A stretch of DNA of 64,000 nucleotides from an uncultured Leptospirales bacterium. GTDB taxonomy: Bacteria; Spirochaetota; UBA4802; UBA5550. This document shows positions 1 through 64,000 of this stretch, in pieces. The stretch lies in assembly GCA_964512685.1 (NCBI GenBank), contig CAZEJW010000004.1, positions 3,398 through 67,397 of the forward strand, in the 5' to 3' direction. A model generated the notes under the pieces. The model saw only the letters and a program-made list of their open reading frames with translations. It made no database searches and was not told the DNA's origin. Every line of letters begins with the position of its first letter. Position 1 is the stretch's first letter. The position numbers were made by a program, and so were the translations under genes.

Positions 1-2522
1 CTGTAGATCTGGCAATGATGGGACTTCCAATTGCTCCTGGATTCATTATCGATTCAGAACTGACCAGGAAATTGCCAAATATAAATCTCAAGGAAATTCT
101 GAAAACACATATAAGGAATCTTGAAAAAGATACTGGAAAAAAATTTGGTGATCCTGAAAAACCCCTTATGTTGAAAGTTGTATTGAGCTCTGATCTCAAT
201 GTGCCATATTTCCCCTCAATCCATAATATTGGAATGAATGATGAAACGGTTAAGGGTTTTGGTGCTTTTACAGGAGATGATTTTGCATATGGTGAATTTC
301 TTTTTTTACTGAGGAATCTGGGTAAAACTATCTATGAAATATCCGATGAAGAAAGAGCAGAAATTGAGGGCAAAATTCCACAGAAACCAAAAATTGCAGA
401 TCTCAAGAAGGCAATTGAAAAATATGAAAAATATTATGGTGATAATTTCAGTCAGGATGTTTTTGATCAGCTGATAGCTATCCTTAAAGGTGCGGCCTCT
501 GTCTATTGTGATTCCGAGATAGATGTTGATAATAGCCTGTCAATAATGGTTCAGGCAATGGTTTATGGAAATTTTGGGCAAAATTCATTTGCCGGAAATT
601 ATTACACCAGGAATATAATTACTGGTGATGATGAAATTCAGGGAGATTTTCTTCAAAATGAATTTGATTTTGGCAAGGGAAAGGCCAAGCCAATAAATAA
701 GATTAATAAAGAAAACTATGAAAAATTTACTGAAATTGCACGAAATATCGAAGATAATTTCCGGGAGATCCGTGATATAAAATTTACAATTGAAGAGGGT
801 GATTTTTGGCTGGTTGAACAAAGAGAGGTGGATGATAAATCAACTCAATCTCAGGTAAAAACACTACTTGATCTCTATAAAAGAAAAAAAATCAGCGGTG
901 AATATCTCATTCAGTCAATCAAGCCAAATCAGCTCAATGAGCTGCTTCATCCTGTAATAGATCCAAGGACTATAAAAACAATAAAGAAGATACAGGGCGG
1001 TATTGCCGGATCAACAGGAGCTGCGATAGGAAGGGTTTTCTTTTCGACACCAAGAGTACTCGAGGAGTATAAAAGGGCAATCATGCATGGGGGTGATACT
1101 AATCTTATTCTTGTTCTGCCGGCATCCTATGCAGAAGACGTTAAGGCGATTGAAGTTGCAAAGGGAGTTATCACTTCAGAGGGTGGATTTTCATCTCACG
1201 CACCAGTAGTTGCCAGAAGTCTTGGAAAGGTAGCAATGGTTCAGCCTGAACTGAAAGTAAAAGGGAATTCTTTTACTCTGGATGGTAAAACAGTCAAAGA
1301 GGGGGATTATGTATCACTCAATGTTCCATATTATGAAGATCCGACCCTTTATCTTGGTAAGGTTGGTCTAATTGAACCTGATTTCAAAAACAATGGTCTG
1401 TTTGATTTTCTTGAAATAGCTGAAAATTATATCAATGATTTCAATGTAAGGGCAAATGCAGATCAGGGCAGAGATGCTCTGGTGGCTAAAGAATTTAAAG
1501 CAAAAGGAATTGGCCTTTGCAGAACAGAGCACATGTTTTTCAATGAAAAGCGAATCATGAAGTTCAGAGAGATGATCATCGCTGGAAACGAACAGGAAAG
1601 AAGAAAGGCTCTGGAATCATTGAGGCCAATGCAGAGATCTGATTTCTACGATTTGTTTAAAACAATGGAAGGCCAGCCGGTAACAATAAGGCTTCTGGAT
1701 GCTCCTCTTCATGAATTTTTACCCAGAACCCAGGAAAGTATGACAGAGTTTATTAAATATCTTCAGACGAAAAAGAAGAGTATTAAAGCTGCTGAAATAA
1801 AAGTTAGATGTGATGACCTTGCAGAAATGAATCCTATGCTTGGACACAGAGGATGCAGGGTAGGGGTTACATATCCTGAAATTTATGAAATGCAGTGCAG
1901 GGCCATTTTTGAGGCTGTCTGTATGCTTAAAAAAGAAGGAGTCAATGTTAGTCCTGAGATAATGATACCGATTGTCATGAGCGCTCAGGAAGTCAAGTTT
2001 CTAAGAAACGGGAAGAAGATTGAGGGTACAGAGGTTAAAGGTATCAGAGATATCAAGGATGAAGTAATTGATGAATATGGTATTGATGACATCAGTTATT
2101 CTGTAGGTACAATGATTGAACTTCCGGCAGCGGCAATTGGCGCGGGAAAAATTGCTCAATATGCGGATTTTTTCAGTTTTGGAACAAATGACCTGACTCA
2201 GACTACATATGGTCTTTCCCGGGATGACTCAAGTTCATTTTTCCCGGATTATTCATTGTTTGATTTAATGAAAGGTAATCCTTTTAAAAACCTTGGAGAC
2301 GAGGTCAAGGAATTGATCGGAGTGGCAGCTTTAAGAGGACGATTAACCAGGCCTGATATTAAACTTGGTCTTTGCGGTGAACATGGAGCAAATCCTGAAA
2401 ACATTGAATTCTGCATGGAAGCTGGACTGAATTATGTTTCTTGTTCTCCGTATTCGATTCCACTTGCTAAACTCGCTATAGCACAGATAAATATCAATAA
2501 TAAAGAAGAAGAGGAAGAATAG
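1..2522 (+). CDS. ppdK: pyruvate, phosphate dikinase (5' end cut by window edge)
   Basis: 835-aa ORF whose frame stays open back to nt 3. Motifs seen: 'GLPIAPGF' (N-terminal ATP-grasp), phospho-His loop 'GGFSSHAPVVARSLGK', PEP-utiliser C-terminus 'GLCRTEHMFF', 'FFSFGTNDLTQ', 'LCGEHG'. TAG stop. Confidence 0.94.
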   Translation, partial: VDLAMMGLPIAPGFIIDSELTRKLPNINLKEILKTHIRNLEKDTGKKFGDPEKPLMLKVVLSSDLNVPYFPSIHNIGMNDETVKGFGAFTGDDFAYGEFLFLLRNLGKTIYEISDEERAEIEGKIPQKPKIADLKKAIEKYEKYYGDNFSQDVFDQLIAILKGAASVYCDSEIDVDNSLSIMVQAMVYGNFGQNSFAGNYYTRNIITGDDEIQGDFLQNEFDFGKGKAKPINKINKENYEKFTEIARNIEDNFREIRDIKFTIEEGDFWLVEQREVDDKSTQSQVKTLLDLYKRKKISGEYLIQSIKPNQLNELLHPVIDPRTIKTIKKIQGGIAGSTGAAIGRVFFSTPRVLEEYKRAIMHGGDTNLILVLPASYAEDVKAIEVAKGVITSEGGFSSHAPVVARSLGKVAMVQPELKVKGNSFTLDGKTVKEGDYVSLNVPYYEDPTLYLGKVGLIEPDFKNNGLFDFLEIAENYINDFNVRANADQGRDALVAKEFKAKGIGLCRTEHMFFNEKRIMKFREMIIAGNEQERRKALESLRPMQRSDFYDLFKTMEGQPVTIRLLDAPLHEFLPRTQESMTEFIKYLQTKKKSIKAAEIKVRCDDLAEMNPMLGHRGCRVGVTYPEIYEMQCRAIFEAVCMLKKEGVNVSPEIMIPIVMSAQEVKFLRNGKKIEGTEVKGIRDIKDEVIDEYGIDDISYSVGTMIELPAAAIGAGKIAQYADFFSFGTNDLTQTTYGLSRDDSSSFFPDYSLFDLMKGNPFKNLGDEVKELIGVAALRGRLTRPDIKLGLCGEHGANPENIEFCMEAGLNYVSCSPYSIPLAKLAIAQININNKEEEEE

Positions 2523-2578
2523 AGATAAAGAAATTACGGATTACAGGAAAAGCCTGCACGGATATTTTGTAATTATAA

Positions 2579-2605
2579 GAAGAGGTGGCGAATTGTCACC
2601 TCTTC
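2579..2605. terminator. hairpin between convergent ppdK and pgk (9-bp stem 'gaagaggtg'/'cacctcttc', 9-nt loop)
   Basis: Inverted repeat read directly from the sequence. It lies in the 84-nt gap between the two convergent stop codons, with T-rich sequence downstream on the + strand. Confidence 0.55.
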
Positions 2606-2606
2606 C

Positions 2607-3791
2607 TTATTTATCAAGAGCAGCTATGCCTGGGAGTTCTTTTCCTTCAAGAAGTTCAAGAAAGGCACCTCCGCCTGTTGAAATATATGACATTTTATCA
2701 CCGAATCCTGACAGATTCACAGCAGCAGCTGTGTCTCCACCACCAATCAGACTGAGACAATCAGAGTTTGCAAGAGCCTCAGCCAGCTTGAATGTTCCCC
2801 TGGAAAACGCATTGGTTTCAAAAGCTCCTACAGGGCCATTCCAGATAACAGTTTTGGATTTCCTGATTATTTCAATAAATTTTTCTATGGTTTTTTCTCC
2901 CATGTCAACTCCTGCCATATTCTCAGGTATAGAGTCGATAGTGCAGGTTTCAACAACACTGTCATCATTAAATGCTTTTGCTACAACAAGATCTGAAGGA
3001 AGTATTATTTCAGTATTGAACTTTTCTGCCTCGGCAATTATATCAATTGCAGTATTGATATAATCATCCTCACATACAGATGTTCCTACATTATATCCCT
3101 GTGCTTTGATAAAGGTATTTGCCATTCCTCCGCCAATCAGGAGAAAGTCAATTTTGGGAATTATGTTCACAAGGGCATCAATTTTAGTTGAGACTTTTAT
3201 CCCCCCAATTATTGCAGTTACCGGTCTTTCGGGCGATTGAAGGGCTTTATTGAAAAATTCAATTTCGTTTTTAAGCAAGAAGCCGGCTGCACATAAGTCC
3301 ATATGATCTGTCACTGCGAAGTTTGAAGAATGTGCCCTGTGAGCAGTAGCAAAAGCATCATTGATGAATACGTCTCCAAGAATCGAGATTTTTTTCCCCA
3401 GTTCCTGGTCGTTTTTATTCTCTCCTGGGTAAAATCTAACATTTTCAAGAAGGGCGATTTCTCCCTTTTGCAGTTTATTTACGGCAGCCAGGGCTGGCTC
3501 TCCCAGTTCATCTTCAATAAATTGAACTGATTTGTCAAGCAGCTGAGAAAGTCTCTCTGCTACCGGTTTAAGGCTCTTATTCGCTACAACCTGACCTCTT
3601 GGCCTTCCCAGATGAGAGACAAGGACAAGAGTGCAGCCTCTTTCCAGGCAATAGTTCAAGGTGGGAATCGTTGACTTTATTCTTGTGTCATCCGTGATAT
3701 TCATATCATTATCATATGGAACATTGTAGTCTACTCTGATAATGACACGTTTATCTGTAATATCAATCTGATCAATATATTTAACAGTCAT
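2607..3791 (-). CDS. pgk: phosphoglycerate kinase
   Basis: 394 aa. Motifs 'IIRVDYNVP', 'LVSHLGRPRG', 'IGGGDTAAAV', 'STGGGAFLE'. Confidence 0.96.
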   Translation of the reverse strand: MTVKYIDQIDITDKRVIIRVDYNVPYDNDMNITDDTRIKSTIPTLNYCLERGCTLVLVSHLGRPRGQVVANKSLKPVAERLSQLLDKSVQFIEDELGEPALAAVNKLQKGEIALLENVRFYPGENKNDQELGKKISILGDVFINDAFATAHRAHSSNFAVTDHMDLCAAGFLLKNEIEFFNKALQSPERPVTAIIGGIKVSTKIDALVNIIPKIDFLLIGGGMANTFIKAQGYNVGTSVCEDDYINTAIDIIAEAEKFNTEIILPSDLVVAKAFNDDSVVETCTIDSIPENMAGVDMGEKTIEKFIEIIRKSKTVIWNGPVGAFETNAFSRGTFKLAEALANSDCLSLIGGGDTAAAVNLSGFGDKMSYISTGGGAFLELLEGKELPGIAALDK

Positions 3792-3838
3792 AAAAACACC
3801 TCATAATACTTTAATGGTAATTTATAAAAGGATATATG

Positions 3839-4987
3839 CTATTCGATAAGTTCTTTTTTTGCTTTGCGTATGACGATAAATCTTGATATGACAATCGAAA
3901 CTTCGTAGAGGAACATGAGAGGTACTGCGACAAGTATCTGTGATATTACATCCTGAGGAGTTATAAGTGCAGCGATGATCCATATTATCACCACAGCGTA
4001 TTTTCTTTTCGTGATTAAAAAACGGGGAGTTATAAGGCCAATTTTTGTTAGAATCAGTACAACTATTGGAAGTTCGAAAAGAATACCCATTGCAATACTG
4101 AACATAAATATGAAGCTCATGTAATCATCAGCCCCTATTGTGCTTATCATGTCCGGGGTAATAAACTGCAGAAGCATTTTAATTGCAAACGGAAGCAGGA
4201 GGTAGAAAACAAATGCTATTCCTCCATAGAAAAGAAATATTGAGGCAAAAATGGATATCCTTGCAAATGTTCTGTCTTCAGTATCTATTGCAGGTCTGAT
4301 AAATCTCCAGACCTGAAAAATAATCAGCGGAACTGTTAAAAGCAGTGCAACAACAACAGAAGCTTTCAGTTTGATTATAAAACCACCCGTAATCTTGAAA
4401 ATATTGAGCTGATGTCCGCTTTCCTTGAATGGCTGATTGATAAACTGAACAAGATAATCTGCAAAATAAAATCCAACTACTGAGAATATTATTACAGCAG
4501 ACAAGACAATGAGTATCCTGGATCTGAATTCATCGAGATGGTCAACAACGCTCATTGGCTCATCCCCTCTGTTCAGAGCATCAGGATCAATTTCAACAGT
4601 ATCCGCAGGAAGGTTTTTCTTGTTTTTATCCGGGAGATTTTGTTTTTTTCTTCTGAATAATGATTTTTTTTCTTTTGTTTCTTTTATTTCAATTGGTTTG
4701 CTGATTTCAACGGGAACATTCTTTTCTGAATTATTCTTTTGTTCTACCAGGGACATACTTGTTGGTTTTTTAGTGGCTTTGGTTTTCTTTGCTGTTGTTT
4801 TTTTTGTCGGGGTCTTTTTCGTTGCGGTTTTATTGGTTTTAGTTTTTGCAGTCTTTTTTACAGCTTTTACTTTAGCTGTTTTTTTTGAAGCTGCTTTTGT
4901 TTTTTTAGCAGTTGATTTCTTTTTAACTGCTTTAATTTTTGTGTCTTTTGTGTCTGCCAAAACAATCCCTCCGCTAAATCCCAGCAA
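3839..4987 (-). CDS. tatC: Sec-independent translocase TatC with a Lys/Thr/Ala-rich N-terminal extension
   Basis: The C-terminal ~240 aa is a 6-TM TatC core starting near 'MSVVDHLDEFRSRI' (ATG at 4555). About 135 in-frame upstream codons are of 'KKTAKVKAVKKTAKTKT' type. A GGAGGG SD (4967-4972) sits 6 nt before an in-frame TTG at 4960, which is the likely real start. Confidence 0.85.
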   Translation of the reverse strand: MLGFSGGIVLADTKDTKIKAVKKKSTAKKTKAASKKTAKVKAVKKTAKTKTNKTATKKTPTKKTTAKKTKATKKPTSMSLVEQKNNSEKNVPVEISKPIEIKETKEKKSLFRRKKQNLPDKNKKNLPADTVEIDPDALNRGDEPMSVVDHLDEFRSRILIVLSAVIIFSVVGFYFADYLVQFINQPFKESGHQLNIFKITGGFIIKLKASVVVALLLTVPLIIFQVWRFIRPAIDTEDRTFARISIFASIFLFYGGIAFVFYLLLPFAIKMLLQFITPDMISTIGADDYMSFIFMFSIAMGILFELPIVVLILTKIGLITPRFLITKRKYAVVIIWIIAALITPQDVISQILVAVPLMFLYEVSIVISRFIVIRKAKKELIE

Positions 4988-5242
4988 AAATTTGCTGATC
5001 TCAGGTGATTTGCAATTCGATCTGATAAAATAGTTGGTTTAATATCTGTTTTTTTCTGCTGTTTCTGAAGAATATTCTGAAATTTTTCAAAACAGGGTAG
5101 AGTAATTATAATTTACATCTTCCGATTTCTGAACGTAATAATTGCTATATAACTTTAATAGCAATTATATATTTTTCATTAATTTTATTTTGAATGTCAA
5201 GCTATTTATAGCAAAGTCAGAATGAGAAAATAAAATCGATTA

Positions 5243-5917
5243 TTAGTTTTGTAATTTGCCCTGCTGAGTATAATATTTCCATTCTCCGACCTTTTCATCA
5301 TTATTATACATCCCCTCTGATTCTACCTGTCCATTGTCGTAATAATTTCGCCAGTAGCCGTTTTTTTTACCTGAATTGTATTTACCGATAACCTTTTTCT
5401 TCCCGTTGGGATGGTACAGGTTTATCTGACCGTCTTTATAGTCTTTTTCGTACCAGGAAATTTCAAGCGGCTTACCATCCTCATAATAATGAGTGTATTT
5501 CCCCTGTTTTTTCCCATTTCTATAGTATTGAATTTCTTTAGGGACCCTGTTATCATAGTAGCTGGATTGAGATCCGTTTAATTTTCCATTTTTGTAATTG
5601 AGTTTTTCTTTAACTCTGCCATTCCTGTAGTATTCAGTCCAGTATCCATTTTTTTCCCCATGGATATAACAGCCTTCTTTCTTAAGGTTTTTCCCATCTT
5701 CAAAGAAATATTTCCATTTTCCGTTTTTTTGTGAATTCACAATCTGTCCGGAACATTTAATTTTATTTCCACTCCAGTAGCTTGTGGATTTGCCGTCTTT
5801 TATTGTTATTATTTCGTTTTCTTCGGGTTCGGAAACTTTAACATTTTGTGCAGCATTTGTACAGGATGTGTTCATTATCATAAAAAAGCAGGCAATTGTG
5901 CAGAAGATTTTTTTCAT
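5243..5917 (-). CDS. MORN-repeat (YwqK-like) lipoprotein
   Basis: 224 aa. Signal peptide ending in the lipobox-like 'MNTSC', followed by repeated 'G.W..YY.NG....E..Y.NGK..G' units. Confidence 0.7.
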   Translation of the reverse strand: MKKIFCTIACFFMIMNTSCTNAAQNVKVSEPEENEIITIKDGKSTSYWSGNKIKCSGQIVNSQKNGKWKYFFEDGKNLKKEGCYIHGEKNGYWTEYYRNGRVKEKLNYKNGKLNGSQSSYYDNRVPKEIQYYRNGKKQGKYTHYYEDGKPLEISWYEKDYKDGQINLYHPNGKKKVIGKYNSGKKNGYWRNYYDNGQVESEGMYNNDEKVGEWKYYTQQGKLQN

Positions 5918-6021
5918 TATTTTTTAACTCCATGTATAACCGTTAAGTCATTTTGAATTCAAACCGAAAATATAAACAGGCTATCTTAAGGTCAAATATT
6001 TTTCTTTTCTCAGTGCATCTG

Positions 6022-6029
6022 GCCGATAA
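6022..6029 (+). promoter_or_regulatory. possible sigma-28 (FliA) -10 box 'GCCGATAA' upstream of flgG
   Basis: 8/8 match to the FliA -10 consensus, 87 nt upstream of the flgG ATG. The expected -35 'TAAAGTTT' position matches poorly (about 3/8). Confidence 0.3.
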
Positions 6030-6115
6030 TTGTTGTAACAATCAGTTTTAATTTTCTGTTTCAGTGAAAAACAAATGGTGCGTGAGATTTATAATAACAG
6101 ATGAGGTGACATATT

Positions 6116-6910
6116 ATGATGAGATCACTCTGGACAGCAGCGTCAGGAATGGTTGGACAGCAGTTCAATATAGATACAATTTCGAATAACCTTTCCAATG
6201 TCAATACAACCGGTTTTAAAAAGCAGAGGGCGGAATTCGAAGATCTGCTTTATCAGACAATGCTGATGGCAGGTACACCCGCAACTGAAGTTACCGAGGT
6301 CCCAACCGGTATACAGGTCGGCCATGGAACAAAAGTTTCTGCAACACAGAAGATGTTTCAGCAGGGCAGTTTACAGTCTACAGAGAATAAACTGGATATT
6401 GCACTCGAAGGTGAGGGATTTTTCAAGATTCAGCTTTATGACGGAACTTTTTCATACACAAGAGATGGATCTTTCAAGATTGATTCAAACAGGCAGGTGG
6501 TGAATTCAAATGGTTATCTTTTGGAGCCTCCGCTTGTTCTTCCTGAAAATTTTATTATGAATACTCTTTCAATCAGTCAGGATGGAAGGGTTAATGTCAA
6601 GATAGTTGGTGAAGACGATCCGGTTGAAGTTGGACAATTTGAAATTTACAGGTTTGTTAATCCTGCCGGTCTGAATAGTATTGGTGGTAATCTCTTTAAG
6701 GTTACTCCTGCATCAGGTGAAGAAATCCCGGGCCAGCCCGGTCTCGAGGGAATGGCTAAGCTGCATCAGGGATTCCTTGAGATGTCGAACGTAAAGGTTG
6801 TTGAAGAAATGGTAAATATGATCGTTGCGCAAAGGGCGTATGAGGTGAATTCAAAAGCCATTCAGACATCAGATTCAATGCTTGGAACTGCTATTGGACT
6901 CAAACGATGA
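6116..6910 (+). CDS. flgG: flagellar basal-body distal rod protein FlgG
   Basis: 264 aa. N-terminus 'MMRSLWTAASGM..QQ..IDTISNNLSNVNTTGFK' and C-terminus 'VAQRAYE.NSK.I.T.D.M'. Confidence 0.93.
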   Translation: MMRSLWTAASGMVGQQFNIDTISNNLSNVNTTGFKKQRAEFEDLLYQTMLMAGTPATEVTEVPTGIQVGHGTKVSATQKMFQQGSLQSTENKLDIALEGEGFFKIQLYDGTFSYTRDGSFKIDSNRQVVNSNGYLLEPPLVLPENFIMNTLSISQDGRVNVKIVGEDDPVEVGQFEIYRFVNPAGLNSIGGNLFKVTPASGEEIPGQPGLEGMAKLHQGFLEMSNVKVVEEMVNMIVAQRAYEVNSKAIQTSDSMLGTAIGLKR

Positions 6911-7428
6911 TTAAGAAGTTCAGTTTCATCATTCTGATAATTTTTATTTTTATACCGGTTGCTCTTCTGGCTGGTATAAAATTATATTTGCTGCCTGAGG
7001 TGGTATCTAAGAAAAATCTTTTTCTTTCAGATATTGCAAGATTTGAAAGATTATCAGAAGAAGCTGAGAGAGCAGGGGGATTATTACTCGACGAAAATCT
7101 CAGGCATGATGGATTTATCGATAAAAATGAAATTATTACCCTTTTAAAGAATACCGGATGTGATTCATTTCTTGTATATGGGCATTCCGTGAAAATTATA
7201 AAACAAGCTGTGGGCAGAGATAAGGATATTCCTGTCCATAAGATTTTTGCTGTTAAGGCCGGGGAAGAAGTGATACTGTGTATTCAAAAAAGAAGTATTA
7301 CATTGAGTCTTAGGGCAACCGCTCTGGCTGATGGAGCTGAAGGAGAGATTATCCCTGTGAAACTCAGATCAGGGAAGAAAATCATGGCCAGGGTAAAGGG
7401 AACAGGCAGGTTGATTAAAAACATATGA
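6907..7428 (+). CDS. flgA: flagellar P-ring assembly chaperone FlgA
   Basis: 173 aa. ATGA overlap with flgG, N-terminal TM/signal, and a C-terminal SAF-like 'VKAGEEV...ALADGAEGEIIPVKLRSGKKIMARV'. Confidence 0.8.
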   Translation: MIKKFSFIILIIFIFIPVALLAGIKLYLLPEVVSKKNLFLSDIARFERLSEEAERAGGLLLDENLRHDGFIDKNEIITLLKNTGCDSFLVYGHSVKIIKQAVGRDKDIPVHKIFAVKAGEEVILCIQKRSITLSLRATALADGAEGEIIPVKLRSGKKIMARVKGTGRLIKNI

Positions 7429-8063
7429 AAAAAAAATCTATCTTTAATGTGACTCTATTTGTTTTTTTATCAATATTTTCAGTGAGCCTGGAAGCAAAAA
7501 CACTATGGCAGGATTCAAATCCATATTCGCCGGAGAACAGATTGAATATCGGTGATGTTATACTCGTTGAAATAGATGATTTGTCCAAAATGAAATTTAC
7601 ATTTAAGATCAGGGGTAATAAAAAATCAGAGGTCAATTCAAGTCCGGACATGACAATCACGGGATTTCTTCCTAAGGTGGGCGCAACCAGCAACACAAAC
7701 AGTGACAAAACAATCGATTTTTCACATGACGGAAGATTGAACCTGCTAATGTCTACGAGGATTACCGGTAAGACAGGAAACAAGTTCAATATTACAGGTA
7801 GCCGCACTTATCAGCTTAATGGGCAGTTAAACCGAATAGTCATGACAGGGCTGCTCGACCCTGTTTTTTTAAAGGGACGCAAGATAGAATCACGCTATAT
7901 TTCTGATATAAGAATAAATATACGAAGCACTGAAAGGGAATTTAATCTTAAAAGACAGGCCCTCAAAGGGGATGAAAAAGCTGCAGCCGAACTGACTGAA
8001 CAGGAAAAACAGCAGATTTTAATAGACTATCTTCAAAAAATGCTTGGAGAATTGACCCGATAA
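7425..8063 (+). CDS. flgH: flagellar L-ring protein FlgH
   Basis: 212 aa. ATGA overlap with flgA, signal peptide, 'LWQD...NIGDVILVEI' and an FlgH-like beta-rich body. Confidence 0.85.
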   Translation: MKKKSIFNVTLFVFLSIFSVSLEAKTLWQDSNPYSPENRLNIGDVILVEIDDLSKMKFTFKIRGNKKSEVNSSPDMTITGFLPKVGATSNTNSDKTIDFSHDGRLNLLMSTRITGKTGNKFNITGSRTYQLNGQLNRIVMTGLLDPVFLKGRKIESRYISDIRINIRSTEREFNLKRQALKGDEKAAAELTEQEKQQILIDYLQKMLGELTR

Positions 8064-9061
8064 TGAAGAAAATTCTGATGATAACAATTTCATTTTTTTT
8101 ATTATTCTGTGTGGTGTTATCCGCAGAGATAACAGTCAAACTTGGCGATTTAATATATCTCGAGGGCCAGAAGGATAACCAGATTCTTGGATACGGACTC
8201 GTTGTTGGTCTCGAGGGTACTGGTGATAAAAAATCCGTTTTGACGAATTCGTCTCTTGTAAATTTCTTAAAGAAACTTGGCCTTGATGGCTCACAGATTC
8301 AGTCAAAGAATACTGCTGCTGTACTGATTACAGCAGATCTTCCGGCTTTTGCCAGAATTGGCGACAGGATCAATATAACAGTTTCTTCCATTGGAGATGC
8401 CAAATCACTTGAAGGCGGTATTCTCATTCAGTCTCCATTAAAGGGGGCTGATGATACAATTTATGTTGTTGGTCAGGGAAAACTTTCTTTCCCTGAAACC
8501 GGGGGCCGTGGAAAAGGCGTAAAAACCGTTTCAACCATTCCAATGGGCGGAGTAGTTGAAAAGACGGTTGTTCCGGATTTTATCGGCAGCAGTAAAACTG
8601 TAACCATGGTGATGAAGGATCCTGATTATTCCCTGGCGAACAGGATAATTAAAGGAATAAGCGAGAAGTATCCTGATTCAAAACCGGAACTCCTTCAGGG
8701 GGGCAGAATAAAGGTAGCTCTGGATGAGAAGAAAACTGCTGTCGAGTTTATATCCGGTCTTGAAGAGATTGAAATCAATCCAGCTCTCAAGGCGAGAATA
8801 GTAATAAATGAAAGAGATGGGACCATAGTATCCGGTGGGAATGTCAGGTTGTCAGAAGCGATTGTCAGCAAAGAAGGACTAACTATTGAGATACAGGGAA
8901 CCGATAAAAAGAAGAGTATGGCTCTGCTGAAAGAATCTTCAACAGTGAAGGATCTGGTTGACACACTAAATTCAATCAATGCAACCACAAAGGATATTAT
9001 TGCAGTCCTGAAGGCCCTCAGAGATGCGGGTTCTCTTCATGCTGATCTTATTGTGAGGTAA
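8063..9061 (+). CDS. flgI: flagellar P-ring protein FlgI
   Basis: 332 aa. Signal peptide, 'LGYGLVVGLEGTGD', 'LEGGILIQSPLKGADD', and C-terminus 'LKALRDAGSLHADLIV'. Confidence 0.93.
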   Translation: MKKILMITISFFLLFCVVLSAEITVKLGDLIYLEGQKDNQILGYGLVVGLEGTGDKKSVLTNSSLVNFLKKLGLDGSQIQSKNTAAVLITADLPAFARIGDRINITVSSIGDAKSLEGGILIQSPLKGADDTIYVVGQGKLSFPETGGRGKGVKTVSTIPMGGVVEKTVVPDFIGSSKTVTMVMKDPDYSLANRIIKGISEKYPDSKPELLQGGRIKVALDEKKTAVEFISGLEEIEINPALKARIVINERDGTIVSGGNVRLSEAIVSKEGLTIEIQGTDKKKSMALLKESSTVKDLVDTLNSINATTKDIIAVLKALRDAGSLHADLIVR

Positions 9062-9062
9062 T

Positions 9063-9446
9063 ATGGCTTTTATTGATATGCTTTCAAACACGAAAAATCT
9101 GAGTTCATTGAAAAATGACAGTACCGTTAAAAAGGCCGAGGGCCTGGCTGGTAAAATTTCATTTAACGACACTCTGGAAAAGCACATAAATCCGCTTAAA
9201 ACCGGAAGTAAAATTGAAACGGAGAAAAAGCTCAGGGATGCATGTATCGAAATGGAATCTCTTTTCGTGGGAAAGATGCTGAAAGAGATGAGGAAAACCG
9301 TGCATAAGACAGAATGGCTCAATGGTGGATTTGCTGAAGAGGTGTTTGAAGATATGCTCTATGATGAATATGCTCTGGAAATATCAAAAAATTCAAAGCT
9401 GGGGCTTGCTGATATGCTCTACAATGAAATGAGCAGGAAACTCTGA
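9063..9446 (+). CDS. FlgJ-like rod-binding protein (no muramidase domain)
   Basis: 127 aa, 1 nt after flgI. 'MESLFVGKMLKEMRKT' matches the Rod_binding motif of the FlgJ N-terminus. Confidence 0.72.
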   Translation: MAFIDMLSNTKNLSSLKNDSTVKKAEGLAGKISFNDTLEKHINPLKTGSKIETEKKLRDACIEMESLFVGKMLKEMRKTVHKTEWLNGGFAEEVFEDMLYDEYALEISKNSKLGLADMLYNEMSRKL

Positions 9447-9508
9447 GATTTATTCACTCCACTGTTTTGTTTCAGATTATAAAAAAGGCAACTGTTTATT
9501 TAAAGTGA

Positions 9509-10792
9509 TTACTGCTGTTTTTCATCCTTCGGGGAAATGTTATTAGTACTTTCAGTTTTATTCTCTGCGGCTTCTTCATCCTTCTGAATAATTATCTGTT
9601 CATTTGATTCAGGCAGAGATCTTTTTATGCAAATAAGAATTATATCTTCCTGGTTTGGAGTATAGTTTGTAAATTCAAAAAGTGCATTCGACAGAGAGTG
9701 TACGATATTAACAGATGACTGCGTCTTCTCCTCAAGAAATTTTTCAATCATTTTCTCTTCACCAAAGAGTGTCCTGCCGTCTTCAGATGATGCTTCTGTA
9801 AATCCCTTTGTGTAATACAAGAGCATGTCTCCTTGTCCAAGAACGAGAGATATGTCTTTGTAGAAATTTCTTTTTGCAAGGAGTCTTCCTACATTTGTAT
9901 CTCTTAGATTTACATAACCCCTTTTCCCAAGATTGTAAAAAACGGTGGTCAGTTCTCCATAGGAGGAAATCATGGTTTTGCCTGTTCTTGTGTTTATCTG
10001 ATAAATCGTCAGAAAAACAAGCGAGTGGATTCCTGATATGACATTTTTGAGTTTTGTATTTATAGCTTCAATGAGTTGAGAGGGTACCATCTTCCTTGAT
10101 GCTTCTGAACGAACGAGAGTTCTTATTGCTGCTCCTGTAAATGATGCAGCTGCATCGTATCCTCCAACATGGCAGGCAACGATCTGATATGTTGTGTCGT
10201 CAATATAAAGCCCATCAACAAAGTTTCCTGTCATGAGATCAGCAGGCAGGAAGACTGAAGAAATATCGAAATTCTTTACTGCATTGAATTTTGGAAAAAG
10301 TTTTGCCTGCATCTCTCTCATTTTTTCAATCTGTATTTTATGTTTGCCGATTTCATCTGTTGCTATACTGTCAGCGGTGGTCCTTGCTTCCCTGTAGGCT
10401 TCAGCTGTTATATCACTGAAGAACCGGAGTATTTTAATATCCTTCTCTGAAGTTTTTCCCCTGGAGAGGAAAATAAAAACCAGGGCTTCTTCATCCGACA
10501 TAATAAAAGAGAATAGAGATAGAAATGCTTTTTCATCATTATGCCTGATTTCAATTACATTCAATTTTTTTTCAAGTGCTTCACTTACCTTATCTTCAAT
10601 ACTCTCAAATTCAATTTTTATACTGCTGTCTGAAGGTGAAACAAAATCAAGGGTTTTGTAATCCAGGGCACGTCTGTGCATAATCAGATAACACTCAATT
10701 GCTGTTTCACTGAAAAGATTATTAAAACTGTTTTTTATTTTTTTTGTAAGAGTGCTTTCATTCATTTTGATAGCTTCGCCTGTAATGGCCAT
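9509..10792 (-). CDS. PP2C-family (SpoIIE/RsbU-like) serine phosphatase with an uncharacterised N-terminal domain
   Basis: 427 aa. The C-terminal ~230 aa carries 'LPADLMTGNFVDG', 'HVGGYDAAASFTG' and 'GDMLLYYTKGFTE', typical of the SpoIIE phosphatase domain. Confidence 0.75.
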   Translation of the reverse strand: MAITGEAIKMNESTLTKKIKNSFNNLFSETAIECYLIMHRRALDYKTLDFVSPSDSSIKIEFESIEDKVSEALEKKLNVIEIRHNDEKAFLSLFSFIMSDEEALVFIFLSRGKTSEKDIKILRFFSDITAEAYREARTTADSIATDEIGKHKIQIEKMREMQAKLFPKFNAVKNFDISSVFLPADLMTGNFVDGLYIDDTTYQIVACHVGGYDAAASFTGAAIRTLVRSEASRKMVPSQLIEAINTKLKNVISGIHSLVFLTIYQINTRTGKTMISSYGELTTVFYNLGKRGYVNLRDTNVGRLLAKRNFYKDISLVLGQGDMLLYYTKGFTEASSEDGRTLFGEEKMIEKFLEEKTQSSVNIVHSLSNALFEFTNYTPNQEDIILICIKRSLPESNEQIIIQKDEEAAENKTESTNNISPKDEKQQ

Positions 10793-11070
10793 AAATTGTT
10801 TGTTGTTTAATAACAGCCTGTCAGTTGAGAATAGTACAGTATGCCATAGTTGTCAATCATTAAGAACTGTCTTTGGGTTATACAAATTGAATTTTTCTTT
10901 TTGGTACTCTTGACTGAGTTTGAAACCGGTCTATACTCTATAAAGGGACCGGGTTCTCTTCCCTGATTTTATTTATTTCTTTTGGTAATAGAAAAGTCCG
11001 GTAAGAATTTTTTTACACTTATTTCAGGAAGCTTAGAGGTTTTAAATACATTTATGATAATGGAGGGCAT

Positions 11071-14000
11071 ATGTTTGAAGGTAAAAAGATGGTATCAATT
11101 GACGGAAATATGGCAGCTGCATATATATCCTATGCGTTTACAGAGGTCGCGGCAATTTATCCAATAACACCTTCTTCTCCTATGGCTGAACATATTGATG
11201 AGTGGTCTTCAGAGGGTGAAGTTAATATATTCGGTGAGAGAGCCAGGGTTATTGAGATGCAGTCTGAGGGCGGTGCTTCGGGTGCTGTTCATGGGTCTCT
11301 CCAGGCCGGGGCTCTTACATCCACATATACTGCATCTCAGGGCCTGCTTCTAATGCTTCCCAATATGTATAAAATTGCAGGAGAATTACTGCCTGCTGTT
11401 TTTCATGTAAGCGCACGTTCATTATCAATACAGGCTTTGTCTATTTTTGGTGATCACTCAGATGTTTACGCAACAAGACAGACCGGCTTTGCTCTTCTGG
11501 CGAGCGGTTGTGTTCAGGAGGTAATGGATCTCGGAGCCATCGCTCATCTTGCAGCGATTCATTCCCGCGTTCCGTTTCTTCATTTTTTTGACGGATTCAG
11601 GACGTCTCATGAAATAAATAAGATATCTCTTGTTGAATTCGATGATGTCAGGAGACTTGTTAATTATGATACTCTGGATGATTTTAGAAATTCTGCATTG
11701 AATCCCTCAAAGCCTGTTACGCGCGGGACAGCTCAGAACCCGGATATTTATTTTCAAAGCAGGGAGGTTATCAATACATTTTATGATGCAGTCCCTGATA
11801 TTGTCGCTGAATACATGACAAAGTTAGGAGATATTACCGGAAGATATTACCGGCCCTTTGATTATTATGGCCATCCTGAGGCAGAGAGAATTATCGTTGC
11901 AATGGGCTCTGTTACTGAAACAATCAAAGAGACAATAGATTATTATCTCGCTAAGGATGAAAAGATAGGCCTTGTTAGCGTGCATTTATACAGGCCTTTT
12001 TCAGAGAAATATCTTTTTGAGGTGATGCCGGACACCGTTAAGCGAATTGCTGTTCTTGACAGAACAAAGGAGTCAGGCGCAAACGGTGAACCGCTTTATC
12101 TTGATATTCGAAACGCTTTTTATGCTGCTGATGTGAAGCCGGTTATTGTTGGCGGAAGATATGGGCTTGGCTCAAAGGATACAACGCCATCACAGATCGC
12201 TGCTGTTTATACTAATCTTGCAATGGAAGAACCTAAAAATGATTTTACTATTGGAATAATTGATGATATCACTTTTAAATCGCTTCCTGAGGATGAAGAA
12301 ATTTACTCGGTTCCCGATGGCACTTATGCGGCAAAATTCTGGGGACTTGGATCAGACGGTACCGTAGGCGCAAATAAAAATTCAATCAAGATTATTGGGG
12401 ATACAACGGATTATTACACTCAGGGATACTTTTCTTATGATTCAAAAAAATCAGGCAGTGTAACCATTTCACATCTCAGATTCGGAACGAGCCCGATCAG
12501 ATCTACATATCTGATAAAAATGCCGGATTTCGTTGCCTGCCATGTTCCCTCTTATATCAGTAAGTATGATGTTTTGAATGGGCTGAAGCCCGGAGGTATT
12601 TTTTTGCTGAACACTCTATGGGATGCTGATGAAATAAAGAAAAAAATTCCTGATTCTATGAAGAAGTATCTTGCAGGCAATGATATAAATTTTTATATCA
12701 TTAATGCAACAGCTATTGCTGAAGATGTAGGACTATCCGGCAGGATAAATACTATAATGCAGGCGGCATTTTTTAAGCTAGCTGATATTATTCCGTATGA
12801 GAAGGCTGAGTACAGGATGAAGAAGGCGGTCAAGGATACCTACGAAAGAAAAGGAGAGAAAATTCTCAATGCTAATTATGCGGCTATTGACAGGGGTATC
12901 TCCGGTCTGGTCAGGGTTAATATTCCGGCAGAATGGAAAAAAATAAAACCGCACGAAGCAAAGGATGAAAGGGAACTTCCGTGGTTTGTCAAAAACATCG
13001 CAGAACCGATGAACCGTTTCGAGGGTGATCTTCTGCCCTTGAGTGTTTTTAAGGATATGCCGGATGGTACATTCCCTCCTGGAAGCACTGCATATGAAAA
13101 GAGAGGTATTGCGGTTAACGTACCGGAGTGGCAGGCAGACAATTGTATTCAATGCAATAAGTGTTCTTTTGTATGCCCTCATGCGGTCATCAGGCCTTTC
13201 CTTCTGGATGAAAGGGAGGCTAAAAGGGTTCCGGAGGGGACTGAACTGGTTGACGCTAAAGGGAAGGGGTTCGAAGATCTTCTGTACAGGATACAGGTGA
13301 GTGTCCTTGACTGTACCGGATGCGGCAACTGTGCTTTTATCTGTCCGGCAAAAGAGAAGGCCTTGATAATGAAACCTTTGCAATCTCAAATGAATGAGGC
13401 TGAAAGATGGGAGTACATGAATTCGAATGTCACTTACAAGCCATATATAATTTCAAAGACAACGGTGAAGGGCAGTCAGTTCGCCAGGCCGTTGTTTGAA
13501 TTTTCCGGTGCATGTGCTGGATGTGGTGAAACACCGTATATAAAACTCGTAACACAGCTTTTTGGTGACAGGATGATGATTGCGAACGCTACCGGGTGTT
13601 CGTCTATCTATGGAGGATCAGCCCCTGCAACACCTTATACCGTAAATGATGAGGGATGCGGACCGGCATGGGCGAGTTCTCTTTTCGAGGATAATGCTGA
13701 ATATGGACTTGGAATGAAAACCGGTGTTGATCAGATCAGGAGAAGGATTATCGTACTGGCGCGAAACATGATGGGAACGGATTGTTCATCCGAGCTTCAT
13801 AGAGTACTCAATGAATGGATTGCTGCGCGTCAGGATCCCGAACGGTCAAGGGAATTATCACACAGACTCATCCCCCTGCTTGAAAGATCTGAAAGCCCTG
13901 AGGCGGCTGAGATTCTGAAACTCAGGGATTACCTTGCCAAGAGGTCTGTCTGGATTATTGGTGGTGACGGATGGGCTTATGACATTGGTTATGGTGGCCT

Positions 14001-14607
14001 GGATCATGTACTCGCTTCAGGAGAAGATGTAAATATCCTTGTGCTGGATACAGAGGTTTATTCAAATACCGGAGGTCAGTCTTCAAAGGCAACACCGGCT
14101 TCTGCTGTGGCAAAATTCGCAAATGCAGGAAAACGGGTAGGTAAAAAAGATCTTGGAATGATGGCAATGGCCTATGGCTATGTATATGTAGCTCAGGTTG
14201 CAATGGGAGCAAACCAGGCTCAGTATATCAAGGCACTGGTAGAAGCTGAGGAATACAGAGGTCCTTCCCTTATTATTGCATATTGTCCCTGTATAACACA
14301 TGGCATATATACCGGAATGGGAACAAGTCAGGAAGAGGAAAGAAAGGCAGTTGAGGCAGGATACTGGTTCCTTTACAGGTATAATCCTCTGCTTGAAAAA
14401 CAGGGCCAGAATCCTTTTCAGATAGATTCAAAAGAACCTGACTGGAATAAATTTTATGATTATCTCATGGGTGAGGTCAGGTATACTTCTCTTGATTCAG
14501 GATTCCCGGAGGTATCAAAGAAGCTCTACAGTTCTGCCGAAAGAGATGCAAAATGGAAGTACAGGAGGTATAAACTCCTGGCGGGAATAGATACCTCCGT
14601 TGGGTGA
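11071..14607 (+). CDS. nifJ: pyruvate:ferredoxin (flavodoxin) oxidoreductase, single-polypeptide type
   Basis: 1178 aa. 'AIYPITPSSPMAE', two ferredoxin motifs 'CIQCNKCSFVCP' and 'CTGCGNCAFICP', and TPP site 'IIGGDGWAYDIGYGG'. GGAGGG SD at 11062-11067. Confidence 0.96.
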   Translation: MFEGKKMVSIDGNMAAAYISYAFTEVAAIYPITPSSPMAEHIDEWSSEGEVNIFGERARVIEMQSEGGASGAVHGSLQAGALTSTYTASQGLLLMLPNMYKIAGELLPAVFHVSARSLSIQALSIFGDHSDVYATRQTGFALLASGCVQEVMDLGAIAHLAAIHSRVPFLHFFDGFRTSHEINKISLVEFDDVRRLVNYDTLDDFRNSALNPSKPVTRGTAQNPDIYFQSREVINTFYDAVPDIVAEYMTKLGDITGRYYRPFDYYGHPEAERIIVAMGSVTETIKETIDYYLAKDEKIGLVSVHLYRPFSEKYLFEVMPDTVKRIAVLDRTKESGANGEPLYLDIRNAFYAADVKPVIVGGRYGLGSKDTTPSQIAAVYTNLAMEEPKNDFTIGIIDDITFKSLPEDEEIYSVPDGTYAAKFWGLGSDGTVGANKNSIKIIGDTTDYYTQGYFSYDSKKSGSVTISHLRFGTSPIRSTYLIKMPDFVACHVPSYISKYDVLNGLKPGGIFLLNTLWDADEIKKKIPDSMKKYLAGNDINFYIINATAIAEDVGLSGRINTIMQAAFFKLADIIPYEKAEYRMKKAVKDTYERKGEKILNANYAAIDRGISGLVRVNIPAEWKKIKPHEAKDERELPWFVKNIAEPMNRFEGDLLPLSVFKDMPDGTFPPGSTAYEKRGIAVNVPEWQADNCIQCNKCSFVCPHAVIRPFLLDEREAKRVPEGTELVDAKGKGFEDLLYRIQVSVLDCTGCGNCAFICPAKEKALIMKPLQSQMNEAERWEYMNSNVTYKPYIISKTTVKGSQFARPLFEFSGACAGCGETPYIKLVTQLFGDRMMIANATGCSSIYGGSAPATPYTVNDEGCGPAWASSLFEDNAEYGLGMKTGVDQIRRRIIVLARNMMGTDCSSELHRVLNEWIAARQDPERSRELSHRLIPLLERSESPEAAEILKLRDYLAKRSVWIIGGDGWAYDIGYGGLDHVLASGEDVNILVLDTEVYSNTGGQSSKATPASAVAKFANAGKRVGKKDLGMMAMAYGYVYVAQVAMGANQAQYIKALVEAEEYRGPSLIIAYCPCITHGIYTGMGTSQEEERKAVEAGYWFLYRYNPLLEKQGQNPFQIDSKEPDWNKFYDYLMGEVRYTSLDSGFPEVSKKLYSSAERDAKWKYRRYKLLAGIDTSVG

Positions 14608-16356
14608 TCATGGTTTGATTATGTCGATTTGTTTTAATGTGTCTTTATCGAGAACCATTATTTGCCTGTCTTTTCTGTTAATGTATATGTATTTTTCATA
14701 AAAGGTGATAAATGTGTTCTCGTTTATTTCATTGTCTGATTTTGCAGTCAGTTTTAGTTCTGTATCGAATCTTCCGAGATAGTGTTTCCCATTGTCATAT
14801 AGTATCGCAAAAATGGAATTACCTCTAATCTCAACGAAGCTTCTCCAGAATATGTTATCAGAACCGTTTCCTGTCGGCTTGAGTGTTTTTCTGTCCAGTA
14901 GAGTCAATCTGTGGCCTGAGGTGTGACTGCCTCTATGGGTTATTACTATTATTCCTTCAGAGAAAATATCATATCTTCTGCCGCATATGTTTTGTTCCGG
15001 TGATTTGAAAAGTATTTTTCTTGTTGCAGGATCAATCATACACATCTCGTTGTTGTAATGACCGCCTTCAAGATATTCTTTTATTTTGAGGTAATAGAAC
15101 ATGTTTGCGTAAATAGTTTCTTCTTTGGCGGTTTCTTTGATTTTATCCTCGCGTCTGTCGAGTTCCTTTTCTTTTATTTTCAGCTCCTGTTCTTTTTCTT
15201 TGAGTTCACGTTTTGCTTTTGAAGGTTCTTTTTCAATGTCTTTTGCTATTTCATCGTCCCGAATTTCCCTGCGGTCCTCTTCTATATCCTTTTGTTTTTC
15301 AGCTAACTTTTGTTCTTTGTCTGCAGCATCTTTTTTTGTTTTGTCAAGTGAATCTTCCTTTTCAGAGGTTTCCTCTTTTTTCAATTTTACAGCTTCTTCA
15401 TCCTTGATAATTTTATCTTCTTTTGATTCTAATTTTCTTTCTTTTTCAGCAATTTTTTTCTCAGCAGATTTTCTTTTCCCGGGTTCTTTTATGTCTTTGA
15501 TTCTGGCTTTTTCTTTTTGAATTTCTTTTCTCTTTTCACTTATTTCAGTCTTCTCCTTTGCGATTCTTTTCTCTTCTTTACGGGTTTCCTTTTTTATTTC
15601 TCTGAGTTTTTTTTCTTCTTCTTTGATTTTATTTTTTTCATTCTCGAGGTTTTTCTTTTCTTCTTCTGCTTTTTCTTTTTTTAACTCAAGGATCTGTTTC
15701 CGTTCCGGGATTACAGTTTTGTCTTTTCTTGCAGTTCTTCTGGTTTCTTTATCTGCAATTGCAAAAGGATCGACTATTCTGTTTCGAACATCTTCATCGG
15801 TAAGAGGAATGAGAATCTTTGTATTTCCTGGCCAGTCCGAATATTTTCGTGCAATACCGGCATTGCTTTTTTTGATTTTTTTCAGAATTATAGTTTTGTA
15901 TCTTTTACTGAAATAATTAATATCTCCCCTGTGAATTGCATTGTAATATACTGTAAAAAGTGCAAGGGAATCCGCTTCTTTTTTTGAGTATTTATATATT
16001 CTCATCAGATATGCCGAAATGATTCTTCTTACGTTTTTGATATGGTCAACACTTGCTTCGCGATCTATAGAAAAAATATCAGCTGAATATTTTTTTGGTT
16101 CTTCTTTCCCGATTGCTCTGTATATTGAATATTTCATGTGATATCTGAATATGCTGTTTGGCCCGCGTTTTATCGCTCCATTTGCCAGTCTGGTTCCTAT
16201 TGCGTAGATTTCTTTTAATGGATCGATCTTTTTGTTTTTGCCTTTGTAATTGATAAAGTCGACTTTTTTGGTTTTAATCTCATTTACATCAACCTCAAGG
16301 CCCATCGCCGGGCAAATCAATGTGATTATTAATAATAAAACCGTTAATTTTTTCAT
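14608..16356 (-). CDS. secreted P83/100-family-like protein with a Lys/Glu-rich coiled-coil centre
   Basis: 582 aa with a signal peptide. From memory, these segments resemble the Borrelia P83/100 antigen: N-terminal 'DFINYKG', 'FSIDREASVDHIKNVRRIISAYL', 'YYNAIHRGDINYF', 'NAGIARKYSDWPGNTKILIPL', and C-terminal 'YIYINRKDRQIMVLDKDTLK'. The central ~200 aa is a KE-rich repeat. Confidence 0.55.
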   Translation of the reverse strand: MKKLTVLLLIITLICPAMGLEVDVNEIKTKKVDFINYKGKNKKIDPLKEIYAIGTRLANGAIKRGPNSIFRYHMKYSIYRAIGKEEPKKYSADIFSIDREASVDHIKNVRRIISAYLMRIYKYSKKEADSLALFTVYYNAIHRGDINYFSKRYKTIILKKIKKSNAGIARKYSDWPGNTKILIPLTDEDVRNRIVDPFAIADKETRRTARKDKTVIPERKQILELKKEKAEEEKKNLENEKNKIKEEEKKLREIKKETRKEEKRIAKEKTEISEKRKEIQKEKARIKDIKEPGKRKSAEKKIAEKERKLESKEDKIIKDEEAVKLKKEETSEKEDSLDKTKKDAADKEQKLAEKQKDIEEDRREIRDDEIAKDIEKEPSKAKRELKEKEQELKIKEKELDRREDKIKETAKEETIYANMFYYLKIKEYLEGGHYNNEMCMIDPATRKILFKSPEQNICGRRYDIFSEGIIVITHRGSHTSGHRLTLLDRKTLKPTGNGSDNIFWRSFVEIRGNSIFAILYDNGKHYLGRFDTELKLTAKSDNEINENTFITFYEKYIYINRKDRQIMVLDKDTLKQIDIIKP

Positions 16357-16519
16357 TTCAGCCTCCGGAAGATAAGGATATATTATAATAAATCATAATT
16401 CCATAAAATAATTTTTGTATTATAAAATAAATCCAACAGCTGGTGAAAGGGCAGTGTATTCTAAACGAACCGTAAAAACTGTTGGCTGCTCGGTTGTAAT
16501 TTACACAGGTATTATTAAC

Positions 16520-17185
16520 TTATATCATAGAAAAATATTGTGCAATGATGTTGAAGTTTTTTTCTATATTTACCTTTCCGGTAATTATGTTTGTGTGCCC
16601 GGGCAGAAGATATTCGATGTTATATTCAGAAATTTTTTTTATGCTTTCAATAAGCTGCCTGGGATTTCCCCCGGGAAAGTCCACTCTGCCAAAACTCATT
16701 TCAAACACCAGGTCACCGCAAAACATGGCTTTTTTATCTTTCCAGTAAATGCATACTGAACCTGGAGAATGTCCGGGAGTATGGATGATTTCGAGTTCGG
16801 TATTATTGACATTCCAGATTCCTTCGTTAAGTGGAATATTGTATTCTATCTCTGGAAAATCCATGCCTAACATGTTTGCAAATTCAGGACCAAATTGTTC
16901 TATAAAGGAGATTTCATCCTTATACATTGCAATCTTGACATCTTCTCTGTTGTTGAAGTGGACTGATCCTTCATAATGGTCGGGGTGACCGTGTGTATTC
17001 ACAACGTATTTTATATCATCTGGATTGAGTCCGTCCTTTTTCATATTATCAAAAAGAAGATCAACATAATTTTTTAATCCAGGATCAATAAGGATATTCA
17101 GCGGTTCTGCAAGGTAGAATGTGTTGCAGTTATTTTCAAACATGCCTTTCCATATATATGCATATATTCCATCAGTAACTTTCAT
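16520..17185 (-). CDS. MBL-fold metallo-hydrolase (glyoxalase II-like)
   Basis: 221 aa. 'HTHGHPDH' HxHxDH motif and 'HTPGHSPGS'. Confidence 0.85.
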   Translation of the reverse strand: MKVTDGIYAYIWKGMFENNCNTFYLAEPLNILIDPGLKNYVDLLFDNMKKDGLNPDDIKYVVNTHGHPDHYEGSVHFNNREDVKIAMYKDEISFIEQFGPEFANMLGMDFPEIEYNIPLNEGIWNVNNTELEIIHTPGHSPGSVCIYWKDKKAMFCGDLVFEMSFGRVDFPGGNPRQLIESIKKISEYNIEYLLPGHTNIITGKVNIEKNFNIIAQYFSMI

Positions 17186-17237
17186 GGTTTTCTCCTGAAC
17201 GATTTTTGAAAAATTTTTCAGGAGAAAACCATGAAAG
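17179..17237 (-). promoter_or_regulatory. 21-bp perfect inverted repeat sequestering the SD and ATG of the MBL gene
   Basis: Arm 17179-17199 contains the AGGAGA SD, the ATG at 17185 and the first two codons in the minus-strand mRNA. It is the exact reverse complement of 17217-17237. The loop is 17 nt. Confidence 0.6.
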
Positions 17238-17372
17238 CAAGCAAAATTTTATAATATTTACTGCGATGATTTAGAATTGAATTAATATTGAATCGAGGTA
17301 TGTAATTTGCAGGAGAATGATCCTGAAAAATGATTGACCAGTTTTGGTGTTTGAAAATACTAGTAAAATAAA

Positions 17373-17445
17373 GCCAGCTTAGCTCAGTTGGTAGAGCATG
17401 TCACTCGTAATGACAAGGCCGCCGGTTCGATTCCGGCAGCTGGCT
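17373..17445 (+). tRNA. tRNA-Thr (anticodon CGU)
   Basis: Folded by hand into a cloverleaf: acceptor gccagct/agctggc, D-arm gctc/gagc, anticodon stem tgtca/tgaca with loop ctCGTaa, T-arm gccgg-ttcgatt-ccggc. No encoded CCA. Confidence 0.92.
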
Positions 17446-17504
17446 CATGCTGAGGGAAATTTCTAAATTTTTTTGAAAAAAAATAATAATAATGACTATT
17501 TCTG

Positions 17505-17534
17505 TTGACAGGTTTTATGTAATGGAATTATATG
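17505..17534 (+). promoter_or_regulatory. sigma-70-like promoter for the 5S gene (TTGACA, 17-18 nt spacer, TTATAT/TATATG)
   Basis: Perfect -35 at 17505-17510, with an AT-rich -10 candidate at 17528-17534, about 25 nt before the 5S 5' end. Confidence 0.45.
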
Positions 17535-17560
17535 TCATTCAATAACAGAGAAAATAATTT

Positions 17561-17679
<119 letters not shown>

Positions 17680-17694
17680 AAAAATATAAAAAAT

Positions 17695-17715
17695 GGGCGA
17701 TTGCGCCTTTTTTTT
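17695..17715 (+). terminator. short intrinsic terminator after 5S (ggcg-attg-cgcc followed by T8)
   Basis: GC stem with a tetraloop followed by 'tttttttt'. Confidence 0.6.
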
Positions 17716-18065
17716 ATGCCCAAATTTTATAGTACAATATTTAAAACAGTATTAAGCATGTAGCTGACAGTAGCAATCCCTTCGGTTAATATTAACCCCC
17801 AGAAAATATTTATGAATATAAGCTTAAAGGCCATCCTTGAATAATAGAATGGTTGATTAGTACATATGTCATACAAGCAAGAATCTCAACGAAAACCATT
17901 TTTCAGGGCTGTGTAAAAACTGAATTACGGAAAACTGTCATGTGGAAGGGTATATACCTTGTTCTTCTCATAATCAAATGGTTTATTGTTGTGTTTTGTT
18001 CTGTTCAATTAATCGATTGACTTAAAATATTCAGTCGGTAGTGGTGGAAAAAAAATGGAAATTTT

Positions 18066-18878
18066 ATGAAACTTCACACATGTGTATTGGCCAGTACGAG
18101 TGCAGGCAACTGTACTCTGGTATGGGATTCTACTAACGCTATTATGATTGATTGCGGACTGAATCCTTCATATACTGAGAAAGAAATGAAAAAACTCAGG
18201 CTTGATTACACTAATCTTTCAGGCGTTCTTCTAACACATCTTCATTCAGATCATGTAAATGATAATATGCTGAATAGAATTATTCAGAACCAGGTACCAC
18301 TTATATGTCATTCAGATTTAAAAAAGCATTTTATCTGTAATTATAAATCAGCTTCAGTAGCCGACCAGATGAATCTTCTGAAAACTTTTGGAAATGAATG
18401 GTTTCTTCTGGATAATTTCGGAATTCAGGGATTCAGATTAAGGCATGATTCACCGGGAGGATGTTTCGGATATAAAATATATAAAAAAATTGATAACGTT
18501 ACCAGAAAGCTAACAATAGCAACGGATACGGGATTCCCTGGAGAAGACGTTATTAGAAACTTTTACGATTCTGATGTAATCATTGTGGAGTCGAACCACA
18601 ATGTTGAAATGCTCGAAAACTCAGGAAGACCTCTCTGGCTTCAAAAAAGAATCCGTAATGCTCATATGTCTAATGAGGAATGCTCCAGAGTAATTGATTT
18701 GGTAGTTTCATTTTCAACACGAAAACTTAAAAAGGTAATTCTCGCACATTTAAGTGATGACTGCAATACTCCCGAACTGGCATTAGGGGCAGTTCGTAAA
18801 AGGATTGAGAATAACGCTGGTGATTTCGAAATTTTACTTTCATATAAAAATATACCAAGTGAAAAAGTGAGTCTTTGA
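18066..18878 (+). CDS. MBL-fold metallo-hydrolase, YycJ/WalJ-like
   Basis: 270 aa. 'LLTHLHSDHVN', 'TDTGF', 'VESNHNVEML', 'AHLSDDCNTPELA'. Confidence 0.8.
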   Translation: MKLHTCVLASTSAGNCTLVWDSTNAIMIDCGLNPSYTEKEMKKLRLDYTNLSGVLLTHLHSDHVNDNMLNRIIQNQVPLICHSDLKKHFICNYKSASVADQMNLLKTFGNEWFLLDNFGIQGFRLRHDSPGGCFGYKIYKKIDNVTRKLTIATDTGFPGEDVIRNFYDSDVIIVESNHNVEMLENSGRPLWLQKRIRNAHMSNEECSRVIDLVVSFSTRKLKKVILAHLSDDCNTPELALGAVRKRIENNAGDFEILLSYKNIPSEKVSL

Positions 18879-19126
18879 TATATGATTCCTTTTCTATGGA
18901 GCCAAAGATTGACCGGCTGCGCTGATTTTTTTTGAAAATTCTATAATCTTGACAAAATCTTAAGATATGTTTTTATGTTCAAGAAATTATAGTTTTCGGT
19001 ATTGATATGGTTGTATGGTGCTGCCTCTGGCGGTACCATACAACCATATTGAATGTCAGATGCAGGATGTATGGTTGGGGAAGTGATAATTGTTTCCCGC
19101 TTTTATCTCAAGAATTGGAGGTTCTA

Positions 19127-20218
19127 ATGAGGTATTTTTTTTTAACGGTCAGTTTTATGCTATCTGTAACTATTGGTGCTTTTGCTGCTGGTGATGCCGG
19201 AAAATGTCAGGGAAAGTATCCGGTCGTGCTTGCGCATGGAATGGGTGGCTGTGAGGATATGCTAGAATTCTTTGATTACTGGTATGGTGTTGAAGAAGCT
19301 CTCAGAGAAGAGGGCGCAGAGGTCTGTACTGTAAGAATTAACTGTATGGACAGCACTGAAGCAAAGGCCAAGCAGTTGAGGGATCAGGTGATGTTTTATC
19401 TCGCAACACTTGAAGGGAGAACTGATGTAGACAACACAAAAATACACTACATCGGGCACTCTCATGGTACAATTTATGGTCGTTATGCAATATCTCTTCT
19501 TAGCGCGATTCAAAGATCAGCTGAACAGGTTGCATATGATCAGGAAAACCCTTCAGAAACACTCAAAAATCAATTAATCGATTATGATGCGGATTATATC
19601 GGTGAGAAAGGCAATGCTTATGATTTTACTTACATAGGGCATCACCATGAAAATGCCATTAAACCGTTTTCAGATTACATTGCTACTTATACCAGTGTTT
19701 CCGGAGTACATAAGGGAAGTTCCGGCCCTGACCTGGTATTAGAGATGTGTCAGCTCGCAGACAAAGTGATTCCCGGACCGGAAGGTAAGGGTGAAATTAT
19801 GTTTGGAGATTTCATAAACTTTATCTATGGAATCATTGGTGATACTCCAGGTGCCAACAGCGCACAGAATTGTTATGATTTATCCACAGACTACATGCAA
19901 AATGTATTTAACAAAGCTGTAATCAATGTTGACGGAATTTATTATCAAAGTTATGTGTCATGGATAAAGAGAATGGCTCCTCAGCATCTTGGATTTGCTT
20001 TTCTTTGGCCGGCAATATACAATCGTGAAGGTGATAATGATGGTTGTGTTTCTGTTGATTCAGCTTCATGGGGAGAAGTTCACAAAGTGAATGGGGCATT
20101 TTGGGCCGCAGGTGTCGACCACCTGAATATTATTGGCCACTGGTATGGTTTCACTCCAGGGTATGATGCACCTTCAACATTTGTTGATATGGTAGCAGAC
20201 TTGAGAAACCACGAATAA
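19127..20218 (+). CDS. secreted triacylglycerol lipase, bacterial family I (Pseudomonas/Burkholderia type)
   Basis: Start chosen at ATG 19127 (GGAGG SD at 19117-19121, followed by a signal peptide). 'YPVVLAHGMGG', nucleophile elbow 'GHSHGT', 'GDNDGCVS' (Asp) and 'GVDHLNIIG' (His). Confidence 0.85.
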   Translation: MRYFFLTVSFMLSVTIGAFAAGDAGKCQGKYPVVLAHGMGGCEDMLEFFDYWYGVEEALREEGAEVCTVRINCMDSTEAKAKQLRDQVMFYLATLEGRTDVDNTKIHYIGHSHGTIYGRYAISLLSAIQRSAEQVAYDQENPSETLKNQLIDYDADYIGEKGNAYDFTYIGHHHENAIKPFSDYIATYTSVSGVHKGSSGPDLVLEMCQLADKVIPGPEGKGEIMFGDFINFIYGIIGDTPGANSAQNCYDLSTDYMQNVFNKAVINVDGIYYQSYVSWIKRMAPQHLGFAFLWPAIYNREGDNDGCVSVDSASWGEVHKVNGAFWAAGVDHLNIIGHWYGFTPGYDAPSTFVDMVADLRNHE

Positions 20219-20224
20219 AAAAAA

Positions 20225-20255
20225 GTATAAGGCAGTCTGAAAGACTGCCTTATAC
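20225..20255 (+). terminator. 13-bp hairpin between the lipase and foldase genes (gtataaggcagtc-tgaaa-gactgccttatac)
   Basis: Perfect inverted repeat 6 nt after the lipase stop, with only a weak T-tract ('gttta'). It could be an attenuator or an mRNA-stabilising hairpin rather than a full terminator. Confidence 0.5.
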
Positions 20256-20294
20256 GTTTAATAATTATACTTCAAAAAAATCTCGGAGTTATAA

Positions 20295-21290
20295 ATGTCA
20301 AAAAGAAGTGTTGCAGCAATATTTGGAATATCAATATTATCAGCAATAACACTTTATGTTCTTTTTGGAAATAACCGGCATCATGATCAGACTCAATATA
20401 TTTCAGATACAACCGGCAAAGTTAAATTGAAGGATATTAAAAATCATTTTACAAAAATTGATTTTAACAAAGAGAATTCAAAAGAGATTTTCTCAGAAGG
20501 TGTAGTTAATAAATATACTATTAAATTTTTTAAGTCACTTCAGATTAAATTCAGGAGTTTGGATTATGACTCTCATCTCAATTCCATTCATGATTATCTT
20601 TTTTCAAGAATGCCACACGATGAGGCAGAACAGCTTTATAAGCTATATGTTAAATATATCGGTTATGAGAAGGAGATGGCAGCCAGAATGCAGTCATGGG
20701 GAATGCCAAAATCACCTGAACATATGCTCGAAATGCTTTCACGAATACAAAAGTCTCAGTCTGATTATTTTGGGGAGGAAACAGCTGATATCCTTTTTGG
20801 TACAGAAATCAAGGCAAGAGAATATCCGATTAGGAGAAAAATAATAGTCTCTGATAAAGATCTCTACGGAAGGGAAAAAGAGGAAAAATTAAAAAAACTC
20901 AATCAGGATATGTGGGGATCTGAGAGTGAATCAGTAGGATCTCATAAAACAGATTATGACAATTACAGAGAAAAGCTTGATATTTATTCTAAAGACCTTC
21001 TGGAATTAACAGAAGATGAAAGAAAGAAGAAAATATATTCCTACAGGAAGAATTTTTTTAGTCCAGAGGCTGTTAAAAAAATGGAGGAAGTGGATAATTA
21101 TATTAAAGAAGAAGAGCTGTCTGAAAAAAAATACAGGATGCATGAACAACAAATTTTATCTGATCTGAACCTTGATGAAGATGAAAAAAAACAGGCAGTT
21201 GAAGAGCTTCAGTCCAAATTTTTTGGTAAAGATGGGGCCGAGAGGTGGAGGAAGAGGGAAATCCTTAGGAAAGCTCTTCAAAATAAATAA
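20295..21290 (+). CDS. probable lipase-specific foldase (Lif-type chaperone)
   Basis: 331 aa. N-terminal membrane anchor, then a long helical, charged body, immediately downstream of a family-I lipase as in lipA-lif operons. The assignment rests mostly on context. Confidence 0.55.
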   Translation: MSKRSVAAIFGISILSAITLYVLFGNNRHHDQTQYISDTTGKVKLKDIKNHFTKIDFNKENSKEIFSEGVVNKYTIKFFKSLQIKFRSLDYDSHLNSIHDYLFSRMPHDEAEQLYKLYVKYIGYEKEMAARMQSWGMPKSPEHMLEMLSRIQKSQSDYFGEETADILFGTEIKAREYPIRRKIIVSDKDLYGREKEEKLKKLNQDMWGSESESVGSHKTDYDNYREKLDIYSKDLLELTEDERKKKIYSYRKNFFSPEAVKKMEEVDNYIKEEELSEKKYRMHEQQILSDLNLDEDEKKQAVEELQSKFFGKDGAERWRKREILRKALQNK

Positions 21291-21291
21291 A

Positions 21292-22824
21292 TTATTCCTT
21301 TACTGCAATAATTATAAGCTGTAAGAGAATAATTAAAATAAATACCAGTATAATATAATTCCCGTATTTTGTGTAAAAACTTTTTTCAGACAGAAGTAAA
21401 AAAGTTCCTTCAATTATTTCGCGACTGAAAAGATTGGATTTTTTTACCACAGTACCATCTGCCGATATTATTCCGCTGATCCCGGTATTCGATCCTCTTA
21501 GCAGGTAACGTCGGTTTTCGATTGCCCTGAATATGGCAGCTTTAAAATGGATTTCAGGTTCAGATGTATCCCCGAACCATGAATCGTTTGCAATATTGAT
21601 CAGGAATGTTGAGTCATTCACTACTGATTTTCTAATATAATCAGGGTATAATATCTCAAGGCATATTGAAACGCCAGTTGTGCCAAAATCGGTTTTGATT
21701 ATTTGAAAAGTTTTTCCTTGATTGAATGAAGTTGGAGCAGTATAAAATTTTCCAAGTCCGAAGCCTGAGATCGATGATTCTGCAAGAGGGAGGAGAATTT
21801 GTTTGTCATAATGTTGTATTGTTTTATCCTTTGAAAAAAAGAATGCTGAATTAAATACTTCCTGACATTGTCTTCGCGTCCCTCCGCTAAGTAATGAATC
21901 ATTTTTTGCAAGTACTGTATAAATAGATCTGTAAAGATTTTTTCGGATTATTGTGTTTGAATTTAATACGGTTTCCGGCCAGATATTTATTGTCGGTTGT
22001 CTCGAGTCCTTGTTCGTTAGTTTTAAATATGTATAAAATCTTGTTCTGAATCCATTGCTGAGCCATCTGTATTTTGGATCAAAATTACCCTGGATTATCC
22101 TGCAGTGATTTCTTTTTGAAAGAGGACTTTCTACCTGTTTTTGGATTTCCTTAATTTTGCTTGTTCCATAAAACAGCGGTGTTGTAATCAATAACAACAG
22201 TATAAAAGTTGATAATCCCAGCAGGGCTGTTTTATTGCAATTTTCTGAGGTTTTGTTAGTCAATATTTTCAGAAAAAATACTGAGGTTGAACTAATTGAT
22301 GCAATAATAAAATCTAGTCCATATATGCCTGTTATATCTATTATCTGTATGAAATTTTTTAGTTCGGATAATGAATATGATGCGAGACCCCATGGAATAT
22401 ATATGGGTAATATTTCTTTTAAATAGTTGAATATTACCCAAAGGGCAGGAAGGGTAAGAGAAACAAAAAGAATGCTGTTCTTATAGAAAAAACGGACTGT
22501 TGCACTGAATGCTGCAAACAGTATTCCCCAGGGTAAAATCACAGCAAAAAACTGAATGATCAAAGCTATCGCAATTGTTTGTTCGTACTGGTATATAAGA
22601 GTTTTGATTAGCCACCAGCTCAGAAATCCCGAGGTTATTGCACCCCATGTAAAACCTGTTAGAAGAGATTCCCTGTACGAATTATTTTTTTGCAGTAAAA
22701 ATAATAAGAACAAAGATAGAAAAGTGAAAGGCCACAAATGATTACTGTGAAAAGGAAGACAGTATGAAACAGATGATAACAGGATTAAATAAAATTTATT
22801 CATTCTGTCATTTATCCGGAACAC
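21292..22824 (-). CDS. lnt: apolipoprotein N-acyltransferase
   Basis: 510 aa. About 7 N-terminal TM segments plus a C-terminal CN-hydrolase domain ('VSICLEILYPDY', 'NIANDSWFGDT'). Confidence 0.85.
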   Translation of the reverse strand: MFRINDRMNKFYLILLSSVSYCLPFHSNHLWPFTFLSLFLLFLLQKNNSYRESLLTGFTWGAITSGFLSWWLIKTLIYQYEQTIAIALIIQFFAVILPWGILFAAFSATVRFFYKNSILFVSLTLPALWVIFNYLKEILPIYIPWGLASYSLSELKNFIQIIDITGIYGLDFIIASISSTSVFFLKILTNKTSENCNKTALLGLSTFILLLLITTPLFYGTSKIKEIQKQVESPLSKRNHCRIIQGNFDPKYRWLSNGFRTRFYTYLKLTNKDSRQPTINIWPETVLNSNTIIRKNLYRSIYTVLAKNDSLLSGGTRRQCQEVFNSAFFFSKDKTIQHYDKQILLPLAESSISGFGLGKFYTAPTSFNQGKTFQIIKTDFGTTGVSICLEILYPDYIRKSVVNDSTFLINIANDSWFGDTSEPEIHFKAAIFRAIENRRYLLRGSNTGISGIISADGTVVKKSNLFSREIIEGTFLLLSEKSFYTKYGNYIILVFILIILLQLIIIAVKE

Positions 22825-22882
22825 TGATCATGTTAAAAGAAAATTATTTTTTAATAGAGTTTTTTTTGCTAATTAAGATTTC

Positions 22883-24145
22883 TTACTTTGGTCTGAGCAT
22901 CTCAATGTATGCCTCAATCCGAGTTCTCATCTGCTCGATATCCTCAGGATTATATTCTGTCTCGAGTCTGAGAACCGGAATGTTGTATTTCTTGAGAAGA
23001 TTATTTACACGTGGCAGCTCATAGTCATAAACAATGCAACCTTTAAGAACATGATATAACACACCATCAATTCTATAGTCCTCTATAATAGTTTTCAACC
23101 TGTGAAGTCTGTCTTCGTTGGGAGAAAACGTAGGGCAGACGCAGGGCATCATATATCTTGCAGCAAGGGCAGAAATGATTTCATTGTCGGATTTTTCGCT
23201 CATCCCCACCGGATCATATAGCAAACGATCTCCGGTGCATGATTCATCTATAACTGTTATCCCGCCCATCTCCTCTATAAGATTGTAAACCTTCCAGTTC
23301 GGGAAAATGGATGGCGAACCTGCAAGCAAAATTCTGGGAGACTCTGTATCAAAAATTGTTACATTCTTATCGAGTCTTTCTTCAAGTTCATCGTTTAGTT
23401 TAGACATTGCTTTTGTCCATTCCTGGGGAGCGCAGAACGAATAAGAGTTAACTGCAAGTGCCGCTTCGCGTCCGGAAATAAGGGGCTTGCTTGATTTTCT
23501 TATTTCAAGAAGTCTTGCTGCTTCTTTTTGTGCTTCTGCAATCATCCTGATCGATGATAAAACTTTTTTTTTGGTGATTTTTTGACCTGTAAGTTCCTCG
23601 AGTTTTTTTCTGAGTACTTTTATCTGTTCAACCCAGATTCTTCTTGTAAAGTCAGTTTCTTTGACATGGGGAACTTCGAGGGTCCATACATTTTTATATT
23701 TTGAAATTTCTTCTCCAAGTTTTCTTATCGAATCACATGTTGTTGGAACAATTACAGTTTCACATTCTTCATAAGGTATAAGTATCTCTCCGGCAGTTAA
23801 TCCAAGTGATGATTTTGCAACCAGACATGAATCTCTCGGTATCATTTCTTCGCCGATAGTTGAACTCTCATAGCATCCGGCAGAAAGTTTTACCGGTACT
23901 GCTCCTGCTGCATAGATTAATTCCTCGGGAACCATCATGCAGTATATACCAATCTTTTTTCTTTCGCATATTTCTGCCGGTAATTTGTTTTTGACAAAAA
24001 CAGATCTCATTAAATCTATAAAGTAGTTAAGTGATTTAGGTATATTTTCAGTTTCTTCAATAGAGCTTAGCTCTCGTTCGGCAGATAGTGCGATACGTTT
24101 TCTCAATTGTTCTCTTTGCTTAACTAAACGGTTGTCTGTATTCAT
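22883..24145 (-). CDS. 2-hydroxyacyl-CoA dehydratase / BcrC-HgdB family Fe-S protein (possibly a double-cubane-cluster protein)
   Basis: 420 aa. 'VIVPTTCDSIRKLGE', 'PCVCPTF', 'IDGVLYHVLKGCIVYDYE' and many conserved-looking Cys residues. The size fits stand-alone DCCP-type proteins. Confidence 0.7.
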   Translation of the reverse strand: MNTDNRLVKQREQLRKRIALSAERELSSIEETENIPKSLNYFIDLMRSVFVKNKLPAEICERKKIGIYCMMVPEELIYAAGAVPVKLSAGCYESSTIGEEMIPRDSCLVAKSSLGLTAGEILIPYEECETVIVPTTCDSIRKLGEEISKYKNVWTLEVPHVKETDFTRRIWVEQIKVLRKKLEELTGQKITKKKVLSSIRMIAEAQKEAARLLEIRKSSKPLISGREAALAVNSYSFCAPQEWTKAMSKLNDELEERLDKNVTIFDTESPRILLAGSPSIFPNWKVYNLIEEMGGITVIDESCTGDRLLYDPVGMSEKSDNEIISALAARYMMPCVCPTFSPNEDRLHRLKTIIEDYRIDGVLYHVLKGCIVYDYELPRVNNLLKKYNIPVLRLETEYNPEDIEQMRTRIEAYIEMLRPK

Positions 24146-24151
24146 TTTTTT

Positions 24152-25075
24152 TTACCCTTTGAATTCTTTCTGCTCTTTACTGAATCTGTTTCTTTTCGAT
24201 TTATATATTGTTTTACCCAGATATGTTGCATAGAGGGCATCGTCTTCTGGACAGAACTCTATACAACGCAGGCAGTAAATACAGTCAGGGAAAAGAACGT
24301 CACTGTTATTTCTCTCTTCAAATACTTCCTGTATTTCCATAGGACAAACATTGTAGCAAATGCCACATCTTGTGCACCTGTCTGGATTTTTTTTCAATTT
24401 TGCAAAACCGATTTTGTCATAAAACGAAATAAGTAGTGACATTGGACAATAGCAGCAAAAAAATCTTCTTTTAAAAAAAGAGCCAACAATTGTCAGGGAT
24501 GTTATAAGTGCTCCAAGGACAGACATGACAAGTGCAGTAGTTGTACTGAAGTCAACACCTACTCTTTCAGGTGTCCCTCCTATTATAGGCATTATGTAAC
24601 GGGCCGGGCAAAGAGAACAAAAAGGTGTTCGCATATCTCTTGCTATTTCGGGTGCAAAAAAAGGATAAGCAACCCAGAAAGGAATTGCAATTATAAGAAA
24701 AATCCATTTAAGAGAACTCAATCCTCTTCTCAGTCCGGATGGAAATCTGATATAATTAATGCCAATCTTTTTTCTCATCCAGTCCATGCAGTCGTGAAGG
24801 AATCCCAGAGGGCAGAACCATCCGCACCATACAGGACCAAGCATTATAACCAGCAATGAAAAGAGGAAAAAAGTCAAAGCAAACTCTGTCCAGAGTTCGC
24901 GCTGAATTGTATCCTGTAAAGTGTAAAGATAACATATTCCTCCGATTTTTTGTCCAGTGAAGTTACATGAAAACGTAGGAAGAAAATTACCAAGGTAGAG
25001 ACCGTATAATCCTCCAAAAGTCAGTAAGAAAAATGAAACAGTCATTATAATCCATCTAAGTCTTGCCAGTGTCAT
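24152..25075 (-). CDS. membrane-bound polyferredoxin, NapH/MauN-like
   Basis: Start taken at ATG 25075, 1 nt after the upstream stop. TM segments with 'CGWFCPLGF' and 'CSLCPARY', plus two 4Fe-4S motifs 'CTRCGICYNVCP' and 'CIYCLRCIEFCP'. Confidence 0.75.
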   Translation of the reverse strand: MTLARLRWIIMTVSFFLLTFGGLYGLYLGNFLPTFSCNFTGQKIGGICYLYTLQDTIQRELWTEFALTFFLFSLLVIMLGPVWCGWFCPLGFLHDCMDWMRKKIGINYIRFPSGLRRGLSSLKWIFLIIAIPFWVAYPFFAPEIARDMRTPFCSLCPARYIMPIIGGTPERVGVDFSTTTALVMSVLGALITSLTIVGSFFKRRFFCCYCPMSLLISFYDKIGFAKLKKNPDRCTRCGICYNVCPMEIQEVFEERNNSDVLFPDCIYCLRCIEFCPEDDALYATYLGKTIYKSKRNRFSKEQKEFKG

Positions 25076-25076
25076 G

Positions 25077-25460
25077 TTATTTCCATATGTTATTTTTTGT
25101 AAAAATAGATGTGCTGATTTTATCTCTTCGATATTTAATGAAGAATCTAATAAGAGCAATCAAAATGATTATTCCGGTGATGTTTATTCCCCATGAAAGG
25201 AGAATCCCTTCGTATGATCTGTATTCCGGCCAGGGTGGATCCACTATCATCTGAAGCGTTGCGACATGAATTGTTTTATTGTCAGGATGTTCTGCGATAT
25301 ATAAATATTTTTCGAATGAGTATTCTTTATTTCTTCCTTCAAGTGGTACTGATGTAAATTTGCCATTCTTATCAGTTTCCAATTGTTTTTGCCATTTATT
25401 TTCAGTTAGGATCGTTATTTTACATCCAGGCAAAGGTTTTCCTTTATAAGTCACCATCAT
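25077..25460 (-). CDS. beta-sandwich (DUF4198 / carboxypeptidase-regulatory-like) protein with a C-terminal TM anchor; the coding frame stays open upstream to 25631
   Basis: 127 aa from ATG 25460. 'GKPLPGCKITILTE...ETDKNGKFTS' and a C-terminal TM followed by 'KYRRDK'. The 57 codons upstream are stop-free and in frame with the TGA of the preceding gene. Confidence 0.45.
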   Translation of the reverse strand: MMVTYKGKPLPGCKITILTENKWQKQLETDKNGKFTSVPLEGRNKEYSFEKYLYIAEHPDNKTIHVATLQMIVDPPWPEYRSYEGILLSWGINITGIIILIALIRFFIKYRRDKISTSIFTKNNIWK

Positions 25461-25631
25461 ATCATATTCCCTGTGTGAAATCTGGATAGAACCAATGTAG
25501 CGTGATGCTGATGCAGGGGTTATTTCCAGGCCGATGTTTGGCAGAACAAAGGAAGGATTTTCGATTCGTTCAGGATTACCGTTTTTGTAATGTGCAAATA
25601 TAATTTTAGGATAAAATATTTTTGAGCCTGT

Positions 25632-26447
25632 TCATGATCTTCTTTTTCCCGGTATGTAATAAAGGACCATAAGAAAAATTACAATCCCAAGTCCAATTAT
25701 TATGAAAAAGAAACCAGGATCATATGTTTCAAAGATAAAGACCTGTGGATTAATATCATTGCTTTTTTTTACTTCGGATCGATTGCAGACTGTTGTAGTT
25801 TGATTTTCTTTTTTCGTTTTATTTCTTTTTTCAATCTCGACATGTAGAAATCTGCCTGCAACAAACAGAGGATTCATATAACTGAGTTTGTATTGATTTG
25901 ATTTTTCTGAAAGTTGCAAACTACATTGTCTTACGTGTCCCTTCATTGATGAATGTTCTGGATATATCTCAAAGACTATATCTTCAACTTTAAATAGATG
26001 AGATTCTATTTCTATAATTTTTCCTTTTTCAATCGGTATTCTTTTATGTTCTGCTATAGTGAATGTGAAGAAATGTCCTGTCAGTATTATAATAAAAAGT
26101 AAATGGACTGCTGAAGGAATTACAAGTTTAAAAAATGTACCCTGGAAATTTTTCCTTTTTTTAATAAGGAACTTTAATCGGTTAATTGTACATACTATTG
26201 TATTAACAGTCAGCAGCGAAAGTACTATGTAAAGCATAATGACCCACCAGGTCATTGATGGTGAGCTGATATTATCCGATAACCATTTTTGAAATGGGAC
26301 AACATCCATCTTTTCATAGTATTTATAAAACCTGTATGAATACAATGATCCTGTAATAAAAAGTGCTGTCGCGGAAATCAATAGCCAATAAGTCAGTTTT
26401 ACACTACCAAGGAAATCATGTATCCTTTTCATATTATACCTCTGCAA
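25632..26447 (-). CDS. short ResB/Ccs1-like membrane protein
   Basis: 271 aa. N-terminus 'FLGSVKLTYWLLISATALF', 4 predicted TM segments, His-containing TM 'SAVHLLFIIILTGHFF', and a ~120-aa external loop. It is shorter than canonical ResB. Confidence 0.5.
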   Translation of the reverse strand: MQRYNMKRIHDFLGSVKLTYWLLISATALFITGSLYSYRFYKYYEKMDVVPFQKWLSDNISSPSMTWWVIMLYIVLSLLTVNTIVCTINRLKFLIKKRKNFQGTFFKLVIPSAVHLLFIIILTGHFFTFTIAEHKRIPIEKGKIIEIESHLFKVEDIVFEIYPEHSSMKGHVRQCSLQLSEKSNQYKLSYMNPLFVAGRFLHVEIEKRNKTKKENQTTTVCNRSEVKKSNDINPQVFIFETYDPGFFFIIIGLGIVIFLMVLYYIPGKRRS

Positions 26448-27180
26448 TAAGTTTCAGTAAATTTCCTGCTGGTGCAGCAAAGCCAAAAAACAAAAGAATC
26501 AAACCTCCAATTGCTGCATAACCTGCTCTTGACCTCAGGTTCCACGATTGCATGTAAACAAGATGAATGTAGCATGCATAAAAGCACCATATCGCAGCTG
26601 ACTGCATATGAACATATACCCATTGAAATGTCATAGCCCATCCTAAAAAACACCAGACAGCTCCGGTTACCTGCCCCGCAGTGTGCATTATAAAGCCCGT
26701 TATGAGGAGTGTGTGAAAATTTACGGATTCCTCTCTGTTGAAAAAGTATAAGAGTCCATACCATGCTCCCAGGTAAAAGCATGCATGGCCGAATACTATA
26801 GTTATGTGGAAAAGGGTTGACCATATTGAAATTTTGTTTGGTCCGAGTACTCCTGGTGCTGAAGATTCAAGAAGTGCGATTGCATAAAAAAAACAGGGAA
26901 GAATAACTGCTGATTCGGCATTCGATTCTTTCTGTCTGGTTACTATATAGATAATAATAATTGATATAAAGAATGGCAGGAGGTGAACAGCTGTCAGGAA
27001 GTGAGGAAACATGAATTCACCGCTTGAAAAGCCTCTTAATAATAAATAAAAAAAATTTAATACAGCTGCAAGAATCAGAAATAATTTTGTTCCTCTGCTT
27101 CGGTTGAGGATGTGCAAACAAAGCGATAAAAGGTATGTAATTGCGGTTGAATAGAGCAGCGCGGTGTTGGACGAGATCAT
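26434..27180 (-). CDS. CcsA/HemX-type 'cytochrome c assembly' family membrane protein with a degenerate WWD motif
   Basis: 248 aa, about 8 TM segments. Trp-rich 'GAVWCFLGWAMTFQWVYVHMQSAAIW' and flanking His residues. 14-nt overlap with the ResB-like gene. Confidence 0.55.
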   Translation of the reverse strand: MISSNTALLYSTAITYLLSLCLHILNRSRGTKLFLILAAVLNFFYLLLRGFSSGEFMFPHFLTAVHLLPFFISIIIIYIVTRQKESNAESAVILPCFFYAIALLESSAPGVLGPNKISIWSTLFHITIVFGHACFYLGAWYGLLYFFNREESVNFHTLLITGFIMHTAGQVTGAVWCFLGWAMTFQWVYVHMQSAAIWCFYACYIHLVYMQSWNLRSRAGYAAIGGLILLFFGFAAPAGNLLKLIAEV

Positions 27181-27262
27181 TATATTACCTCATATGTATA
27201 TTTTATAAAAGGATTACGTTGTATGAAATAATTTATAAATATATCCAGTCAATATAAATTAA

Positions 27263-27309
27263 TATTTTGTAGTATTTTGTAGTAATGATTTGTTCTGAAA
27301 ATTTTGTAG
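27263..27309 (+). repeat. three copies of 'ATTTTGTAG' (two in exact 10-bp tandem 'tattttgtag' x2, a third 27 nt downstream)
   Basis: Read directly: 27263-27272, 27273-27282 and 27300-27309, just upstream of a 32-codon sORF. Confidence 0.8.
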
Positions 27310-27978
27310 GAATTTTCCTATGAAGAAGTTATTTCTTTATAGTTGGAAAGATAACATATATTATCTCAGTTTTTTTATGACATTTCCCATTCCCGTTGTT
27401 TGGAGTGGAGGAAATTGATTCAATATTAAACAAGATTAAGATGAGGAACAGTTTATAGAGCAGAAGTTTTTTTCAGACTGTAGGAAATCTGGGTGTAGGT
27501 TCCGGGGGGAAATTATTTTCTGTTGTAATAATTTTATGAATGCCAGACTTAACAGGTTTTGGTTTTGTATCGATATTTTATTTTTAGTACAATATTTATT
27601 TTCTTTGTTTAAGAAGAAATTGTCTTAAAGAAAATTTCTTTTACGTTCAAGACAAAATTGACAGGATTTATTTTTTATACAGTTATTGACTTATCATATG
27701 ATATATATATTTATTGAAACAACAAAGAAGCAGAAATTATGAATTACTGTTATTGTTATAAATTCTTACAGATACAGTGAGATCGAAAACCTTGAACAAG
27801 GGAATCTCGGTAAATTAATGTTTTCACTTTCCCTTCTGGGTATAACCTCAGATGAAATTATGAGTTTTTATCTGTAATCTTTAGAGGTACCCATGATTTT
27901 GTAAGTTAAGCTTATATACTATTTCTAAATTGTCCTGATAATATATGATCAGGTTTTACGATCTCCCTCAATTATCCT

Positions 27979-28023
27979 CCCAGGAATCCCTCCATGCCAG
28001 TGGAGGGATCTGGGATTTTTTTT
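27979..28023 (+). terminator. strong intrinsic terminator with no annotated gene upstream
   Basis: Stem cccag(ga)atccctcca - tgccag - tggagggat ctggg, followed by 'attttttttg'. It is + strand specific. Confidence 0.8.
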
Positions 28024-28080
28024 GCCAATTTATAAAGAAGTAATTCAATATTTTTATTCGTATTTATTCCAAACATATTC

Positions 28081-28157
28081 AGTATTTTTTCCTAAAAATA
28101 CTTTTTGGCGCAAATGAAAGAATATAATTATCACCGCCGGTGATAATAGAGTTTTTT
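28081..28157 (+). terminator. two further hairpin plus T-run elements
   Basis: Both read directly. First: agtattttt/aaaaatact at 28081-28102, then tttt. Second: a 21-bp palindrome attatcacc-gcc-ggtgataat at 28127-28147, then tttttt at 28152-28157. The second could equally be a protein-binding palindrome. Confidence 0.45.
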
Positions 28158-28167
28158 CTTCTGCAAC

Positions 28168-28374
28168 AAAGTTTAGGAATAAACACTGAAACTTGTTCAT
28201 TTTAGTGCAAAAAAAGTTTTAAGTAAACTCTGTTTTTTTATTGTAAATATTATGCATGGTAATTATCACGCCTTTTATTATAAAAAATATGAATTTCAGC
28301 ATATATTCTTAAAAATTTTTTTTGTATATACAGAGAATATTTAAACTCTAATAAAGTTTAGGAATAATCGCTGA
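28168..28374 (+). repeat. direct repeat 'AAAGTTTAGGAATAA.C.CTGA' (28168-28189 and 28353-28374)
   Basis: 15 identical nt plus a conserved tail, 185 bp apart. The second copy ends 26 nt before the ankyrin gene ATG. Confidence 0.75.
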
Positions 28375-28399
28375 CGAAAAAAATAAAAGAGGCCAAACA

Positions 28400-29227
28400 A
28401 TGAAAAGAATAAGTATTGTTTTGATTTCGTTAGTTTTGTTTTATTCATCTCTTCTTATTGCAGGCGAATCGTCCGGAAAAGTAACAAACCTCAACATGGA
28501 ATTGATTGAAGCTGTAAAAAAATCCGATTTGCCGGCAGTAAAAAAGTTAATCCGGAAAGGAGCGGATGTCAACAGCACAGATAAGACAGTTAAAGAAGAG
28601 GGGGATTTCGTTCAGCCAACTGCTTTAACTATTGCACTTCTCAGAAACGATACCAGGATGGCTCGTTATCTGCTTTCCAGAAAAGGCAAGTGGAGATATG
28701 ATACTTTACATAACTGTGCAATGAAAGGCTATATCAATGGCGTTAAACTTCTCGTTAAAGCCGGAGCGGATTATAACCGTTGTGATCTTGGTGGTGATCT
28801 TCCGGTAACTTATGCGGCCGACAATGGGCATGTTGAGATTGTAAAATATCTTTTATCATTAAAATCATCAACAGGTATGAATAGCCCTGAGCAATTGATG
28901 CTGAAAGCAAAAAACAATGCATTACAAAAGTATGGGATTGTCTATTCCGTAAAGGGAAAGTTTACAGGAGGAGAAAGATTATTTGAAAACGAATTTATAC
29001 TTCATTTTAAATCCGGAAGGAAAAAAATAAATTTTATAACTGATAATTTTAAAGGTGATCTTGGAAATTATGTTTTTTTTACTGAAAAGGATGGCGGATT
29101 TCTGTTTAATAAAAGACTCAGGTCAAATAATTTTACAGTCACGTATGGAGAAAAAAAGGCTGTTGATGAAAATACCGGAATTGAAAAGAAAGTAAAAAGG
29201 ATTATCAATGTAGAGCTTACCAGGTAG
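28400..29227 (+). CDS. secreted ankyrin-repeat protein with a non-ankyrin C-terminal domain
   Basis: 275 aa with a signal peptide. Repeats 'LIEAVKKSDLPAVKKLIRKGADVN' and 'AADNGHVEIVKYLLS'. Confidence 0.8.
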   Translation: MKRISIVLISLVLFYSSLLIAGESSGKVTNLNMELIEAVKKSDLPAVKKLIRKGADVNSTDKTVKEEGDFVQPTALTIALLRNDTRMARYLLSRKGKWRYDTLHNCAMKGYINGVKLLVKAGADYNRCDLGGDLPVTYAADNGHVEIVKYLLSLKSSTGMNSPEQLMLKAKNNALQKYGIVYSVKGKFTGGERLFENEFILHFKSGRKKINFITDNFKGDLGNYVFFTEKDGGFLFNKRLRSNNFTVTYGEKKAVDENTGIEKKVKRIINVELTR

Positions 29228-29338
29228 TTAGATTTTGAAGCACATCTTTTTTATAACATATATATTATGCAGCCTTTCTTGATGTATAATATATATGTTG
29301 CCATATTTCTATAAGGGCTTTTTGAAAAATACGTTTGA

Positions 29339-29704
29339 TTATGTTATTGTTTCAATCAGTGGTTTTATATCGAACACTTCTACAGGCTTATTTAAGAAAG
29401 ACAAATGCCTGATTCCTGCCATCCGGTCAATAAATTCTTCTCTGGAGTATCCTGTCATAAAAATAATTGGTATCTTTTCTTTTGATTGAATTTTAATGGC
29501 AGCATCTATACCGTCAATTTCACCTGCAAGGCATATGTCCATAAGTATCACATCAGGAAGAGTTTCAGCAGATGTTATCACTGCTTCTTCTCCGGTTGTA
29601 ACAATGGCGCATACTTCATAGAACTCGAGTTCAAGCTCCAGTTTGAGATATTCTGCAATCAGCACTTCATCCTCAACTATCATTATCCGGATTTTTCGGG
29701 TCAT
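29339..29704 (-). CDS. single-domain response regulator (CheY-like receiver)
   Basis: 121 aa. 'IMIVEDE' and 'DVILMDICL'. 1-nt gap after the kinase gene. Confidence 0.88.
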   Translation of the reverse strand: MTRKIRIMIVEDEVLIAEYLKLELELEFYEVCAIVTTGEEAVITSAETLPDVILMDICLAGEIDGIDAAIKIQSKEKIPIIFMTGYSREEFIDRMAGIRHLSFLNKPVEVFDIKPLIETIT

Positions 29705-29705
29705 C

Positions 29706-31577
29706 TTAGATCCTCGTTATGTGATTATAATCATCAATTTCAATATGCCATTTCAGTCCCCGGTTTGTGCTGTAGTCAATTTTCCCCTTGAGTTGATATT
29801 CAATAATAGAAAATACGTTCTGCAGACCAACTGTTTTACAGTTTCTAAGGTTAAAGCCGACCGGTATACCTACACCAGTATCAGAAAAATCAATAATTAT
29901 CAATTCATTTTCTTTATACATACTGATAGATACTTTTGCTTCTTTCTTTTCCGGAAAGGCGTATTTTATACTGTTGGTAAACAATTCATTTAGTACAAGT
30001 CCAAGTGGAATTGCAGTGTCGATTGTAACAGGTATTTTTTCGAGGGAGAGATTTAATGAGATAGGAAATCCTGTATTGTAGCTTTTAATCAGTAGATTGG
30101 AGAAATCCGAGATGTATTCATCAAGAAAAATCTCTGATAGATTTTGTGATTCATATAGTTTTACATGGACAAGAGCCATAGCCTTTATTCTCGATACGAT
30201 ATCCCTGAATGCATTTTTTATAAATTCACTGTCACTGCGTCTTGCCTGCATAAGCAGCATGGATGATATTACCTGCATGTTGTTTTTTGTCCTGTGATAC
30301 AGTTCCTTGATAAGTGTGTTCTTCTCATTTATGCTTTGTTGTAGTTTCTTTTCTGTATGGATTCTGTCTGTAATGTCATGGATTGTTCCATCAGAAATAA
30401 GTATCTCACCAGAATTATTTATTTTGTTTTGACATGTTTCGAAAACGTATCTTGTTGATTCAGAATTTTTAGAAATAATTCGGTGTTCGATTTCATACGT
30501 TGGCATTTTTTTTTCAATAGATTCAGAAAATGCTCTGTTGACGTCATCAACATCTTCAGGGTGAACAAGTGTTAGGAATTTATCATATGATGGTATAAAC
30601 TGACCAGGTTCAAAACCGAATATCCTGTAAGTTTCATCAGACCAGATTAGCAGATTTGTTCTATGATCAAGTTCCCAGTAACCGAGGTGTGCAATGCTCT
30701 GTGATCTATTGAGGCGCTCTTCGTTTTTACGTATAACCATTTCCTGCTGCTTTAATTTTATTTGAATTCTGGACATAACAACACCAAAAATGATAAAGAT
30801 CAAAAGGAAAAGATTCCGCGAAAATAAGGAGGCAGGGGGAATGTTGGAAAACATCAGGTCAAGCAATGTGGATTCATTATTATAAAAGACAAGATAATCC
30901 ATAATAGAATGAATGATCCATAAAAAGCAGGCCGTAAGGATTGATATATTGATAAAATATGTTGTATTCCTGTAATCTTCTGTTTTATCCATCATAAAAA
31001 AAATTCGCGCAGGTTTTACATATGTCAGAAGGTCACATATCAGTAAAAGAATGTATGCGGTTATTATGTGTTTTATTACGACAAAGTTGACCCATGATAT
31101 TGCAACATAATTATTGATGAGATCAGGGAACCATGGTGGGGGATTTAATGATACAAGCCATCTGAAAACCAAATAAAAACCACTTGCACTGAAAATCCTG
31201 AAAGGGATCTCAACAATATACATATTGTATATATTTTTGATTTTATGACTTCTCCTGTAATCAGACCAGAATCCATGCCATACGATCCACAGTGTGTATA
31301 CTGGAACAGAAAAAATTATTCCATAACCATCTGTTTCCCACAACCACCACATAGTCTGGCAGCCACCGGCTAATGCGGAAATCAGTCCGTATTTCCATCC
31401 CCAGTGGATTGTTATTGTCAGGGGAAACAGCAGCCCAAACAGAATGTTGACCTGAAAGTCCTGAAACTGGATGAAACTTACAGAATAAAAATTTACCAGA
31501 AAGCCCGTTAATCCAAAAAAAACAGCTGATAGTATTTTTCTCAAAATGATTTTATCAAATTTTTTTGTTGTTATCAT
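29706..31577 (-). CDS. membrane sensor histidine kinase (multi-TM N-terminus, PAS, HisKA_2-type, HATPase)
   Basis: 623 aa. About 8 TM segments, PAS 'WELDHRTNLLIWSDETYRIFG', H-box 'HRTKNNMQVISSML', and 'NELFTNSIKYAF'. Confidence 0.85.
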   Translation of the reverse strand: MITTKKFDKIILRKILSAVFFGLTGFLVNFYSVSFIQFQDFQVNILFGLLFPLTITIHWGWKYGLISALAGGCQTMWWLWETDGYGIIFSVPVYTLWIVWHGFWSDYRRSHKIKNIYNMYIVEIPFRIFSASGFYLVFRWLVSLNPPPWFPDLINNYVAISWVNFVVIKHIITAYILLLICDLLTYVKPARIFFMMDKTEDYRNTTYFINISILTACFLWIIHSIMDYLVFYNNESTLLDLMFSNIPPASLFSRNLFLLIFIIFGVVMSRIQIKLKQQEMVIRKNEERLNRSQSIAHLGYWELDHRTNLLIWSDETYRIFGFEPGQFIPSYDKFLTLVHPEDVDDVNRAFSESIEKKMPTYEIEHRIISKNSESTRYVFETCQNKINNSGEILISDGTIHDITDRIHTEKKLQQSINEKNTLIKELYHRTKNNMQVISSMLLMQARRSDSEFIKNAFRDIVSRIKAMALVHVKLYESQNLSEIFLDEYISDFSNLLIKSYNTGFPISLNLSLEKIPVTIDTAIPLGLVLNELFTNSIKYAFPEKKEAKVSISMYKENELIIIDFSDTGVGIPVGFNLRNCKTVGLQNVFSIIEYQLKGKIDYSTNRGLKWHIEIDDYNHITRI

Positions 31578-31589
31578 AGCAGTCAGTTT

Positions 31590-31660
31590 TTTTTACAGAA
31601 ATTTTTTAATTTCTGTAAAAAGCTCAGGAATAAATACCGTTTTTAAAAACAGTATTTATT
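31590..31660. promoter_or_regulatory. two adjacent palindromes in the divergent HK/SDR intergenic region
   Basis: The first is a 14-bp stem at 31590-31621 (ttacagaaatt-tttt-aatttctgtaa plus flanking T/A). The second is a 32-nt near-perfect palindrome at 31629-31660 (aataaataccgttttt|aaaaacagtatttatt, 15/16). Confidence 0.5.
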
Positions 31661-31917
31661 GTATTATAGCCTTAATCTGAATTCAGGTAAAGGTTATTTT
31701 AATTCTGATATCAAATATCGAATCAAGAAAATAATCTCTGCATTGATAAATAACTGCTTGCATTATGATGATTAAATTTGTATAATCGTCTTTGCCTATG
31801 TGTAGAAGAGTTTTCTGAATTCAATATATTTACCTTTCTATATATATCTTCCCTTTGTGTCTTATAAACATTTCATTGATTGAAGTCTTAATAAAATTTT
31901 TTAGTGGCGGAGATAAT

Positions 31918-32736
31918 ATGAAAAAAGAAATTACAGTCATAAGCGGGTGTGACAGCGGTATTGGCAGGGCAGTAGCTGAATTACTTGTTTCAAAAGGCGA
32001 AACTGTGGTAGTATCCTATCTTAGAGACAATCCTTTTATTTCGTGTAATAATTGTTTTTCATATAAGATGGATTTTATGGTAAAAAGCGATATTACAAAA
32101 TTTATCAAAAATGTGAATGCCCTTTGTTCAAAGGACTATTCAATAAAATGTCTTTTCAATAATGCAGGTACAGCCACTGGTGGCCCAATAGAGGATTTAG
32201 ATATGTCTGTTTATATGGATGTTTTCAGAATAAATTTTTTTGCACATATCGAAATAATCCAGGGTTTCATCCCCATATTAAAAAAATCCAGGGGGTTGAT
32301 TATTAATAATGGTTCAATGGCAGGCAGGGTTGCTCCCCCCTTTATGTCCCCATATGCATCATCAAAATATGCAATGGAAGGTTTTACTGATTCTCTCAGA
32401 CGTGAGATGAAACCGTTCGGAATAAGAACTGTTCTGCTTGAGCCGGCAAGTGTTGCAACCCCAATCTGGAACAATGCCAAGGAGGTGGACAGATCGTTCG
32501 TAAGTGATGTTTATAGGGAATCAGTAAACGAATTTATGGAGACATTTGTTGAGTCCGGAAATTATGGGCTTTCTCCTGATGTTGCAGCACAGAGAATATA
32601 CAACATTATGCAAAAAAAGAATCCGGCGCCACGTTATATTATTTCAAAAAAATGGCTTCTGTCATATCTTCAAACCATGGCTCCAGACAGGCTTATGGAT
32701 TATATTGCCCAAAAAGTGTGCAGTGTGAATTACTGA
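31918..32736 (+). CDS. short-chain dehydrogenase/reductase (SDR)
   Basis: Start at ATG 31918. 'VISGCDSGIGRAVA' (TGxxxGxG-type), 'NNAG' and 'YASSKYAMEG' (YxxxK). Confidence 0.88.
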   Translation: MKKEITVISGCDSGIGRAVAELLVSKGETVVVSYLRDNPFISCNNCFSYKMDFMVKSDITKFIKNVNALCSKDYSIKCLFNNAGTATGGPIEDLDMSVYMDVFRINFFAHIEIIQGFIPILKKSRGLIINNGSMAGRVAPPFMSPYASSKYAMEGFTDSLRREMKPFGIRTVLLEPASVATPIWNNAKEVDRSFVSDVYRESVNEFMETFVESGNYGLSPDVAAQRIYNIMQKKNPAPRYIISKKWLLSYLQTMAPDRLMDYIAQKVCSVNY

Positions 32737-32756
32737 TCCATAGTATTATAATCAAA

Positions 32757-35243
32757 ATGACAGAAATAAGAAACCATATGCTGACTTTTATCCATAATTA
32801 CAAAAAAACGGCTATTGTATATGGAGATAGCACTGTATCCTATTCTGAATTAATAAGGATAATAAAATCCTATACTGGTTTGTTTATTTTACAGAAAGGT
32901 GAAAGGGGAGCTATCTTCTCAGAGAACAGACCCGAATGGATTTATTCATTATACTCTATATGGCTTAACAAGGGAATTGCAGTACCTTTGGATTATAGCC
33001 TTCCAAAAAAAGAATTGCTGAAGATTATTGAAGATTCAAAACCATCTTTTTTTTTCTGTTCCCGCTCTGAAGAAGATAATCTCAGAAATTTGCTTGTTGC
33101 TGCCGGGCTCAATTCCAGTGTAATTATTTTTGAAGATATAATCATATCAGATAATGAAGTTGCTGCTGAAGATATAATAATTGATTATTCTGATGAAACC
33201 GCACTTCTCATGTATACCTCGGGAACCACAGGTGAACCAAAAGGAGTAATGTTATCATATGATAATATTATGACAAGTATAAGGGGAATCTATGACCTTC
33301 GTATGATAACTGAAAATGATAGAATGGTTGCATTGCTTCCTTTTTATCATATTTTTCCTCTTCAGGGGGGAGTAACGGCCCCTCTTTACGCCGGAGTTAC
33401 CATACATTTTATTAAAACACTTCAGGCAAATGAAATACTAAAAGTTTTAAAGAAATACCGTATAACCATGTTTTTGGGTGTGCCCCGAATTTATGAGATG
33501 TTTCATTCTGCAATTATAGAAAAAATAAACCGATCTGTGACTCTGAGAATAATACAGAAATTATTGCGGAAATCAGGACTTCGTATGCCAGGCAGGATAA
33601 TTTTTTTTATGATTCACAGAGCTTTTGGAGGTCATATTCATTCATACCTGACAGGTGGAGCTGCTATCGATCCTGATGTAATGAAAGATCTTGTATCTCT
33701 TGGTTTTCGTATAGTTGAAGGTTATGGGGCAACTGAGGCAGGACCCCTAATTGCATTCAATCCCTTTTCAAAAGTAAAGCCTGGATCTGTTGGCCTCCCC
33801 ATGCCCGGCACTGAAGTGCAAATAAGGAATGGAGAAATAGTGGCCAGAGGTAAAAATATCATGAAGGGATATTATGGCAGGCCTGATTATACTGAAAATG
33901 TAATGAAACACGGATGGTATCATACCGGTGATTCAGGATATTTCGATAAAGACAGGTATCTTTATATTACCGGAAGAATTGATGAAGTGATTATTCTTTC
34001 AAATGGCAAGAAGCTGTTTCCTGCAAGTATTGAAAAGTCTTTAATAGAAATAACGTCATTGATAAAAGAAGCTGGAGTTGTGCTCTATGATAATATTTTA
34101 ACCGCTGTACTGAATCCAGATTATACGGCATTTGATACTGATAAAGAAGATGAAATCGAAGAAGAAATAAAAATACAGGTCGTTGATAAATATAATTCTT
34201 CAGTCCCGGATTATCTTAAAATCAGAAGATTCAAAATTACGGTAAGTGAACTTCCAAGAACAAGGCTTGGAAAACTGAAGAGATATCTTTTATCTGACCT
34301 TGTAATCCCAAAAACAATCTCTCGAACTTTAGATGATGAACCGGATTACATCGAATACAGGCTTATCCGTGATTATCTTAAAAAGCTTAAAAGCAGGGAA
34401 GTCTTTTATAACAACAGATTTGATTTCGATCTTGCTCTTGATTCTCTTGATATGGTTGAGCTAATATCATATATCGAGAGTGTTTTTGGTGTAAAGATTG
34501 CCCCGGAATATTTGGCTAAATATTCAACCCCAAAATCTCTCGCTGAATTGATAAGAATGAGTAAGACAAGGATTAAGAATGCAGATATTGATTGGAGAAA
34601 AATACTAATAGATGAAAACAAAGAGAGCCTGGCGGGAAAACGGCTGGGGGTCAGGCTTACACACCTGGCGCTTGACAGGGTAGTCAGCAGGTATTTTAAT
34701 CTTGAGGTATCCGGAATAGCTGACATGCCAAAACAGCCTTTTATTATTGTTCCTAATCATCAAAGTTATATTGATGTTCCTTTAATTGGGTCTGCAATGC
34801 CTCTTGAAACAGTGAGAAATACATTCTTCATCGTTAAACAGAGTCGCATAATGTCAAAGTTTGTTGCCATGTTCACCCTCAACAGAAATATTATTGTTGT
34901 CGATGCAGAGAAAAATGTCAGAGAGTCGATGCAGAAAGCAGCAGCTGTTCTTCTTGCAGGGAAAAATATCATGATTTTCCCCGAAGGGATAAGAACCCGT
35001 GATGGGAAAATACAGCCATTCAGAAAATCCTTTGCAATTCTTGGCAGTGTGCTTTCTGTTCCAATCGTTCCTGTTGCTGTTACAGGCGCATATGAATCAA
35101 TGCCTCCCGGAGCTGTTTTCCCGGGAAAAGGGAGTGTAAAAATTCATTTTGCTCCTCCGATTTATCCTGAAGAAAAGAATGTGGATGATATAGTTGATGA
35201 GACTATGGATATAATTAAAGCTTTGATGTCTTCCGGAAACTAA
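32757..35243 (+). CDS. tri-domain acyl-AMP ligase / carrier (PP-binding) / lysophospholipid acyltransferase fusion
   Basis: Start at ATG 32757. 'LMYTSGTTGEPKGV' and 'GYGATEAG' (AMP-binding), 'LDSLDMVELISYIE' (phosphopantetheine Ser), 'NHQSYIDV' (HX4D) and 'FPEGIRTRDG' (LPLAT motifs). Confidence 0.85.
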   Translation: MTEIRNHMLTFIHNYKKTAIVYGDSTVSYSELIRIIKSYTGLFILQKGERGAIFSENRPEWIYSLYSIWLNKGIAVPLDYSLPKKELLKIIEDSKPSFFFCSRSEEDNLRNLLVAAGLNSSVIIFEDIIISDNEVAAEDIIIDYSDETALLMYTSGTTGEPKGVMLSYDNIMTSIRGIYDLRMITENDRMVALLPFYHIFPLQGGVTAPLYAGVTIHFIKTLQANEILKVLKKYRITMFLGVPRIYEMFHSAIIEKINRSVTLRIIQKLLRKSGLRMPGRIIFFMIHRAFGGHIHSYLTGGAAIDPDVMKDLVSLGFRIVEGYGATEAGPLIAFNPFSKVKPGSVGLPMPGTEVQIRNGEIVARGKNIMKGYYGRPDYTENVMKHGWYHTGDSGYFDKDRYLYITGRIDEVIILSNGKKLFPASIEKSLIEITSLIKEAGVVLYDNILTAVLNPDYTAFDTDKEDEIEEEIKIQVVDKYNSSVPDYLKIRRFKITVSELPRTRLGKLKRYLLSDLVIPKTISRTLDDEPDYIEYRLIRDYLKKLKSREVFYNNRFDFDLALDSLDMVELISYIESVFGVKIAPEYLAKYSTPKSLAELIRMSKTRIKNADIDWRKILIDENKESLAGKRLGVRLTHLALDRVVSRYFNLEVSGIADMPKQPFIIVPNHQSYIDVPLIGSAMPLETVRNTFFIVKQSRIMSKFVAMFTLNRNIIVVDAEKNVRESMQKAAAVLLAGKNIMIFPEGIRTRDGKIQPFRKSFAILGSVLSVPIVPVAVTGAYESMPPGAVFPGKGSVKIHFAPPIYPEEKNVDDIVDETMDIIKALMSSGN

Positions 35244-35408
35244 AAGTTGTGTCTGTACTATCGAAGAATTCAGATGATATAAGATTTGCCAGAGATATTA
35301 TTTTCAGACGTTAGTAGAGATATGTAATAAAATGGGGGTAATAAAAAGGGACATGATCCATAATCAGAATCATATCCCTCAGAATTGTCGTTAAAAAATT
35401 CTGTATGG

Positions 35409-35612
35409 TCAGATAATGGTTTTAACGTTTATTGCTCTTGAACCCTTGTCGGATTCTTCAATTTCGAATTCAACCCTGTCACCTTCATAAAGGACTTTGA
35501 AGCCTGAGCCTTCAATCCCTGTGTGATGAACAAATACATCTTTTCCTTCGTCTCTGGAAATAAAGCCAAAGCCCTTTTTGTCGTTAAACCATTTAACTGT
35601 TCCTGTTTGCAT
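35409..35612 (-). CDS. cold-shock protein (CspA family)
   Basis: 67 aa. '[15 protein letters not shown]' (RNP1) and 'VFVHH' (RNP2). Confidence 0.95.
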
Positions 35613-35849
35613 TAAAATACTCCTGTAAGGTAATTCAGCGGTAGAAAGTTCCGCCTTAAGCCTGTCAAATCCGCAATTAACTTAAAACTGATTGTAATTC
35701 AGGCAAGAAAATCGGTGGGTTATTAAAGCTTTTTCACAGCCATTAAATCATGCAGCCGGTTTGTGTCAATGACTATAAAGAAAATATAGTGTCAGTCCCG
35801 ATCTTTTTTTTATTGACACTATATATTTATTATTTCATCTGATTATATA

Positions 35850-35981
<132 letters not shown>

Positions 35982-36074
35982 TGATTGCATCTGTTTCCCT
36001 TCAGAGGATTAACTGCGCAGATTATCATCTCATACCCTGAATATTGAAATAACCTAATATAACAGGGAGAAATT

Positions 36075-36728
36075 ATGAACAGACCACTTCTATCAAGATT
36101 CGGAAATTCGGAAAAAAGAATTACAACAGCTGTAGAGTATCTCAAAGCCGGTAAGGGAGTTCTTCTTGTGGATGATGAAGATCGTGAAAACGAGGGGGAT
36201 ATTATCTTTCCTGCGGAAACAATCACAATTGATCAGATGGCAATGCTGATAAGACACTGCAGCGGAATCGTTTGTCTTCCGATGACTGATGAAAAAATGA
36301 AACAGCTTGATCTGCCGGACATGGTTGATAAAAATACAAGCGCAAACAGAACAGCCTTCACTGTTTCGATAGAGGCTGCAACCGGAGTAACAACCGGCGT
36401 ATCTGCATCTGACAGGGTAACAACAATAAGAACGGCAGTTTCTGAAGGATGCAGACCTGATGAACTGAACAGACCCGGGCATGTTTTTCCTCTCAGAGCT
36501 GCACCTGGAGGAGTTTTTTCCAGACGCGGCCATACTGAAGGAACTGTGGATATCATGAGGATTGCCGGATACAAACCCGCCGGAGTACTCTGTGAACTTA
36601 CCAACGAGGATGGAACAATGGCACGCTTGCCGGAAATAATTGTATTTGCTGAAAAAAATGATTTAACCGTGCTCACAATTGAGGATATAGTACACTACAG
36701 AAAAATGAATGATAAGCAGGGAATATAA
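36075..36728 (+). CDS. ribB: 3,4-dihydroxy-2-butanone-4-phosphate synthase
   Basis: 217 aa. '[20 protein letters not shown]' and '[10 protein letters not shown]'. Confidence 0.95.
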
Positions 36729-36760
36729 CCGGAGCCGGAATGGCTCCGGTTATATTCCTG
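36718..36760 (+). terminator. 19-bp perfect hairpin overlapping the ribB stop codon
   Basis: cagggaatataaccggagc(c)-ggaat-complement, with no clear T-tract. It also argues against the annotated ATG at 36740 for the next ORF. Confidence 0.55.
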
Positions 36761-36778
36761 GTGAAAATGGAAAATTCT

Positions 36779-37543
36779 ATGAAAAGAATATTTTTGATAT
36801 TTGTTACAATAATTGTTTTTTCGTACGGTTCTTCTTTTTCTGATGAGGATGTGTGCTCAGGTGTTAGCATGCAGACTCTCCAAAAGCACCTGCCGGTTGG
36901 CACATATGATATTGTGTCAAAGAAAAAAAGAAACGGTCTGTGTGAAATTATCATCAAAATAGGAGGAGGGCTTGTACCGGTATATGCCTGTGGTGATTAT
37001 GTTCTTGCAGGCAAAATGTATTCTGATGGTGTAAATCTTACTCAGAAAACAATTAATTCTATTCATAAAAGAAAACTGAAAGCTAATCTTCAGCTGATTG
37101 AAAGCAGTGTCCTTTTCCGCTACAGACCCCCCAACGACTGTACTGCTGTCTATGTTTTTACGGATCCTCTGTGTCCGCACTGCCATGATGCTGAAAAGGA
37201 ACTCAGGAGGTTTGCAGATAAGAACCGCGTTGAATTCAGGTTTATTCTGACCAGTGTACACGGCAAAAAGGCTGAGGTAATGTGTATTGATGCAGCCTGC
37301 AGAAAATTTAATTATGGTGATTATCTTTCATCCGGATGGAGAAAGACAGAGTCGAAGAGGTTTAACTGTCCGGAAGGAAAAAAATTATATGATCTTGGAG
37401 AAAAGGCGTTTGATTCACTTGAACTGGAAGGAGTTCCTTCCTTTGTCTTTGATGATGGAAGAAGGTATTCAGGTTCAGATTTAAGCAGGTTGAGAGATAT
37501 TCTTTCTGATTACAGGACTGATAAAAAGAGTGAAAATAAATAA
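36779..37543 (+). CDS. periplasmic thiol:disulfide interchange protein, DsbC/DsbG-like
   Basis: Start at ATG 36779 (signal peptide 'MKRIFLIFVTIIVFS'). Thioredoxin-fold active site 'FTDPLCPHCH'. Confidence 0.75.
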   Translation: MKRIFLIFVTIIVFSYGSSFSDEDVCSGVSMQTLQKHLPVGTYDIVSKKKRNGLCEIIIKIGGGLVPVYACGDYVLAGKMYSDGVNLTQKTINSIHKRKLKANLQLIESSVLFRYRPPNDCTAVYVFTDPLCPHCHDAEKELRRFADKNRVEFRFILTSVHGKKAEVMCIDAACRKFNYGDYLSSGWRKTESKRFNCPEGKKLYDLGEKAFDSLELEGVPSFVFDDGRRYSGSDLSRLRDILSDYRTDKKSENK

Positions 37544-37822
37544 TCAGAAAGGTGTTTTGCTTTTCAGCATTTCCAGATCATTTTTTTCTGAGTGAGTTCT
37601 TTCCTCTTTTACGCAGGTATCTTCATCGCATTTTGGAAGTTTCACTGCCTGCTTTGTAGTTTTTTTTTCGGTATTTGTCTTCAGTGAAGATCCGGTTGCT
37701 TCATGCTGTATCTTCTCAGCAGTTCCGGGATTTTTTTTCATACGGGTGTCTTCATCCTTCATAATGAAAAGTAATATCAGGCTGATACATGCCATCAGCA
37801 GGGCAATAATTTTTTTCATCAT
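37544..37822 (-). CDS. small secreted/anchored hypothetical protein
   Basis: Start at ATG 37822 (GGGAGA SD). Signal/anchor 'MMKKIIALLMACISLILLF' followed by a charged Lys/Glu/Thr-rich tail. Confidence 0.5.
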   Translation of the reverse strand: MMKKIIALLMACISLILLFIMKDEDTRMKKNPGTAEKIQHEATGSSLKTNTEKKTTKQAVKLPKCDEDTCVKEERTHSEKNDLEMLKSKTPF

Positions 37823-37997
37823 TAATCTCCCATAGTCTAATATTTTACGATTTGTTTTTGAGGTCAAACTGTTTATTCGATTCACGATATTTTTTTCTGT
37901 CAGTAATTGCTGGAGCATGAATGTTTTTTGCTTTCCTGTTTCTTAATTTTCAGAGAACGATAAAAGTTATTTAATGAAATCAAAAATACTGAATCGT

Positions 37998-38738
37998 TCA
38001 GGTTGTCTTATTGAAAAAATTTTCCATTACATCTTTCAGTTTCTGATTGAGGTTGTTTTTTTTAGGCAGGTTATTATGGTCAAGGTAGAGTTTTCTGTTG
38101 ATTTCAATCTGTATCCAGGGAAGGGGCTTGCCCCCATAGTGTGATGTAATAAAACCGCCGTTGAATGGCTTATTTATTCTGATTTCATCTTCACTGAGAC
38201 CGGCGCATTCCACGAATGATTCTTTCAGCTTTTGGATGAGCTCAAATGAGGCCGATCTGCCATTTGCGTTAGCAAGACAGACAGCGGGCCTTGGCTGTCC
38301 GGCGTTGGGTGATATAATAGGTGCTGTATGATTCATTGAATGACAGTCAAAGCAGGCAATAATTTTATTATTCGCAAGATGTTTTGTGAGCATATCATGC
38401 CAGGGGTAATAATATTTGTTTAGTAAAAGAGATACAAGGTCAGGCCTTTCTTCAATATCTATGGTGTAGATCTTCCTTTTGAAACAGGTAAAGTTTTTTA
38501 TAACACCGTCAGCGCATAGAGGTGGAAGAGAATCCGGTTTCCTGTTAAGATCAACATAAGGTCTCGCAATATCGCTTTTTATTATATGGTCTGATATATC
38601 ATCAAAATCATAAAGCTCCTGAGTGAATGGATCAATATCCTGTATTATATCATATAACGTTAAAATATTGATATCCTTTACCTCATCGGGAATGCCTGTG
38701 CCTCCGTGAGGAACTGAAAAAAGAAAAGGCAGTTTCAA
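37998..38738 (-). CDS. N-formylglutamate amidohydrolase (FGase) family hydrolase
   Basis: 246 aa with a TTG start overlapping the ggt stop (TTGA). 'FSVPHGGTGIPDE' and 'FDCHSM'. Confidence 0.7.
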   Translation of the reverse strand: MKLPFLFSVPHGGTGIPDEVKDINILTLYDIIQDIDPFTQELYDFDDISDHIIKSDIARPYVDLNRKPDSLPPLCADGVIKNFTCFKRKIYTIDIEERPDLVSLLLNKYYYPWHDMLTKHLANNKIIACFDCHSMNHTAPIISPNAGQPRPAVCLANANGRSASFELIQKLKESFVECAGLSEDEIRINKPFNGGFITSHYGGKPLPWIQIEINRKLYLDHNNLPKKNNLNQKLKDVMENFFNKTT

Positions 38739-40366
38739 TCAAGACCTCCGGCAATACCGTCGCTGCTGATTTCTGCCCCTCCCTGAAATCCGCGGCCTGT
38801 CTGTTTTTTCAGTACTGCGTGTATTGCTCCCAGATAGAATGAATAATCCTCTCTTCTGTCTATCCTGTATCCGTTTTCTTCGAGATGAGTTATAACTTCC
38901 GGCGGGAAACGATTAGCCTCAATGCTTACCCTTCCACCCATTGAACAGTGCAACCTTGGCAGAAGCATTGCCTCGCTTATGGGAAGATGTTCATCTATTA
39001 CATGGATAAGAAACTGTGCAATTGATGATAGAATTCTTTCACTCCCCGGACTTCCAACTGCCATCCAGACTTCATTTCCGGCATAAATCAGGGTAGGTGC
39101 AACAGATGCCCATGGATTAGCATTCGGCCTTAGGTAGAAAGGATGCGCAGGAAGGGAATAGTCAAAATCAAGAAGATAGTTATTATAAAGAAAACCTGCC
39201 CCCTGAACAGCTGCCTTGCTGCCGTATACCCTTTCTATTGATTGCGTGAGTGATACGGCTGTTCCGTTTTTATCAATTACAGAAAGGTGAGTCGTTTCAC
39301 CTCTCAGTTCGTCCATGGATTCCCTTACAGGAAGGGGCATTCCTGCTGAATTAATTATTTCCTTTATTGACGCATGGCAGAATTTTTTGTTGAGAATATC
39401 CATGTCTGCAATTTGCGCGTAAAAGTTAGGGTCATACGGACGGTCATTACGTTCAAGGATTGCCTTACGGAATATTTCACATAGGAGATGAGCTCTTCTT
39501 TTCTCATCAGTTCTGAATGTTGCAGGAGAGAGATAGTTAATCATCATGAGTGTATAAAGCAGAGAACGTCCTGCTCCGGGAGGAGGCATCGAATAAACCG
39601 GCAGTCCTCTGAATTTTCTTCTGAGAGGCTTCCTTTCTATGGGCCATGGAATGAGGGCCAGATCGTCAAACCTCAAAAGACCTCCATGTTCTCTCATGTC
39701 AGAATCAATCATCTTTGCAATTTTTCCTGAATAGAAACTTTTAACACCTGTTTCTGAAATTGTTTCAAGTGTTGAGGCCAGTTCTTTCTGAATAAAGGTT
39801 TCGCCCGGGACGGGTGGAATCTCTTCCCTGAAAAAATATTTCATACCTGATCTTGATTCAACTTTTTCGAAGTTTTCTTTTTCACGTTTTAACAGGCTGT
39901 GTTGTAATTCAGTTATACGGTATCCCACTGAGGCTGTTTCAATAGAAGGACTGACAATCATATTCCAGGGAAGGGTGCCGTATTTTTCATGAACATAGAA
40001 AAGGGTTGCAAGAGTAGAGGGTACAGTCGTTGCTCGATAACCATAAGATTTGTCATATTTATATATAGAGTTTACATGTGCAAGGGAAGGGGCGCGTGAC
40101 GAACCGTCAATGGCAATGACTCTGTTTTTATTTCCAATGAGCATCATTGTCTGTCCGCCAAGGCCTGAAGCCTGAGGTTCACATACTCCAAGGGAAAGAG
40201 CTGCGGTGCATGCAGCATCCACAGCATTTCCACCCGCATTGAGAATTCTTATACCGGCCAGGGTTGCATCAGGAAATGCAGTGGATATCATCCCGTTAGA
40301 TGATTCTGACCATTTGCAGTCACCAGAAGGCTTGAATGAATTCTCTATGTTATCAATATTTATCAT
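38735..40366 (-). CDS. ggt: gamma-glutamyltranspeptidase family protein (no obvious signal peptide)
   Basis: 543 aa. 'GGNAVDAA', autoprocessing/nucleophile 'GETTHLSVIDKNGTAVSLTQSIE', and 'GSPGSERI'. ATGA overlap with the upstream gene. Confidence 0.88.
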   Translation of the reverse strand: MINIDNIENSFKPSGDCKWSESSNGMISTAFPDATLAGIRILNAGGNAVDAACTAALSLGVCEPQASGLGGQTMMLIGNKNRVIAIDGSSRAPSLAHVNSIYKYDKSYGYRATTVPSTLATLFYVHEKYGTLPWNMIVSPSIETASVGYRITELQHSLLKREKENFEKVESRSGMKYFFREEIPPVPGETFIQKELASTLETISETGVKSFYSGKIAKMIDSDMREHGGLLRFDDLALIPWPIERKPLRRKFRGLPVYSMPPPGAGRSLLYTLMMINYLSPATFRTDEKRRAHLLCEIFRKAILERNDRPYDPNFYAQIADMDILNKKFCHASIKEIINSAGMPLPVRESMDELRGETTHLSVIDKNGTAVSLTQSIERVYGSKAAVQGAGFLYNNYLLDFDYSLPAHPFYLRPNANPWASVAPTLIYAGNEVWMAVGSPGSERILSSIAQFLIHVIDEHLPISEAMLLPRLHCSMGGRVSIEANRFPPEVITHLEENGYRIDRREDYSFYLGAIHAVLKKQTGRGFQGGAEISSDGIAGGLD

Positions 40367-42528
40367 TTTCCCTTTTTCAGCTCAAGGATGAGCAGTGCAA
40401 GAAGTGATGCGCGTTCAGGAAGGCTGTGACGCAGAATAAATTCCCTGTGTTCTGTTTCAAAAGCGCCAACTGGCCCCAGTCCGTCAACGATGGTTTTTGA
40501 TTCATCTGCACTGCTGATATCAGAAGAGCTCCAGCGGTGTTCTTCAAGTATTCTTATATCAAGGTCATTGCTTATTCGTTTTATTGATCTGAAAAGGTGT
40601 TCTGTTTCATCGGTTTTTATTACCGGCAGTCTTCGTATACCGCCCTCGACCCTGAACCTGCATGAAGAGGCATTTGATTTCTTTACAAGCAGCCTTATCC
40701 TGTCGTCAATTTTTTCTGCCTTTTTTCTGTCATTGAAACGGATACTGAATGAAACCTCTCCTTCTGCAAAAATTTCCGCAATGTCACTCCTGAGCTCTAC
40801 AGATCTTGGGGTTATTACTATACCGTTTTTTTCATCGGTCATTTCAGTTATTGAAGAAACAAGTTTTAGAAATCTTGCGGATGAAGAAGCCACGTCACTC
40901 GAACCTTTCGGGTTCATTAAATTCATCTGTGCAGTATAAACAGCTGCCCCGGAACGTGAGGTGATAACCGTACTTCCCATTGAGCTTCCTGAAAGTCCGA
41001 TAACATATCCTGATCTCTGTGAAAAATCTCTTATGTAAACCTGTGAAAATTTTCCCTGAAGGGCATTATCTGTGGTGAAGAGTATTCCGGTTTTAATGTT
41101 CCTGAGAGCCCTTAAAAATCTCAGCGACTGAAGCGCTGCCAGGAGAACACATATCCCACCTTTATTCTCCCAGATTCCGGTTCCGTACAACCTGTCAGAA
41201 GTTTCCCTGAAAGAATTGTGTTTTGTAAAAGAAATCGGGCTGTCAAGGTGACAAACGATGAGTATATCAAGAGACCTTTCAGGTGTGTTTGAGAAAAAAA
41301 GAATATTCCCAACTTCAACCTGAGGTATGACCTGTAGAAGAAATCCAAGTTGTGAGAGCTGTTTGGATATTATATTTCCAAGATTATTTACTCCGTCAAT
41401 ATTTCTCACAAAAGAGTTTATGTTTACAAGATCTGAAAGTAATTTTTCTGTCTTGTCCTGCCTGCTTCTGAGGAACCCTCTGATCTTCGCTGGAAGGTTA
41501 TTTTTTTTCTCTGACAGAACAGACTCATTGCGATTGACAGGTGCGGTGTTTCTTTCGAAATATCGAACAGTTGCGACATCTAGCATCTTGTTGACCAGTT
41601 TTTTGTAGTCATAACCTGCAACTTTAGCGGCCTGTACATATGAACCGGTAGTTCCAAGGCTTGCCATGGAATTGATTTCCAAAAGGTAGATGTTATTGTC
41701 GCTGTCCAGTCTGATATCAACCCTCGCAAAGTCTCTTAGCCCGAGACTTCTGAATGCCTCTTTGCTGAGGTCTGCCATTCTTTTTGAAAGGTCTTCAGAA
41801 AGAATGGCAGGGCATATTTTATTCCTGGGTTTGAATTTTTTGTTTTCTACTGTCTGTATCCCAAATGGATCATTTTCAAGATCTATTTCGAGAATAGGAA
41901 AGACTTCAGGGTTGCCATTGCCCAGCAACCCAACACAGAATTCCCGCCCTGGAATAAACTGTTCGACCAGTGCGGGTTGTGAGTATTCTTCTATGATGAA
42001 ATCAATGGCATCCTGAAGTTCATTTTTATTTTCTGCAATTCTAAGACCAAAAGAAACAGCTTCCATCTTTGGTTTTACAATTACAGGAAACCCAAGATCA
42101 TCAGGATATTCATCAGCAGATGAATACACCTGGAAGTGAGGAGTGGGAATATTGTATTTCTGCATGATGATTTTTGTGATCACCTTGTCCAGGGCCAGTG
42201 TATGTCCTTCCGGATTCGATCCTACATATGGAATCCCAAGCATCTCGAGCATGGAAGGCAGGTGCGTGTATCTCGCTTCGCCCTGAATTCCGTATGCCAT
42301 ATTGAATACCATACCCATTTTTTCGCCTTCCATGACACTGGGCATGAATTCCTGAAGCCTTTCAATGAGATGCATATCTCCATTGATTACACGTACATTA
42401 TGGCCGGCTGATTCCAGAGAATCAGCGACCATCCGAACTGTTTGAGGATTATAGATTTCCTTGTTCTGTATGCCAAAACGGTTTATAACTTTGGAAATGT
42501 CTCTGTTGTATATTATTGCTACTTTCAT
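40363..42528 (-). CDS. fusion of a D-Ala-D-Ala-ligase-like ATP-grasp enzyme and an M20-peptidase-like domain
   Basis: Start taken at ATG 42528 ('MKVAIIYN'), downstream of a terminator. ATP-grasp: 'FPVIVKPKMEAVSFG', 'EQFIPGREFCVG', 'ARVDIRLDSDNNIYLLEINS'. M20-like: 'ILIVCHLDSP', 'GIWENKGG', 'ILFTTDNALQG'. Confidence 0.78.
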   Translation of the reverse strand: MKVAIIYNRDISKVINRFGIQNKEIYNPQTVRMVADSLESAGHNVRVINGDMHLIERLQEFMPSVMEGEKMGMVFNMAYGIQGEARYTHLPSMLEMLGIPYVGSNPEGHTLALDKVITKIIMQKYNIPTPHFQVYSSADEYPDDLGFPVIVKPKMEAVSFGLRIAENKNELQDAIDFIIEEYSQPALVEQFIPGREFCVGLLGNGNPEVFPILEIDLENDPFGIQTVENKKFKPRNKICPAILSEDLSKRMADLSKEAFRSLGLRDFARVDIRLDSDNNIYLLEINSMASLGTTGSYVQAAKVAGYDYKKLVNKMLDVATVRYFERNTAPVNRNESVLSEKKNNLPAKIRGFLRSRQDKTEKLLSDLVNINSFVRNIDGVNNLGNIISKQLSQLGFLLQVIPQVEVGNILFFSNTPERSLDILIVCHLDSPISFTKHNSFRETSDRLYGTGIWENKGGICVLLAALQSLRFLRALRNIKTGILFTTDNALQGKFSQVYIRDFSQRSGYVIGLSGSSMGSTVITSRSGAAVYTAQMNLMNPKGSSDVASSSARFLKLVSSITEMTDEKNGIVITPRSVELRSDIAEIFAEGEVSFSIRFNDRKKAEKIDDRIRLLVKKSNASSCRFRVEGGIRRLPVIKTDETEHLFRSIKRISNDLDIRILEEHRWSSSDISSADESKTIVDGLGPVGAFETEHREFILRHSLPERASLLALLILELKKGK

Positions 42529-42549
42529 TCTTTGTGAATATCCTGCCTT

Positions 42550-42580
42550 AAAACAAAAGTGTCCTCGACAGAACGAGGAC
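42550..42580 (-). terminator. intrinsic terminator after the small acidic protein genes
   Basis: On the minus strand: gtcctcg-ttctgt-cgaggac followed by 'acttttgtttt'. This makes the annotated ATG at 42582 implausible. Confidence 0.7.
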
Positions 42581-42613
42581 ATTTATGCTAATCAAAATTT
42601 ATGTGCCTGAAGT

Positions 42614-42808
42614 TTATTTTTCTTCAGCTGCCTCTTCATCCGAAACAACATCTTCTTCATCCTTTTGAATGTCTTTATCTGTTGTTTTGCTGCTTTTGCT
42701 CTCAATTTTGTCACTGGCTTCAGAACCGGTTTTTTTGTCAGCACAACCGGCAGCCAGCAAAACAGAAAGGATGAGCGTGAGAATAATTGAAATGTATTTT
42801 TTCAACAA
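42614..42808 (-). CDS. small acidic lipoprotein
   Basis: 64 aa with a TTG start. Lipobox 'LLAAGC' followed by a Ser/Asp/Glu/Lys-rich tail. Confidence 0.55.
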   Translation of the reverse strand: MLKKYISIILTLILSVLLAAGCADKKTGSEASDKIESKSSKTTDKDIQKDEEDVVSDEEAAEEK

Positions 42809-42811
42809 TTT

Positions 42812-43066
42812 CTACCTGCTTTCTTCGCTGCTTTCTGTTTCATCAGTACCATAATCTTCCTGAGAGTTGTCAGTACTATCTTCATTGCTTCCCTGATCAT
42901 CATTTTCTTCTTTCGCATTACCTGTGTCAGTGTCAGTATTCTGGCAGTAGAATTCACCATTCTGGCTGTTGACTTTTGTATCAGCAAAAGCTCCTGCTGA
43001 TATCATAAGAAAAGCTGCAAGCATGAAGAAAGACATAACTCTTTTCAAATATGATTCTTTTTTCAT
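42812..43066 (-). CDS. small secreted, highly acidic low-complexity protein
   Basis: Start at ATG 43066 (GGAGG SD about 10 nt upstream). Signal peptide '...MISAGAFA' followed by a D/E/S/T/N-rich ~55 aa. Confidence 0.55.
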   Translation of the reverse strand: MKKESYLKRVMSFFMLAAFLMISAGAFADTKVNSQNGEFYCQNTDTDTGNAKEENDDQGSNEDSTDNSQEDYGTDETESSEESR

Positions 43067-43191
43067 TGTTTTAATTACCTCCGATAGTATCAATGGATGC
43101 TGGATATATAATACCGGAGAGGAAACTAGTCAATTCAGGTATCTGTGATTTAAAGATAACAAAAAGTATTAGAATATTTGGTGGTAATCAC

Positions 43192-44529
43192 ATGAAATTG
43201 AAGGATTCAGACATGCTTGCCCAGGTTTTTGAGGATTCTCTTGATCCTATAATAATCGAAGATCTCAATGGAATTGTAATAGAGATGAACCGTGAGGCAG
43301 AAAGCGCTTATGGTTTTTCAAGGGAAGAGCTAATTGGCAGTTCCATTAAAAGAATAGTGCCAGAAGACAATCATCAACAGGCAGAGGCTCTTCTTTCAAA
43401 ATGTATAAAAGGCGAAAGGGTTAGAAATGTAGAATCACGCAGAAGAAATAAAAAGGGAAGTGTTCTGCCGGTTCTGCTGACTCTGTCATTGCTGAAGTCA
43501 GGGGATGGAAGCCCGGCTGCAATTGCAAGTATCTCAAAGAACATTATAAAGCAAAAAGAAATTGAGAATGAGCTCAAGGAGATAACCGGTCTTTTTGAAT
43601 CAATTCTTAATAATGTGCCGGTTTGTGTACATACAACAGATCAAAATGGAATCATTACCAGGTCAATGGGATCAGGTCTTTTAAAAGCTGGTTTTTCTGA
43701 CGGCAGCCTTAAAGGGAAAAGTATTTTTACTGTTTTGCCCAAGAGCAGTGATGAACTTGGACTTGCCTTTTCCGGTGAGAGCGTGACCCTGCTCGAAACA
43801 GGTGAATATGATGAAAAACTATTTGTGTTTCAGTATACTCTTTTTCCAGGGTTGCCCGATGGCGGTATTGTGGCTATTGGTCTGGATGTAACAGAGTTAA
43901 GGGATCTTCAGCGACGAGTGATAAGCATAAGCGAAGAGGAAAGAGAAAGTATTTCCAGAGAGCTCCATGATGAACTGGGCCAGCTCCTGACCGGGATCGC
44001 ATACCTGGTCAAGGCCCTTGAGGAAAAGGTGTCTGATAATCTCAATGTGGATATTTCTGATATAAGAATGATTGCTGAACTAATAAGGAACGCGCTTGAC
44101 AGAACCCGCAGTATTTCAAGCGGTCTCAGTATGCAGCAGATTCATCATGATTTTACGATATCCATTGAGGAACTTCTTGCAGAAATGGAAAGGCTTTATT
44201 CGGTTAATTTCAACCTTAAAAGAACCGGGGAAGTCATGATTGAAGATCCATCTGTTGCAACGCACCTTTATTATATAGTGAAGGAAGCTGTACACAATGC
44301 AGTGAAACATGGAAGCGAGAGGGATGTTTCCATTGATATTGATGCAGGAGATGAGCTGATCAGGATAGAGGTCAGGAATAAAGGGGATTTTTTATTTCGG
44401 AATAGGGAAAAAGCAGGCGGCCTTGGACTCAGGATTATGAAGTACAGGGCGGATATCATTGGGGCAAAGTTCGAATCAATCATCGATCAGCATGATTTCT
44501 GTATTCAGGTGGAAAAACAATTTCGCTGA
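43192..44529 (+). CDS. cytoplasmic PAS-PAS histidine kinase, HisKA_3 (NarX/DegS-type)
   Basis: Start at ATG 43192 with no TM segments. H-box 'ISRELHDELGQLLTG', 'EAVHNAVKHG' and 'GGLGLRIM'. Confidence 0.85.
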   Translation: MKLKDSDMLAQVFEDSLDPIIIEDLNGIVIEMNREAESAYGFSREELIGSSIKRIVPEDNHQQAEALLSKCIKGERVRNVESRRRNKKGSVLPVLLTLSLLKSGDGSPAAIASISKNIIKQKEIENELKEITGLFESILNNVPVCVHTTDQNGIITRSMGSGLLKAGFSDGSLKGKSIFTVLPKSSDELGLAFSGESVTLLETGEYDEKLFVFQYTLFPGLPDGGIVAIGLDVTELRDLQRRVISISEEERESISRELHDELGQLLTGIAYLVKALEEKVSDNLNVDISDIRMIAELIRNALDRTRSISSGLSMQQIHHDFTISIEELLAEMERLYSVNFNLKRTGEVMIEDPSVATHLYYIVKEAVHNAVKHGSERDVSIDIDAGDELIRIEVRNKGDFLFRNREKAGGLGLRIMKYRADIIGAKFESIIDQHDFCIQVEKQFR

Positions 44530-44695
44530 TGTGAAAGCTCTCCCCGGGTTAAATATCGCAAAAAATATTACTGTTTAATAACATTAATGTGTATTGACAT
44601 GATTGAAAATTTTATGTAGCCATATGTTATCAAACAGAAGAGAACAAACCGGATCTGACTGGTGAGTATTGGTGAAAATTTTTTTGAGGAATTCT

Positions 44696-45361
44696 ATGGG
44701 AAAAATTAAAGTAATGATAATTGATGATCATCCAACAGTTCGAATGGGCATTGAAAAGCTATTGGAGAACAAGGATGATATTGAGGTAGTGGCAAGTATT
44801 GGGGATGTTAATCAGGCGCTGGATTTCTTCAGAAAAACAGTACCTGATGTCGTGCTTGTTGACATTGCGCTCGATGATGAGATGAGCGGGATTGATTTCA
44901 TCCGGGCTGCAGGCAAGAGATATCCCGGTGTGAAGCTTCTTGTGCATACCATGTTCGATGAAAATGTTTATGCTGAGAGAACCCTTCGGGCAGGAGCGAG
45001 AGGATATATACAGAAGAGTGAGGCGCCGGACAGAATTGTATCCGGCATAAGAAATATTATCAATGGGGATCTCATCCTTTCAGACCGAATAAAGGATAAA
45101 ATGATTGTAAAGATGGTTCAGTCCCGTGAAGAATCCCTTGTGGATTCCACAGAAAAGATTGAGGGCCTTACCAACAGGGAACTGGAAATTTTTCAGCTTT
45201 TCGGACATGGTCACAGCATCAGGGAAATCGCCGGAATCCTGAATCTCAGCCAGAATACAATCGAGACTCACAGAAGGAATATCAGGGAGAAGCTTAATCT
45301 TTCGAGCAATAATCAACTAATCAGATCCGCTGTAGAATGGCTCAAGGAAAATAAAAAATGA
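44696..45361 (+). CDS. NarL/FixJ-family response regulator (receiver plus LuxR HTH)
   Basis: Start at ATG 44696 (GAGGA SD). 'VMIIDDHP', 'DVVLVDIAL' and 'LTNRELEIFQLFGHGHSIREIAGILNLSQNTIETHRRNI'. Confidence 0.9.
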   Translation: MGKIKVMIIDDHPTVRMGIEKLLENKDDIEVVASIGDVNQALDFFRKTVPDVVLVDIALDDEMSGIDFIRAAGKRYPGVKLLVHTMFDENVYAERTLRAGARGYIQKSEAPDRIVSGIRNIINGDLILSDRIKDKMIVKMVQSREESLVDSTEKIEGLTNRELEIFQLFGHGHSIREIAGILNLSQNTIETHRRNIREKLNLSSNNQLIRSAVEWLKENKK

Positions 45362-45381
45362 GCCATTCCGCAGCAATGCAA

Positions 45382-46116
45382 TTAAAGCCAGCCAAGAGGG
45401 ATAAAAACAGCCAGACTTGCAACAACTACAATCGCCATTATCGAAACGAATTTAATCTGATCTCTTGTCTGTTCCATATCATAAACATGATATGATACCA
45501 TCCAGAAGGGAAGGTATCCTGTGAGAAATATCAGCCATGGAAAAGAAGGCTTCCACCACCAGTAGTTCCATTTTAAAGCGCCAATAAGATTAAGGATTAT
45601 TTCAACAATAACGCACATCCAGGCCATAATGATTGCAATGAAATGGCGATTGTTGATCTTGCCAAAAACAAGTTTGTTTTTATCTTCTGGAAGAAGTTTT
45701 GTTCCTGCAATTCCCATAAGCAGGAACATAAAAATAATTTCGATATTCCATCCCATTAGAGGCTGATATGCTGTGGGATATGAACACATCCATACTGCCG
45801 AGAATTTTCCTGATGCTGTGAAAAAAAGACCGTTCCATATTTCATTGAAAGCATCCATCAGAAAAAAGGCAAGCCCTGCAAATACTGCTGAAAGATTTTT
45901 ATTTCTTATTTCATCGGAGTATGCATTTATTACAATCAGCAGCAGGGGAATCACATACCATTTAAAATAAGTATAGTCCCTTAGTATTGACTCTGCAAGT
46001 AATGTCCCTTCACCTTTGCCAGTGTAATCAACACAGCAGGGAATCAGCCATATGATGGCGTAACCGGCAGCAATAAGAATCCAAATTATTTTTTCCTGTC
46101 TGGATTTTTCTGTCAT
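45382..46116 (-). CDS. integral membrane protein of unknown function (~7 TM)
   Basis: 244 aa, Trp/aromatic-rich hydrophobic segments, no recognisable motif. Confidence 0.6.
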   Translation of the reverse strand: MTEKSRQEKIIWILIAAGYAIIWLIPCCVDYTGKGEGTLLAESILRDYTYFKWYVIPLLLIVINAYSDEIRNKNLSAVFAGLAFFLMDAFNEIWNGLFFTASGKFSAVWMCSYPTAYQPLMGWNIEIIFMFLLMGIAGTKLLPEDKNKLVFGKINNRHFIAIIMAWMCVIVEIILNLIGALKWNYWWWKPSFPWLIFLTGYLPFWMVSYHVYDMEQTRDQIKFVSIMAIVVVASLAVFIPLGWL

Positions 46117-46208
46117 TGATTTCTCCTTTTATATTGTAAGTGATAATATTTTAATATAAAAAAGTCAAACACAAACAGAAAAAGGAGATTATTGATTGGA
46201 GGAGAATG

Positions 46209-46239
46209 CACAGAGACGCAGTTCTGCTGCGTCTCTGTG
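46209..46239 (-). terminator. 13-bp perfect hairpin between the two membrane-protein genes (cacagagacgcag / ctgcgtctctgtg)
   Basis: Read directly, with no T-tract on either side. It could be an intra-operon attenuator or stabiliser. Confidence 0.45.
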
Positions 46240-46246
46240 TGTATGA

Positions 46247-47164
46247 TTATTGGTTTTCTGCAGCAATTTTTTGAAAAGCTGCAAGATCAGAGTGTACTTC
46301 TGTTGTTATTGGATTGCGCTTGTATTTGAATACTTTGTAGAAATGATAAATAAATACAGCGATATTGGAACCAATTGCAAGGATACTGATAAACATAAAT
46401 GCTGCCGGATCATTGCTTGCACCAACTGCAAATGTTCCTTTATCAAAGTAGCGTGAGAAGCACATTATAAACATCATCCATATTGCCAGAGTCTGGGCGC
46501 GGTGCTGAAGCCATGCTCCTTTCTTAATCATAAATGCAGGAAGTGTAGCAGAAATAAGAAGAGCGGCTCCCGCATAGAAAGCTCTGTGTGGAATACAGTT
46601 ATAAATATAAGCAAAGTTCCACAGATCATAAGCTATAACCCAGAACCACATCATGTCTGGCCATACCATATCACTGTGCTTGTCTTTACTGATGATTATC
46701 CCTGTCCATCCGGATATCGTGATAATACTGAGAATACCGGCAACTGCATTCATGATATTCCATGGGCCAACAAGATATGTGACACCATCGATATTGCCAT
46801 TACATGCATAGAATTGAAATTCCCGGGCTACAGCTTCCATGATATTTACTGCCAGAATAAATGCAGGGAAGAAGAGGGCAAGTTTATTGGTTTGTAATTT
46901 TTTGATAAACCTAAGAAAAAGGAATCCAAGAGCTCCTGCAAGGCATGAATAGACTTTTGCCCAGTGGAACCAGTTCCCAACACTGCTGTCACTGCCTGCC
47001 GTTTTGGGCCATACTGTAAACGTAAGAACAATCGGAAGAACAAGAAATATCGCAAGAGAAAACCATTTGTTCAATCTGGCGATTTCATTCACCAGCATGA
47101 GTCCACCAAGTACTACGAACCACATTATTGCTGAATACCATGGGATTGATTCAAATAAAAACAT
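46247..47164 (-). CDS. integral membrane protein of unknown function (~9 TM)
   Basis: 305 aa, hydrophobic throughout. Preceded by an SD ('ggaggc') and the palindromic operator candidate. Confidence 0.6.
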   Translation of the reverse strand: MFLFESIPWYSAIMWFVVLGGLMLVNEIARLNKWFSLAIFLVLPIVLTFTVWPKTAGSDSSVGNWFHWAKVYSCLAGALGFLFLRFIKKLQTNKLALFFPAFILAVNIMEAVAREFQFYACNGNIDGVTYLVGPWNIMNAVAGILSIITISGWTGIIISKDKHSDMVWPDMMWFWVIAYDLWNFAYIYNCIPHRAFYAGAALLISATLPAFMIKKGAWLQHRAQTLAIWMMFIMCFSRYFDKGTFAVGASNDPAAFMFISILAIGSNIAVFIYHFYKVFKYKRNPITTEVHSDLAAFQKIAAENQ

Positions 47165-47196
47165 TTTTGAGCCTCCATAGATTGGATAAAATCATC

Positions 47197-47208
47197 GATA
47201 ATCGATTA
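47197..47208. promoter_or_regulatory. 12-bp perfect palindrome ATAATCGATTAT (operator candidate), with a second core AATCGATT at 47220-47227
   Basis: Located 33 nt upstream of the 305-aa membrane protein start. An identical 12-mer occurs at 48313-48324. Confidence 0.5.
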
Positions 47209-47324
47209 TGTATCAAAGAAAATCGATTGATGTGGAGTGTCAAGTTTAAATTAATTTTTTTAAATCAGCATCCTTTGATATTGTTATTAATAAAGTAAAA
47301 AGCAGGAGAGGGATAAGTCCGAAT

Positions 47325-47996
47325 TCAGAAATCAAGACCACCTTTTTTGAATATTTCAAGAGCTACTTTTTTTTCGTATTCAGCACCCTTGCGGTTATTC
47401 ATTGCTGCACCTTCTTCATCCCCCGCTTTTATTCTTTCTGCTGCATTTCTGAGAAGTTCATATATTGTTGAAAGACCTTCAATGTCACGCTTTAAAAGAG
47501 ACATGTATTCAATCCGTCTGATACTCGGAACTATATCAAGAACCATTTCCTCAAGAATCGGGTCATAAGCACACTTGAGGCAGAAGAGCCCCCATTCAAA
47601 ATATGCATCATTGAACTTGAATACATCCTTCATCTTATAATATTTTTCAAGTTCGTCAATCATTGTGGAAATTTCCAGAATATCTTTTTCTGTGGCTTTT
47701 CTTACTGTCTTCCTGGTGGCAAGGGCAACCAGCTCCATGAAAATGTCGAACATTGATTCAATGAAGTCTTCTGTAATTTCAGAGACAAATGTTCCGTGTC
47801 TGGGTATCAGTTTAACGAGTTTGCGTTTTTCAAGAATCCGAATCGCTTCTCTTACAGGGCTCTGACTAACGCCCATTTCCTCGGCAATTTTTGTTTCTAC
47901 TATTCTTTCACCGGGCCGCAGTTCCAGCCTGGTTATTTTATCACCTAAATGATTTGCAATTTGCTCAGATAATGTTTTTGAAGGCAGAAATTTCAT
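47325..47996 (-). CDS. GntR-family (FadR/FCD-type) transcriptional regulator
   Basis: 223 aa. wHTH 'GERIVETKIAEEMGVSQSPVREAIRILEKRKLV...PRHGTFV' plus an all-helical C-terminal domain. Confidence 0.88.
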   Translation of the reverse strand: MKFLPSKTLSEQIANHLGDKITRLELRPGERIVETKIAEEMGVSQSPVREAIRILEKRKLVKLIPRHGTFVSEITEDFIESMFDIFMELVALATRKTVRKATEKDILEISTMIDELEKYYKMKDVFKFNDAYFEWGLFCLKCAYDPILEEMVLDIVPSIRRIEYMSLLKRDIEGLSTIYELLRNAAERIKAGDEEGAAMNNRKGAEYEKKVALEIFKKGGLDF

Positions 47997-48312
47997 TTAA
48001 TTCACCATTATTTTTTATTTTTGAAAGAGTATTTACTTAACCTGGAAAATTTGTTTTGAGTATGGACAAACTTCTTTATGATCAGTGCCGGTTGTTTTAT
48101 TTCGATAAAAATGGTATGCTGATCAACTTGCAGTAAATTCTTCTCTTCTGTCAAATAATTTACCGAAATGCTTCCCCTTACAGGTTCAGTGGCATCGGCA
48201 GCAGGGTGTTTGCTTTTGGAGTTATTTATTTTTTTTCTGACATTGTTCTCAGGTTTATCAGTTTATATTCTTGACATCCTGAATATACTGATAGATCTGG
48301 TTTTTATGATAT

Positions 48313-48324
48313 ATAATCGATTAT
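48313..48324. promoter_or_regulatory. second copy of the 12-bp palindrome ATAATCGATTAT
   Basis: Located 21 nt upstream of the OMP gene ATG (48345), overlapping its SD-proximal leader. Confidence 0.5.
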
Positions 48325-48344
48325 CAATTATCGAGAGGTGCTAA

Positions 48345-49703
48345 ATGAAAAATTTAAAGTTTTTAATCCTGCCGGCAGTACTGGTAATGCTGGCATCAGG
48401 AAATTTGTTTGCCAGCCACTATGATTTTATAACAAATCTTAGTGCTGAATTTACAACCAGTCCAACAAGAATGGCTGTAACAGATTCTGCTGATGCAGCA
48501 TACTACAACCCGGCAGGAACAGTTTTTATGAAAGATGGCCTGTATCTCAATGCATCAAATATGACAATTCTTAATTATTATGATGTAAAGGTGAAGGATG
48601 GATACTCAGGGCAGACTCATTTTAAACAGGGAAAGCCAAGCCCTGTTGTTCCAAACGCTTACATTGTTTACAAGCAGGATGACTGGGCTGCTTTTCTTGC
48701 TGTTAACACTCTTTGCGGTGGAGGAAGTCTTTACTGGGCTAATGGTCTTCCCTCTGCGAATGAAAGCATCAGAGCCATGGCTTTCCAGAATGGATTTGGC
48801 TCTTTAAGTTCTGAAATTGTAACTGCTGTTGGAAATCCTGATACGGATCTCAATGGATCAGTAAATATTGGTGTTAGCTCGGTAGGTTTCGGAACGACTA
48901 TTGGAGCTTCATACAAACTCTACGAAAACGTATCCGTTTCACTTGGAATCAGAGAAATACACATGATGAAAACCGCAAAGGTCGATTTCGCGCAGGCAGG
49001 CACCACCGGTTTTAAAGCTACTCTGATGGATATTGAGTGGAATGCTGATGGATTCACAGGCGTTATTGGTGCTCATTTCAGAGTGAATAAAAAGCTGAAT
49101 GTTGGCCTTAATCTGGAAGGTCCAGCTTATCTTGAGTATAAGGTGGATGTAAAAAAAGATGCATCAAGCGGATCAGGACTTACAAAGGGGATGGGGTTTC
49201 CTGATGGTGGAAAGTTCAGGTATGATCTGCCTGCCAAGTTCAATGTCGGGGCTGAATACAAAATTACTGAAGATTTCAAGATAATGGCTTCAGGAATATA
49301 CTTTTTGTCTAAATGGACAAAGTACGAAAAGCTCGACAAGAATGGGAATAGGGTTAAGCTGGATGGTACTCATTCATATGAGATTTCAGCAGGTTTTGAA
49401 TGGCAGTTTGTGAAAAATTTTGCATGGTCTGCGGGTATTGACTGGAATTTCATCAATCAGACAGATGAAATTGCTAATGAGCTTCTTTATAAAAATGATG
49501 CTGTTATTATCTGTACAGGTTTTACAGCATATGTGAATGACGATACAAAGCTTATTGTCGGTTTTATGAGAAATGTTTATCCGGATATGGACATCAAAGA
49601 CAAGACTCTTGGAGTATCTTCTTCAGGAAAGCGGTATTATGATACAACCTATCAGAAAAAGGCATATACTGTGGCAGTAGGACTTCAGTACAGATTTTTG
49701 TAG
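48345..49703 (+). CDS. outer-membrane beta-barrel, FadL/TodX-like hydrophobic-compound channel
   Basis: 452 aa with a signal peptide. 'DSADAAYYNPAG', alternating beta-strand pattern, and a C-terminal 'GLQYRFL' aromatic terminus. Confidence 0.65.
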   Translation: MKNLKFLILPAVLVMLASGNLFASHYDFITNLSAEFTTSPTRMAVTDSADAAYYNPAGTVFMKDGLYLNASNMTILNYYDVKVKDGYSGQTHFKQGKPSPVVPNAYIVYKQDDWAAFLAVNTLCGGGSLYWANGLPSANESIRAMAFQNGFGSLSSEIVTAVGNPDTDLNGSVNIGVSSVGFGTTIGASYKLYENVSVSLGIREIHMMKTAKVDFAQAGTTGFKATLMDIEWNADGFTGVIGAHFRVNKKLNVGLNLEGPAYLEYKVDVKKDASSGSGLTKGMGFPDGGKFRYDLPAKFNVGAEYKITEDFKIMASGIYFLSKWTKYEKLDKNGNRVKLDGTHSYEISAGFEWQFVKNFAWSAGIDWNFINQTDEIANELLYKNDAVIICTGFTAYVNDDTKLIVGFMRNVYPDMDIKDKTLGVSSSGKRYYDTTYQKKAYTVAVGLQYRFL

Positions 49704-49731
49704 AAAGTAATAACATTAATCAGCAAATTAC

Positions 49732-49775
49732 ATGGGCAGGAAATGGCGATCTGTTTCCTGCCCATATTCTCCTTT
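49732..49775 (+). terminator. intrinsic terminator after the OMP gene
   Basis: 12-bp stem atgggcaggaaa/tttcctgcccat with a 10-nt loop, followed by 'attctccttttt'. Confidence 0.7.
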
Positions 49776-49918
49776 TTATAAACTTTTCGCTTTGAATTAT
49801 TTTCTGCAGTCTTCATCATTTTTAAATAAGGAATTAATTTAGATTTGACATACTACTGCCGAATGTTTAATTTTTTATATTAAAATATATTCATTCGTAA
49901 TTTGAAGGAGGGTCTATT

Positions 49919-50680
49919 ATGGGTAGCTATAATTATGAAACAATTGATGTAAGTGTTCTGGAAGGTATAATGACCTGTGCGTTAAACAGGCCTGACAATC
50001 TGAATTCTATTAACAGAAAGATGCTTGAAGAACTGATCGATCTTTGCGAAAAGCTGATGTTTGATATGGAAATCAGGGTATTGATTCTGAAGGGGAATGG
50101 AGACAAAGGATTCAGTAGTGGATTCGATATTGCTGATATTTTTCAGCCTCAGACACTTCAGGAGGGATATAATTATTCAAGCCGTTTTGCAGATATAATA
50201 ATGAAACTCAGAAGGATCCCGCAGCCGGTTATTTCGGCGGTTCATGGCCCTGCAATTGGTGCAGGTTTTTGCATGGTTCTTGCTTCTGATATCCGTGTAA
50301 TTTCTACTGATTCTCGTTTTTCTACCTATTTTATCAGGGTTGGTATTGGCGGTGCTGATATGGGATGCAGTTATTTTCTGCCGAGGCTTATTGGTGGAGG
50401 ACGGGCAAACGAGTATATGCTTACGGGTAAGTTTATGGGAGCTCAGGATGCAATGAATCTGGGGCTTTGTTCAAGACTGGTTGAAAAAGATGAAATTACT
50501 GCAACAGCTGAAGAGATTGCCAGGGATATTTCAGCAAAGGATCCATTGGCAGTAAGAGTAACAAAAGAAGCGATAAATGCGAATCTTGAGGCAACTGATC
50601 TTCACAGTGCAATGCAGTTCGAAAACAGAAATCAGACTGTAATGATGGCATGGCAACAGAGCAAGGCGCTTCAAAACTGA
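49919..50680 (+). CDS. enoyl-CoA hydratase/isomerase (crotonase) family protein
   Basis: 253 aa. 'GFSSGFDI' and 'AVHGPAIGAGFCMVLASDIRV'. Confidence 0.88.
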   Translation: MGSYNYETIDVSVLEGIMTCALNRPDNLNSINRKMLEELIDLCEKLMFDMEIRVLILKGNGDKGFSSGFDIADIFQPQTLQEGYNYSSRFADIIMKLRRIPQPVISAVHGPAIGAGFCMVLASDIRVISTDSRFSTYFIRVGIGGADMGCSYFLPRLIGGGRANEYMLTGKFMGAQDAMNLGLCSRLVEKDEITATAEEIARDISAKDPLAVRVTKEAINANLEATDLHSAMQFENRNQTVMMAWQQSKALQN

Positions 50681-50727
50681 TTGGTATTAAGAATAAGTTT
50701 TTAGCATTATAAAGGGGATGAGGATTC

Positions 50728-51153
50728 TTACGCATTCCCTTTATTCAGTAGTTCACTTGCCAGCCATTCCTGAGCTGATTTTAGATCATTGAAAAAATTG
50801 TTAATTTCAGGATACCGGCTTTTACGGATCTTCCTGTCAAAATGTTCGACGCAGGCAGTAATCATACTCTTTTCTTTAAGAATGAATGCAATTCTGATGA
50901 AGCCTTTTTCTTCCATGAATTCAAGTATCTGCTTTTCCACGTATTCCTGATCTTTTGGAGCAACAACACGTTGTTCCGTAACATCGCTAATAATCGTGTA
51001 GCGGCCATGTTTCCTGAGGTAATTCATTACAAAATCGACGGCTTTTCTGAAATCATCGCCTGGAATGAATCCCACCCATTTCTGATAAATACATTGCGGG
51101 CTTTCCAGGTGATAAAAGGATATGTTTGTGCTGTTGTAGATCTGCATATTCAT
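50728..51153 (-). CDS. hypothetical protein (possibly a STAS/SpoIIAA-like fold)
   Basis: 141-aa ORF with coding-like composition and no diagnostic motif. Confidence 0.4.
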   Translation of the reverse strand: MNMQIYNSTNISFYHLESPQCIYQKWVGFIPGDDFRKAVDFVMNYLRKHGRYTIISDVTEQRVVAPKDQEYVEKQILEFMEEKGFIRIAFILKEKSMITACVEHFDRKIRKSRYPEINNFFNDLKSAQEWLASELLNKGNA

Positions 51154-51215
51154 TTTGTAAAATTATTGTTTCAAATTTTACTAAGATATTCCCGATCTGT
51201 AGTGTCAAGGAATAA

Positions 51216-51503
51216 TTAGGATATGACATTGACAAGGATGCAACAACCAGAGGCATTGATCAGCTTATTGAAAGGGGCCTGGCTGAGAGAAAGGTTAATC
51301 CTGCAAAAAGAAGAATGAATCTTATCATTGGCACAGAAAAGGCTTTCGCTATCAGGGATGCTTTTTTTAATAGTCTCAGATCCCCTTATAAAATATGATT
51401 GAAGGATTTCTCTGTAAAAGAAAAAAAAGAGACTCTTGCTTTGCTTGATCGAATGATAAAAATGCTGTTGATGCAAAAAATAATATCTACCTTCCTGTCT
51501 TGA
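51216..51503 (+). pseudogene. remnant of a MarR-family regulator (C-terminal ~95 codons only, interrupted by an in-frame TGA at 51396)
   Basis: The translation '..DKDATTRGIDQLIERGLAERKVNPAKRRMNLIIGTEKAFAIRDAFF..*LKDFSVKEKKETLALLDRMIKML' matches the wing and C-terminal helices of MarR. There is no room or frame for the N-terminal half, and the remnant sits directly upstream of an MFS efflux gene. Confidence 0.5.
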
Positions 51504-51546
51504 TAGATTATAAGAATTTTGGTGAAAAAAGTAACCCGGAGAAAAA

Positions 51547-52932
51547 ATGGAAAATTACGATAGAAAATCTGCGATTTATACATTGATGACATCCACAATA
51601 GCCTCATTTATGGGACCTTTCATGATATCTTCTGTCAATCTCGCACTCCCTTCAATTGAGAAAGAGTTTGCAGCTGATGCGGTTCTGCTAAGCTGGACTG
51701 TCACTTCATTTGTTCTTTCCTATGCGGTTTTTATGATTCCTTTCGGGAGATTTGCAGAAATTGCTGGTAGAAAAAAGATTTTTTTTAATGGAGTGGTTGT
51801 GTTCACTCTTTCTTCCTTTGTGGCACCATTCTCATTTAATATATGGATGTTCCTTGGCTGCAGATTCGTACAGGGTATTGGAAGCGCTATGATTTCTACA
51901 AGCGGGCTGGCCATTCTTACGTCGGTTTTCCCGGCAGCTAAACGGGGAAGGGTGCTTGGAATAAATACAGCAGCCGTATATATCGGTATCTCAGCCGGTC
52001 CGTTTGTTGGCGGGCTTCTGGTGAAAAATCTTGGATGGGAAAGTATTTTTTTTGCTGTTGTCCCAATTGGTATTATAGTGGCTATTCTGATAAAAACAAT
52101 GATCCAGGGAGAATGGGCTCATTCTTCTGGAGAAAGTTTTGATATGAAGGGTGCTGTTGTTTATGGTTCATCTCTGGTGTTTGTACTGATAGGTTCAACT
52201 TTGCTGCCGAATTTATCCAGCGCTTTTTTTTTCGTGGCAGGAGTCACTGCAATATTATATTTTGTCATACATGAGCTTGCTGTGAAGTATCCTGTCTTTG
52301 AGGTTAGACTTTTTAGGCAGAACAGAGTTTTTGCTTTTTCAAATATTGCAGCTTTGATCAATTACAGTTCAACTGCATGTGTTGCATTTCTGCTTAGTCT
52401 CTATCTTCAAAAGGTCAAGGGCTTCGATCCAGCTGCTGCGGGATCAATTATGGTGGTGCAGCCACTTATTATGGCTGTTTTTTCTCCTGCTGCCGGAAGG
52501 CTGTCTGACAGGGTAGAGCCCAGGCAACTTGCGTCATTCGGAATGGGACTTTCTGCAGCAGGTCTTCTGATGCTCTCATCTCTCTCGCAGGACTCATCGC
52601 TGCTGAGAATTATTTCAAGCCTCGTAATACTTGGTATTGGTTTTTCACTCTTTTCTTCCCCTAATATGAATTCAATAATGAGCTCTGTTGAAAACAGGTA
52701 TTATGGTACTGCATCTGCTTCTGCCGGAACAATGCGCGTTGTCGGCCAGATCCTCAGCATGAGTATGACAATTATTGTCTTTTCTATTCTTATAGGAAGA
52801 AGTGAAATCACTCCTGATAAATATCCCGGTTTTTTAAAAAGCATGAATATTATTTTTATTGTATCAGCAATTTTATGTTTTATCGGGGTATTCTTTTCCA
52901 TGGCAAGAGGTGAACTCAGGAAGAAGGAGTAA
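51547..52932 (+). CDS. MFS transporter, DHA2/EmrB-like (14 TM)
   Basis: 461 aa. Motif A-like 'GRFAEIAGRKKIF' and 14 hydrophobic segments. Confidence 0.85.
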   Translation: MENYDRKSAIYTLMTSTIASFMGPFMISSVNLALPSIEKEFAADAVLLSWTVTSFVLSYAVFMIPFGRFAEIAGRKKIFFNGVVVFTLSSFVAPFSFNIWMFLGCRFVQGIGSAMISTSGLAILTSVFPAAKRGRVLGINTAAVYIGISAGPFVGGLLVKNLGWESIFFAVVPIGIIVAILIKTMIQGEWAHSSGESFDMKGAVVYGSSLVFVLIGSTLLPNLSSAFFFVAGVTAILYFVIHELAVKYPVFEVRLFRQNRVFAFSNIAALINYSSTACVAFLLSLYLQKVKGFDPAAAGSIMVVQPLIMAVFSPAAGRLSDRVEPRQLASFGMGLSAAGLLMLSSLSQDSSLLRIISSLVILGIGFSLFSSPNMNSIMSSVENRYYGTASASAGTMRVVGQILSMSMTIIVFSILIGRSEITPDKYPGFLKSMNIIFIVSAILCFIGVFFSMARGELRKKE

Positions 52933-53067
52933 TTGAATCTGCCGGATAATTATCAGTGAAAATAATGATTGAAAATATTGGATTTTGCATTTAATATTGT
53001 ATCTCTGGAAATTTTTTATATAAATTTCATGCAGGCGGGTATTCTCTTTTGATAAACGTAACACAAA

Positions 53068-54201
53068 ATGGTGTGTATGACTGAAAAAATCCGTATAGCA
53101 CTGATTATTCTTTTACTGGCTCTTCTTTATTTTCTTCTTGGCAAATTTGCGTTTATTTTTGCCATTTCATACAAGACTGTAACCAGCGCAATATTCTTCT
53201 CTGAAGGAGTTGCCCTGGCTTTCATCCTTCTTTATGGTAAAAAGGTCTGGCCCGGAATTTTTATTGGACAGATGCTGCTTGCTGCAACCACTGATCTTTC
53301 TCTGGCTGCATCAATATTTATAGCCGCAGGTAATAGTATTGAAGCACTGGCAGGGTTTTGTATTCTAAAAAAAATGAAAATCAGTAAAAGCATAGATTCA
53401 CTCAGGGATTATTTGATACTGGTTTTTGTAATCTTTGGTTTCCTGCAGCCACTGAGCGCCGTTTTTGGTGTAAGTACACTGTATTTTTTTGGTGTTTTGA
53501 GTGCTCCTGATATTTTATCAGGATTCACTTACTGGTGGATTGGAAATTCTATGGGTCAGCTTCTTTTCACTCCTCTTCTTCTTGCTGTTATTGGTTTTCT
53601 GAGAAAAGGGCAGGATAACTTAAAGGATAAAATTTCAGCCAGCATAATATCCGCAATAAGTATTGGATTCGTGTCTATCCTGATATTTTGCTTCTGGGGG
53701 ACCAGTGTCGCATTACAGAATATTCATGCTTTCTTTCTGATTCTTCCTGTTGTTATTATTCTTGCTTTGAAGTACGATTTTACAGGAGCCGTTACCTCCA
53801 GCCTGGTGATTTCAATTATAGCACAGATTTTCACTGTGAAACATGCAGGGCCATTCACAGGTGTTGATGTACAATCAAATTTAATATCTCTTAATGTTTT
53901 TATAATCAGCATAACACTCTCCGCCGGTTTTACTGGTATTCTTTTTTATGAAAGAAAGCAAAATGAAATCAGACTTCAGCAGGCAGTCAATGAAATCAGA
54001 ACACTGCAGGGAATTCTGCCAATCTGCAGTTACTGCAAGAAAATAAGGAATGATGAAGGTTCATGGGAGCAACTGGAATCATATATTATGCATCATTCTG
54101 AAGCAGAATTTTCTCATGGATTATGTAATGACTGTTATGAAAAATATTATGCCGACAAAGACTCTCATGAAGGGACAGATAATAAAAAAAAGAAATCATG
54201 A
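53068..54201 (+). CDS. MASE1-type membrane sensor fused to a short Cys/His-rich C-terminal module
   Basis: 377 aa. About 8 TM segments with a MASE1-like pattern ('VWPGIFIGQMLL', 'AAGNSIEALAGF'), then a coiled linker, then 'LPICSYCKKIRNDEGSWEQLESYIMHHSEAEFSHGLCNDCYEKYY'. Confidence 0.7.
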   Translation: MVCMTEKIRIALIILLLALLYFLLGKFAFIFAISYKTVTSAIFFSEGVALAFILLYGKKVWPGIFIGQMLLAATTDLSLAASIFIAAGNSIEALAGFCILKKMKISKSIDSLRDYLILVFVIFGFLQPLSAVFGVSTLYFFGVLSAPDILSGFTYWWIGNSMGQLLFTPLLLAVIGFLRKGQDNLKDKISASIISAISIGFVSILIFCFWGTSVALQNIHAFFLILPVVIILALKYDFTGAVTSSLVISIIAQIFTVKHAGPFTGVDVQSNLISLNVFIISITLSAGFTGILFYERKQNEIRLQQAVNEIRTLQGILPICSYCKKIRNDEGSWEQLESYIMHHSEAEFSHGLCNDCYEKYYADKDSHEGTDNKKKKS

Positions 54202-54420
54202 AATTAACTAATTGTGGTCAGAATTATTGTAACCGCTTTTCTGATTTTATCCCTTATAAGCTGTCCTGAAATAAAAATCGTTTACATATATCACACTATT
54301 TATAATTTAGTTTTTAGATTGATCGATTTTATGATAAAATCATAGTATTTATCTTAAATCAGGCTGTTTTTTCTTTTAATTGAAATTCAGGACCAGGCAT
54401 TTGAAAAATGAGGTTTTTTT

Positions 54421-55155
54421 ATGATAATATGGACACTTTTAACTACAGTATTGTTTACACTTCTTATCGGTATCCCGATTATTCTGGTTGCTTTTCTCAG
54501 CAAAACCGGTAAAACTCCATACAAAATGGGCAGATTTTTCAGCTGGCTTGTTATGAGAGCTAATCTTGTTAAACTTCACGTTGTTGAGAATAAGAATGTT
54601 TTCAAGCAGAAATCATACATCTACATTTCAAATCACCTTAGCAATCTTGACCCTCTGGCTGTTTCAAATTCTGTCCCAAATCCATTGAGATTTATTGGAA
54701 AGGCATCTCTTGCCAAAATACCCGTTTTCGGCTGGGCCGCAAAGATGGCTAAGACAATTTTTATTGACCGGACCAATTCAACAAGGGCAGTGGAAACAAT
54801 CAATAAATCCATTCGTGAACTTAAAGATGGCATAAGTGCATTCTTTTTTGCAGAAGGAACCAGAAGTACTGATGGAACAGTAAAGCCTTTTAAGAAAGGC
54901 GCTGTAGCTCTTGCCATTAAAGCAAAATTGCCAATTGTCCCTGTTACAATAATTAACAGTGATAAGCTTTTGAAAAAAAACAGTCTTAGAATAAAGAAGG
55001 GTGTCCTGAAGGTGATTGTTGGTGATCCTATCGATACCACCAGATTCACAATGGAGGACATTGACAAAGTTCGGGACATGGTTGAAGAGGTAATCAGAAG
55101 AACCTTTGAACAGTATCGAGATGCCTTCCAAAAAGAAGTTTTACTGCCAGTTTAA
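54421..55155 (+). CDS. plsC: 1-acyl-sn-glycerol-3-phosphate acyltransferase
   Basis: 244 aa. 'NHLSNLDP' (HX4D), 'FAEGTRS' and 'PIVPV'. Confidence 0.88.
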   Translation: MIIWTLLTTVLFTLLIGIPIILVAFLSKTGKTPYKMGRFFSWLVMRANLVKLHVVENKNVFKQKSYIYISNHLSNLDPLAVSNSVPNPLRFIGKASLAKIPVFGWAAKMAKTIFIDRTNSTRAVETINKSIRELKDGISAFFFAEGTRSTDGTVKPFKKGAVALAIKAKLPIVPVTIINSDKLLKKNSLRIKKGVLKVIVGDPIDTTRFTMEDIDKVRDMVEEVIRRTFEQYRDAFQKEVLLPV

Positions 55156-55379
55156 TTAAATTTTATTGATGATTTTGCGTTCACCAGGTGCTGTTTTGCA
55201 CCTGTGCTGCATGTTATTGGAGTCATAGTGCCCTTGTTTTATTCCAGCCGTAGAAAAATAAAAAAAAACTGAAAAAAACCTTGAACTGAAAAGGCCCTGT
55301 GACCAATCTGCCACGGTCGGTTGAAAACAGAAACGTAGAATTGATGAGCATATTAGTGTTTCTGTTTCAGGAGTTTTCA

Positions 55380-55973
55380 ATGAATTTTATAAAGTATATT
55401 TTTATTACACCAGCCATCATCCTTTGCATCATTCTTCCTCTGAAATCAGAAGAAAATCATGATGAGAAGGATCTAATGGATTCTTACCGAATCGAAAAGG
55501 CAAAACATGAAGCGCTTCTTCAGCATGAGTTTCTTCTTAACAGTCAGAAAAGGATTCTGAGGAGTGAAGCATTTGAAGAAGAAAAAATAAAAGTTGATGT
55601 TCTGGGCACACACTATTTTGATGATGTTGTAGTCTTTTCAAAAAAAACTCTGTCCACCCTCAAACCAACTGATGTAAGTTCAACAGTTAAAATAAAGGCA
55701 ATATTCAATAAAAACAGACTGGTGGGATTATACTGCTATACCTTCTACAGTGACAACACAACCGGTCCGGATTATGCTTGTATATTCGGTAAAAATGGGA
55801 AATATCTGGGTATCGCACAGGTGAAATCCACGGATAAAAATTATTTTAGATTTTTATCAACGCAGAAGCCTTCCGCCCGAACACAGACTTACATCAATAT
55901 CGCCAAACGTCTTTATATTGCCTGGCAGAACAGGAAAAAAAAGATGGTAATGACTACCTCTAATCAATATTGA
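55380..55973 (+). CDS. secreted hypothetical protein
   Basis: Start at ATG 55380 (AGGAG SD), with a signal peptide and no recognisable domain. Confidence 0.5.
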   Translation: MNFIKYIFITPAIILCIILPLKSEENHDEKDLMDSYRIEKAKHEALLQHEFLLNSQKRILRSEAFEEEKIKVDVLGTHYFDDVVVFSKKTLSTLKPTDVSSTVKIKAIFNKNRLVGLYCYTFYSDNTTGPDYACIFGKNGKYLGIAQVKSTDKNYFRFLSTQKPSARTQTYINIAKRLYIAWQNRKKKMVMTTSNQY

Positions 55974-55976
55974 TTT

Positions 55977-56759
55977 TTATTTCAGGTAGAAAACTCTGAA
56001 GTTTTTTATCGAAGATATTGTTTTCATGTATGAAAGGGGCATTTCGGTTTTGAGATTATGATAGCAGAATGCAATGTATCTGTTATGATGTTTTTCCCCT
56101 GGCCTGGTGGCATCGAGCATAACCCATCTTTTTCTGTAAAAAGCTTCAACCCACATGTGATATACGAATAGGTTCTTTTTCCCGGCGAATTTTTTAACAA
56201 GAATCATTCCGGTAACAGCTCTCGCAGGGATGCCGGCTGACCTCAATATTGCTGTCAGAAGTATCGAGTGTTCAGTACAGTCACCTTCCCGATTTTTCAT
56301 GATTACAGAGGCAGGCAGCAGCGGGATGCCAGTCATTTTTTTTTGGATGTGACGGTGTACGAAATTTTCGGCAGAGTATAGCGGATCAGGGCTTCTTTTT
56401 ATTATAGCAGCCTGATTTATAATGGATGAAGATTTCAGGTTCAGGTAACGCGTGTCAGAAAGGTATTGCTGCAGTCTTTTCTCAGCAGGTTTTTTGGTAA
56501 TTATTCCTGATTGCAGTGTTATCAGGGTTGAATCCCCCTGCTTTTCTTTATTGATAGTTTTTTGAAATGGAGTTTTTCTGAGATTGAAAAGCGGACTTTC
56601 TGAAGTAAGCCTGTAATGGGATAAGTTTTGAGAATACACTTTTCCGCTAAAGGATTCGAGCTTTACCGTATAACTTTCCAGGTTCATTGCACCAAGGATG
56701 ACAGAAAAAAATAGTGTGAATAACAATGAATAAAGCAGTGTTTTTTTCCTATGTTTCAC
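55977..56759 (-). CDS. transglutaminase-like cysteine protease superfamily protein
   Basis: 260 aa with a GTG start overlapping the upstream stop (GTGA). 'EGDCTEHSILLTAILRSAGIPAR', 'YHMWVE' and 'LDAT' fit a Cys-His-Asp core. Confidence 0.75.
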   Translation of the reverse strand: MKHRKKTLLYSLLFTLFFSVILGAMNLESYTVKLESFSGKVYSQNLSHYRLTSESPLFNLRKTPFQKTINKEKQGDSTLITLQSGIITKKPAEKRLQQYLSDTRYLNLKSSSIINQAAIIKRSPDPLYSAENFVHRHIQKKMTGIPLLPASVIMKNREGDCTEHSILLTAILRSAGIPARAVTGMILVKKFAGKKNLFVYHMWVEAFYRKRWVMLDATRPGEKHHNRYIAFCYHNLKTEMPLSYMKTISSIKNFRVFYLK

Positions 56760-57454
56760 TGTTTCAGAACTATCTCCATTTTATTATTGAGCATAATTAT
56801 CACGGCTTTTTCAACAACTCCGTCATTGTTGAGATACATGTCAACACTCTTGTAGTTCTCTATTGCCTGTACAATATGCATCAGACGCTTTATTTTACCT
56901 CTAACAGAAATTTCTTTCTTTCCTATAACCTTAACAATAACATTTACCGGTTCTTCTATATCAACTGATGGTTCGAAAATTTTTGCGTTAGCAGAGGCTC
57001 CTTTTGCAAATTTTTGTTTTATTAACTCACTAATAAAATAATTACCGTCAATCATACATCCATCAGGCAGCCTGACGGTTGCTTTGTTGTAGCCGGTGTC
57101 TACAGTTACATTGTTTTTTTTAAATTCGGCCCTGGTTAATATCCGCTGGCTATTGTTATCTGTTTTTGTGATGTTTTCAATCTCCAGCGAGACAGGTTCA
57201 AACGAGGAGGTTTCAACTGTTTTCTGGCTTGTTTTGTTGAGAACACTTCCTGCCCTTATTTCCATTTTTACTGTTGAGATATACTTGTTGTCTGTAAGTC
57301 TGTTGCCGAATTCTGCTTCACCAAGGAGTATTCCGTTCATGAAAAGATCGTACTTCCATACTCCGGTTGGTACTTTATCCGGGTAGTTCCGGCATGAGAC
57401 AAATGTAATAAACAGAAAAGCGGCAAGTATAATTCTTTTATCCATTTTATTCAT
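56756..57454 (-). CDS. lipoprotein, DUF3108-like
   Basis: Start at ATG 57454 or 57445 ('MNKMDKRIILAAFLFITFVSC' lipobox). 'WKYDLFMNGILLGEAEF' is typical of DUF3108. The longer annotated N-terminus overlaps thiL. Confidence 0.5.
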   Translation of the reverse strand: MNKMDKRIILAAFLFITFVSCRNYPDKVPTGVWKYDLFMNGILLGEAEFGNRLTDNKYISTVKMEIRAGSVLNKTSQKTVETSSFEPVSLEIENITKTDNNSQRILTRAEFKKNNVTVDTGYNKATVRLPDGCMIDGNYFISELIKQKFAKGASANAKIFEPSVDIEEPVNVIVKVIGKKEISVRGKIKRLMHIVQAIENYKSVDMYLNNDGVVEKAVIIMLNNKMEIVLKQ

Positions 57455-58439
57455 CCTTTTTAAAGTGATCCCATCCGCCGGGCATGGCTTCGGTTTTTTT
57501 ACCTTCTCTGTTAAGAGAATAACCTGCTTCTGTAATCCGTCCAATGCATGTTATTCTTATATTATTTATTGAATCAAAAGGCATATCTTCCGGAGGAGTA
57601 ACAGAGGTGAATATCAGTTCATATTCCTCTCCACTGTTAAGTGCAAGCTCAACAATATCCCTGTTTCCGTTTTCGGAATATTTATGCAGCTGTTCTGACA
57701 CCGGCAGTTTTTCAGCATCAATGATGAATCCGCAGCCTGATGCCTCAGCAATTCTCCGCATATCTGAAAGAATTCCGTCTGATATATCAATCATGGATGT
57801 AGGGTGGAAAACGCTGAGAATTTCAGAAACAATATCGTGCCTGGCTACCGGGCGGTTGTGTTTCCCGACTAACTGAGTGTAATTATTTTTTTCTGCAGAA
57901 TTTCCGTTAAGCAGTATTTCAAGGCCTGCGAGAGAATCGCCTGTTGTTCCTGTAATATAAATGTATTCTTCCGGTGATGCAGTTTCTCGCAGTATGGGCT
58001 GTCTGTCTGTTTCACCATACAGGCAGATATTAAGCACAAGTTTTTCTGAGCGTGATGTGTCTCCTCCGGCAATTGTTACACCTGCAATGTCTGCCGCATC
58101 GATCATTCCCCTGTATATTTCTTCAATACTGCTTTCGTCCAGTGTGTCCGGAATACCAATGGATATAAATGCCAGAAGGGGAGTTCCGCACATTGCGGCA
58201 ATATCCGATATGTTGCCCATCATTGCCTTGTAACCGATATCTTCTGGTTGTGTTTTGGCGAGAATGAAATGTGTGTTCTCAATGCTTATATCTGTTGTAA
58301 AGAGCCCGTATCTGTCCGGGGCTATCCTGTATACTGCACAGTCATCCCCGATTCCCTTTATAAGGGAATCGGGCAGACCTTTGACTGTGGCCAGTCTGCC
58401 TATATTTTCAATGAGTTTCCATTCACTTTTTACAGACAT
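57447..58439 (-). CDS. thiL: thiamine-monophosphate kinase
   Basis: 330 aa. 'GIGDDCAVY', 'DISDIAAMCG' and 'TIAGGDTS'. Confidence 0.9.
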   Translation of the reverse strand: MSVKSEWKLIENIGRLATVKGLPDSLIKGIGDDCAVYRIAPDRYGLFTTDISIENTHFILAKTQPEDIGYKAMMGNISDIAAMCGTPLLAFISIGIPDTLDESSIEEIYRGMIDAADIAGVTIAGGDTSRSEKLVLNICLYGETDRQPILRETASPEEYIYITGTTGDSLAGLEILLNGNSAEKNNYTQLVGKHNRPVARHDIVSEILSVFHPTSMIDISDGILSDMRRIAEASGCGFIIDAEKLPVSEQLHKYSENGNRDIVELALNSGEEYELIFTSVTPPEDMPFDSINNIRITCIGRITEAGYSLNREGKKTEAMPGGWDHFKKDE

Positions 58440-58440
58440 A

Positions 58441-59883
58441 TCATGAACAGTAGGTTTTGTAACAGTATTCTATTCTTTTACGGCAGTTCTCAAATCCGAT
58501 AAGAGGCAATGCCATGTCCAGTTCGGGCCCCTTGAGTCTTCCTGTAAGCATTGCCCTTATGGGCATGAAGAGTTTTTTACCCTTCTGTGTTGTGTTCGAT
58601 TTTATGAGTGACACCGTTTCTGATGCAAAGTTGTTTTCATTAATCTCTGATGAAATAAGTTCATGCGCTGCTCTGATGATTTCATGACTGTAGTCTTCCT
58701 TCAGCATTGCGGCGGCTTCTTCATCCGGCTCATTAACCTCTTCAAGAAACATCCCAATATAGTTTCTGATATCAGAGAGTACCTCGCAGTAGTTTCTCAT
58801 TAAAAGAAGGATTTCTCTTAGCTGGTTCTCATCAATTGCATTGAGGTCGTATCCTGCCTGCTCAACCTCTGGTTTGAGCAGTGATATGATTTTATCTTCA
58901 TCATAATTTTTTATGTATATGGAGTTCATCCATTTGAGTTTCTTGAAATCGAATATTGCTGCGCTCTTTCCCATGCTTGTAACTTCAAACTGTGAAATGA
59001 TCTCGTCAGTCGAAAGAATCTCTTCTCCGGACTCTGTTGCCCATCCGAGCATGGAGAGATAATTCATAAGTGCCTCCGGCAGATAGCCCTCCTTTCTGTA
59101 TAGATCGACTGACGTAATGCCATGTCTCTTGCTTAGCTTTGATCTGTCAGGTCCAAGTACAAGGGGCATGTGAGCATACAGGGGAACCGGCAGGCCCAGT
59201 GCTTCTGCAACGAGTATCTGTTTGGGTGTATTCGAAAGATGATCCTCTCCCCGTATTACATGGGTTATTCCCATTAGTGTATCGTCTATCGTTACAATGT
59301 AATTATAGATTGGAGTTCCGTCTGATCGGACGATAATAAAGTCACCTCCGATATTTTCACTGCTGAAGGTTACATCTCCCTTTATCATGTCCTTGACTGT
59401 AATTTCTTTGCCTTCAGGTATCCTGAACCTGACTGTTGGTTTTCTTCCTTCTGCTTCATATCTGTCTTTTTCTTCCCTTGTAAGGTTTCTGCATTTGCCG
59501 GGATATACGAATGATTCTTTACCGTCTTTTTCCTGAGCCCTCATTTCATCGAGTTCCTCTTTTGTGCAATAGCAGTGATAAGCCTTGCCCTCAGCAATGA
59601 GTTTATCTGTATATTCTTTGTAAATGTCAAATCTTTCTGACTGTCTGTACGGGCCGAAATTTCCGCCAAGGTCTGGTCCTTCTGTCCATTCGATTCCCAG
59701 CCATTTGAGATCGTCCATAATGGAAATTTCGGATTCTTTTGTGCTCCTTTCAAGATCCGTATCTTCAACCCTTAGAACCAGGGGGGCATTGTTTTTTTTT
59801 GATACAAGGTAGTTTATTACAGCTGTGCGTGCATTTCCAATATGAAGGTATCCTGTTGGACTTGGGGCGAATCTTACTCTCAT
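58441..59883 (-). CDS. gltX: glutamate--tRNA ligase
   Basis: 480 aa. 'RFAPSPTGYLHIGNARTA' (HIGH) and 'KLSKRHG' (KMSKS). Confidence 0.96.
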   Translation of the reverse strand: MRVRFAPSPTGYLHIGNARTAVINYLVSKKNNAPLVLRVEDTDLERSTKESEISIMDDLKWLGIEWTEGPDLGGNFGPYRQSERFDIYKEYTDKLIAEGKAYHCYCTKEELDEMRAQEKDGKESFVYPGKCRNLTREEKDRYEAEGRKPTVRFRIPEGKEITVKDMIKGDVTFSSENIGGDFIIVRSDGTPIYNYIVTIDDTLMGITHVIRGEDHLSNTPKQILVAEALGLPVPLYAHMPLVLGPDRSKLSKRHGITSVDLYRKEGYLPEALMNYLSMLGWATESGEEILSTDEIISQFEVTSMGKSAAIFDFKKLKWMNSIYIKNYDEDKIISLLKPEVEQAGYDLNAIDENQLREILLLMRNYCEVLSDIRNYIGMFLEEVNEPDEEAAAMLKEDYSHEIIRAAHELISSEINENNFASETVSLIKSNTTQKGKKLFMPIRAMLTGRLKGPELDMALPLIGFENCRKRIEYCYKTYCS

Positions 59884-60031
59884 TGGTTTCTCCTGTTTTT
59901 GGCTGATTGCGATTGCTTTCTTAGATTATATCTCTTCCGGGGATTTCAGAAAGCATTTTGGTATCAGAATTATATTTCGTCATGTATTACTACCCGTTAG
60001 GGTTTACTTTAATGAATTAAAAGCTGTCAAT

Positions 60032-60050
60032 AAAAAAAGCCAGGCTGGCT
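60032..60050 (-). terminator. intrinsic terminator after the zinc-finger gene
   Basis: On the minus strand: agcca-gcc-tggct followed by T7. Confidence 0.6.
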
Positions 60051-60073
60051 GTATTGTCTCACAGCTTCAGGAT

Positions 60074-60307
60074 TTAATAGTCGTAGAGATTTACTGACGG
60101 CTGGCCGTTTACTATTTCGTTTGAATCCCTTTCAAGCCTGTTTACCAGTTTCTGGATTTTTTCAACAACCTCATCTTCAAAAAGGACCCTGTCGCATCTT
60201 GTACATTTAAATGCAGGAATGTTTTCCAGAATATAGGTGAAATTTTTTTTACTCACCCTGTATGAGCTTTTCCCTTCAATCAGAGCACCACCGCAATCGC
60301 ATTCCAT
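60074..60307 (-). CDS. YgiT-type zinc-finger protein (MqsA N-terminal-domain-like, no HTH)
   Basis: 77 aa from ATG 60307. 'CDCGG...(28 aa)...CTRCDRVLF' gives two CxxC-like pairs. Confidence 0.6.
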   Translation of the reverse strand: MECDCGGALIEGKSSYRVSKKNFTYILENIPAFKCTRCDRVLFEDEVVEKIQKLVNRLERDSNEIVNGQPSVNLYDY

Positions 60308-60544
60308 TGTTTTATTCCTTGAATAAGATATATGAGGTGATATTATTGTAATATCTTGTTTTCCTCTTTGCCTGTAAAAATCCAGCTTTATAAAATAAGT
60401 CCTCACTGGTTTTACAGTCAAGACAAATTTTATTATGATTCTCAAGGTTTTACCAGTCGATTACTGTGATATTCTGATTGTAATTAAGCTGCTAAATTGT
60501 AATATGTAGTTTGATTGCTGAAATGTGGAGTTAATAAATGGTAG

Positions 60545-62788
60545 ATGAATATGGTAAAAAAAAAGTATTCATTGTTCTCAGAAAATATCAATGATTTTAT
60601 CATTCTTATGATTCCTGTTTTGCTGTTGATGACAATACTGTTTCTAATATTTTTTTTGCTGGTTATCCCGGGTCTGGAACAGAAATTTCTTAATACTAAA
60701 AGAGAGAATTGTAAAAATTTTGTAAAACTGGCTTTAAGTGATTTAAAATCAAGAGAAGACGAAGTTAATAAACAACTTATTGACAAAAAAGTGGCTCAGA
60801 TCAGGGCTGTTAAGCGATTGAGGGAATATCGATATGGTAAGGATAGTAAAAATTATTTCTGGATAATTGGTTCAGATGGAAGAATTCTGATGCATCCTTA
60901 CAGAACTGACCTTGAAAGAGTTGATCCTGCAAAGGTAGCTCTCATGAAAAATGAGAAACTGCTGGTTTATCTTTTTACTAATATGCAGGAAATAGCTAGA
61001 AGATCAGATGGTGGCTTTATCGAATATTTTTGGAGCTGGAAGGATGATCCCGGTCGTTTCGGAAAAAAACAGTCTTATGTAAAACTTTTTAAACCATGGA
61101 ACTGGGTTGTTGGCACTGGAGTTTATCTTGATGATGTAAAAAAAGAACTATCTTATATAAAAAATAATGTATTGTTAATCGGGATATTACTGGTTGTAGT
61201 TTCGGGTATTTTTGTTTTTTTCCTTTCTCTGATGAATTCTGGAGCTAAGAAAAGAGAAAAAGAAGCATTAAATAAGCTTATTTTGAATGAAAGTAAGTTC
61301 AGGTCGATTTTTGATTTCAGTCCAATTGGTATTGCAATAAACAAGCTTGATACCGGGAAGTATCTTTCTGTAAATTCTGCTTTTCTTAAAATAACTCAGT
61401 TATCAAGGCAGAAGATTATGGATATGACCTGGGAAGACACCGGAATTTTTCCTGGATTTTCTGACGGTAATTCACCGGAAAAAATAATACAGAAAGATTC
61501 TGTAGAATCTATGGAACTCAATTATAAAGCAACTGACATATCAAGAAATCTTCTCTATTCAGCTGTTATTATAAATTATGATAATGAACCAGCTGTTCTT
61601 TCAATGATTATAGATATTACACTTCAAAAAAAGATGGAAGAAGAACTGCGACAGTCTCAGAAACTTGAAGTTGTGGGACAACTTGCAGGTGGAATCGCCC
61701 ATGATTTTAATAATATGCTTACAGGTATTCTTGGAGGTGCTGAAATACTTGCAATGAAACTTGATGATGAATCTCCTCTGCAGAAAAGTGTAGGATTAAT
61801 CCTCAAGGGTGCCAGAAGAGCTTCTGACTTAACCAGAAAGCTTCTTGGTTTTTCAAGAAACAATGAAGTACATTTCAGTCATTTTAACGTACACAATGTA
61901 TTAGACGAAGCAATAGAAATGCTAGAACCGAGTATCGATAAAAATATAATCCTCAAAAAGGACTGGTTGTCTGAATTTTCAACAGTATATGGAGACAAGT
62001 CCATGCTTCAGAATGTTTTTCTGAATCTTGGTCTGAACTCAAGGGATTCCATGCCTGAGGGCGGTGTTCTTTCTTTTAGAACGGCTGATGTTTACCTGGA
62101 TGATTCTTTTTGCAAAAAATATGGATATTTATATTCCTGTGGCGGATTTATAGAAATTGATGTCAGTGATTCTGGTACTGGAATGTCAGATGAAACTCTT
62201 CAGAAAATTTATGATCCTTTTTTTACTACAAAACCAGAGGGCAAGGGTACTGGCCTTGGATTATCCATGGTTTATCGAACAGTCAGGGATCACTCAGGCA
62301 TAATAAGTGTATACAGTGAAGTTGGAACAGGAACGGTATTTAAAATATATCTTCCTTCTGAAAAGGGAATTGAAGGTGAGAAATGTACTGAGGATACTGT
62401 TGCTTATGGAAAGGGAATGGTTTTGATTATTGATGATGAAGAAGTTGTAAGAACCAATACAATGACTTTTCTTGAGAATCTTGGATATAATGCAGAATCT
62501 GCATCTGATGGATATGAAGGTATTGATATCTTTTCAAAAGAACCTGACAAATTTGATTTGATAATTCTTGATTTGATAATGCCGGGATTAAATGGAATCG
62601 AAACCTGCAGAAAAATGAAGGAATACAATCCTGATATCAGGATACTCTTTTCCTCCGGATTCAACAGGGAAATTTCCTATAAGGAAATTATTGAATGCGG
62701 AGGCTGTGGATTTATTCAGAAACCCTACCAGTTTATACCTTTCAGCAAGGCTGTTGCAGAAGCATTGTGTTATGAAAATAATGAATAA
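60545..62788 (+). CDS. hybrid sensor histidine kinase (Cache-like periplasmic domain, PAS, HisKA, HATPase, receiver)
   Basis: 747 aa. 'YFWIIGSDGRILMHPY' (single-Cache type), H-box 'GGIAHDFNNMLTGILG', 'GTGLGLSMV', and receiver 'VLIIDDEE...LIILDLIMPGLNG'. Confidence 0.9.
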   Translation: MNMVKKKYSLFSENINDFIILMIPVLLLMTILFLIFFLLVIPGLEQKFLNTKRENCKNFVKLALSDLKSREDEVNKQLIDKKVAQIRAVKRLREYRYGKDSKNYFWIIGSDGRILMHPYRTDLERVDPAKVALMKNEKLLVYLFTNMQEIARRSDGGFIEYFWSWKDDPGRFGKKQSYVKLFKPWNWVVGTGVYLDDVKKELSYIKNNVLLIGILLVVVSGIFVFFLSLMNSGAKKREKEALNKLILNESKFRSIFDFSPIGIAINKLDTGKYLSVNSAFLKITQLSRQKIMDMTWEDTGIFPGFSDGNSPEKIIQKDSVESMELNYKATDISRNLLYSAVIINYDNEPAVLSMIIDITLQKKMEEELRQSQKLEVVGQLAGGIAHDFNNMLTGILGGAEILAMKLDDESPLQKSVGLILKGARRASDLTRKLLGFSRNNEVHFSHFNVHNVLDEAIEMLEPSIDKNIILKKDWLSEFSTVYGDKSMLQNVFLNLGLNSRDSMPEGGVLSFRTADVYLDDSFCKKYGYLYSCGGFIEIDVSDSGTGMSDETLQKIYDPFFTTKPEGKGTGLGLSMVYRTVRDHSGIISVYSEVGTGTVFKIYLPSEKGIEGEKCTEDTVAYGKGMVLIIDDEEVVRTNTMTFLENLGYNAESASDGYEGIDIFSKEPDKFDLIILDLIMPGLNGIETCRKMKEYNPDIRILFSSGFNREISYKEIIECGGCGFIQKPYQFIPFSKAVAEALCYENNE

Positions 62789-62833
62789 TCCTTTTGTGCG
62801 AAAAGGTGCTGGTTTCGCGATCGTCAATGGAGG

Positions 62834-62862
62834 TTCTCACCCTCCTGGAGGGAGGGTGAGAA
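62834..62862. terminator. bidirectional hairpin between convergent genes (12-bp stem ttctcaccctcc/ggagggtgagaa)
   Basis: Perfect inverted repeat with a 5-nt loop, A/T-rich on both flanks. Confidence 0.7.
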
Positions 62863-62887
62863 AAGGATCTTTTATTTAATCAGCTAT

Positions 62888-64000
62888 CTATTTCTTCCTT
62901 AATTCTTTAGCTGCCATTTCTGCAGCTTTTATCAAAGGATAACCTGCTGGTGAAGCTGTAAGCAGTGGTTGTGTTCCTATTTGTGCTGCAAGAAGGGAGT
63001 CAATTGTCATTCTGTTCTGGATGATAAATCCTATAACATTGATCAGTTCTCCTGCACTTATTCCGCCAATAACTTCACCGCCAATTACGGTTCCGCTGTC
63101 CTTGGCCACCACGAGTTTTACCATCTGTTTATGTGTATCGGAAAATGCTCCCGGGTGTCTGTCTATTCCGCTGAAAGATCCTGTTACTACCCTGAATCCT
63201 TCTTTTACAGCAATTGATTCTGTTAAGCCTGCTGTACCATAAGCATGGTTGCCAATCGATGTGGAGTAAATGGCAATAGTTCCACTGAACGCTTTTATTG
63301 TAGAAAGTTCGTAGAGGTTCATTCCTGCAACTCTTGCCTCAGCACATGCTGTAGATGCAAGCATGGTTGTGCTGATTTTTTTTGTTATAAAATCTTTTTT
63401 CTCTGCGCAGTCTCCTGCTGCAAGAATATCAGGGTCATCTGTTCTCATATATTCATCTACTATAATGAATCCTTTTTCATTGAGTTTGATTCCTGCTGCT
63501 GCAGCGAGTTCGGTATTGGGCTTGTATCCGACTGAAAGAATAACAGCATCAGCCTCAATTTTTTCACCGTCTGAAAGAATAACCTCTGATACTTTCCCTG
63601 AACCGGCTATTTCATTCACGCCTTTTCCTGCAACAACTTTGATTCCTCTTTCTTTTAGGGCTTCTTCTGCGTCGAGAGCCACTTCCTTGTCAAAGGCTGT
63701 TCCGAGAATATTGGGAAGAATTTCAACAATGGTTACATCCTTTCCGGCCTTGTTGAGTTCATCTGAAAGTTCTACTCCAATGAAGCCTGCACCAATAACG
63801 ACTACTTTTTTCAGGTCTCCGAGCTTCTGGAGCATTGCGTCAAGATATGATTGAACTTTTGGAACCGTGAAAACATTTTCAAGTTCTGCACCCTTGAGCC
63901 AGTCAGGTACAACAGGGGTTGACCCGGTTGCAATTATCAGCTTTTTAAAAGAAATCTCTGAACCGTCTGCAAGTTTACAGGTTTTTTTCTCTCTGTTGAT
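62888..64000 (-). CDS. FAD-dependent pyridine nucleotide-disulfide oxidoreductase (NADH oxidase / CoA-disulfide reductase family), 5' end beyond the window
   Basis: The frame stays open from 63835 up to nt 64000 ('..KKLIIATGSTPVVP..'). NAD site 'VVVIGAGFIGVEL', and 'ILAAGDCA'. Confidence 0.85.
   Translation of the reverse strand: MNREKKTCKLADGSEISFKKLIIATGSTPVVPDWLKGAELENVFTVPKVQSYLDAMLQKLGDLKKVVVIGAGFIGVELSDELNKAGKDVTIVEILPNILGTAFDKEVALDAEEALKERGIKVVAGKGVNEIAGSGKVSEVILSDGEKIEADAVILSVGYKPNTELAAAAGIKLNEKGFIIVDEYMRTDDPDILAAGDCAEKKDFITKKISTTMLASTACAEARVAGMNLYELSTIKAFSGTIAIYSTSIGNHAYGTAGLTESIAVKEGFRVVTGSFSGIDRHPGAFSDTHKQMVKLVVAKDSGTVIGGEVIGGISAGELINVIGFIIQNRMTIDSLLAAQIGTQPLLTASPAGYPLIKAAEMAAKELRKK

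What the first reader, a model, noticed from the sequence alone, without database searches (positions are those of the whole stretch)
22883..27180. Tightly coupled operon: CcsA/ResB-like proteins, beta-sandwich protein, NapH-type polyferredoxin and HgdB/double-cubane-family Fe-S protein, with no cytochrome c and no activator ATPase
- **Packing.** Five consecutive minus-strand ORFs are packed for translational coupling. There is a 14-nt overlap (26434-26447), a single in-frame TGA (25632-25634), a 1-nt gap (25076) and a 6-nt gap (24146-24151).
- **Unusual combination.** System-II cytochrome c biogenesis-type membrane proteins normally export heme and ligate it to CXXCH apocytochromes. I find no CXXCH motif in any ORF of the cluster or its flanks. 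The CcsA-like WWD motif is degenerate ('GAVWCFLGWAMTFQW') and the ResB-like protein is about half the normal length.
- **Missing activase.** The last gene belongs to the 2-hydroxyacyl-CoA dehydratase / benzoyl-CoA reductase / double-cubane family. Known members need an ATP-hydrolysing ASKHA-type activase or electron donor, and none is present in the window.
- **Working hypothesis (inference only).** The partner is instead a membrane polyferredoxin with 'CxWxCPxG' motifs and 2x[4Fe-4S]. This could be a membrane-anchored low-potential reductase module in which the polyferredoxin, and perhaps a heme handled by the CcsA/ResB-like pair, replaces the soluble ATP-dependent activator.
- **Upstream.** The operon is preceded by a 1.2-kb non-coding region.
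Basis: partly seen in the sequence, partly recalled or inferred. Interest (0 to 1): 0.7.

Follow-up and report, generated by a model that had tools for sequence, protein, structure and literature searches.

The report
Cut-down cofactor-metal uptake reductase cluster
The five genes are real, but they are a trimmed copy of a larger, uncharacterised gene set that anaerobes attach to outer-membrane uptake systems for tungsten/molybdenum or cobalt cofactors. Most relatives still carry the ATP-driven activator next to it, so it is not an activator-free new design.

Summary
**Observation.** Confirmed, with corrections. Five co-directional minus-strand ORFs occupy 22883-27180. The ResB-like gene starts at ATG 26432, giving a 1-nt spacer and not a 14-nt overlap. 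The third ORF is an N-terminally deleted remnant.

**Family calls.** All hold, though two hold only at family or fold level:
- a heme-handling CcsA-like protein;
- a mini-ResB;
- a DUF4198-like β-sandwich;
- a NapH-type polyferredoxin;
- a six-Cys double-cubane protein (DCCP).

**The CcsA/ResB-like pair.** In 83 related loci the two genes are always adjacent.
- About 56 loci carry a TonB-dependent receptor.
- About 61 carry periplasmic proteins with sulfite-oxidase-like and tetrapyrrole-methylase domains.
- 32 carry tungsten markers: TunR-like regulators, TupA/WtpA, or P3-less Moco/Tuco riboswitches.

The pair is therefore not a cytochrome c maturation system.

**The β-sandwich–NapH–DCCP trio.** It recurs behind these tungsten-type operons. 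It also recurs behind cobalamin-riboswitch operons and beside a BtuFCD-like importer.

**Activase.** An ASKHA activase follows the DCCP gene in five relatives, including a natural NapH::DCCP fusion. It is absent in two others and in the window. "Polyferredoxin replaces the activase" is therefore not supported.

**Best reading.** This is a reduced copy of a low-potential reductase module serving TonB-dependent cofactor-metal acquisition. The cargo and the direction of electron flow remain unknown.

The parts
26434..27180 (-). CcsA-like heme-handling-family membrane protein (248 aa). The WWD box is degenerate (WVYVH in place of WDPKE). The family-invariant residues H191, H206, W176, G180, W181 and W198 are retained.
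   Evidence: - PF01578 scores 19 bits, below the gathering cutoff of 29.9; TIGR03144 gives E 6e-10.
- The homologues P0002, P0004 and P0005 carry PF01578.
- AlphaFold model: pLDDT 78, pTM 0.80; top PDB hit CcsBA 7S9Y, prob 1.0, TMq 0.64.
- Conservation was measured across 84 sequences.
- Against strain L007 there are 4 synonymous and 0 nonsynonymous differences.
25632..26432 (-). Mini-ResB/CcsB-like membrane protein (266 aa from ATG 26432, stop TGA 25632-25634). It is predicted to have N-terminal helices, a small β-domain and a C-terminal helix. The family-conserved residues W50, W63, N77, C81, H110 and H120 are retained.
   Evidence: - The window protein itself has no Pfam or NCBIfam hit.
- 45 of 64 family members hit PF05140 ResB, with a best E of 1.9e-13.
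- AlphaFold model: pLDDT 79; top PDB hits are CcmF 6ZMQ (E 5e-5) and CcsBA 7S9Y/7S9Z.
- The start codon was fixed from homologue alignment and the RBS.
25607..25636 (-). A 9-codon stub (ATG AAC ... TAA, MNRLKNILS*). Its ATG overlaps the ResB-like TGA (ATGA). It is probably the stranded original start of the β-sandwich gene.
Evidence: Read directly from the sequence.
25077..25631 (-). Remnant of a DUF4198-like periplasmic β-sandwich protein with a C-terminal membrane anchor. Only 25077-25460 (127 aa) has a start codon. The signal peptide and the N-terminal ~150 residues are deleted.
   Evidence: - PF10670 scores 20.8 bits, below the gathering cutoff of 34.
- 39% identity to residues 151-306 of the 337-aa L001 homologue.
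- Alignment A3.
- The same structure is present in the 99.6%-identical contig L007.
24152..25075 (-). NapH-type membrane polyferredoxin (307 aa). It has a CGWFCPLG motif, two further CxxCP motifs, and a C-terminal 2x[4Fe-4S] domain.
   Evidence: - Fer4_5 scores 41 bits, above the cutoff of 22; TIGR02163 scores 69.5 bits, below its cutoff of 213.
- Motif positions.
- 50% identity to the L001 orthologue.
- A natural fusion of this type to HGD-D exists (P0150).
22883..24145 (-). Double-cubane-cluster-protein (DCCP) family reductase (420 aa), with the N-terminal extension of class I DCCPs.
   Evidence: - PF06050 scores 317 bits; NF040772 scores 326.7 bits against a cutoff of 350.
- DCCP structures 7YYL and 6ENO match at E about 1e-63.
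- Cys at 69, 107, 137, 303, 337 and 370 fit the published ligand spacing (PMC7317905).
27181..28399 (.). AT-rich (27% GC) non-coding stretch upstream of the cluster. It presumably holds the promoter. It contains no riboswitch and no gene remnants.
   Evidence: -.
- The segment 27719-27925 carries 25 of the 45 differences from the sister contig L007.

Best explanation
**What the cluster is.** The five ORFs form one co-transcribed unit. It is a reduced copy of a conserved but uncharacterised gene set made of two parts.

**(1) The CcsA-like/mini-ResB pair.**
- It keeps the heme-handling-protein fold and four conserved His plus one Cys.
- It has lost the WWD Asp and has no c-type apocytochrome partner.
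- In other anaerobes it is the inner-membrane component of TonB-dependent operons. These contain the receptor, periplasmic proteins with sulfite-oxidase-like and tetrapyrrole-methylase domains, and ExbBD/TonB.
- Those operons are controlled by P3-less Moco/Tuco riboswitches or TunR-type regulators and sit beside tungstate ABC transporters.
- This places the pair in tungsten/molybdenum cofactor economy, not cytochrome c maturation.

**(2) The β-sandwich–NapH-like–DCCP trio.**
- It is a portable, membrane-anchored, low-potential reductase module.
- It is bolted onto such uptake operons and also onto cobalamin-riboswitch/CobN operons.

**Inferred mechanism.**
- An ASKHA activase uses ATP to push an electron onto the DCCP double-cubane.
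- The NapH-like 4Fe-4S clusters at the cytoplasmic membrane face couple the DCCP to the membrane.
- The coupling runs either to the exported β-sandwich (CcoG-like logic) or to the CcsA/ResB channel.
- The imported metal or cofactor species is thereby reduced during or after import.

**State of the window copy.**
- The exported β-sandwich is truncated.
- No receptor, periplasmic protein, permease, regulator or activase is present.
- The unit must therefore rely on partners encoded elsewhere, or it works in a crippled form.

**Shown versus inferred.** Shown: family and fold assignments, synteny, regulator linkage, and the lesions. Inferred: cargo, electron path, and function in trans.
For: - **Synteny with L001.** The same five-gene order occurs, at 33-52% identity per gene. 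It is preceded by TBDR, a second CcsA/ResB pair, periplasmic Oxidored_molyb+TP_methylase proteins and a permease. It is followed by an activase.
- **Other complete or partial versions.** L047, L090 and L093 are complete versions. L062, L091 and L092 are cut by contig ends.
- **Co-occurrence across 83 non-redundant loci.** The pair is always adjacent. A TBDR is present in about 56 loci and the periplasmic proteins in about 61.
- **Tungsten linkage.**
  - RF01055 riboswitches lie directly upstream of the TBDR in L004, L024, L047, L052, L060, L062 and L090.
  - The L047 riboswitch lacks P3, the proposed Tuco type (PMC2408646).
  - TunR-like regulators occur in 19 loci, TupA-like in 15 and WtpA in 2. 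The union with riboswitches is 32 of 83 loci.
- **Fold evidence.** ResB Pfam hits occur in 45 of 64 family members.
- **DCCP ligands.** All trio HGD-D proteins keep the six-Cys spacing.
- **Trio in other uptake operons.**
  - L096: two cobalamin riboswitches, TBDR, DUF4430, the trio, CobN, ExbBD, TonB.
  - L098: cobalamin riboswitch and the trio.
  - L101: the trio, activase and DsbD_2, next to TBDR and a BtuFCD-like importer.
- **NapH::HGD-D fusion.** P0150 has an activase immediately downstream.
- **Purifying selection on the pair.** Against the 99.6%-identical contig L007 there are 8 synonymous and 1 nonsynonymous differences.
Against: - The window has none of the tungsten or cobalamin markers: no riboswitch, TBDR, ExbBD or activase. 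Its link to metal or cofactor uptake therefore rests on homology and synteny elsewhere.
- Only L001 shares the direct CcsA–ResB–β-sandwich junction. In the other tungsten-type operons a permease precedes the trio.
- Several features suggest a tetrapyrrole-like cargo and sit uneasily with tungstate:
  - the TBDR is nearest to heme/B12/siderophore receptor models;
  - the methylase domain keeps its GVGPGD motif;
  - the pair keeps heme-type His residues;
  - L016 has a BtuFCD-like importer.
- Loci carrying the trio are few, about ten independent ones, and many are cut by contig ends.
- No experiment exists, and no paper on the system was found.
Confidence: 0.55

Rival explanations
1. **Reader's hypothesis.** This is a self-sufficient, activase-independent membrane reductase. 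The NapH-type polyferredoxin, possibly with a heme held by the CcsA/ResB-like pair, delivers electrons to the DCCP in place of the ATP-dependent activase.
For: - No activase is present anywhere in the 64-kb window.
- L096 and L097 also lack an activase next to the trio.
- The NapH-like and HGD-D genes are always adjacent and are fused once.
- L070 has CcsA–ResB–NapH-like without a DCCP, which links the polyferredoxin to the pair.
Against: - Five independent relatives, including the closest orthologues (L001, L047, L093) and the NapH::HGD-D fusion locus, carry both polyferredoxin and activase. The two are therefore partners, not substitutes.
- Published DCCP chemistry depends on ATP-driven reduction by DCCP-R (PMC7317905; PMC9351452 abstract).
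- Activases can act in trans, and only 64 kb of the genome is visible.
- Quinol-level electrons from a NapH-type protein are far too positive for a double-cubane. This last point is established knowledge and was not tested here.
Confidence: 0.15
2. **Decaying relic.** The cluster is a non-functional leftover of a larger operon after deletions removed the receptor side, the activase and half of the β-sandwich gene.
For: - The β-sandwich gene is truncated, without a start codon or signal peptide, and has a stranded ATG stub.
- All partner genes that are conserved elsewhere are absent.
- The window's CcsA-like protein deviates at 4 of 24 family-conserved columns.
Against: - Four of the five ORFs are full length, with all catalytic Cys and His intact.
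- The CcsA/ResB-like genes show 8 synonymous and 1 nonsynonymous differences between two strains.
- The same architecture is kept in both strains.
- Tight spacing and ribosome-binding sites are preserved.
Confidence: 0.2
3. **Tetrapyrrole salvage.** The cargo of the pair and the trio is a metallo-tetrapyrrole (heme or a corrinoid). The CcsA/ResB-like pair translocates it. The DCCP module reduces the bound metal for de-metallation or re-use, in the way HmuS needs reduced heme.
For: - Heme-handling fold with conserved His and Cys.
- The methylase domain resembles CbiF/CobM/CbiL and keeps GVGPGD.
- The TBDR is nearest to heme and B12 receptor models.
- L016 has CcsA–ResB followed by Peripla_BP_2, FecCD and an ABC ATPase.
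- The trio sits under cobalamin riboswitches with CobN and DUF4430 in L096 and L098.
- HmuS de-chelation needs the membrane fraction plus a reductant (PMC12583661).
Against: - Operons containing the pair are regulated by Moco/Tuco riboswitches and TunR-like proteins and sit beside tungstate transporters. No cobalamin riboswitch was found next to any CcsA/ResB pair in about 40 loci scanned.
- The cobalamin-regulated trios lack the CcsA/ResB pair.
Confidence: 0.2
4. **Dedicated cytochrome c synthetase.** The pair would attach heme to a substrate with a non-CXXCH motif, like the NrfI/CcsA1 isoenzymes. That comparison is from established knowledge.
For: - The CcsBA and CcmF folds are the top structural matches.
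- A DsbD_2-like membrane protein follows the module in L047, L097 and L101.
Against: - No CXXCH or CXXCK occurs in the cluster or its flanks.
- No Cys is conserved at 80% or more in either form of the co-encoded periplasmic proteins.
- The WWD Asp is lost across the whole family.
Confidence: 0.04

Closest known systems
Double-cubane cluster protein DCCP with its reductase DCCP-R (Carboxydothermus hydrogenoformans CHY_0487/0488; PDB 6ENO, 7YYL)
   Same: - HGD-D fold, matching at E about 1e-63.
- Six Cys ligands with the published spacing.
- An N-terminal extension of similar length.
- In most related loci an ASKHA activase lies directly downstream.
   Different: - The second, non-ligand Cys is shifted by about 3 residues.
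- The gene is always preceded by a NapH-type membrane polyferredoxin and a β-sandwich gene.
- It is embedded in TonB-dependent uptake operons.
- There is no cis activase in the window.
- The physiological role of DCCPs is unknown (PMC7317905), so there is no functional precedent.
System II cytochrome c synthetase CcsBA / ResBC (PDB 7S9Y) and CcmF (6ZMQ)
   Same: - The fold is the top structural match for both proteins.
- The periplasmic His after the Trp-rich box and the membrane His residues are conserved.
- The two genes are always adjacent.
   Different: - The Trp-rich box lacks the WWD Asp.
- The ResB-like protein is half the usual size, with a small β-domain.
- There is no CXXCH protein, CcdA or ResA in the window.
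- The family lives in TBDR operons regulated by Moco/Tuco riboswitches or TunR, and not near cytochrome genes.
NapH/MauN/NosH and CcoG-type membrane polyferredoxins
   Same: - Fer4_5 CxxCP motifs at helix ends and a C-terminal 2x[4Fe-4S] domain.
- Pairing with an Ig-like/β-sandwich periplasmic domain recalls the cupric reductase CcoG. That comparison is from established knowledge.
   Different: - The protein scores far below the NapH equivalog cutoffs.
- It has no NapG/NapAB, NosZ or cbb3 oxidase partner.
- Its partner is a cytoplasmic DCCP.
hmu-type TonB-dependent heme uptake with the CobN-family de-chelatase HmuS
   Same: - A TonB-dependent receptor plus ExbBD/TonB plus a membrane-associated, reductant-dependent step.
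- L096 places the trio between the receptor and a CobN-family protein (PMC12583661).
   Different: - The window and the tungsten-type operons have no CobN-family gene.
- Regulation is by Moco/Tuco or cobalamin riboswitches.
Tungstate/molybdate acquisition regulons (TupABC, WtpABC, TunR, Moco/Tuco riboswitch)
   Same: The same regulators and neighbouring transporters occur in 32 of 83 loci that carry the CcsA/ResB-like pair.
   Different: - Known W/Mo uptake uses ABC transporters only.
- I found no description of a TonB-dependent receptor with a CcsA/ResB-like pair and sulfite-oxidase-like/methylase periplasmic proteins.

Membership tests
System II cytochrome c biogenesis, CcsA/ResC | Match to PF01578 or TIGR03144 at the curated cutoff | tested here: not met
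   PF01578 scores 19 bits against 29.9. TIGR03144 scores 39.2 bits against 187.6, and only residues 158-231 align.
System II cytochrome c biogenesis, CcsA/ResC | WWD signature (W-rich box ending in WxWD..E) | tested here: not met
   The sequence reads GAVWCFLGWAMTFQWVYVH. The Asp is replaced across the whole family of 84 sequences. The canonical motif is taken from established knowledge.
System II cytochrome c biogenesis, CcsA/ResC | Conserved His following the W-rich box (P-His2), and overall fold | tested here: met
   H206 is 100% conserved and H191 93%. The AlphaFold model's top PDB hit is CcsBA 7S9Y, prob 1.0, TMq 0.64.
System II cytochrome c biogenesis, ResB/CcsB | Match to PF05140 ResB | tested here: inconclusive
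   The window protein has no hit. However, 45 of 64 proteins of its family hit PF05140, with a best E of 1.9e-13. The model hits CcmF 6ZMQ (E 5e-5) and CcsBA (E 4e-4).
System II cytochrome c biogenesis (system level) | CXXCH apocytochrome substrates and thiol-reduction partners (CcdA/ResA) in the genomic context | tested here: not met
   No CXXCH was found between 15 and 35 kb. Neighbours in the window are unrelated. The family's context is TBDR plus tungsten markers.
Double-cubane cluster protein (DCCP, NF040772) | HGD-D fold and the NF040772 cutoff | tested here: inconclusive
   PF06050 scores 317 bits, which is met. NF040772 scores 326.7 bits against a cutoff of 350, just below. The orthologue in L047 scores 352.9 and passes.
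Double-cubane cluster protein (DCCP, NF040772) | Six Cys ligands of the [8Fe-9S] cluster within the 7-Cys motif | tested here: met
   C69, C107, C137, C303, C337 and C370 have spacings that match CX19CX18-19CX29CX166-170CX32-34CX32C within 1-2 residues. The non-ligand second Cys (C91) is displaced by about 3 residues.
Double-cubane cluster protein (DCCP, NF040772) | Associated ASKHA-type ATP-dependent reductase (DCCP-R) gene | tested here: not met
   None is present in the 64-kb window. One is present in cis in L001, L047, L093, L095 and L101, and absent in L096 and L097.
Double-cubane cluster protein (DCCP, NF040772) | [8Fe-9S] cofactor and ATP-dependent small-molecule reduction | not testable with these tools
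   This needs protein purification, EPR or crystallography, and activity assays.
NapH/MauN polyferredoxin (TIGR02163) | Fer4_5 CxxCP motifs plus a 2x[4Fe-4S] domain | tested here: met
   Fer4_5 scores 41.1 bits against 22. Motifs: CGWFCP, CSLCP, CCYCP, and two CxxCxxCxxxCP.
NapH/MauN polyferredoxin (TIGR02163) | Equivalog-level score and Nap/Mau partner genes | tested here: not met
   TIGR02163 scores 69.5 against 213, and NF007013 scores 64 against 234. There are no nap or mau genes nearby.
DUF4198 periplasmic β-sandwich (PF10670) | Pfam gathering score and an exported full-length domain | tested here: not met
   The score is 20.8 bits against 34. The signal peptide and N-terminal half are missing relative to 335-344-aa homologues.
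Tungsten-linked TBDR–CcsA/ResB-like operon (uncharacterised; defined here) | Adjacent CcsA-like and mini-ResB genes of this subfamily | tested here: met
   The window pair scores E 5.8e-75 against the family profile and shares its invariant residues.
Tungsten-linked TBDR–CcsA/ResB-like operon (uncharacterised; defined here) | TonB-dependent receptor, periplasmic sulfite-oxidase-like/methylase protein, and a W/Mo regulator or transporter nearby | tested here: not met
   None is present in the window by tblastn, HMM or Rfam.

The most novel reading that the evidence does not exclude
**Claim.** The CcsA/mini-ResB pair is a heme-handling-protein lineage re-purposed as the inner-membrane translocator, or as a heme-b electron conduit, of a previously unrecognised TonB-dependent tungsten/molybdenum-cofactor acquisition pathway.

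**Role of the trio.** The β-sandwich–NapH–DCCP(–activase) trio would be its ATP-energised reductase.

**Consequences if true.**
- It would give double-cubane proteins their first physiological role: low-potential reduction of an imported metal or cofactor species. The role would be shared with cobalamin-regulated cobalt/corrinoid operons.
- The window's activase-less form, like L096 and L097, would be a variant that draws electrons through the polyferredoxin or a trans-acting activase.
Probability: 0.3. Interest if true: 0.85.

Novelty: new variant of a known kind. Interest (0 to 1): 0.6.

Why it matters
**DCCP function.** Double-cubane cluster proteins are structurally well described, but their physiological function is unknown (PMC7317905). 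This work places one DCCP subfamily in a conserved context:
- it is always paired with a NapH-type membrane polyferredoxin and a β-sandwich protein;
- it sits inside TonB-dependent uptake operons switched by Moco/Tuco or cobalamin riboswitches.

That gives a concrete, testable idea of what these enzymes are for.

**A re-purposed heme-handling family.** The CcsA/ResB heme-handling family has a widespread branch, found in at least 80 species-level genomes from several anaerobic phyla. This branch has nothing to do with cytochrome c maturation and tracks tungsten regulators instead.

**Tungsten supply.** For anaerobes that depend on tungsten or molybdenum formate dehydrogenases, such as syntrophs, sulfate reducers and Spirochaetota, a TonB-dependent route for this metal or cofactor would be new.

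**The window itself.** The copy in the window is a poor exemplar, because it is truncated and isolated from its partners.

Tried and rejected
- **PDB profile searches.** Sequence-profile searches of the PDB with the CcsA-like (A1) and ResB-like (A2) alignments found nothing useful. Fold search was needed instead.
- **TGA readthrough, selenocysteine or fusion.** I considered that the ResB-like protein and the β-sandwich region might be joined across the TGA. I rejected this for two reasons:
  - Homologues of the ResB-like protein end at the same place.
  - A fusion would put a normally periplasmic domain on the cytoplasmic side of the last helix (inference).
- **Frameshift restoring a signal peptide.** I rejected this because no hydrophobic core exists in any frame.
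- **Remnants in the upstream gap.** I looked for remnants of TBDR, methylase, permease or activase genes in the 1.2-kb upstream gap. I also looked for a degenerate riboswitch there. None was found.
- **Covariance model.** I started a covariance model of the Moco riboswitch hits. The MAFFT alignment was poor, so I abandoned it and used Rfam scans on subsets instead. About 40 of the loci were scanned, so riboswitch counts are lower bounds.
- **WtpA cluster error.** My first 'WtpA-like' neighbour cluster was contaminated by shadow ORFs inside the permease gene. True WtpA occurs in only 2 loci, and L001 has no tungsten marker. This was corrected.
- **L070 fusion.** I suspected a ResB::NapH fusion in L070. 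It turned out to be an over-extended ORF and not a fusion.
- **Organism name.** Exact-sequence look-ups returned no names.
- **Literature.** Searches for this gene combination returned nothing relevant.
- **Promoter/terminator scan.** It was uninformative.

Full report
**1. What is in the window**

The minus strand between 22883 and 27180 carries five co-directional ORFs.
- The ResB-like gene most likely starts at ATG 26432, not at the upstream TTG.
  - Homologues align from that Met.
  - A GAGG lies 6 nt upstream.
  - The gene call on a sister contig uses it.
  - The first junction is therefore a 1-nt spacer, not a 14-nt overlap.
- The ResB-like TGA (25632-25634) is followed, in the same frame, by 57 codons without any ATG/GTG/TTG. 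These codons nevertheless align to homologues.
- No CXXCH occurs in the cluster, or in any long open frame between 15 and 35 kb.
- The 1219 nt upstream are 27% GC. They contain no ORF of 50 aa or more, no Rfam match even at E ≤ 10, and no detectable remnant of any partner gene.
- Neighbouring genes are unrelated. They are lnt, a lipase with its chaperone, an ankyrin protein, a two-component system and others.

**2. Family assignments**

*HGD-D/DCCP.*
- PF06050 scores 317 bits. NF040772 'double-cubane' scores 326.7 bits against a cutoff of 350.
- The best PDB matches are the DCCP structures 7YYL and 6ENO, at E about 1e-63.
- The published 7-Cys motif (PMC7317905) is matched at the six ligand positions: C69, C107, C137, C303, C337 and C370.
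- The non-ligand second Cys is displaced by about 3 residues.

*NapH type.*
- Fer4_5 scores above its cutoff.
- CGWFCPLG and two further CxxCP motifs are present, with a C-terminal 2x[4Fe-4S] domain.
- The score is far below the NapH equivalog cutoffs.

*CcsA-like.*
- It is sub-threshold by HMM: PF01578 scores 19 bits and TIGR03144 gives E 6e-10.
- Its homologues carry PF01578.
- The AlphaFold model (pLDDT 78, pTM 0.80) has CcsBA 7S9Y as its top PDB hit, with prob 1.0 and TMq 0.64.

*ResB-like.*
- The window protein has no HMM hit of its own.
- 45 of 64 members of its family hit Pfam ResB, with a best E of 1.9e-13.
- Its model (pLDDT 79) hits CcmF 6ZMQ and CcsBA.

*β-sandwich.* It gives a weak DUF4198 match of 20.8 bits.

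Two of them stand only at family or fold level.

**3. The third ORF is a remnant**
- Full-length homologues are 335-344 aa. They have a signal peptide and a highly conserved N-terminal half (…YVNGYNDPDRDIWEVRNEAELLRRRLG…).
- The window region aligns only to residues about 151-323.
- An ATG overlapping the ResB-like stop (ATGA at 25636) opens a 9-codon frame that ends in TAA. I read this as the original start codon, stranded by an internal out-of-frame deletion (inference).
- The only usable start is ATG 25460, giving 127 aa without a signal peptide.
- A natural short form of this protein exists elsewhere (190 aa in L098), but it does have a signal peptide.
- The lesion is not an assembly artefact. 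An independent contig at 99.6% identity (L007) has the same structure.

**4. Where the CcsA/ResB-like pair belongs**

A pattern scan of one genome per species returned 80 loci. They come from Spirochaetota, several Desulfobacterota orders, Thermodesulfovibrionales, Acidobacteriota/Aminicenantes, Syntrophales and others.

Home-made HMM maps gave the following:
- The two genes are always adjacent.
- A TonB-dependent receptor is present in about 56 loci.
- A family of periplasmic proteins is present in about 61 loci.
- An APC permease is present in 18 loci.
- ExbB/ExbD/TonB are present in about 25 loci.

The periplasmic proteins come in two forms:
- a roughly 350-aa lipoprotein with two sulfite-oxidase-like (Oxidored_molyb) domains;
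- a roughly 590-aa form that adds a tetrapyrrole-methylase domain with an intact GVGPGD motif.

Neither form has a conserved Cys.

Rfam found Moco/Tungsten riboswitches directly upstream of the receptor in L004, L024, L047, L052, L060, L062 and L090.
- The L047 copy lacks the P3 stem.
- Regulski et al. proposed that this variant senses the tungsten cofactor (PMC2408646).

Strict counts over 83 non-redundant loci:
- TunR-type regulators (excisionase HTH plus a PBP-like domain): 19 loci;
- TupA-like proteins: 15 loci;
- WtpA: 2 loci;
- these markers or a riboswitch: 32 loci.

This branch of the heme-handling family is therefore tied to tungsten/molybdenum cofactor economy, not to cytochrome c maturation. 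The family keeps W176, G180, W181, W198, H191 and H206 in the CcsA-like protein. It keeps W50, W63, N77, C81, H110 and H120 in the mini-ResB. It has lost the WWD Asp.

**5. Where the β-sandwich–NapH–DCCP trio belongs**

*Tungsten-type operons.*
- The trio follows the tungsten-type operon in L001-3, L047, L093 and L090. The L090 contig ends in the NapH-like gene.
- It also follows that operon in L062, L091 and L092, which are cut earlier.
- In L047 and L090 the whole string sits behind the riboswitch.

*Other contexts.* An exhaustive search with the NapH-like protein, followed by context look-ups, showed the trio elsewhere too:
- L096: two cobalamin riboswitches, TBDR, DUF4430, the trio, a CobN-family protein, ExbB, ExbD and TonB.
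- L098: a cobalamin riboswitch and the trio.
- L101: the trio, an activase and DsbD_2, beside a TBDR and a BtuFCD-like importer.
- L097: the trio and a DsbD_2-like protein.

*Fusion.* One protein (P0150) is a natural fusion of a NapH-like polyferredoxin to HGD-D.

*Cluster ligands.* All these HGD-D proteins keep the six-Cys spacing.

The trio is thus a portable module attached to TonB-dependent uptake operons for cofactor metals.

A useful analogy is the CobN-family heme de-chelatase HmuS. Its reaction needs the membrane fraction, a reductant and reduced heme (PMC12583661).

**6. The activase question**
- A BcrAD_BadFG gene overlaps the end of the DCCP gene in L001, L047, L093 and L101. It also follows the NapH::HGD-D fusion in L095.
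- It is absent next to the trio in L096 and L097, and absent from the whole 64-kb window.
- Polyferredoxin and activase co-occur in most cases, even when the polyferredoxin is fused to the DCCP. The polyferredoxin is therefore a partner of the activase-driven system, not its replacement.
- Cis absence in three loci leaves room for trans-acting activases, which are common in anaerobes (established knowledge). Less likely, it points to a true activase-independent variant.

**7. Status of the window copy**
- Four genes are intact, with all catalytic residues.
- Between the two 99.6%-identical contigs, the CcsA-like and ResB-like genes differ by 8 synonymous and 1 nonsynonymous changes. This suggests purifying selection, but the numbers are small.
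- Against this, the exported β-sandwich is broken.
- None of the usual partners, whether receptor, periplasmic protein, permease, regulator or activase, is within 64 kb.
- The window's pair is closest to the 'second' pair type. That type is not next to the receptor in L001 and L004, so a partner operon elsewhere in the genome is plausible.

**8. Mechanism (inference)**

An activase energises an electron with ATP and passes it to the DCCP double-cubane. The NapH-like clusters on the cytoplasmic face link the DCCP to the membrane.

The periplasmic β-sandwich plus polyferredoxin resembles a split CcoG-type metal reductase. The CcsA/ResB-like pair could act in one of two ways:
- it translocates a planar or metal-bearing cargo;
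- it holds heme b as a transmembrane electron wire, as CcmF does.

The CcoG and CcmF comparisons are from established knowledge.

The cargo is unresolved. The regulators point to tungsten/molybdenum. The protein families point to something tetrapyrrole-like: heme/B12-type receptor models, a corrin-methylase-like domain and heme-handling proteins.

**9. Novelty and verdict**
- I found no paper describing this combination.
- The individual parts are members or variants of known families.
- The assembly, and its link to Tuco and B12 riboswitch-controlled uptake, appear undescribed. They give DCCPs a testable physiological context.
- The window's instance is a truncated, isolated copy.

Interest is 0.6, mainly for the parent system and not for this copy.

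Noticed in passing
L004, L024, L047, L052, L060, L062, L090 (e.g. L047:7712-7831): Moco/Tungsten riboswitches (RF01055, 59-72 bits) lie directly upstream of TonB-dependent receptor genes. These receptors head operons containing CcsA/ResB-like pairs. The L047 copy lacks the P3 stem, the proposed tungsten-cofactor type. I found no description of a TonB-dependent system under this riboswitch.
   Followed up: partly
L001:5009-6790, L004:8154-9917, L042:3315-4442 and about 60 other loci: A family of exported proteins has two sulfite-oxidase-like (Oxidored_molyb) domains. The roughly 350-aa form is a lipoprotein. The roughly 590-aa form adds a tetrapyrrole-methylase domain that keeps its GVGPGD SAM-site motif although it appears to be periplasmic. 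No Cys is conserved, so it is not a classical Mo enzyme.
   Followed up: partly
L096:5319-5849 and L098:1386-1559: Cobalamin riboswitches, two in tandem in L096, control operons that contain the same β-sandwich–NapH–DCCP trio. In L096 the operon also has a TonB-dependent receptor, DUF4430, a 1363-aa CobN-family protein and ExbBD/TonB, with no activase.
   Followed up: partly
L095:680-2713 (protein P0150): This is a natural fusion of a NapH-type membrane polyferredoxin to an HGD-D/DCCP domain (677 aa). An activase and a second HGD-D gene lacking the six-Cys pattern follow it. There is only a single example, on a 5-kb contig.
   Followed up: partly
L016:3329-8383: In a Desulfatiglandales MAG the CcsA/ResB-like pair is followed by a Peripla_BP_2–FecCD–ABC ATPase importer, the heme/B12/siderophore type.
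   Followed up: no
L070:9860-12646: In an Acidobacteria MAG the CcsA/ResB-like pair is followed directly by a NapH-like polyferredoxin and a DUF481 outer-membrane protein, with no DCCP. This links the polyferredoxin to the pair independently of the DCCP.
   Followed up: partly
window 27719-27925: Of the 45 differences between the window and the 99.6%-identical contig L007, 25 fall in this 207-nt stretch of the upstream non-coding region. The stretch lies at the very end of the L007 contig. It could be an assembly-end artefact or a recombination or variable spot.
   Followed up: no
window 17373-17445 and 17562-17678: A tRNA and a 5S rRNA gene stand alone, with protein-coding ORFs immediately upstream and no 23S rRNA nearby. 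Unlinked rRNA genes are typical of Leptospira-like spirochaetes (established knowledge). This fits the nearest relatives of the CcsA-like protein, which are Spirochaetota and Leptospirales MAGs.
   Followed up: no
window 35846-35986: An FMN riboswitch (127 bits) lies upstream of ribB (36075-36728).
   Followed up: no
window 19007-21290: A lipase-like gene is paired with a lipase-chaperone (Lipase_chap) gene. It sits next to lnt, immediately downstream of the cluster.
   Followed up: no
L047:18443-19120, L097:3324-3749, L101:13072-13731: A DsbD_2/ArsG-like membrane protein follows the trio, after the activase where one is present, in three loci. Its role is unknown, and it is absent from the window.
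   Followed up: no
L008:2912-3009, L010:4722-4818, L011:1680-1777: TPP riboswitches with thiamine genes lie divergently next to 'orphan' CcsA/ResB-like pairs in three Spirochaetota loci. This is probably only a conserved neighbourhood.
   Followed up: no

Follow-up and report, generated by a model that had tools for sequence, protein, structure and literature searches.

The 64-kb window, the whole stretch of DNA analysed here, contains at positions 27181-28399 a gap of 1219 nt with no ORF of at least 60 codons on either strand. The gap separates two divergent genes. Its left border is formed by the first gene of a minus-strand operon, coding a CcsA-like membrane protein of 248 aa (26434-27180 in the ORF listing), whose homologues with 37-41% identity carry PF01578. 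A ribosome-binding site for this gene, GAGGT, lies at 27188-27192 on the minus strand, 8 nt before the ATG. On the right, an ankyrin-repeat gene (28400-29227, plus strand; Pfam Ank_2 and Ank_4) is preceded by the ribosome-binding site AAGAGG at 28387-28392, and the N-terminus of its product has a hydrophobic segment resembling a signal peptide. No orthologue of this gene was found in 40 relatives, where matches had at most 38% identity and covered ankyrin repeats only. [quoted passage not shown]

The original prediction described this region as an AT-rich, ORF-poor island. The lack of ORFs was borne out: the largest ORF inside the gap encodes 48 aa (28054-28200, minus strand) and falls within a repeat copy. 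Taking as gaps all stretches without ORFs of at least 60 aa on contigs of at least 3 kb (4.45 Mb analysed), this one is the longest of 2523, the runners-up measuring 1048, 983 and 823 nt. GC content is indeed low (0.271, against 0.394 for the whole genome), but it corresponds to the 16th percentile of ORF-free gaps of at least 150 nt (mean 0.317 ± 0.049). The composition is thus ordinary for intergenic DNA of this genome, and the term 'island' does not apply.

Repeats contributed roughly 330-410 of the 1219 nt, about one third. Because the ~800 nt left after subtraction of repeat DNA would still rank among the five longest gaps, insertions do not fully explain its length. The window has no repeat matches outside the gap, which has three, and a BLAST search of the genome with the gap as query detected a single repeated part, 28076-28190. 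No similarity to the gap was found in phages, plasmids, metagenome contigs or viral contigs; short-pattern matches in viral contigs were attributed to chance, as no profile match followed. Conservation of the intergenic region in related genomes, by which the original prediction was to be judged, was not observed: no homologous region was present in 40 relatives, none of them close, and even the flanking CcsA-like protein has its closest homologue, among 5.8 billion proteins, at only 41% identity. Rfam searches, run over the window at gathering threshold and over the gap with E-values up to 10, returned only noise; nothing in the gap attained the gathering score, the best sub-threshold match (Chlorobi-1, 18.9 bits for a threshold of 50) covering the terminator hairpin only. 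No tRNA or tmRNA was detected in the gap, nor any Rfam family in the other long gaps of the genome.

Two families of dispersed repeats

The first family, fam1, has a consensus of 121 nt with 17-bp terminal inverted repeats (CAGTRTTTATTCCTAAA) at both ends and sharp boundaries. An nhmmer profile placed about 159 non-overlapping loci in the genome, 114 of them near full length, and BLAST alone recovered more than 40 copies. The 9-bp target duplication is perfect in 33 of 67 copies and reaches at least 7/9 in 48 of them, while control 9-mers reach 6/9 at most. The target is an AT-rich 9-bp sequence with the pattern A-N7-T. Copies are intergenic in 115 of 118 cases, show no orientation bias (32 versus 28 in tandem contexts) and are spread over tandem, divergent and convergent gaps according to the share of intergenic bases in each. 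In the complete genome of another genus, the terminal repeat gave 161 + 151 matches, compared to 3-4 for a control pattern. Terminal inverted repeats and a target duplication, in a small repeat that has no transposase gene and is dispersed in many copies, identify fam1 as a MITE.

A partner element was sought for these repeats in the fragmented assembly. There, no pair of terminal repeats 0.7-3 kb apart enclosed a transposase, and neither for fam1 nor for the second family, fam2, did an autonomous insertion sequence with corresponding ends turn up. ISAs1, a candidate for fam1 given its CAG ends and 8-10-bp duplication, was rejected after no transposase of this family was found in five genomes. 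Other DDE elements were discarded as well, the DDE_Tnp_1 elements of two genomes (G000 and G012) lacking the fam1 ends. Intact copies of fam1 and fam2 had no match in Rfam.

At least two fam1 copies occupy the right part of the gap. The younger (28080-28188, plus strand, 109 nt; nhmmer E = 4e-30, aligned to the consensus) has intact terminal inverted repeats and a central GC hairpin that is 12 nt shorter, reduced to ATTATCACCGCCGGTGATAAT. The duplication on its two sides, AAACATATT (28071-28079) and AAACTTGTT (28189-28197), is 9 bp long and degenerate, with identity at only 6/9 positions. The copy folds into one long hairpin (-33 kcal/mol, z = -6.2). On either side of it lies an older, degenerate copy, whose 5′ end occupies 28060-28079 (GTATTTATTCC..., plus strand) and which resumes at 28198-28212 (CATTTTAGTGCAAA). 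When the younger copy and one duplicated 9-mer were removed in a script, the joined flanks matched profile positions 5-38 with E = 0.018, which is moderate evidence. Further fam1 debris on the plus strand (28296-28373) consists of a possible 5′ terminal repeat, TCAGCATATATTCTTAAAAAT (28296-28323, E = 0.12), and a clear 3′ terminal repeat, AATAAAGTTTAGGAATAATCGCTG (28350-28373, profile positions 90-124; E = 3e-5 locally and 0.004 window-wide), which stops 26 nt short of the ankyrin start codon. The local E-values of the older pieces are weak (0.018 and 0.12), save for this clear 3′ end. Older debris around the younger copy thus spans 28060-28373, and the alignments to the consensus show a nest of two or three fam1 copies, the younger one inserted into an older one.

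This nest accounts for several features that had been listed as signs of an independent plus-strand transcription unit. The 21-bp palindrome and one of two secondary hairpins followed by a T-run (28127-28147) are the centre of a fam1 copy, and the 22-nt direct repeat (D2), in fact 22-25 nt long, consists of the 3′ terminal repeats of two copies, at 28165-28189 and 28350-28374. All are present as described; as fam1 anatomy, they do not speak for such a unit.

The second family, fam2, is a dispersed, MITE-like repeat of 119 nt with three helices and sharp, conserved ends. In its own genome the profile gave 43 matches at E ≤ 0.01, a number that includes partial matches and both strands of some copies. 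BLAST detected the repeat in 22 of 41 relatives; a covariance model, applied to 122 genomes of the order, detected it in 68, where scored copies often numbered 29 or more. In an alignment that was itself fitted to the model, 89% of structure cells were paired (41-48% with partners slid), 21 of 31 pairs had changes on both sides, the covariation score was 0.273 (against 0.055-0.078), and compensatory changes preserved the helices, including a terminator-like hairpin, across 31 genera. Between the two ends, TAAGGGAACCTCTA and TATGGGCACCTCTA, about 12 of 14-15 positions agree. ATAA is found almost invariably at both ends and flanks co-vary in only 2 copies; ATAA may belong to the element itself or result from target duplication. 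For both families, the existence of the repeats, their copy numbers and their boundaries are direct observations, as are the target duplications and the nesting of fam1.

The copy in the gap (27797-27894, plus strand; nhmmer E = 1e-16, aligned to the consensus) is decayed: an 18-nt internal deletion takes the 3′ half of the inner hairpin, and covariance model R1 scores it at 55.4 bits (E = 2e-8), compared to 78-142 bits for intact copies. The structured segment proposed earlier does exist, then, but it is this relic, and it loses its value as evidence for a plus-strand unit.

The orphan terminator and the unique spacer

Downstream of the fam2 relic, an intrinsic terminator is predicted on the plus strand at 27978-28023 (dG -26.9 kcal/mol, z -4.2). 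Its stem (27978-28015) comprises 16 bp, is GC-rich and has a 2-nt bulge and a GCCA loop; U8 follows at 28016-28023. On the minus strand no U-run follows the hairpin, and the terminator is predicted to work in the plus direction only. Its dG lies between the 5th and 25th percentile of the 116 strongest terminator-like sites found in the genome by a custom scan, and its sequence is unique in the genome. The nearest ORF end on the same strand is 6688 nt away. The claim of a strong plus-strand terminator with no gene to terminate thus stands, as far as structure prediction can tell. The other secondary hairpin, at 27934-27953 on the plus strand, is followed by UUUU, weak (-7.7 kcal/mol, z -2.2) and likewise unique in the genome.

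The left part of the gap, 27181-27796, is a unique AT-rich spacer (GC 0.255) without repeat, ORF, Rfam or Pfam signal. Fold z-scores range from -2.1 to +1.3 on both strands, giving no fold signal in these left 600 nt. As for plus-strand transcription, promoter-like sites did not exceed chance (13 versus 9.3 ± 3.4 in shuffles). The earlier proposal that the gap holds the minus-strand operon's promoter and leader is reasonable, given GAGGT 8 nt before the ATG and no same-strand gene upstream; they are probably in the gap, and presumably in this spacer. The tandem 10-bp repeats reported previously are present on the plus strand at 27263-27313, though weak (TRF score 44): TATTTTGTAG is repeated 2.2 times (27263-27284) and a third copy, ATTTTGTAG, follows 27 nt further on, at 27301. 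The exact tandem TTTTGTAG occurs only once elsewhere in the genome, and on this ground it was rejected as a regulon motif. As for the hydrophobic sORFs, they exist as strings, but none has a paralogue and a coding role is not upheld; the only one near the terminator reads through its stem.

Origin and possible functions of the gap

The original prediction concluded that at least one independent plus-strand transcription unit must exist here. This does not follow, since the structured segment, the palindrome, the direct repeat and one hairpin with its T-run all belong to decayed repeat copies, of which there are three or four; the unique terminator is the sole remaining argument for plus-strand transcription.

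In our judgement the gap is probably a non-coding divergent intergenic spacer that has served as a trap for small non-autonomous mobile elements and carries, in addition, one orphan terminator. Situated between the ccsA-like operon and the ankyrin gene, it would have received one fam2 copy, since decayed, and two or three nested fam1 copies. Because fam1 targets AT-rich 9-bp sequences and is almost exclusively intergenic, AT-rich dispensable spacers would lengthen as copies build up in them. Element anatomy, with its terminal inverted repeats and a GC hairpin plus U-run in the centre, would then account for the hairpins, the palindrome and the direct repeat, and the non-repeat remainder would be plain AT-rich DNA holding the putative operon promoter and leader and one strong terminator. 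Whether the latter halts plus-strand transcription begun in the spacer, ahead of the MITE nest and the ankyrin gene, we consider evenly balanced. If it does, the ankyrin promoter would have to lie downstream of 28023, inside MITE-derived sequence, and a candidate is TTTAAA-17-AATAAT at 28340-28368; a MITE-derived promoter for this gene is probable, not established. We infer these promoter positions, the function of the terminator and any effect on expression from the sequence. The MITE trap does not itself identify a possible plus-strand transcript at the terminator.

A functional transcript of this kind is quite possible, because a 16-bp GC-rich stem followed by U8 is unlikely to last without selection in DNA of 27% GC. 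Orphan terminators are a classic predictor of sRNA genes. A dedicated plus-strand gene, either an sRNA of ~100-300 nt or a micro-protein mRNA, could end at 27978-28023 and perhaps be built partly on the fam2 copy; we regard this as a tentative possibility, somewhat on the unlikely side. The terminator is very strong, one-directional, unique and 6.7 kb from any same-strand ORF end, and the 336 nt upstream of it fold better than shuffled sequences (z = -4.1). This z-score, however, stems from the fam2 relic and the terminator, the unique parts giving z > -2.2. Against such a gene also stand the chance-level promoter signal, the lack of an Rfam family and the lack of any match in 40 relatives, phages, plasmids or metagenome contigs. 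The missing conservation weighs little, since there is no close relative to compare. For a micro-protein, the sORFs are without paralogues and the one near the terminator crosses its stem. Taken together, the proposals that the terminator closes a lineage-specific sRNA with a decayed fam2 body, and/or that fam2 copies are functional structured RNAs throughout the order, appear unlikely. With an sRNA of this kind, a mobile repeat would have become an RNA gene.

Alternatively, the unique parts could be all that is left of a vanished gene, or of a mobile element that was once larger and has degraded, with the terminator as its fossil 3′ end. The exceptional length of the gap agrees with this, as does the arrangement in relatives, where a gene for a ~355-aa protein with a lipoprotein-signal-like N-terminus precedes a paralogous ccsA-like operon and is missing here. 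But when eight such upstream proteins were compared to the gap with tblastn, no match was better than E = 0.14, and a true orthologue (~49-56% identity) is located on another contig, C170; the ~355-aa gene was rejected as a pseudogene source, as it belongs to the paralogous operon on that contig and has left no trace in the gap. A six-frame read-through Pfam scan was empty. Reassignment of TGA or TAG opened no frame above 98 codons (TAA, the commonest stop in AT-rich DNA, was excepted), and a hidden ORF read by recoding was rejected on the same result. Moreover, a fossil terminator would be expected to decay along with its gene. We find a lost gene decidedly unlikely.

It is still less probable that the ankyrin gene has a long regulated 5′ leader on the plus strand, from ~27700 to 28399, in which the terminator would act as attenuator or expression platform, with the MITEs arriving afterwards between leader and gene. 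The fam2 relic, the terminator and the ankyrin gene do follow each other in order on one strand, and intact fam2 copies are often found 10-170 nt upstream of same-strand genes. A same-strand downstream gene is, however, automatic in divergent gaps; in tandem gaps fam2 is co-oriented in 7 cases and anti-oriented in 6 when all hits are counted (6 to 0 with best hits only), and the genes downstream of fam2 are unrelated in function. On these grounds of orientation and downstream genes, fam2 was rejected as a cis-regulatory leader with the terminator as expression platform. In addition, neither an anti-terminator alternative pairing nor a known riboswitch was found, and the 376 nt between the terminator and the start codon are almost entirely MITE debris, with a terminator-like hairpin of its own.

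Finally, a DNA-level element, either a replication origin or a regulator-binding array on the 10-bp repeats, would suit AT-rich, ORF-free DNA with helically phased 10-mers and is nevertheless extremely improbable: cumulative GC skew climbs steadily over the whole contig without a turning point and the gap has no DnaA box with at most one mismatch, on which oriC was rejected, and the rarity of the exact tandem speaks against an array.

Two undescribed families of small mobile elements, absent from Rfam, are abundant in an order of uncultured Spirochaetota. They account for many 'structured' intergenic features of this order and for breaks in the present assembly, several contigs ending inside copies. 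They also call for caution when a region is read from its letters only, as palindromes, T-run hairpins and direct repeats can all belong to one nested MITE. The strong orphan terminator, for its part, may mark a lineage-specific non-coding transcript.

Comparison with known systems

The terminator resembles those from which sRNA genes have been predicted: it is likewise Rho-independent, strong, one-directional and intergenic, with no upstream ORF. Unlike such sRNA genes, the gap has no promoter signal above chance and no counterpart in the 40 relatives.

Correia elements duplicate a TA target. Compared to them, fam1 is unrelated in sequence, duplicates 9 bp of AT-rich DNA instead of TA, resides in an uncultured Spirochaetota host and has no partner transposase among the elements found. 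In structure, fam1 does fall within the definition of bacterial MITEs, to which Correia elements belong. Correia elements (CREE) of Neisseria are non-autonomous MITEs of 100-150 nt with terminal inverted repeats and target duplications (Delihas 2011, PMC3184786). Bacterial MITEs occupy intergenic DNA in tens to hundreds of copies, which fold into long hairpins; they often adjoin gene starts and can donate promoters or terminators (PMC3184786).

Other small dispersed intergenic repeats, SPRITE and RUP of Streptococcus pneumoniae and ERIC/IRU of enterobacteria, have a terminator-like or long imperfect hairpin core, SPRITE being listed as 'Rho-independent terminator-like' (PMC3184786). The inner helix of fam2 with its U-run and the GC hairpin of fam1, with a UUCG loop and a T-run, look alike in kind, although neither family has any sequence relationship to these repeats. 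What sets fam2 apart is its three-helix architecture with compensatory changes across the whole order; to our knowledge, such an order-wide compensated architecture is undocumented for SPRITE, RUP or ERIC/IRU.

Length, composition and flanks of the gap

The gap at 27181-28399 is limited by the start codons of a 248-aa ccsA-like gene (27180, minus strand) and of an ankyrin gene (28400, plus strand). It contains no ORF of 60 codons or more, the longest having 48 codons and lying within a repeat copy. We surveyed all stretches without ORFs of at least 60 aa in contigs of at least 3 kb of the window's genome (4.45 Mb). The gap is the longest of 2523 such stretches (runners-up 1048, 983 and 823 nt), and the original prediction of an ORF-poor region therefore designates a true outlier. 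The 'AT-rich island' also proposed is simply intergenic composition: GC content is 0.271 versus 0.394 for the genome, and among ORF-free gaps of at least 150 nt (mean GC 0.317 +/- 0.049) the gap falls at the 16th percentile. The next two longest ORF-free gaps, G000:C76:434-1481 (1048 nt) and C36:4686-5668 (983 nt) of the same genome, carry no Rfam family and no copy of fam1, the 121-nt repeat described below.

Among 5.8 billion proteins, the closest homologue of the flanking ccsA-like protein shares 41% identity with it, and no orthologue of the ankyrin gene was found. In relatives, a gene encoding a ~355-aa protein with a lipoprotein-signal-like N-terminus comes before the ccsA-like gene. A second ccsA-like operon (G000:C170:4097-5893), paralogous to window 22883-27180 at 28% identity, is likewise preceded by the gene of a ~355-aa lipoprotein-like protein (about 49-56% identical in relatives); this gene is missing from the window's operon, which has no close orthologue anywhere. 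Loss of this upstream gene from the gap was rejected: the relatives' loci are orthologous to the C170 operon, and the protein has left no trace in the gap.

Elsewhere in the window, a tRNA-Thr (CGT) followed by a 5S rRNA occupies 17373-17678; Rfam detects no 23S rRNA in the window, and the 5S gene may be an unlinked one. An FMN riboswitch lies at 35846-35986 on the + strand (127 bits).

Two dispersed repeat families

When the gap was compared by BLAST with its own genome, matches came from one segment only, 28076-28190, at more than 40 places. An nhmmer profile recovered 159 non-overlapping fam1 loci in this genome, 114 of them near full length (consensus, 121 nt: CAGTATTTATTCCTAAAAATACTTTTTAGTGCAAATGGAAGAATATTATTATCCCCGCCGCCTTCGGCGGCGGGGATAATAGAGTTTTTTCTTCTGCAATAAAGTTTAGGAATAAACACTG). 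The element has sharp boundaries, 17-bp terminal inverted repeats and, at its centre, a UUCG-looped GC hairpin with a T-run after it. In the 67 copies having both ends, a 9-bp flanking duplication is perfect in 33 and matches at 7 or more positions in 48, control 9-mers reaching at most 6/9; the AT-rich targets carry A at their first position and T at their ninth. Full-length copies are intergenic in 115/118 cases, their orientation in tandem gene contexts is unbiased (32 versus 28), and their numbers in tandem, divergent and convergent gaps (60/41/7) track the shares of intergenic bases (53%/36%/10%). Many copies are 95-100% identical among themselves, which points to recent activity. The terminal repeat matches 161 + 151 times in one complete genome of the same family but a different genus, where a control pattern matches 3-4 times. 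Several contigs of the 343-contig assembly end within fam1 copies (e.g. C80, C151, C159, C204, C49, C62), making these MITEs one cause of assembly breaks.

The fam1 copy at 28080-28188 keeps both ends intact and has lost 12 nt at the hairpin tip; its flanking duplication, AAACATATT and AAACTTGTT, is degenerate. Scripted removal of this copy and one 9-mer joins the flanks as GTATTTATTCC-AAACATATT-CATTTTAGTGCAAA, matching the 5′ part of fam1 (E = 0.018). A clear fam1 3′ end, AATAAAGTTTAGGAATAATCGCTG, occupies 28350-28373 (E = 3e-5), so that the 22-nt direct repeat noticed originally corresponds to the 3′ terminal repeats of two copies. Another 5′ end is possibly located at 28296. Two or three fam1 copies are nested across 28060-28373, and this nest stops 26 nt upstream of the ankyrin start codon. 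The 21-bp palindrome and one 'hairpin plus T-run' are the shortened centre of the 28080-28188 copy. All three features are present, but as anatomy of fam1 copies.

More sensitive BLAST revealed a copy of a second family, fam2, at 27797-27894. The intact element (119 nt, TATAAGGGAACCTCGATAAATTAATATTTGGACGTTCCCTTGTGGGTACAACATCTGATAAAATCAGGAGTTTTCATTTGTAATATTAATGAAACTCCTGATTTTTAGAGGTACCCATAA; e.g. C5:23726-23844 and C150:2593-2711 in the same genome, loci L058-L097 in others) has three helices: P1 pairs AAGGGAAC with GTTCCCTT, and P2 pairs GGGYAC with GTRCCC, enclosing P3, a long hairpin with a U-run after it. The fold thus includes an internal terminator-like hairpin. The window copy lacks the 3′ half of P3 and scores 55 bits with the covariance model built here, versus 78-142 bits for intact copies. 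BLAST finds fam2 in 22/41 relatives, and the covariance model in 68/122 genomes and 31/50 genera of the order, often with at least 29 copies per genome. The P3 stem varies among genomes with full compensation (GGAGTTT, GGTTTTT, GAATTTT, GTTTTTT, CCGCTTTC). In an alignment of 46 copies fitted to the model, which inflates these figures somewhat, 89% of cells pair versus 41-48% with slid partners, both sides have changed in 21/31 pairs, and covariation scores 0.273 versus 0.055-0.078. The ends look like imperfect inverted repeats, with ATAA, which may or may not be a duplicated target, at both flanks. Neither family is in Rfam.

A cis-regulatory leader role for fam2, an idea arising from a downstream neighbour almost always on the same strand, was rejected: this arrangement is automatic in divergent gaps, tandem gaps divide 7 to 6 when all hits are counted, and the genes lying downstream are unrelated to one another. 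A third dispersed family (~34 BLAST matches in this genome, among them C43:27364-27465, C132:1-214 and C45:5087-5215) starts with AAGGGAACCTCTAAAAATTATA and has no copy in the gap; from the end motif it has in common with fam2, one transposase may mobilise both.

The unique remainder and the terminator

The left 616 nt of the gap occur nowhere else in the genome, and a comparison with 40 relatives gave no match. On neither strand does this part fold better than shuffled sequence (z -2.1 to +1.3), and its six frames, read through stops, give no Pfam signal. Neither TGA nor TAG reassignment opens a frame longer than 98 codons in the gap; such frames appear solely upon reassignment of TAA, the commonest stop in this AT-rich DNA. 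The tandem 10-bp motif is present but weak, exact tandem copies being found just once elsewhere in the genome. The sORFs of the gap have no paralogues, and, as regards an origin, the gap has neither a DnaA box nor a point where the skew turns.

The strong + strand terminator with no gene to terminate was confirmed at the sequence level (stem 27978-28015, U8 28016-28023, dG -26.9 kcal/mol, z -4.2), at 6.7 kb from any same-strand ORF end. The opposite strand has no U-run after the stem; the hairpin is part of no repeat family and is absent from metagenome contigs. In our own scan, its dG lies at the 5th-25th percentile of the genome's 116 strongest terminator-like sites, 45 of which stand at most 150 nt after a same-strand ORF. 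Of the features cited for + strand transcription, the terminator still argues for it and is the sole one left. A dedicated sRNA gene in the gap, which this same feature favours, is a live though rather improbable rival. As the likeliest reading, with about even odds, the terminator would stop + strand transcripts beginning in the spacer; this would place the ankyrin promoter inside MITE-derived DNA, with TTTAAA-17-AATAAT at 28340-28368 as one candidate.

Nature of the gap

In our reading, the gap is an ordinary divergent spacer, lengthened as MITEs inserted again and again into DNA that is AT-rich and dispensable. Repeats make up about one third of its length and most of its listed 'features', and its three repeat matches are all those within the 64-kb window. 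A search for a parent element of fam1 found none; apart from this parent, fam1 has the features that define a MITE (Delihas 2011, PMC3184786). Both fam1 and fam2 are new families of a well-known kind, and the gap as such represents no novel type of element.

Follow-up and report, generated by a model that had tools for sequence, protein, structure and literature searches.

Operon structure

The window analysed here, a 64,000-nucleotide stretch of DNA from an uncultured Leptospirales bacterium, raises the question of what a Ddl-type ATP-grasp ligase joined to a peptidase-like domain may have to do with a GGT-family protein and an FGase-family amidohydrolase encoded directly after it. An ORF check of the window placed the three genes on the minus strand at 40363..42528 (gene 1, 721 aa, stop codon included), 38735..40366 (gene 2, 543 aa) and 37998..38738 (gene 3, 246 aa, TTG start), as an earlier note on this DNA had done, with neighbours overlapping by 4 nt each. 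The first of these overlaps, ATGA at 40363–40366, comprises the stop codon of the fusion gene and the start codon of the GGT gene and is preceded by a ribosome-binding site (AAAGGGA); the second, TTGA at 38735–38738, comprises the GGT stop codon and the TTG start of the FGase gene. Both overlaps had been described in the earlier note, along with a terminator ahead of the operon, and a terminator-like hairpin with an 8-bp stem (5 G-C pairs) followed by CTTTTGTTTT, a T-run, was found at 42560..42581 (minus strand). A small lipoprotein ORF upstream of the operon ends in this hairpin, which lies approximately 31 nt ahead of the fusion ATG. The longest ORF of the fusion gene would begin at 42582; however, on the basis of the hairpin position and of the homologues, which all begin MKVAIIYN, the start was assigned to 42528. 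All three genes thus belong to a single operon with translational coupling. As the same gene order recurs on dozens of unrelated contigs, the arrangement goes beyond chance, and the operon belongs to a widespread, uncharacterised enzyme module.

The ligase and pseudo-M20 fusion protein

The ligase half of the fusion protein, residues 1–325 (41554..42528, minus strand), matched PF07478 in a profile search (7e-35) and the Ddl/VanA structures 2dln, 8evz and 3se7 of the PDB using phmmer (approximately 1e-26). Its AlphaFold model matches DdlB with a TM of 0.82 (Foldseek), the same fold extending across the whole of this half. The ATP/Mg-binding motifs VKP, RVD and LLEIN (E-x-N) are kept in the window protein and are invariant across the family, the acyl-phosphate-stabilising Arg is present, and the mean pairwise identity of the ligase half is 69% across 91 homologues. 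This half is an intact Ddl-fold ATP-grasp ligase, although its N-terminal substrate domain appears to have diverged from Ddl. The family profile aligns to DdlB only from residue 89 on, leaving the first 88 residues, the D-Ala1 site region, unaligned. In Ddl, D-Ala1 and D-Ala2 are bound by Glu15, Ser150, Tyr216 and Ser281 (E. coli DdlB numbering); the Ser281-Leu282-equivalent region of the family reads SLG..G-S, a family-specific NSMASLG..G motif being present in its place. The fusion also differs from Ddl in carrying an M20 domain and in a gene context unrelated to the cell wall.

A variable interdomain linker, residues 326–344 (41497..41553, minus strand; pLDDT <50), leads to the pseudo-M20 domain, residues 345–721 (40366..41496, minus strand). 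Residues 345–720 matched NCBIfam PRK07338 and glutamate carboxypeptidase models, although the window fusion protein did not reach Pfam Peptidase_M20 in the profile search. The closest sequence relative of the domain is CPG2 (3e-12, phmmer), and its AlphaFold model (pLDDT >90) matches CPG2 (1cg2) with a TM of 0.80 (Foldseek), with the two-lobe fold of this type in which a dimerisation domain is inserted into the catalytic domain. An intact member of the CPG2 type sits in a related cluster (L027). The profile and structural matches agree with the earlier description of gene 1 as a fusion of a Ddl-like ATP-grasp enzyme and an M20 domain.

It had also been noted by eye that the M20 motifs are degenerate (CHLDSP being kept, with ENKGG and TDNALQG altered), and an explicit alignment of the active site had been called for. 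M20 hydrolases bind metal through a His, an Asp, two Glu and a second His and use a further Glu for catalysis, and the alignment to CPG2 showed that the window protein lacks this set. His112 and Asp114 are retained (CHLD), but Asp141 is replaced by Glu (ENKGG), Glu175 and Glu176 by Asn and Ala (TDNALQG), Glu200 by Ser and His385 by Glu. The positions of Glu176 and Glu200 are never Glu in the 91 homologues and that of His385 is His in only two, whereas intact relatives in the same alignment keep every site residue. No clade conserves the bridging Asp, the catalytic Glu, either metal-binding Glu or the second His. Despite this, identity among the 91 homologues is 39–48% in the pseudo-M20 domain compared to a mean of 17% in the linker, which shows that the domain is still under selection with its metal and catalytic residues gone. 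It cannot act as a di-zinc hydrolase of known type. Since the catalytic site is lost, and lost across the family, binding or scaffolding is the most likely role, in line with the earlier proposal that the domain does not hydrolyse. With regard to current annotations of the family, 'D-alanine--D-alanine ligase' is argued against and 'M20 hydrolase' is ruled out.

The GGT and FGase genes

Gene 2 (38735..40366, minus strand) encodes a GGT-family Ntn hydrolase matching PF01019 over its full length (2e-107) and E. coli GGT at 3e-64. Its Thr nucleophile lies within GETTHLS (Thr358, codon at 39293–39295, minus strand) and is kept in all 31 operon-linked GGTs. As in E. coli Ggt (2dbu/2e0w), Asp433 (retained in 27 of the 31), a Ser equivalent to Thr409 and the context of the autoprocessing site are also present. 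Enterobacterial and Bacillus GGTs are secreted or periplasmic. No N-terminal signal sequence was seen by eye in the window GGT or in any of the 31, which have approximately 25 polar residues without a hydrophobic segment ahead of the conserved core. The operon GGTs are predicted to be cytoplasmic because of this lack of a signal peptide, as the earlier note had suggested for the window protein. Other positions, among them Arg114, Asn411 and Gln430 of the canonical donor pocket, differ from those of E. coli Ggt: the equivalent of Arg114 is Ser in 29 of the 31, the window GGT included, that of Gln430 is Tyr and that of Gly484 Ser in all 31, and that of Asn411 is Glu in 26. The operon GGT is thus not a canonical one.

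Gene 3 (37998..38738, minus strand) encodes an FGase-family amidohydrolase matching PF05013 over its full length (1.7e-42). Source annotations name the fusion 'D-alanine--D-alanine ligase', and the three genes could be read as ordinary housekeeping genes lying together by chance, namely a true D-Ala-D-Ala ligase, a glutathione GGT and HutG of the histidine pathway. This reading is hardly credible. The proteins fall far under the curated equivalog cut-offs: the fusion scores 163.7 bits against 243 for PRK01372 and 148.8 against 245.65 for TIGR01205, and lies far below every curated Ddl/Van cut-off, the GGT scores 332.3 bits against 357.85 for TIGR00066 and the FGase protein 73.3 bits against 278.75 for TIGR02017 (HutG). 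There are no hut genes within 10 kb. These scores, together with a gene order conserved across phyla, refute a chance grouping.

Distribution of the module and its two partner genes

The fusion family matched approximately 440 metagenome stretches, forming 40 clusters at 50% identity, with carriers in the Spirochaetales, Melioribacteraceae, Bacteroidales, Firmicutes, KSB1 and Chitinispirillia. Its distribution is patchy and looks horizontally transferred. A GGT gene lies directly downstream of 30 of 91 fusion genes, with six more within the same cluster, and a class-I glutamine amidotransferase (GATase) gene directly upstream of 31, with five more nearby, one of which is PabA (L005). None of the loci of these 91 genes has both partners, and five informative loci have neither. 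Partner type follows the fusion tree. FGase is an accessory gene of the GGT clade: of 23 informative loci, 15 have it after GGT, and the GATase sister clade never has it. The earlier note had named co-conservation of the trio in other genomes as a check; the trio is indeed found elsewhere in the neighbourhood survey, but FGase is not part of the core. The conserved core is the fusion, a protein of approximately 720 aa, almost always closely coupled to either GGT or GATase, the two being mutually exclusive.

The GATase is approximately 190 aa in length with an intact Cys-His-Glu triad, and its best matches are glutaminase subunits of amidotransferases (GMP synthase subunit A, 1e-33; TrpG/PabA; PF00117, 7e-29), whereas Peptidase_C26 matched at only 1e-10. 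Some sources name it 'gamma-glutamyl-GABA hydrolase family'. The gap between GATase and fusion genes ranges from −22 to +24 nt, a spacing typical of subunits of one enzyme. In this coupling of a small GATase gene to an ATP-grasp gene, the sister clade resembles CarA/CarB and other class-I GATase-synthetase pairs. It differs in having a single ATP-grasp module and a GATase that lacks the N-terminal domain of CarA; there is no sign of a tunnel, and in the clade of the window GGT stands in place of the GATase. No single polypeptide joining GATase or GGT to the fusion occurs among the 120 closest GATase homologues, which leaves a physical complex of partner and ligase hypothetical.

GGT and class-I GATase are unrelated, but both work through a gamma-glutamyl-enzyme intermediate, and GGTs hydrolyse glutamine. 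As the two replace each other beside the fusion, it is suggested that their shared chemistry, cleavage of glutamine or of a gamma-glutamyl bond, supplies the ligase or finishes its reaction and does not just reverse the ligation.

Genomic neighbourhood

Of the families represented in 195 flanking genes, MscS ranked first and CorA second. MscS is strongly enriched: 933 kb from 84 non-redundant loci contain 27 MscS genes, spread over 21 of the loci, compared to none in 18 control loci (257 kb). Other recurring neighbours are genes for a Na/Ca exchanger, TrkA-C, an amino-acid permease and CCC. Two operons include an MscS gene of their own, that of Labilibacter sediminis (GATase-MscS-fusion) and that of a KSB1 MAG (GGT-fusion-MscS-GGT-FGase-cation-chloride cotransporter), while a c-di-AMP cyclase gene (DAC) and a K-channel-like gene adjoin the module in two loci (L031 and L025). 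This linkage to MscS and ion transport points to osmotic homeostasis. Because genes for osmotic-stress channels adjoin it in many genomes, the module probably makes or turns over a putative small nitrogen-rich solute.

Other neighbours bear on different readings. The L027 cluster is preceded by ATPase genes of an oligopeptide ABC transporter, and in Thermohalobacter the fusion has an amino-acid permease gene beside it, as might be expected if imported gamma-glutamyl, oligopeptide or peptidoglycan-derived peptides were salvaged, with GGT and FGase cleaving gamma-(D)-glutamyl or N-acyl-Glu bonds and the ligase rebuilding a dipeptide. The recycling of murein peptides involves Ddl, M20 and gamma-D-Glu amidases. 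Such salvage is nevertheless considered improbable: links to transporters are rare, the patchy distribution is unlike that of a cell-wall housekeeping function, the N-terminal domain of the ligase does not align with Ddl, and the enrichment of MscS would go unexplained. Thioredoxin-reductase and glutaredoxin-like genes near the module could instead indicate metabolism of a low-molecular-weight thiol or glutathione-like peptide, the Ddl-like ATP-grasp attaching an amino acid to a gamma-glutamyl dipeptide, like the C-terminal domain of GshF, and GGT recycling the product. GshF has a Ddl-like synthetase domain, and glutathione is classically degraded by GGT. However, the redox genes are encoded on the opposite strand and occur in just one lineage (five loci), no gamma-glutamylcysteine ligase recurs in the loci, and neither the GATase clade nor the MscS link is accounted for, which makes a thiol pathway quite improbable.

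Possible function of the module

No characterised homologue was found and no named pathway matches it, in agreement with the earlier note, which could name none. We tentatively favour, at something below an even chance, a glutamine-dependent ATP-grasp amidoligase making a glutamate- or glutamine-derived solute for osmotic homeostasis. The ATP-grasp half would phosphorylate a small substrate of amino-acid type, probably a member of the glutamate family, at its carboxylate, and the partner (GGT in the window) would take nitrogen from glutamine, either releasing ammonia to the acyl-phosphate or cleaving the glutamyl part off a glutamine adduct. The net product would be a neutral amide or dipeptide-type solute. 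The dead M20 domain would serve as a scaffold for dimerisation and for binding a substrate or effector, and the FGase-family enzyme would hydrolyse a by-product of the N-acyl-glutamate type or, during turnover, the solute. Ionic osmolytes of the K-glutamate type may in this way be converted into a neutral compatible solute, with MscS as release valve. The coupled glutaminase-type gene expected beside a synthetase gene is present as GATase (31 loci) and as the window GGT (4-nt overlap), and the recurrent linkage to osmoregulatory genes expected of a compatible-solute operon is seen with MscS, CorA, TrkA-C, CCC and DAC.

A precedent for such a combination is the NAGGN operon (asnO-ngg-peptidase; PA3459-PA3461), in which a glutamine amidotransferase, the peptide bond-forming ligase Ngg and a metallopeptidase make a glutamine-derived dipeptide amide under osmotic stress (PMC8070244). 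Its components, however, are not homologous to those of the module: the amidotransferase is of the asparagine-synthase type, the ligase carries a fused GNAT, and the peptidase, which shows no sign of inactivation, is encoded as a protein of its own. The matches listed for the window proteins included no NCBIfam model of the NAGGN family.

The main rival to the amidoligase is a possible turnover or storage pathway in which the ATP-grasp builds a gamma-glutamyl or glutamate amide and GGT (or a PuuD/GGH-like GATase) and FGase hydrolyse the product, which may be a gamma-glutamyl-amine or polyamine conjugate (as with MfnD and PuuA) or a short oligo-glutamate. This sharpens the proposal of the earlier note, in which a gamma-glutamyl or D-amino-acid-containing peptide would be made and trimmed; nothing speaks for D-amino acids in particular, as the N-terminal substrate domain of the ligase does not align with Ddl. 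Both partner families include true gamma-glutamyl-amide hydrolases (GGT; PuuD and GGH of the class-I GATase fold), and the Peptidase_C26 match and the hydrolase name of the GATase fit this. N-acyl-glutamates are cleaved by CPG2 as well as by FGase, so that all the components point to glutamate amides. In L027, two fusion paralogues and a GGT are accompanied by an intact M20 from the same subfamily, and L051, L052 and L112 each have two GGT paralogues. Polyamine genes (ADC, agmatinase and deoxyhypusine-synthase-like) adjoin the module in approximately 11 loci, with at least three different arrangements. Genes for making and for degrading a storage compound can share an operon, cphA/cphB being an example.

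The fusion also resembles glutathionylspermidine/trypanothione synthetase-amidase, another single polypeptide with an ATP-grasp amide synthetase and a hydrolase-fold domain for the same bond class, a likeness to which the recurring polyamine genes add. By analogy, the dead M20 may be what is left of an amidase that once acted in cis. The two are unrelated in sequence, however, and the hydrolase of that enzyme is an active N-terminal CHAP amidase instead of a dead C-terminal M20. How synthesis and hydrolysis conflict in that enzyme has been discussed (PMC2427367). Against such a turnover pathway, an equimolar, coupled ligase and hydrolase of its product would be an ATP-wasting futile cycle unless regulated, and no oxidase or dehydrogenase genes recur that could place steps between bond making and breaking as in the Puu pathway. 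The GATase is much closer to amidotransferase subunits than to C26 hydrolases, and the operon GGT lacks the equivalent of Arg114, which binds the gamma-glutamyl alpha-carboxylate.

The amidoligase itself meets several difficulties. We know of no GGT-family protein acting as nitrogen-donating partner of a ligase, and to our knowledge ammonia is rare as a nucleophile among ATP-grasp enzymes outside carbamoyl-phosphate synthetase. FGase is given a vague role, the polyamine genes are left unexplained, the name that some sources give the GATase speaks for a hydrolase, and the gene content of L051, L052, L112 and L027 is more suggestive of multiple hydrolases, each with bonds of its own to cleave. 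A more specific form of the amidoligase proposal is rather unlikely as a whole: the cytoplasmic GGT would be a nitrogen-delivering (glutaminase or gamma-glutamyl-cleaving) ligase partner interchangeable with class-I GATase, the dead M20 a substrate or effector sensor, and the product a new glutamate- or glutamine-derived compatible solute of many anaerobic sediment and saline-habitat bacteria, released via the co-encoded MscS.

The ligase represents a large and strongly conserved new enzyme family to test, and the cultured carriers Labilibacter sediminis and Thermohalobacter berrensis make the module directly testable. The mutual replacement of GGT and GATase beside the same ligase is a natural experiment which narrows the possible role of the partner, and should the amidotransferase reading be right this would be the first such role for a GGT-family protein. 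The link to MscS suggests an unrecognised osmolyte, or a route of glutamate/polyamine homeostasis, in anaerobes whose compatible solutes are poorly known.

Operon structure

The three genes of the operon are encoded on the reverse strand, with ORF 1 (40363–42582 in its longest form) encoding the fusion of a Ddl-type ATP-grasp ligase to an M20-type domain, ORF 2 (38735–40366) a γ-glutamyltranspeptidase-like protein (GGT) and ORF 3 (37998–38738, TTG start) an FGase-family protein. The longest fusion ORF has a 5′ extension that contains a hairpin followed by a T-run (42581–42560, reverse strand), and all homologs of the first gene start with MKVAIIYN. The start at 42582 was therefore rejected in favor of 42528, as had been proposed in an earlier note made from the sequence alone. 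The 4-nt overlaps described there were also confirmed: the fusion gene ends and the GGT gene begins within ATGA (40363–40366), which is preceded by an AAAGGGA ribosome-binding site, and TTGA (38735–38738) likewise holds the stop codon of the GGT gene and the TTG of the FGase-family gene.

The operon is flanked by three small ORFs in the same orientation (42615–42790, 42812–43093, and 37544–37918). They are very acidic, being rich in Asp, Glu, Ser and Lys, have signal or lipoprotein-like N-termini (LAAGC and LMAC lipoboxes), and none has a Pfam match. The hairpin terminator of the first of them ends approximately 31 nt before the operon start codon, leaving no obvious promoter of the operon's own; transcription may occur via read-through. 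Riboswitch searches upstream of the operon were negative, both for the window and for 12 related loci.

Neighbors of the operon in the window include a divergently transcribed PAS histidine kinase and LuxR-type regulator, the small acidic secreted or lipoprotein ORFs, a DsbA-like protein and ribB. The latter (DHBP synthase, 36075–36728, forward strand) lies directly downstream of an FMN riboswitch (35846–35986, forward strand, 127 bits), an ordinary arrangement which is unconnected to the operon. Beyond the two-component genes are two multi-pass membrane proteins (46247–47164 and 45382–46116, both reverse strand), one a full-length DUF5692 protein (2e-127) and the other without a family match. 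The forward-strand ORF at 32652–35243 encodes an 863-aa fusion of AMP-binding (acyl-activating), phosphopantetheine carrier and glycerolipid acyltransferase domains that looks like an Aas-type acyl-ACP synthetase/acyltransferase. Pyruvate:ferredoxin oxidoreductase (11071–14607), pyruvate phosphate dikinase and Lnt, all encoded in the window, are consistent with an anaerobic diderm. A tRNA (17373–17445) and a 5S rRNA (17562–17678), both on the forward strand, stand alone; as no 16S or 23S rRNA was detected within the 64-kb window and the genes upstream of the 5S are protein-coding, the 5S is unlinked from the large rRNAs.

Domain assignment and the fusion protein

Profile HMM searches recovered the domains named in the earlier note. 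Residues ~32–320 of the fusion match Dala_Dala_lig_C (Pfam, 7e-35) and residues 345–720 the PRK07338/glutamate-carboxypeptidase-type M20 (NCBIfam), while the second and third proteins match G_glu_transpept (2e-107) and FGase (1.7e-42), respectively, over their full lengths (Pfam). However, all three score well under the curated equivalog cut-offs for Ddl, GGT and HutG, and these names are thus unsuitable for them. The parts belong to well-known superfamilies, yet none qualifies, by the definition of the family in question, as a Ddl, an active M20, a canonical GGT or a HutG. Sequence searches against solved structures returned only generic Ddl and carboxypeptidase G2 (CPG2) matches, and for the FGase-family protein only spurious TAL-repeat matches without a significant single stretch. 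A PADLOC search for anti-phage defense systems with four proteins gave no match, and no characterized homolog or system of this composition was found in the available full-text literature, which did not extend to the amidoligase survey of Iyer et al. (2009).

The ATP-grasp half is highly conserved (69% mean identity across phyla) and retains its ATP/Mg motifs, and an AlphaFold model of the fusion (mean pLDDT 82.9) matches DdlB with a TM-score of 0.82. The first 88 residues of this half do not align to Ddl, which argues for different substrates. On these comparisons the ligase is predicted to be intact, with non-Ddl substrates.

The M20 half was suspected in the earlier note to have a degenerate active site, and this was borne out by explicit alignment to CPG2. 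His112 and Asp114 are kept in the window protein (CHLD), while the bridging Asp141 is Glu (ENKGG), Glu175 and Glu176 are Asn and Ala (TDNALQG), Glu200 is Ser and His385 is Glu. Among 91 full-length homologs these active-site positions vary freely: the His112 position is occupied by His (30), Asn (24), Pro (20), Ser (11), Ala (5) or Glu (1), Glu is found in nine at position 175 and in none at positions 176 and 200, and only two have His at position 385. More distant fusions (identity down to 38%) and two stand-alone relatives show the same degeneracy; active M20 relatives in the same alignment, including the stand-alone M20 of locus L027, retain the full residue set. The domain is not decaying, given a mean pairwise identity of 39–48% as against 17% for the linker, and many invariant polar residues, including D429, D487, R525, R633, D657, H664, and W666. 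The AlphaFold model matches CPG2 (TM-score 0.80), with pLDDT above 90 across this half. Taken from the alignments, the M20 domain is a predicted pseudoenzyme, catalytically dead but under selection. Relatives of 550 aa, considered as a possible GATase–M20 architecture, were rejected as N-terminally truncated fragments of the same fusion.

A divergent paralog of the fusion directly precedes the ortholog in L027 (5787–7931), L028, and L049, in a cluster also holding a GGT, a glutamate-2,3-aminomutase-like radical SAM enzyme and an intact M20. Given its altered ATP-grasp motifs (VKP to VRP, LLEIN to VLDVN and the loop YGIQGESRYTH to RGIQDGDCFAH), this paralog may be inactive in both halves. Two loci carry, within a few kb of the ATP-grasp/M20 fusion, a different fusion of ~660 aa in which a Ddl-like ATP-grasp domain follows a SAM-dependent methyltransferase (L036, 6637–8595; L059, 4338–6350).

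Partner genes

Hundreds of relatives of the fusion exist, with sources including Spirochaetales, Melioribacteraceae, Bacteroidales, Thermohalobacter, KSB1, Chitinispirillia and a 'Methanogaster' MAG contig. The closest homolog (66% identity) is on a Logan contig (L025) with the same neighboring two-component genes. The 12-kb contig QBUT01000034.1, binned as 'Candidatus Methanogaster', carries the full trio with a fusion 58% identical to that of the window. Either the trio entered archaea by horizontal transfer or the contig is misbinned.

In a census of 91 fusion genes from about 90 loci, a GGT without a signal peptide was found directly downstream of 30 fusions and in the same cluster for six more, and a class-I glutamine amidotransferase (GATase) of ~190 aa directly upstream of 31 and nearby for five more. 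No locus had both, five informative loci had neither, and 14 were too short to judge. One nearby GATase, that of Thermohalobacter, was rejected as a partner since it is PabA, adjoining PabB and PabC. Partner type tracks the phylogeny of the fusion, in which a few branches linked to GGT are basal in the GATase clade. The partner looks obligatory and belongs to either of two unrelated families; what these share chemically is a γ-glutamyl-enzyme intermediate formed from glutamine or γ-glutamyl amides. Among 23 loci where a third gene could fit, 15 have the FGase gene after the GGT; in no case does it accompany the GATase. The trio is therefore real and recurs in the same order, chance adjacency of the three genes being refuted, but its core is the fusion with either GGT or GATase and the FGase is accessory.

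The lack of a signal sequence remarked upon in the window GGT holds, as judged by eye, for every operon GGT. The Thr nucleophile is present in 31/31, while the positions of E. coli Arg114, Gln430 and Gly484 are Ser (29/31), Tyr (31/31) and Ser (31/31), respectively. The GATase has an intact Cys-His-Glu triad and is most similar to amidotransferase glutaminase subunits (GMP synthase subunit A, 1e-33; TrpG/PabA; PF00117, 7e-29), with a Peptidase_C26 match of 1e-10. The gap between it and the fusion gene is usually −22 to +24 nt; none of its 120 closest homologs was fused to the ligase in a Rosetta-stone search.

Genomic context

Among 195 genes flanking the module, MscS was the commonest family (17 genes), followed by CorA (six), with DUF2179, EamA, amino-acid permease, Na/Ca exchanger and TrkA-C also recurring. 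With an MscS profile, 27 genes were detected in the 933 kb of sequence surrounding the module. They are spread over 21 of the 84 non-redundant loci; 257 kb from unrelated control loci contained none. The tightest linkage of ligase module and osmoregulatory gene was seen where MscS is embedded in the module, in Labilibacter sediminis (L114, 7001–10578; GATase-MscS-fusion) and a KSB1 MAG (L112, 6337–15928; GGT-fusion-MscS-GGT-FGase-cation-chloride cotransporter). A c-di-AMP cyclase gene lies directly upstream of the module in L031, and a K-channel-like gene adjoins the GGT in L025. The module is thus genomically tied to osmotic and ionic homeostasis. An mscS gene reportedly also lies in an ectoine operon of Nitrosopumilus (Widderich et al. 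2016), which was not counted as evidence here. A second, weaker theme is polyamine synthesis, with arginine-decarboxylase-like, agmatinase and deoxyhypusine-synthase-like genes near the module at about 11 loci, arranged in at least three different ways.

Possible function

The best guess, held tentatively, is a glutamine-dependent amidoligase. The ligase would form an acyl-phosphate, to which the partner would supply the nitrogen of glutamine in one of two ways, by releasing ammonia or by stripping a glutamine adduct of its glutamyl part. This would yield a neutral solute, an amide or dipeptide-type compound originating from the glutamate family. In this scheme the pseudo-M20 domain may bind substrate or effector and mediate dimerization, and the FGase may trim or recycle an N-acyl-glutamate. 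Several points suggest this: the GATase resembles amidotransferases, partner and ligase genes are translationally coupled, and the two types of partner exclude each other. GGTs are known to have glutaminase activity, and the NAGGN operon sets a precedent for an osmolyte. That operon comprises an amidotransferase, a ligase and a metallopeptidase (PMC8070244).

The make-and-trim pathway of the earlier note is the main rival, held slightly more tentatively. Here the ligase would form a γ-glutamyl or Glu-containing amide (e.g., γ-glutamyl-polyamine or oligo-glutamate) which the hydrolases turn over, the dead M20 being the relic of an in-cis amidase. Relatives of every component are specific for glutamate amides, some loci carry several hydrolases and polyamine genes are among the neighbors, but equimolar co-expression would imply a futile cycle. 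A glutathione-like thiol pathway and peptide or murein salvage are minor possibilities. Closest to the module in logic are glutamine-dependent ligase systems (NAGGN and CarAB) and the synthetase/amidase fusion GspSA (glutathionylspermidine synthetase/amidase), the latter offering a parallel for the dead M20 under make-and-trim.

Cultured carriers of the module exist, among them Labilibacter sediminis and Thermohalobacter berrensis. The interest of the family rests on its size, its conserved pseudoenzyme domain, the exchange of GGT and GATase partners and the linkage to MscS.
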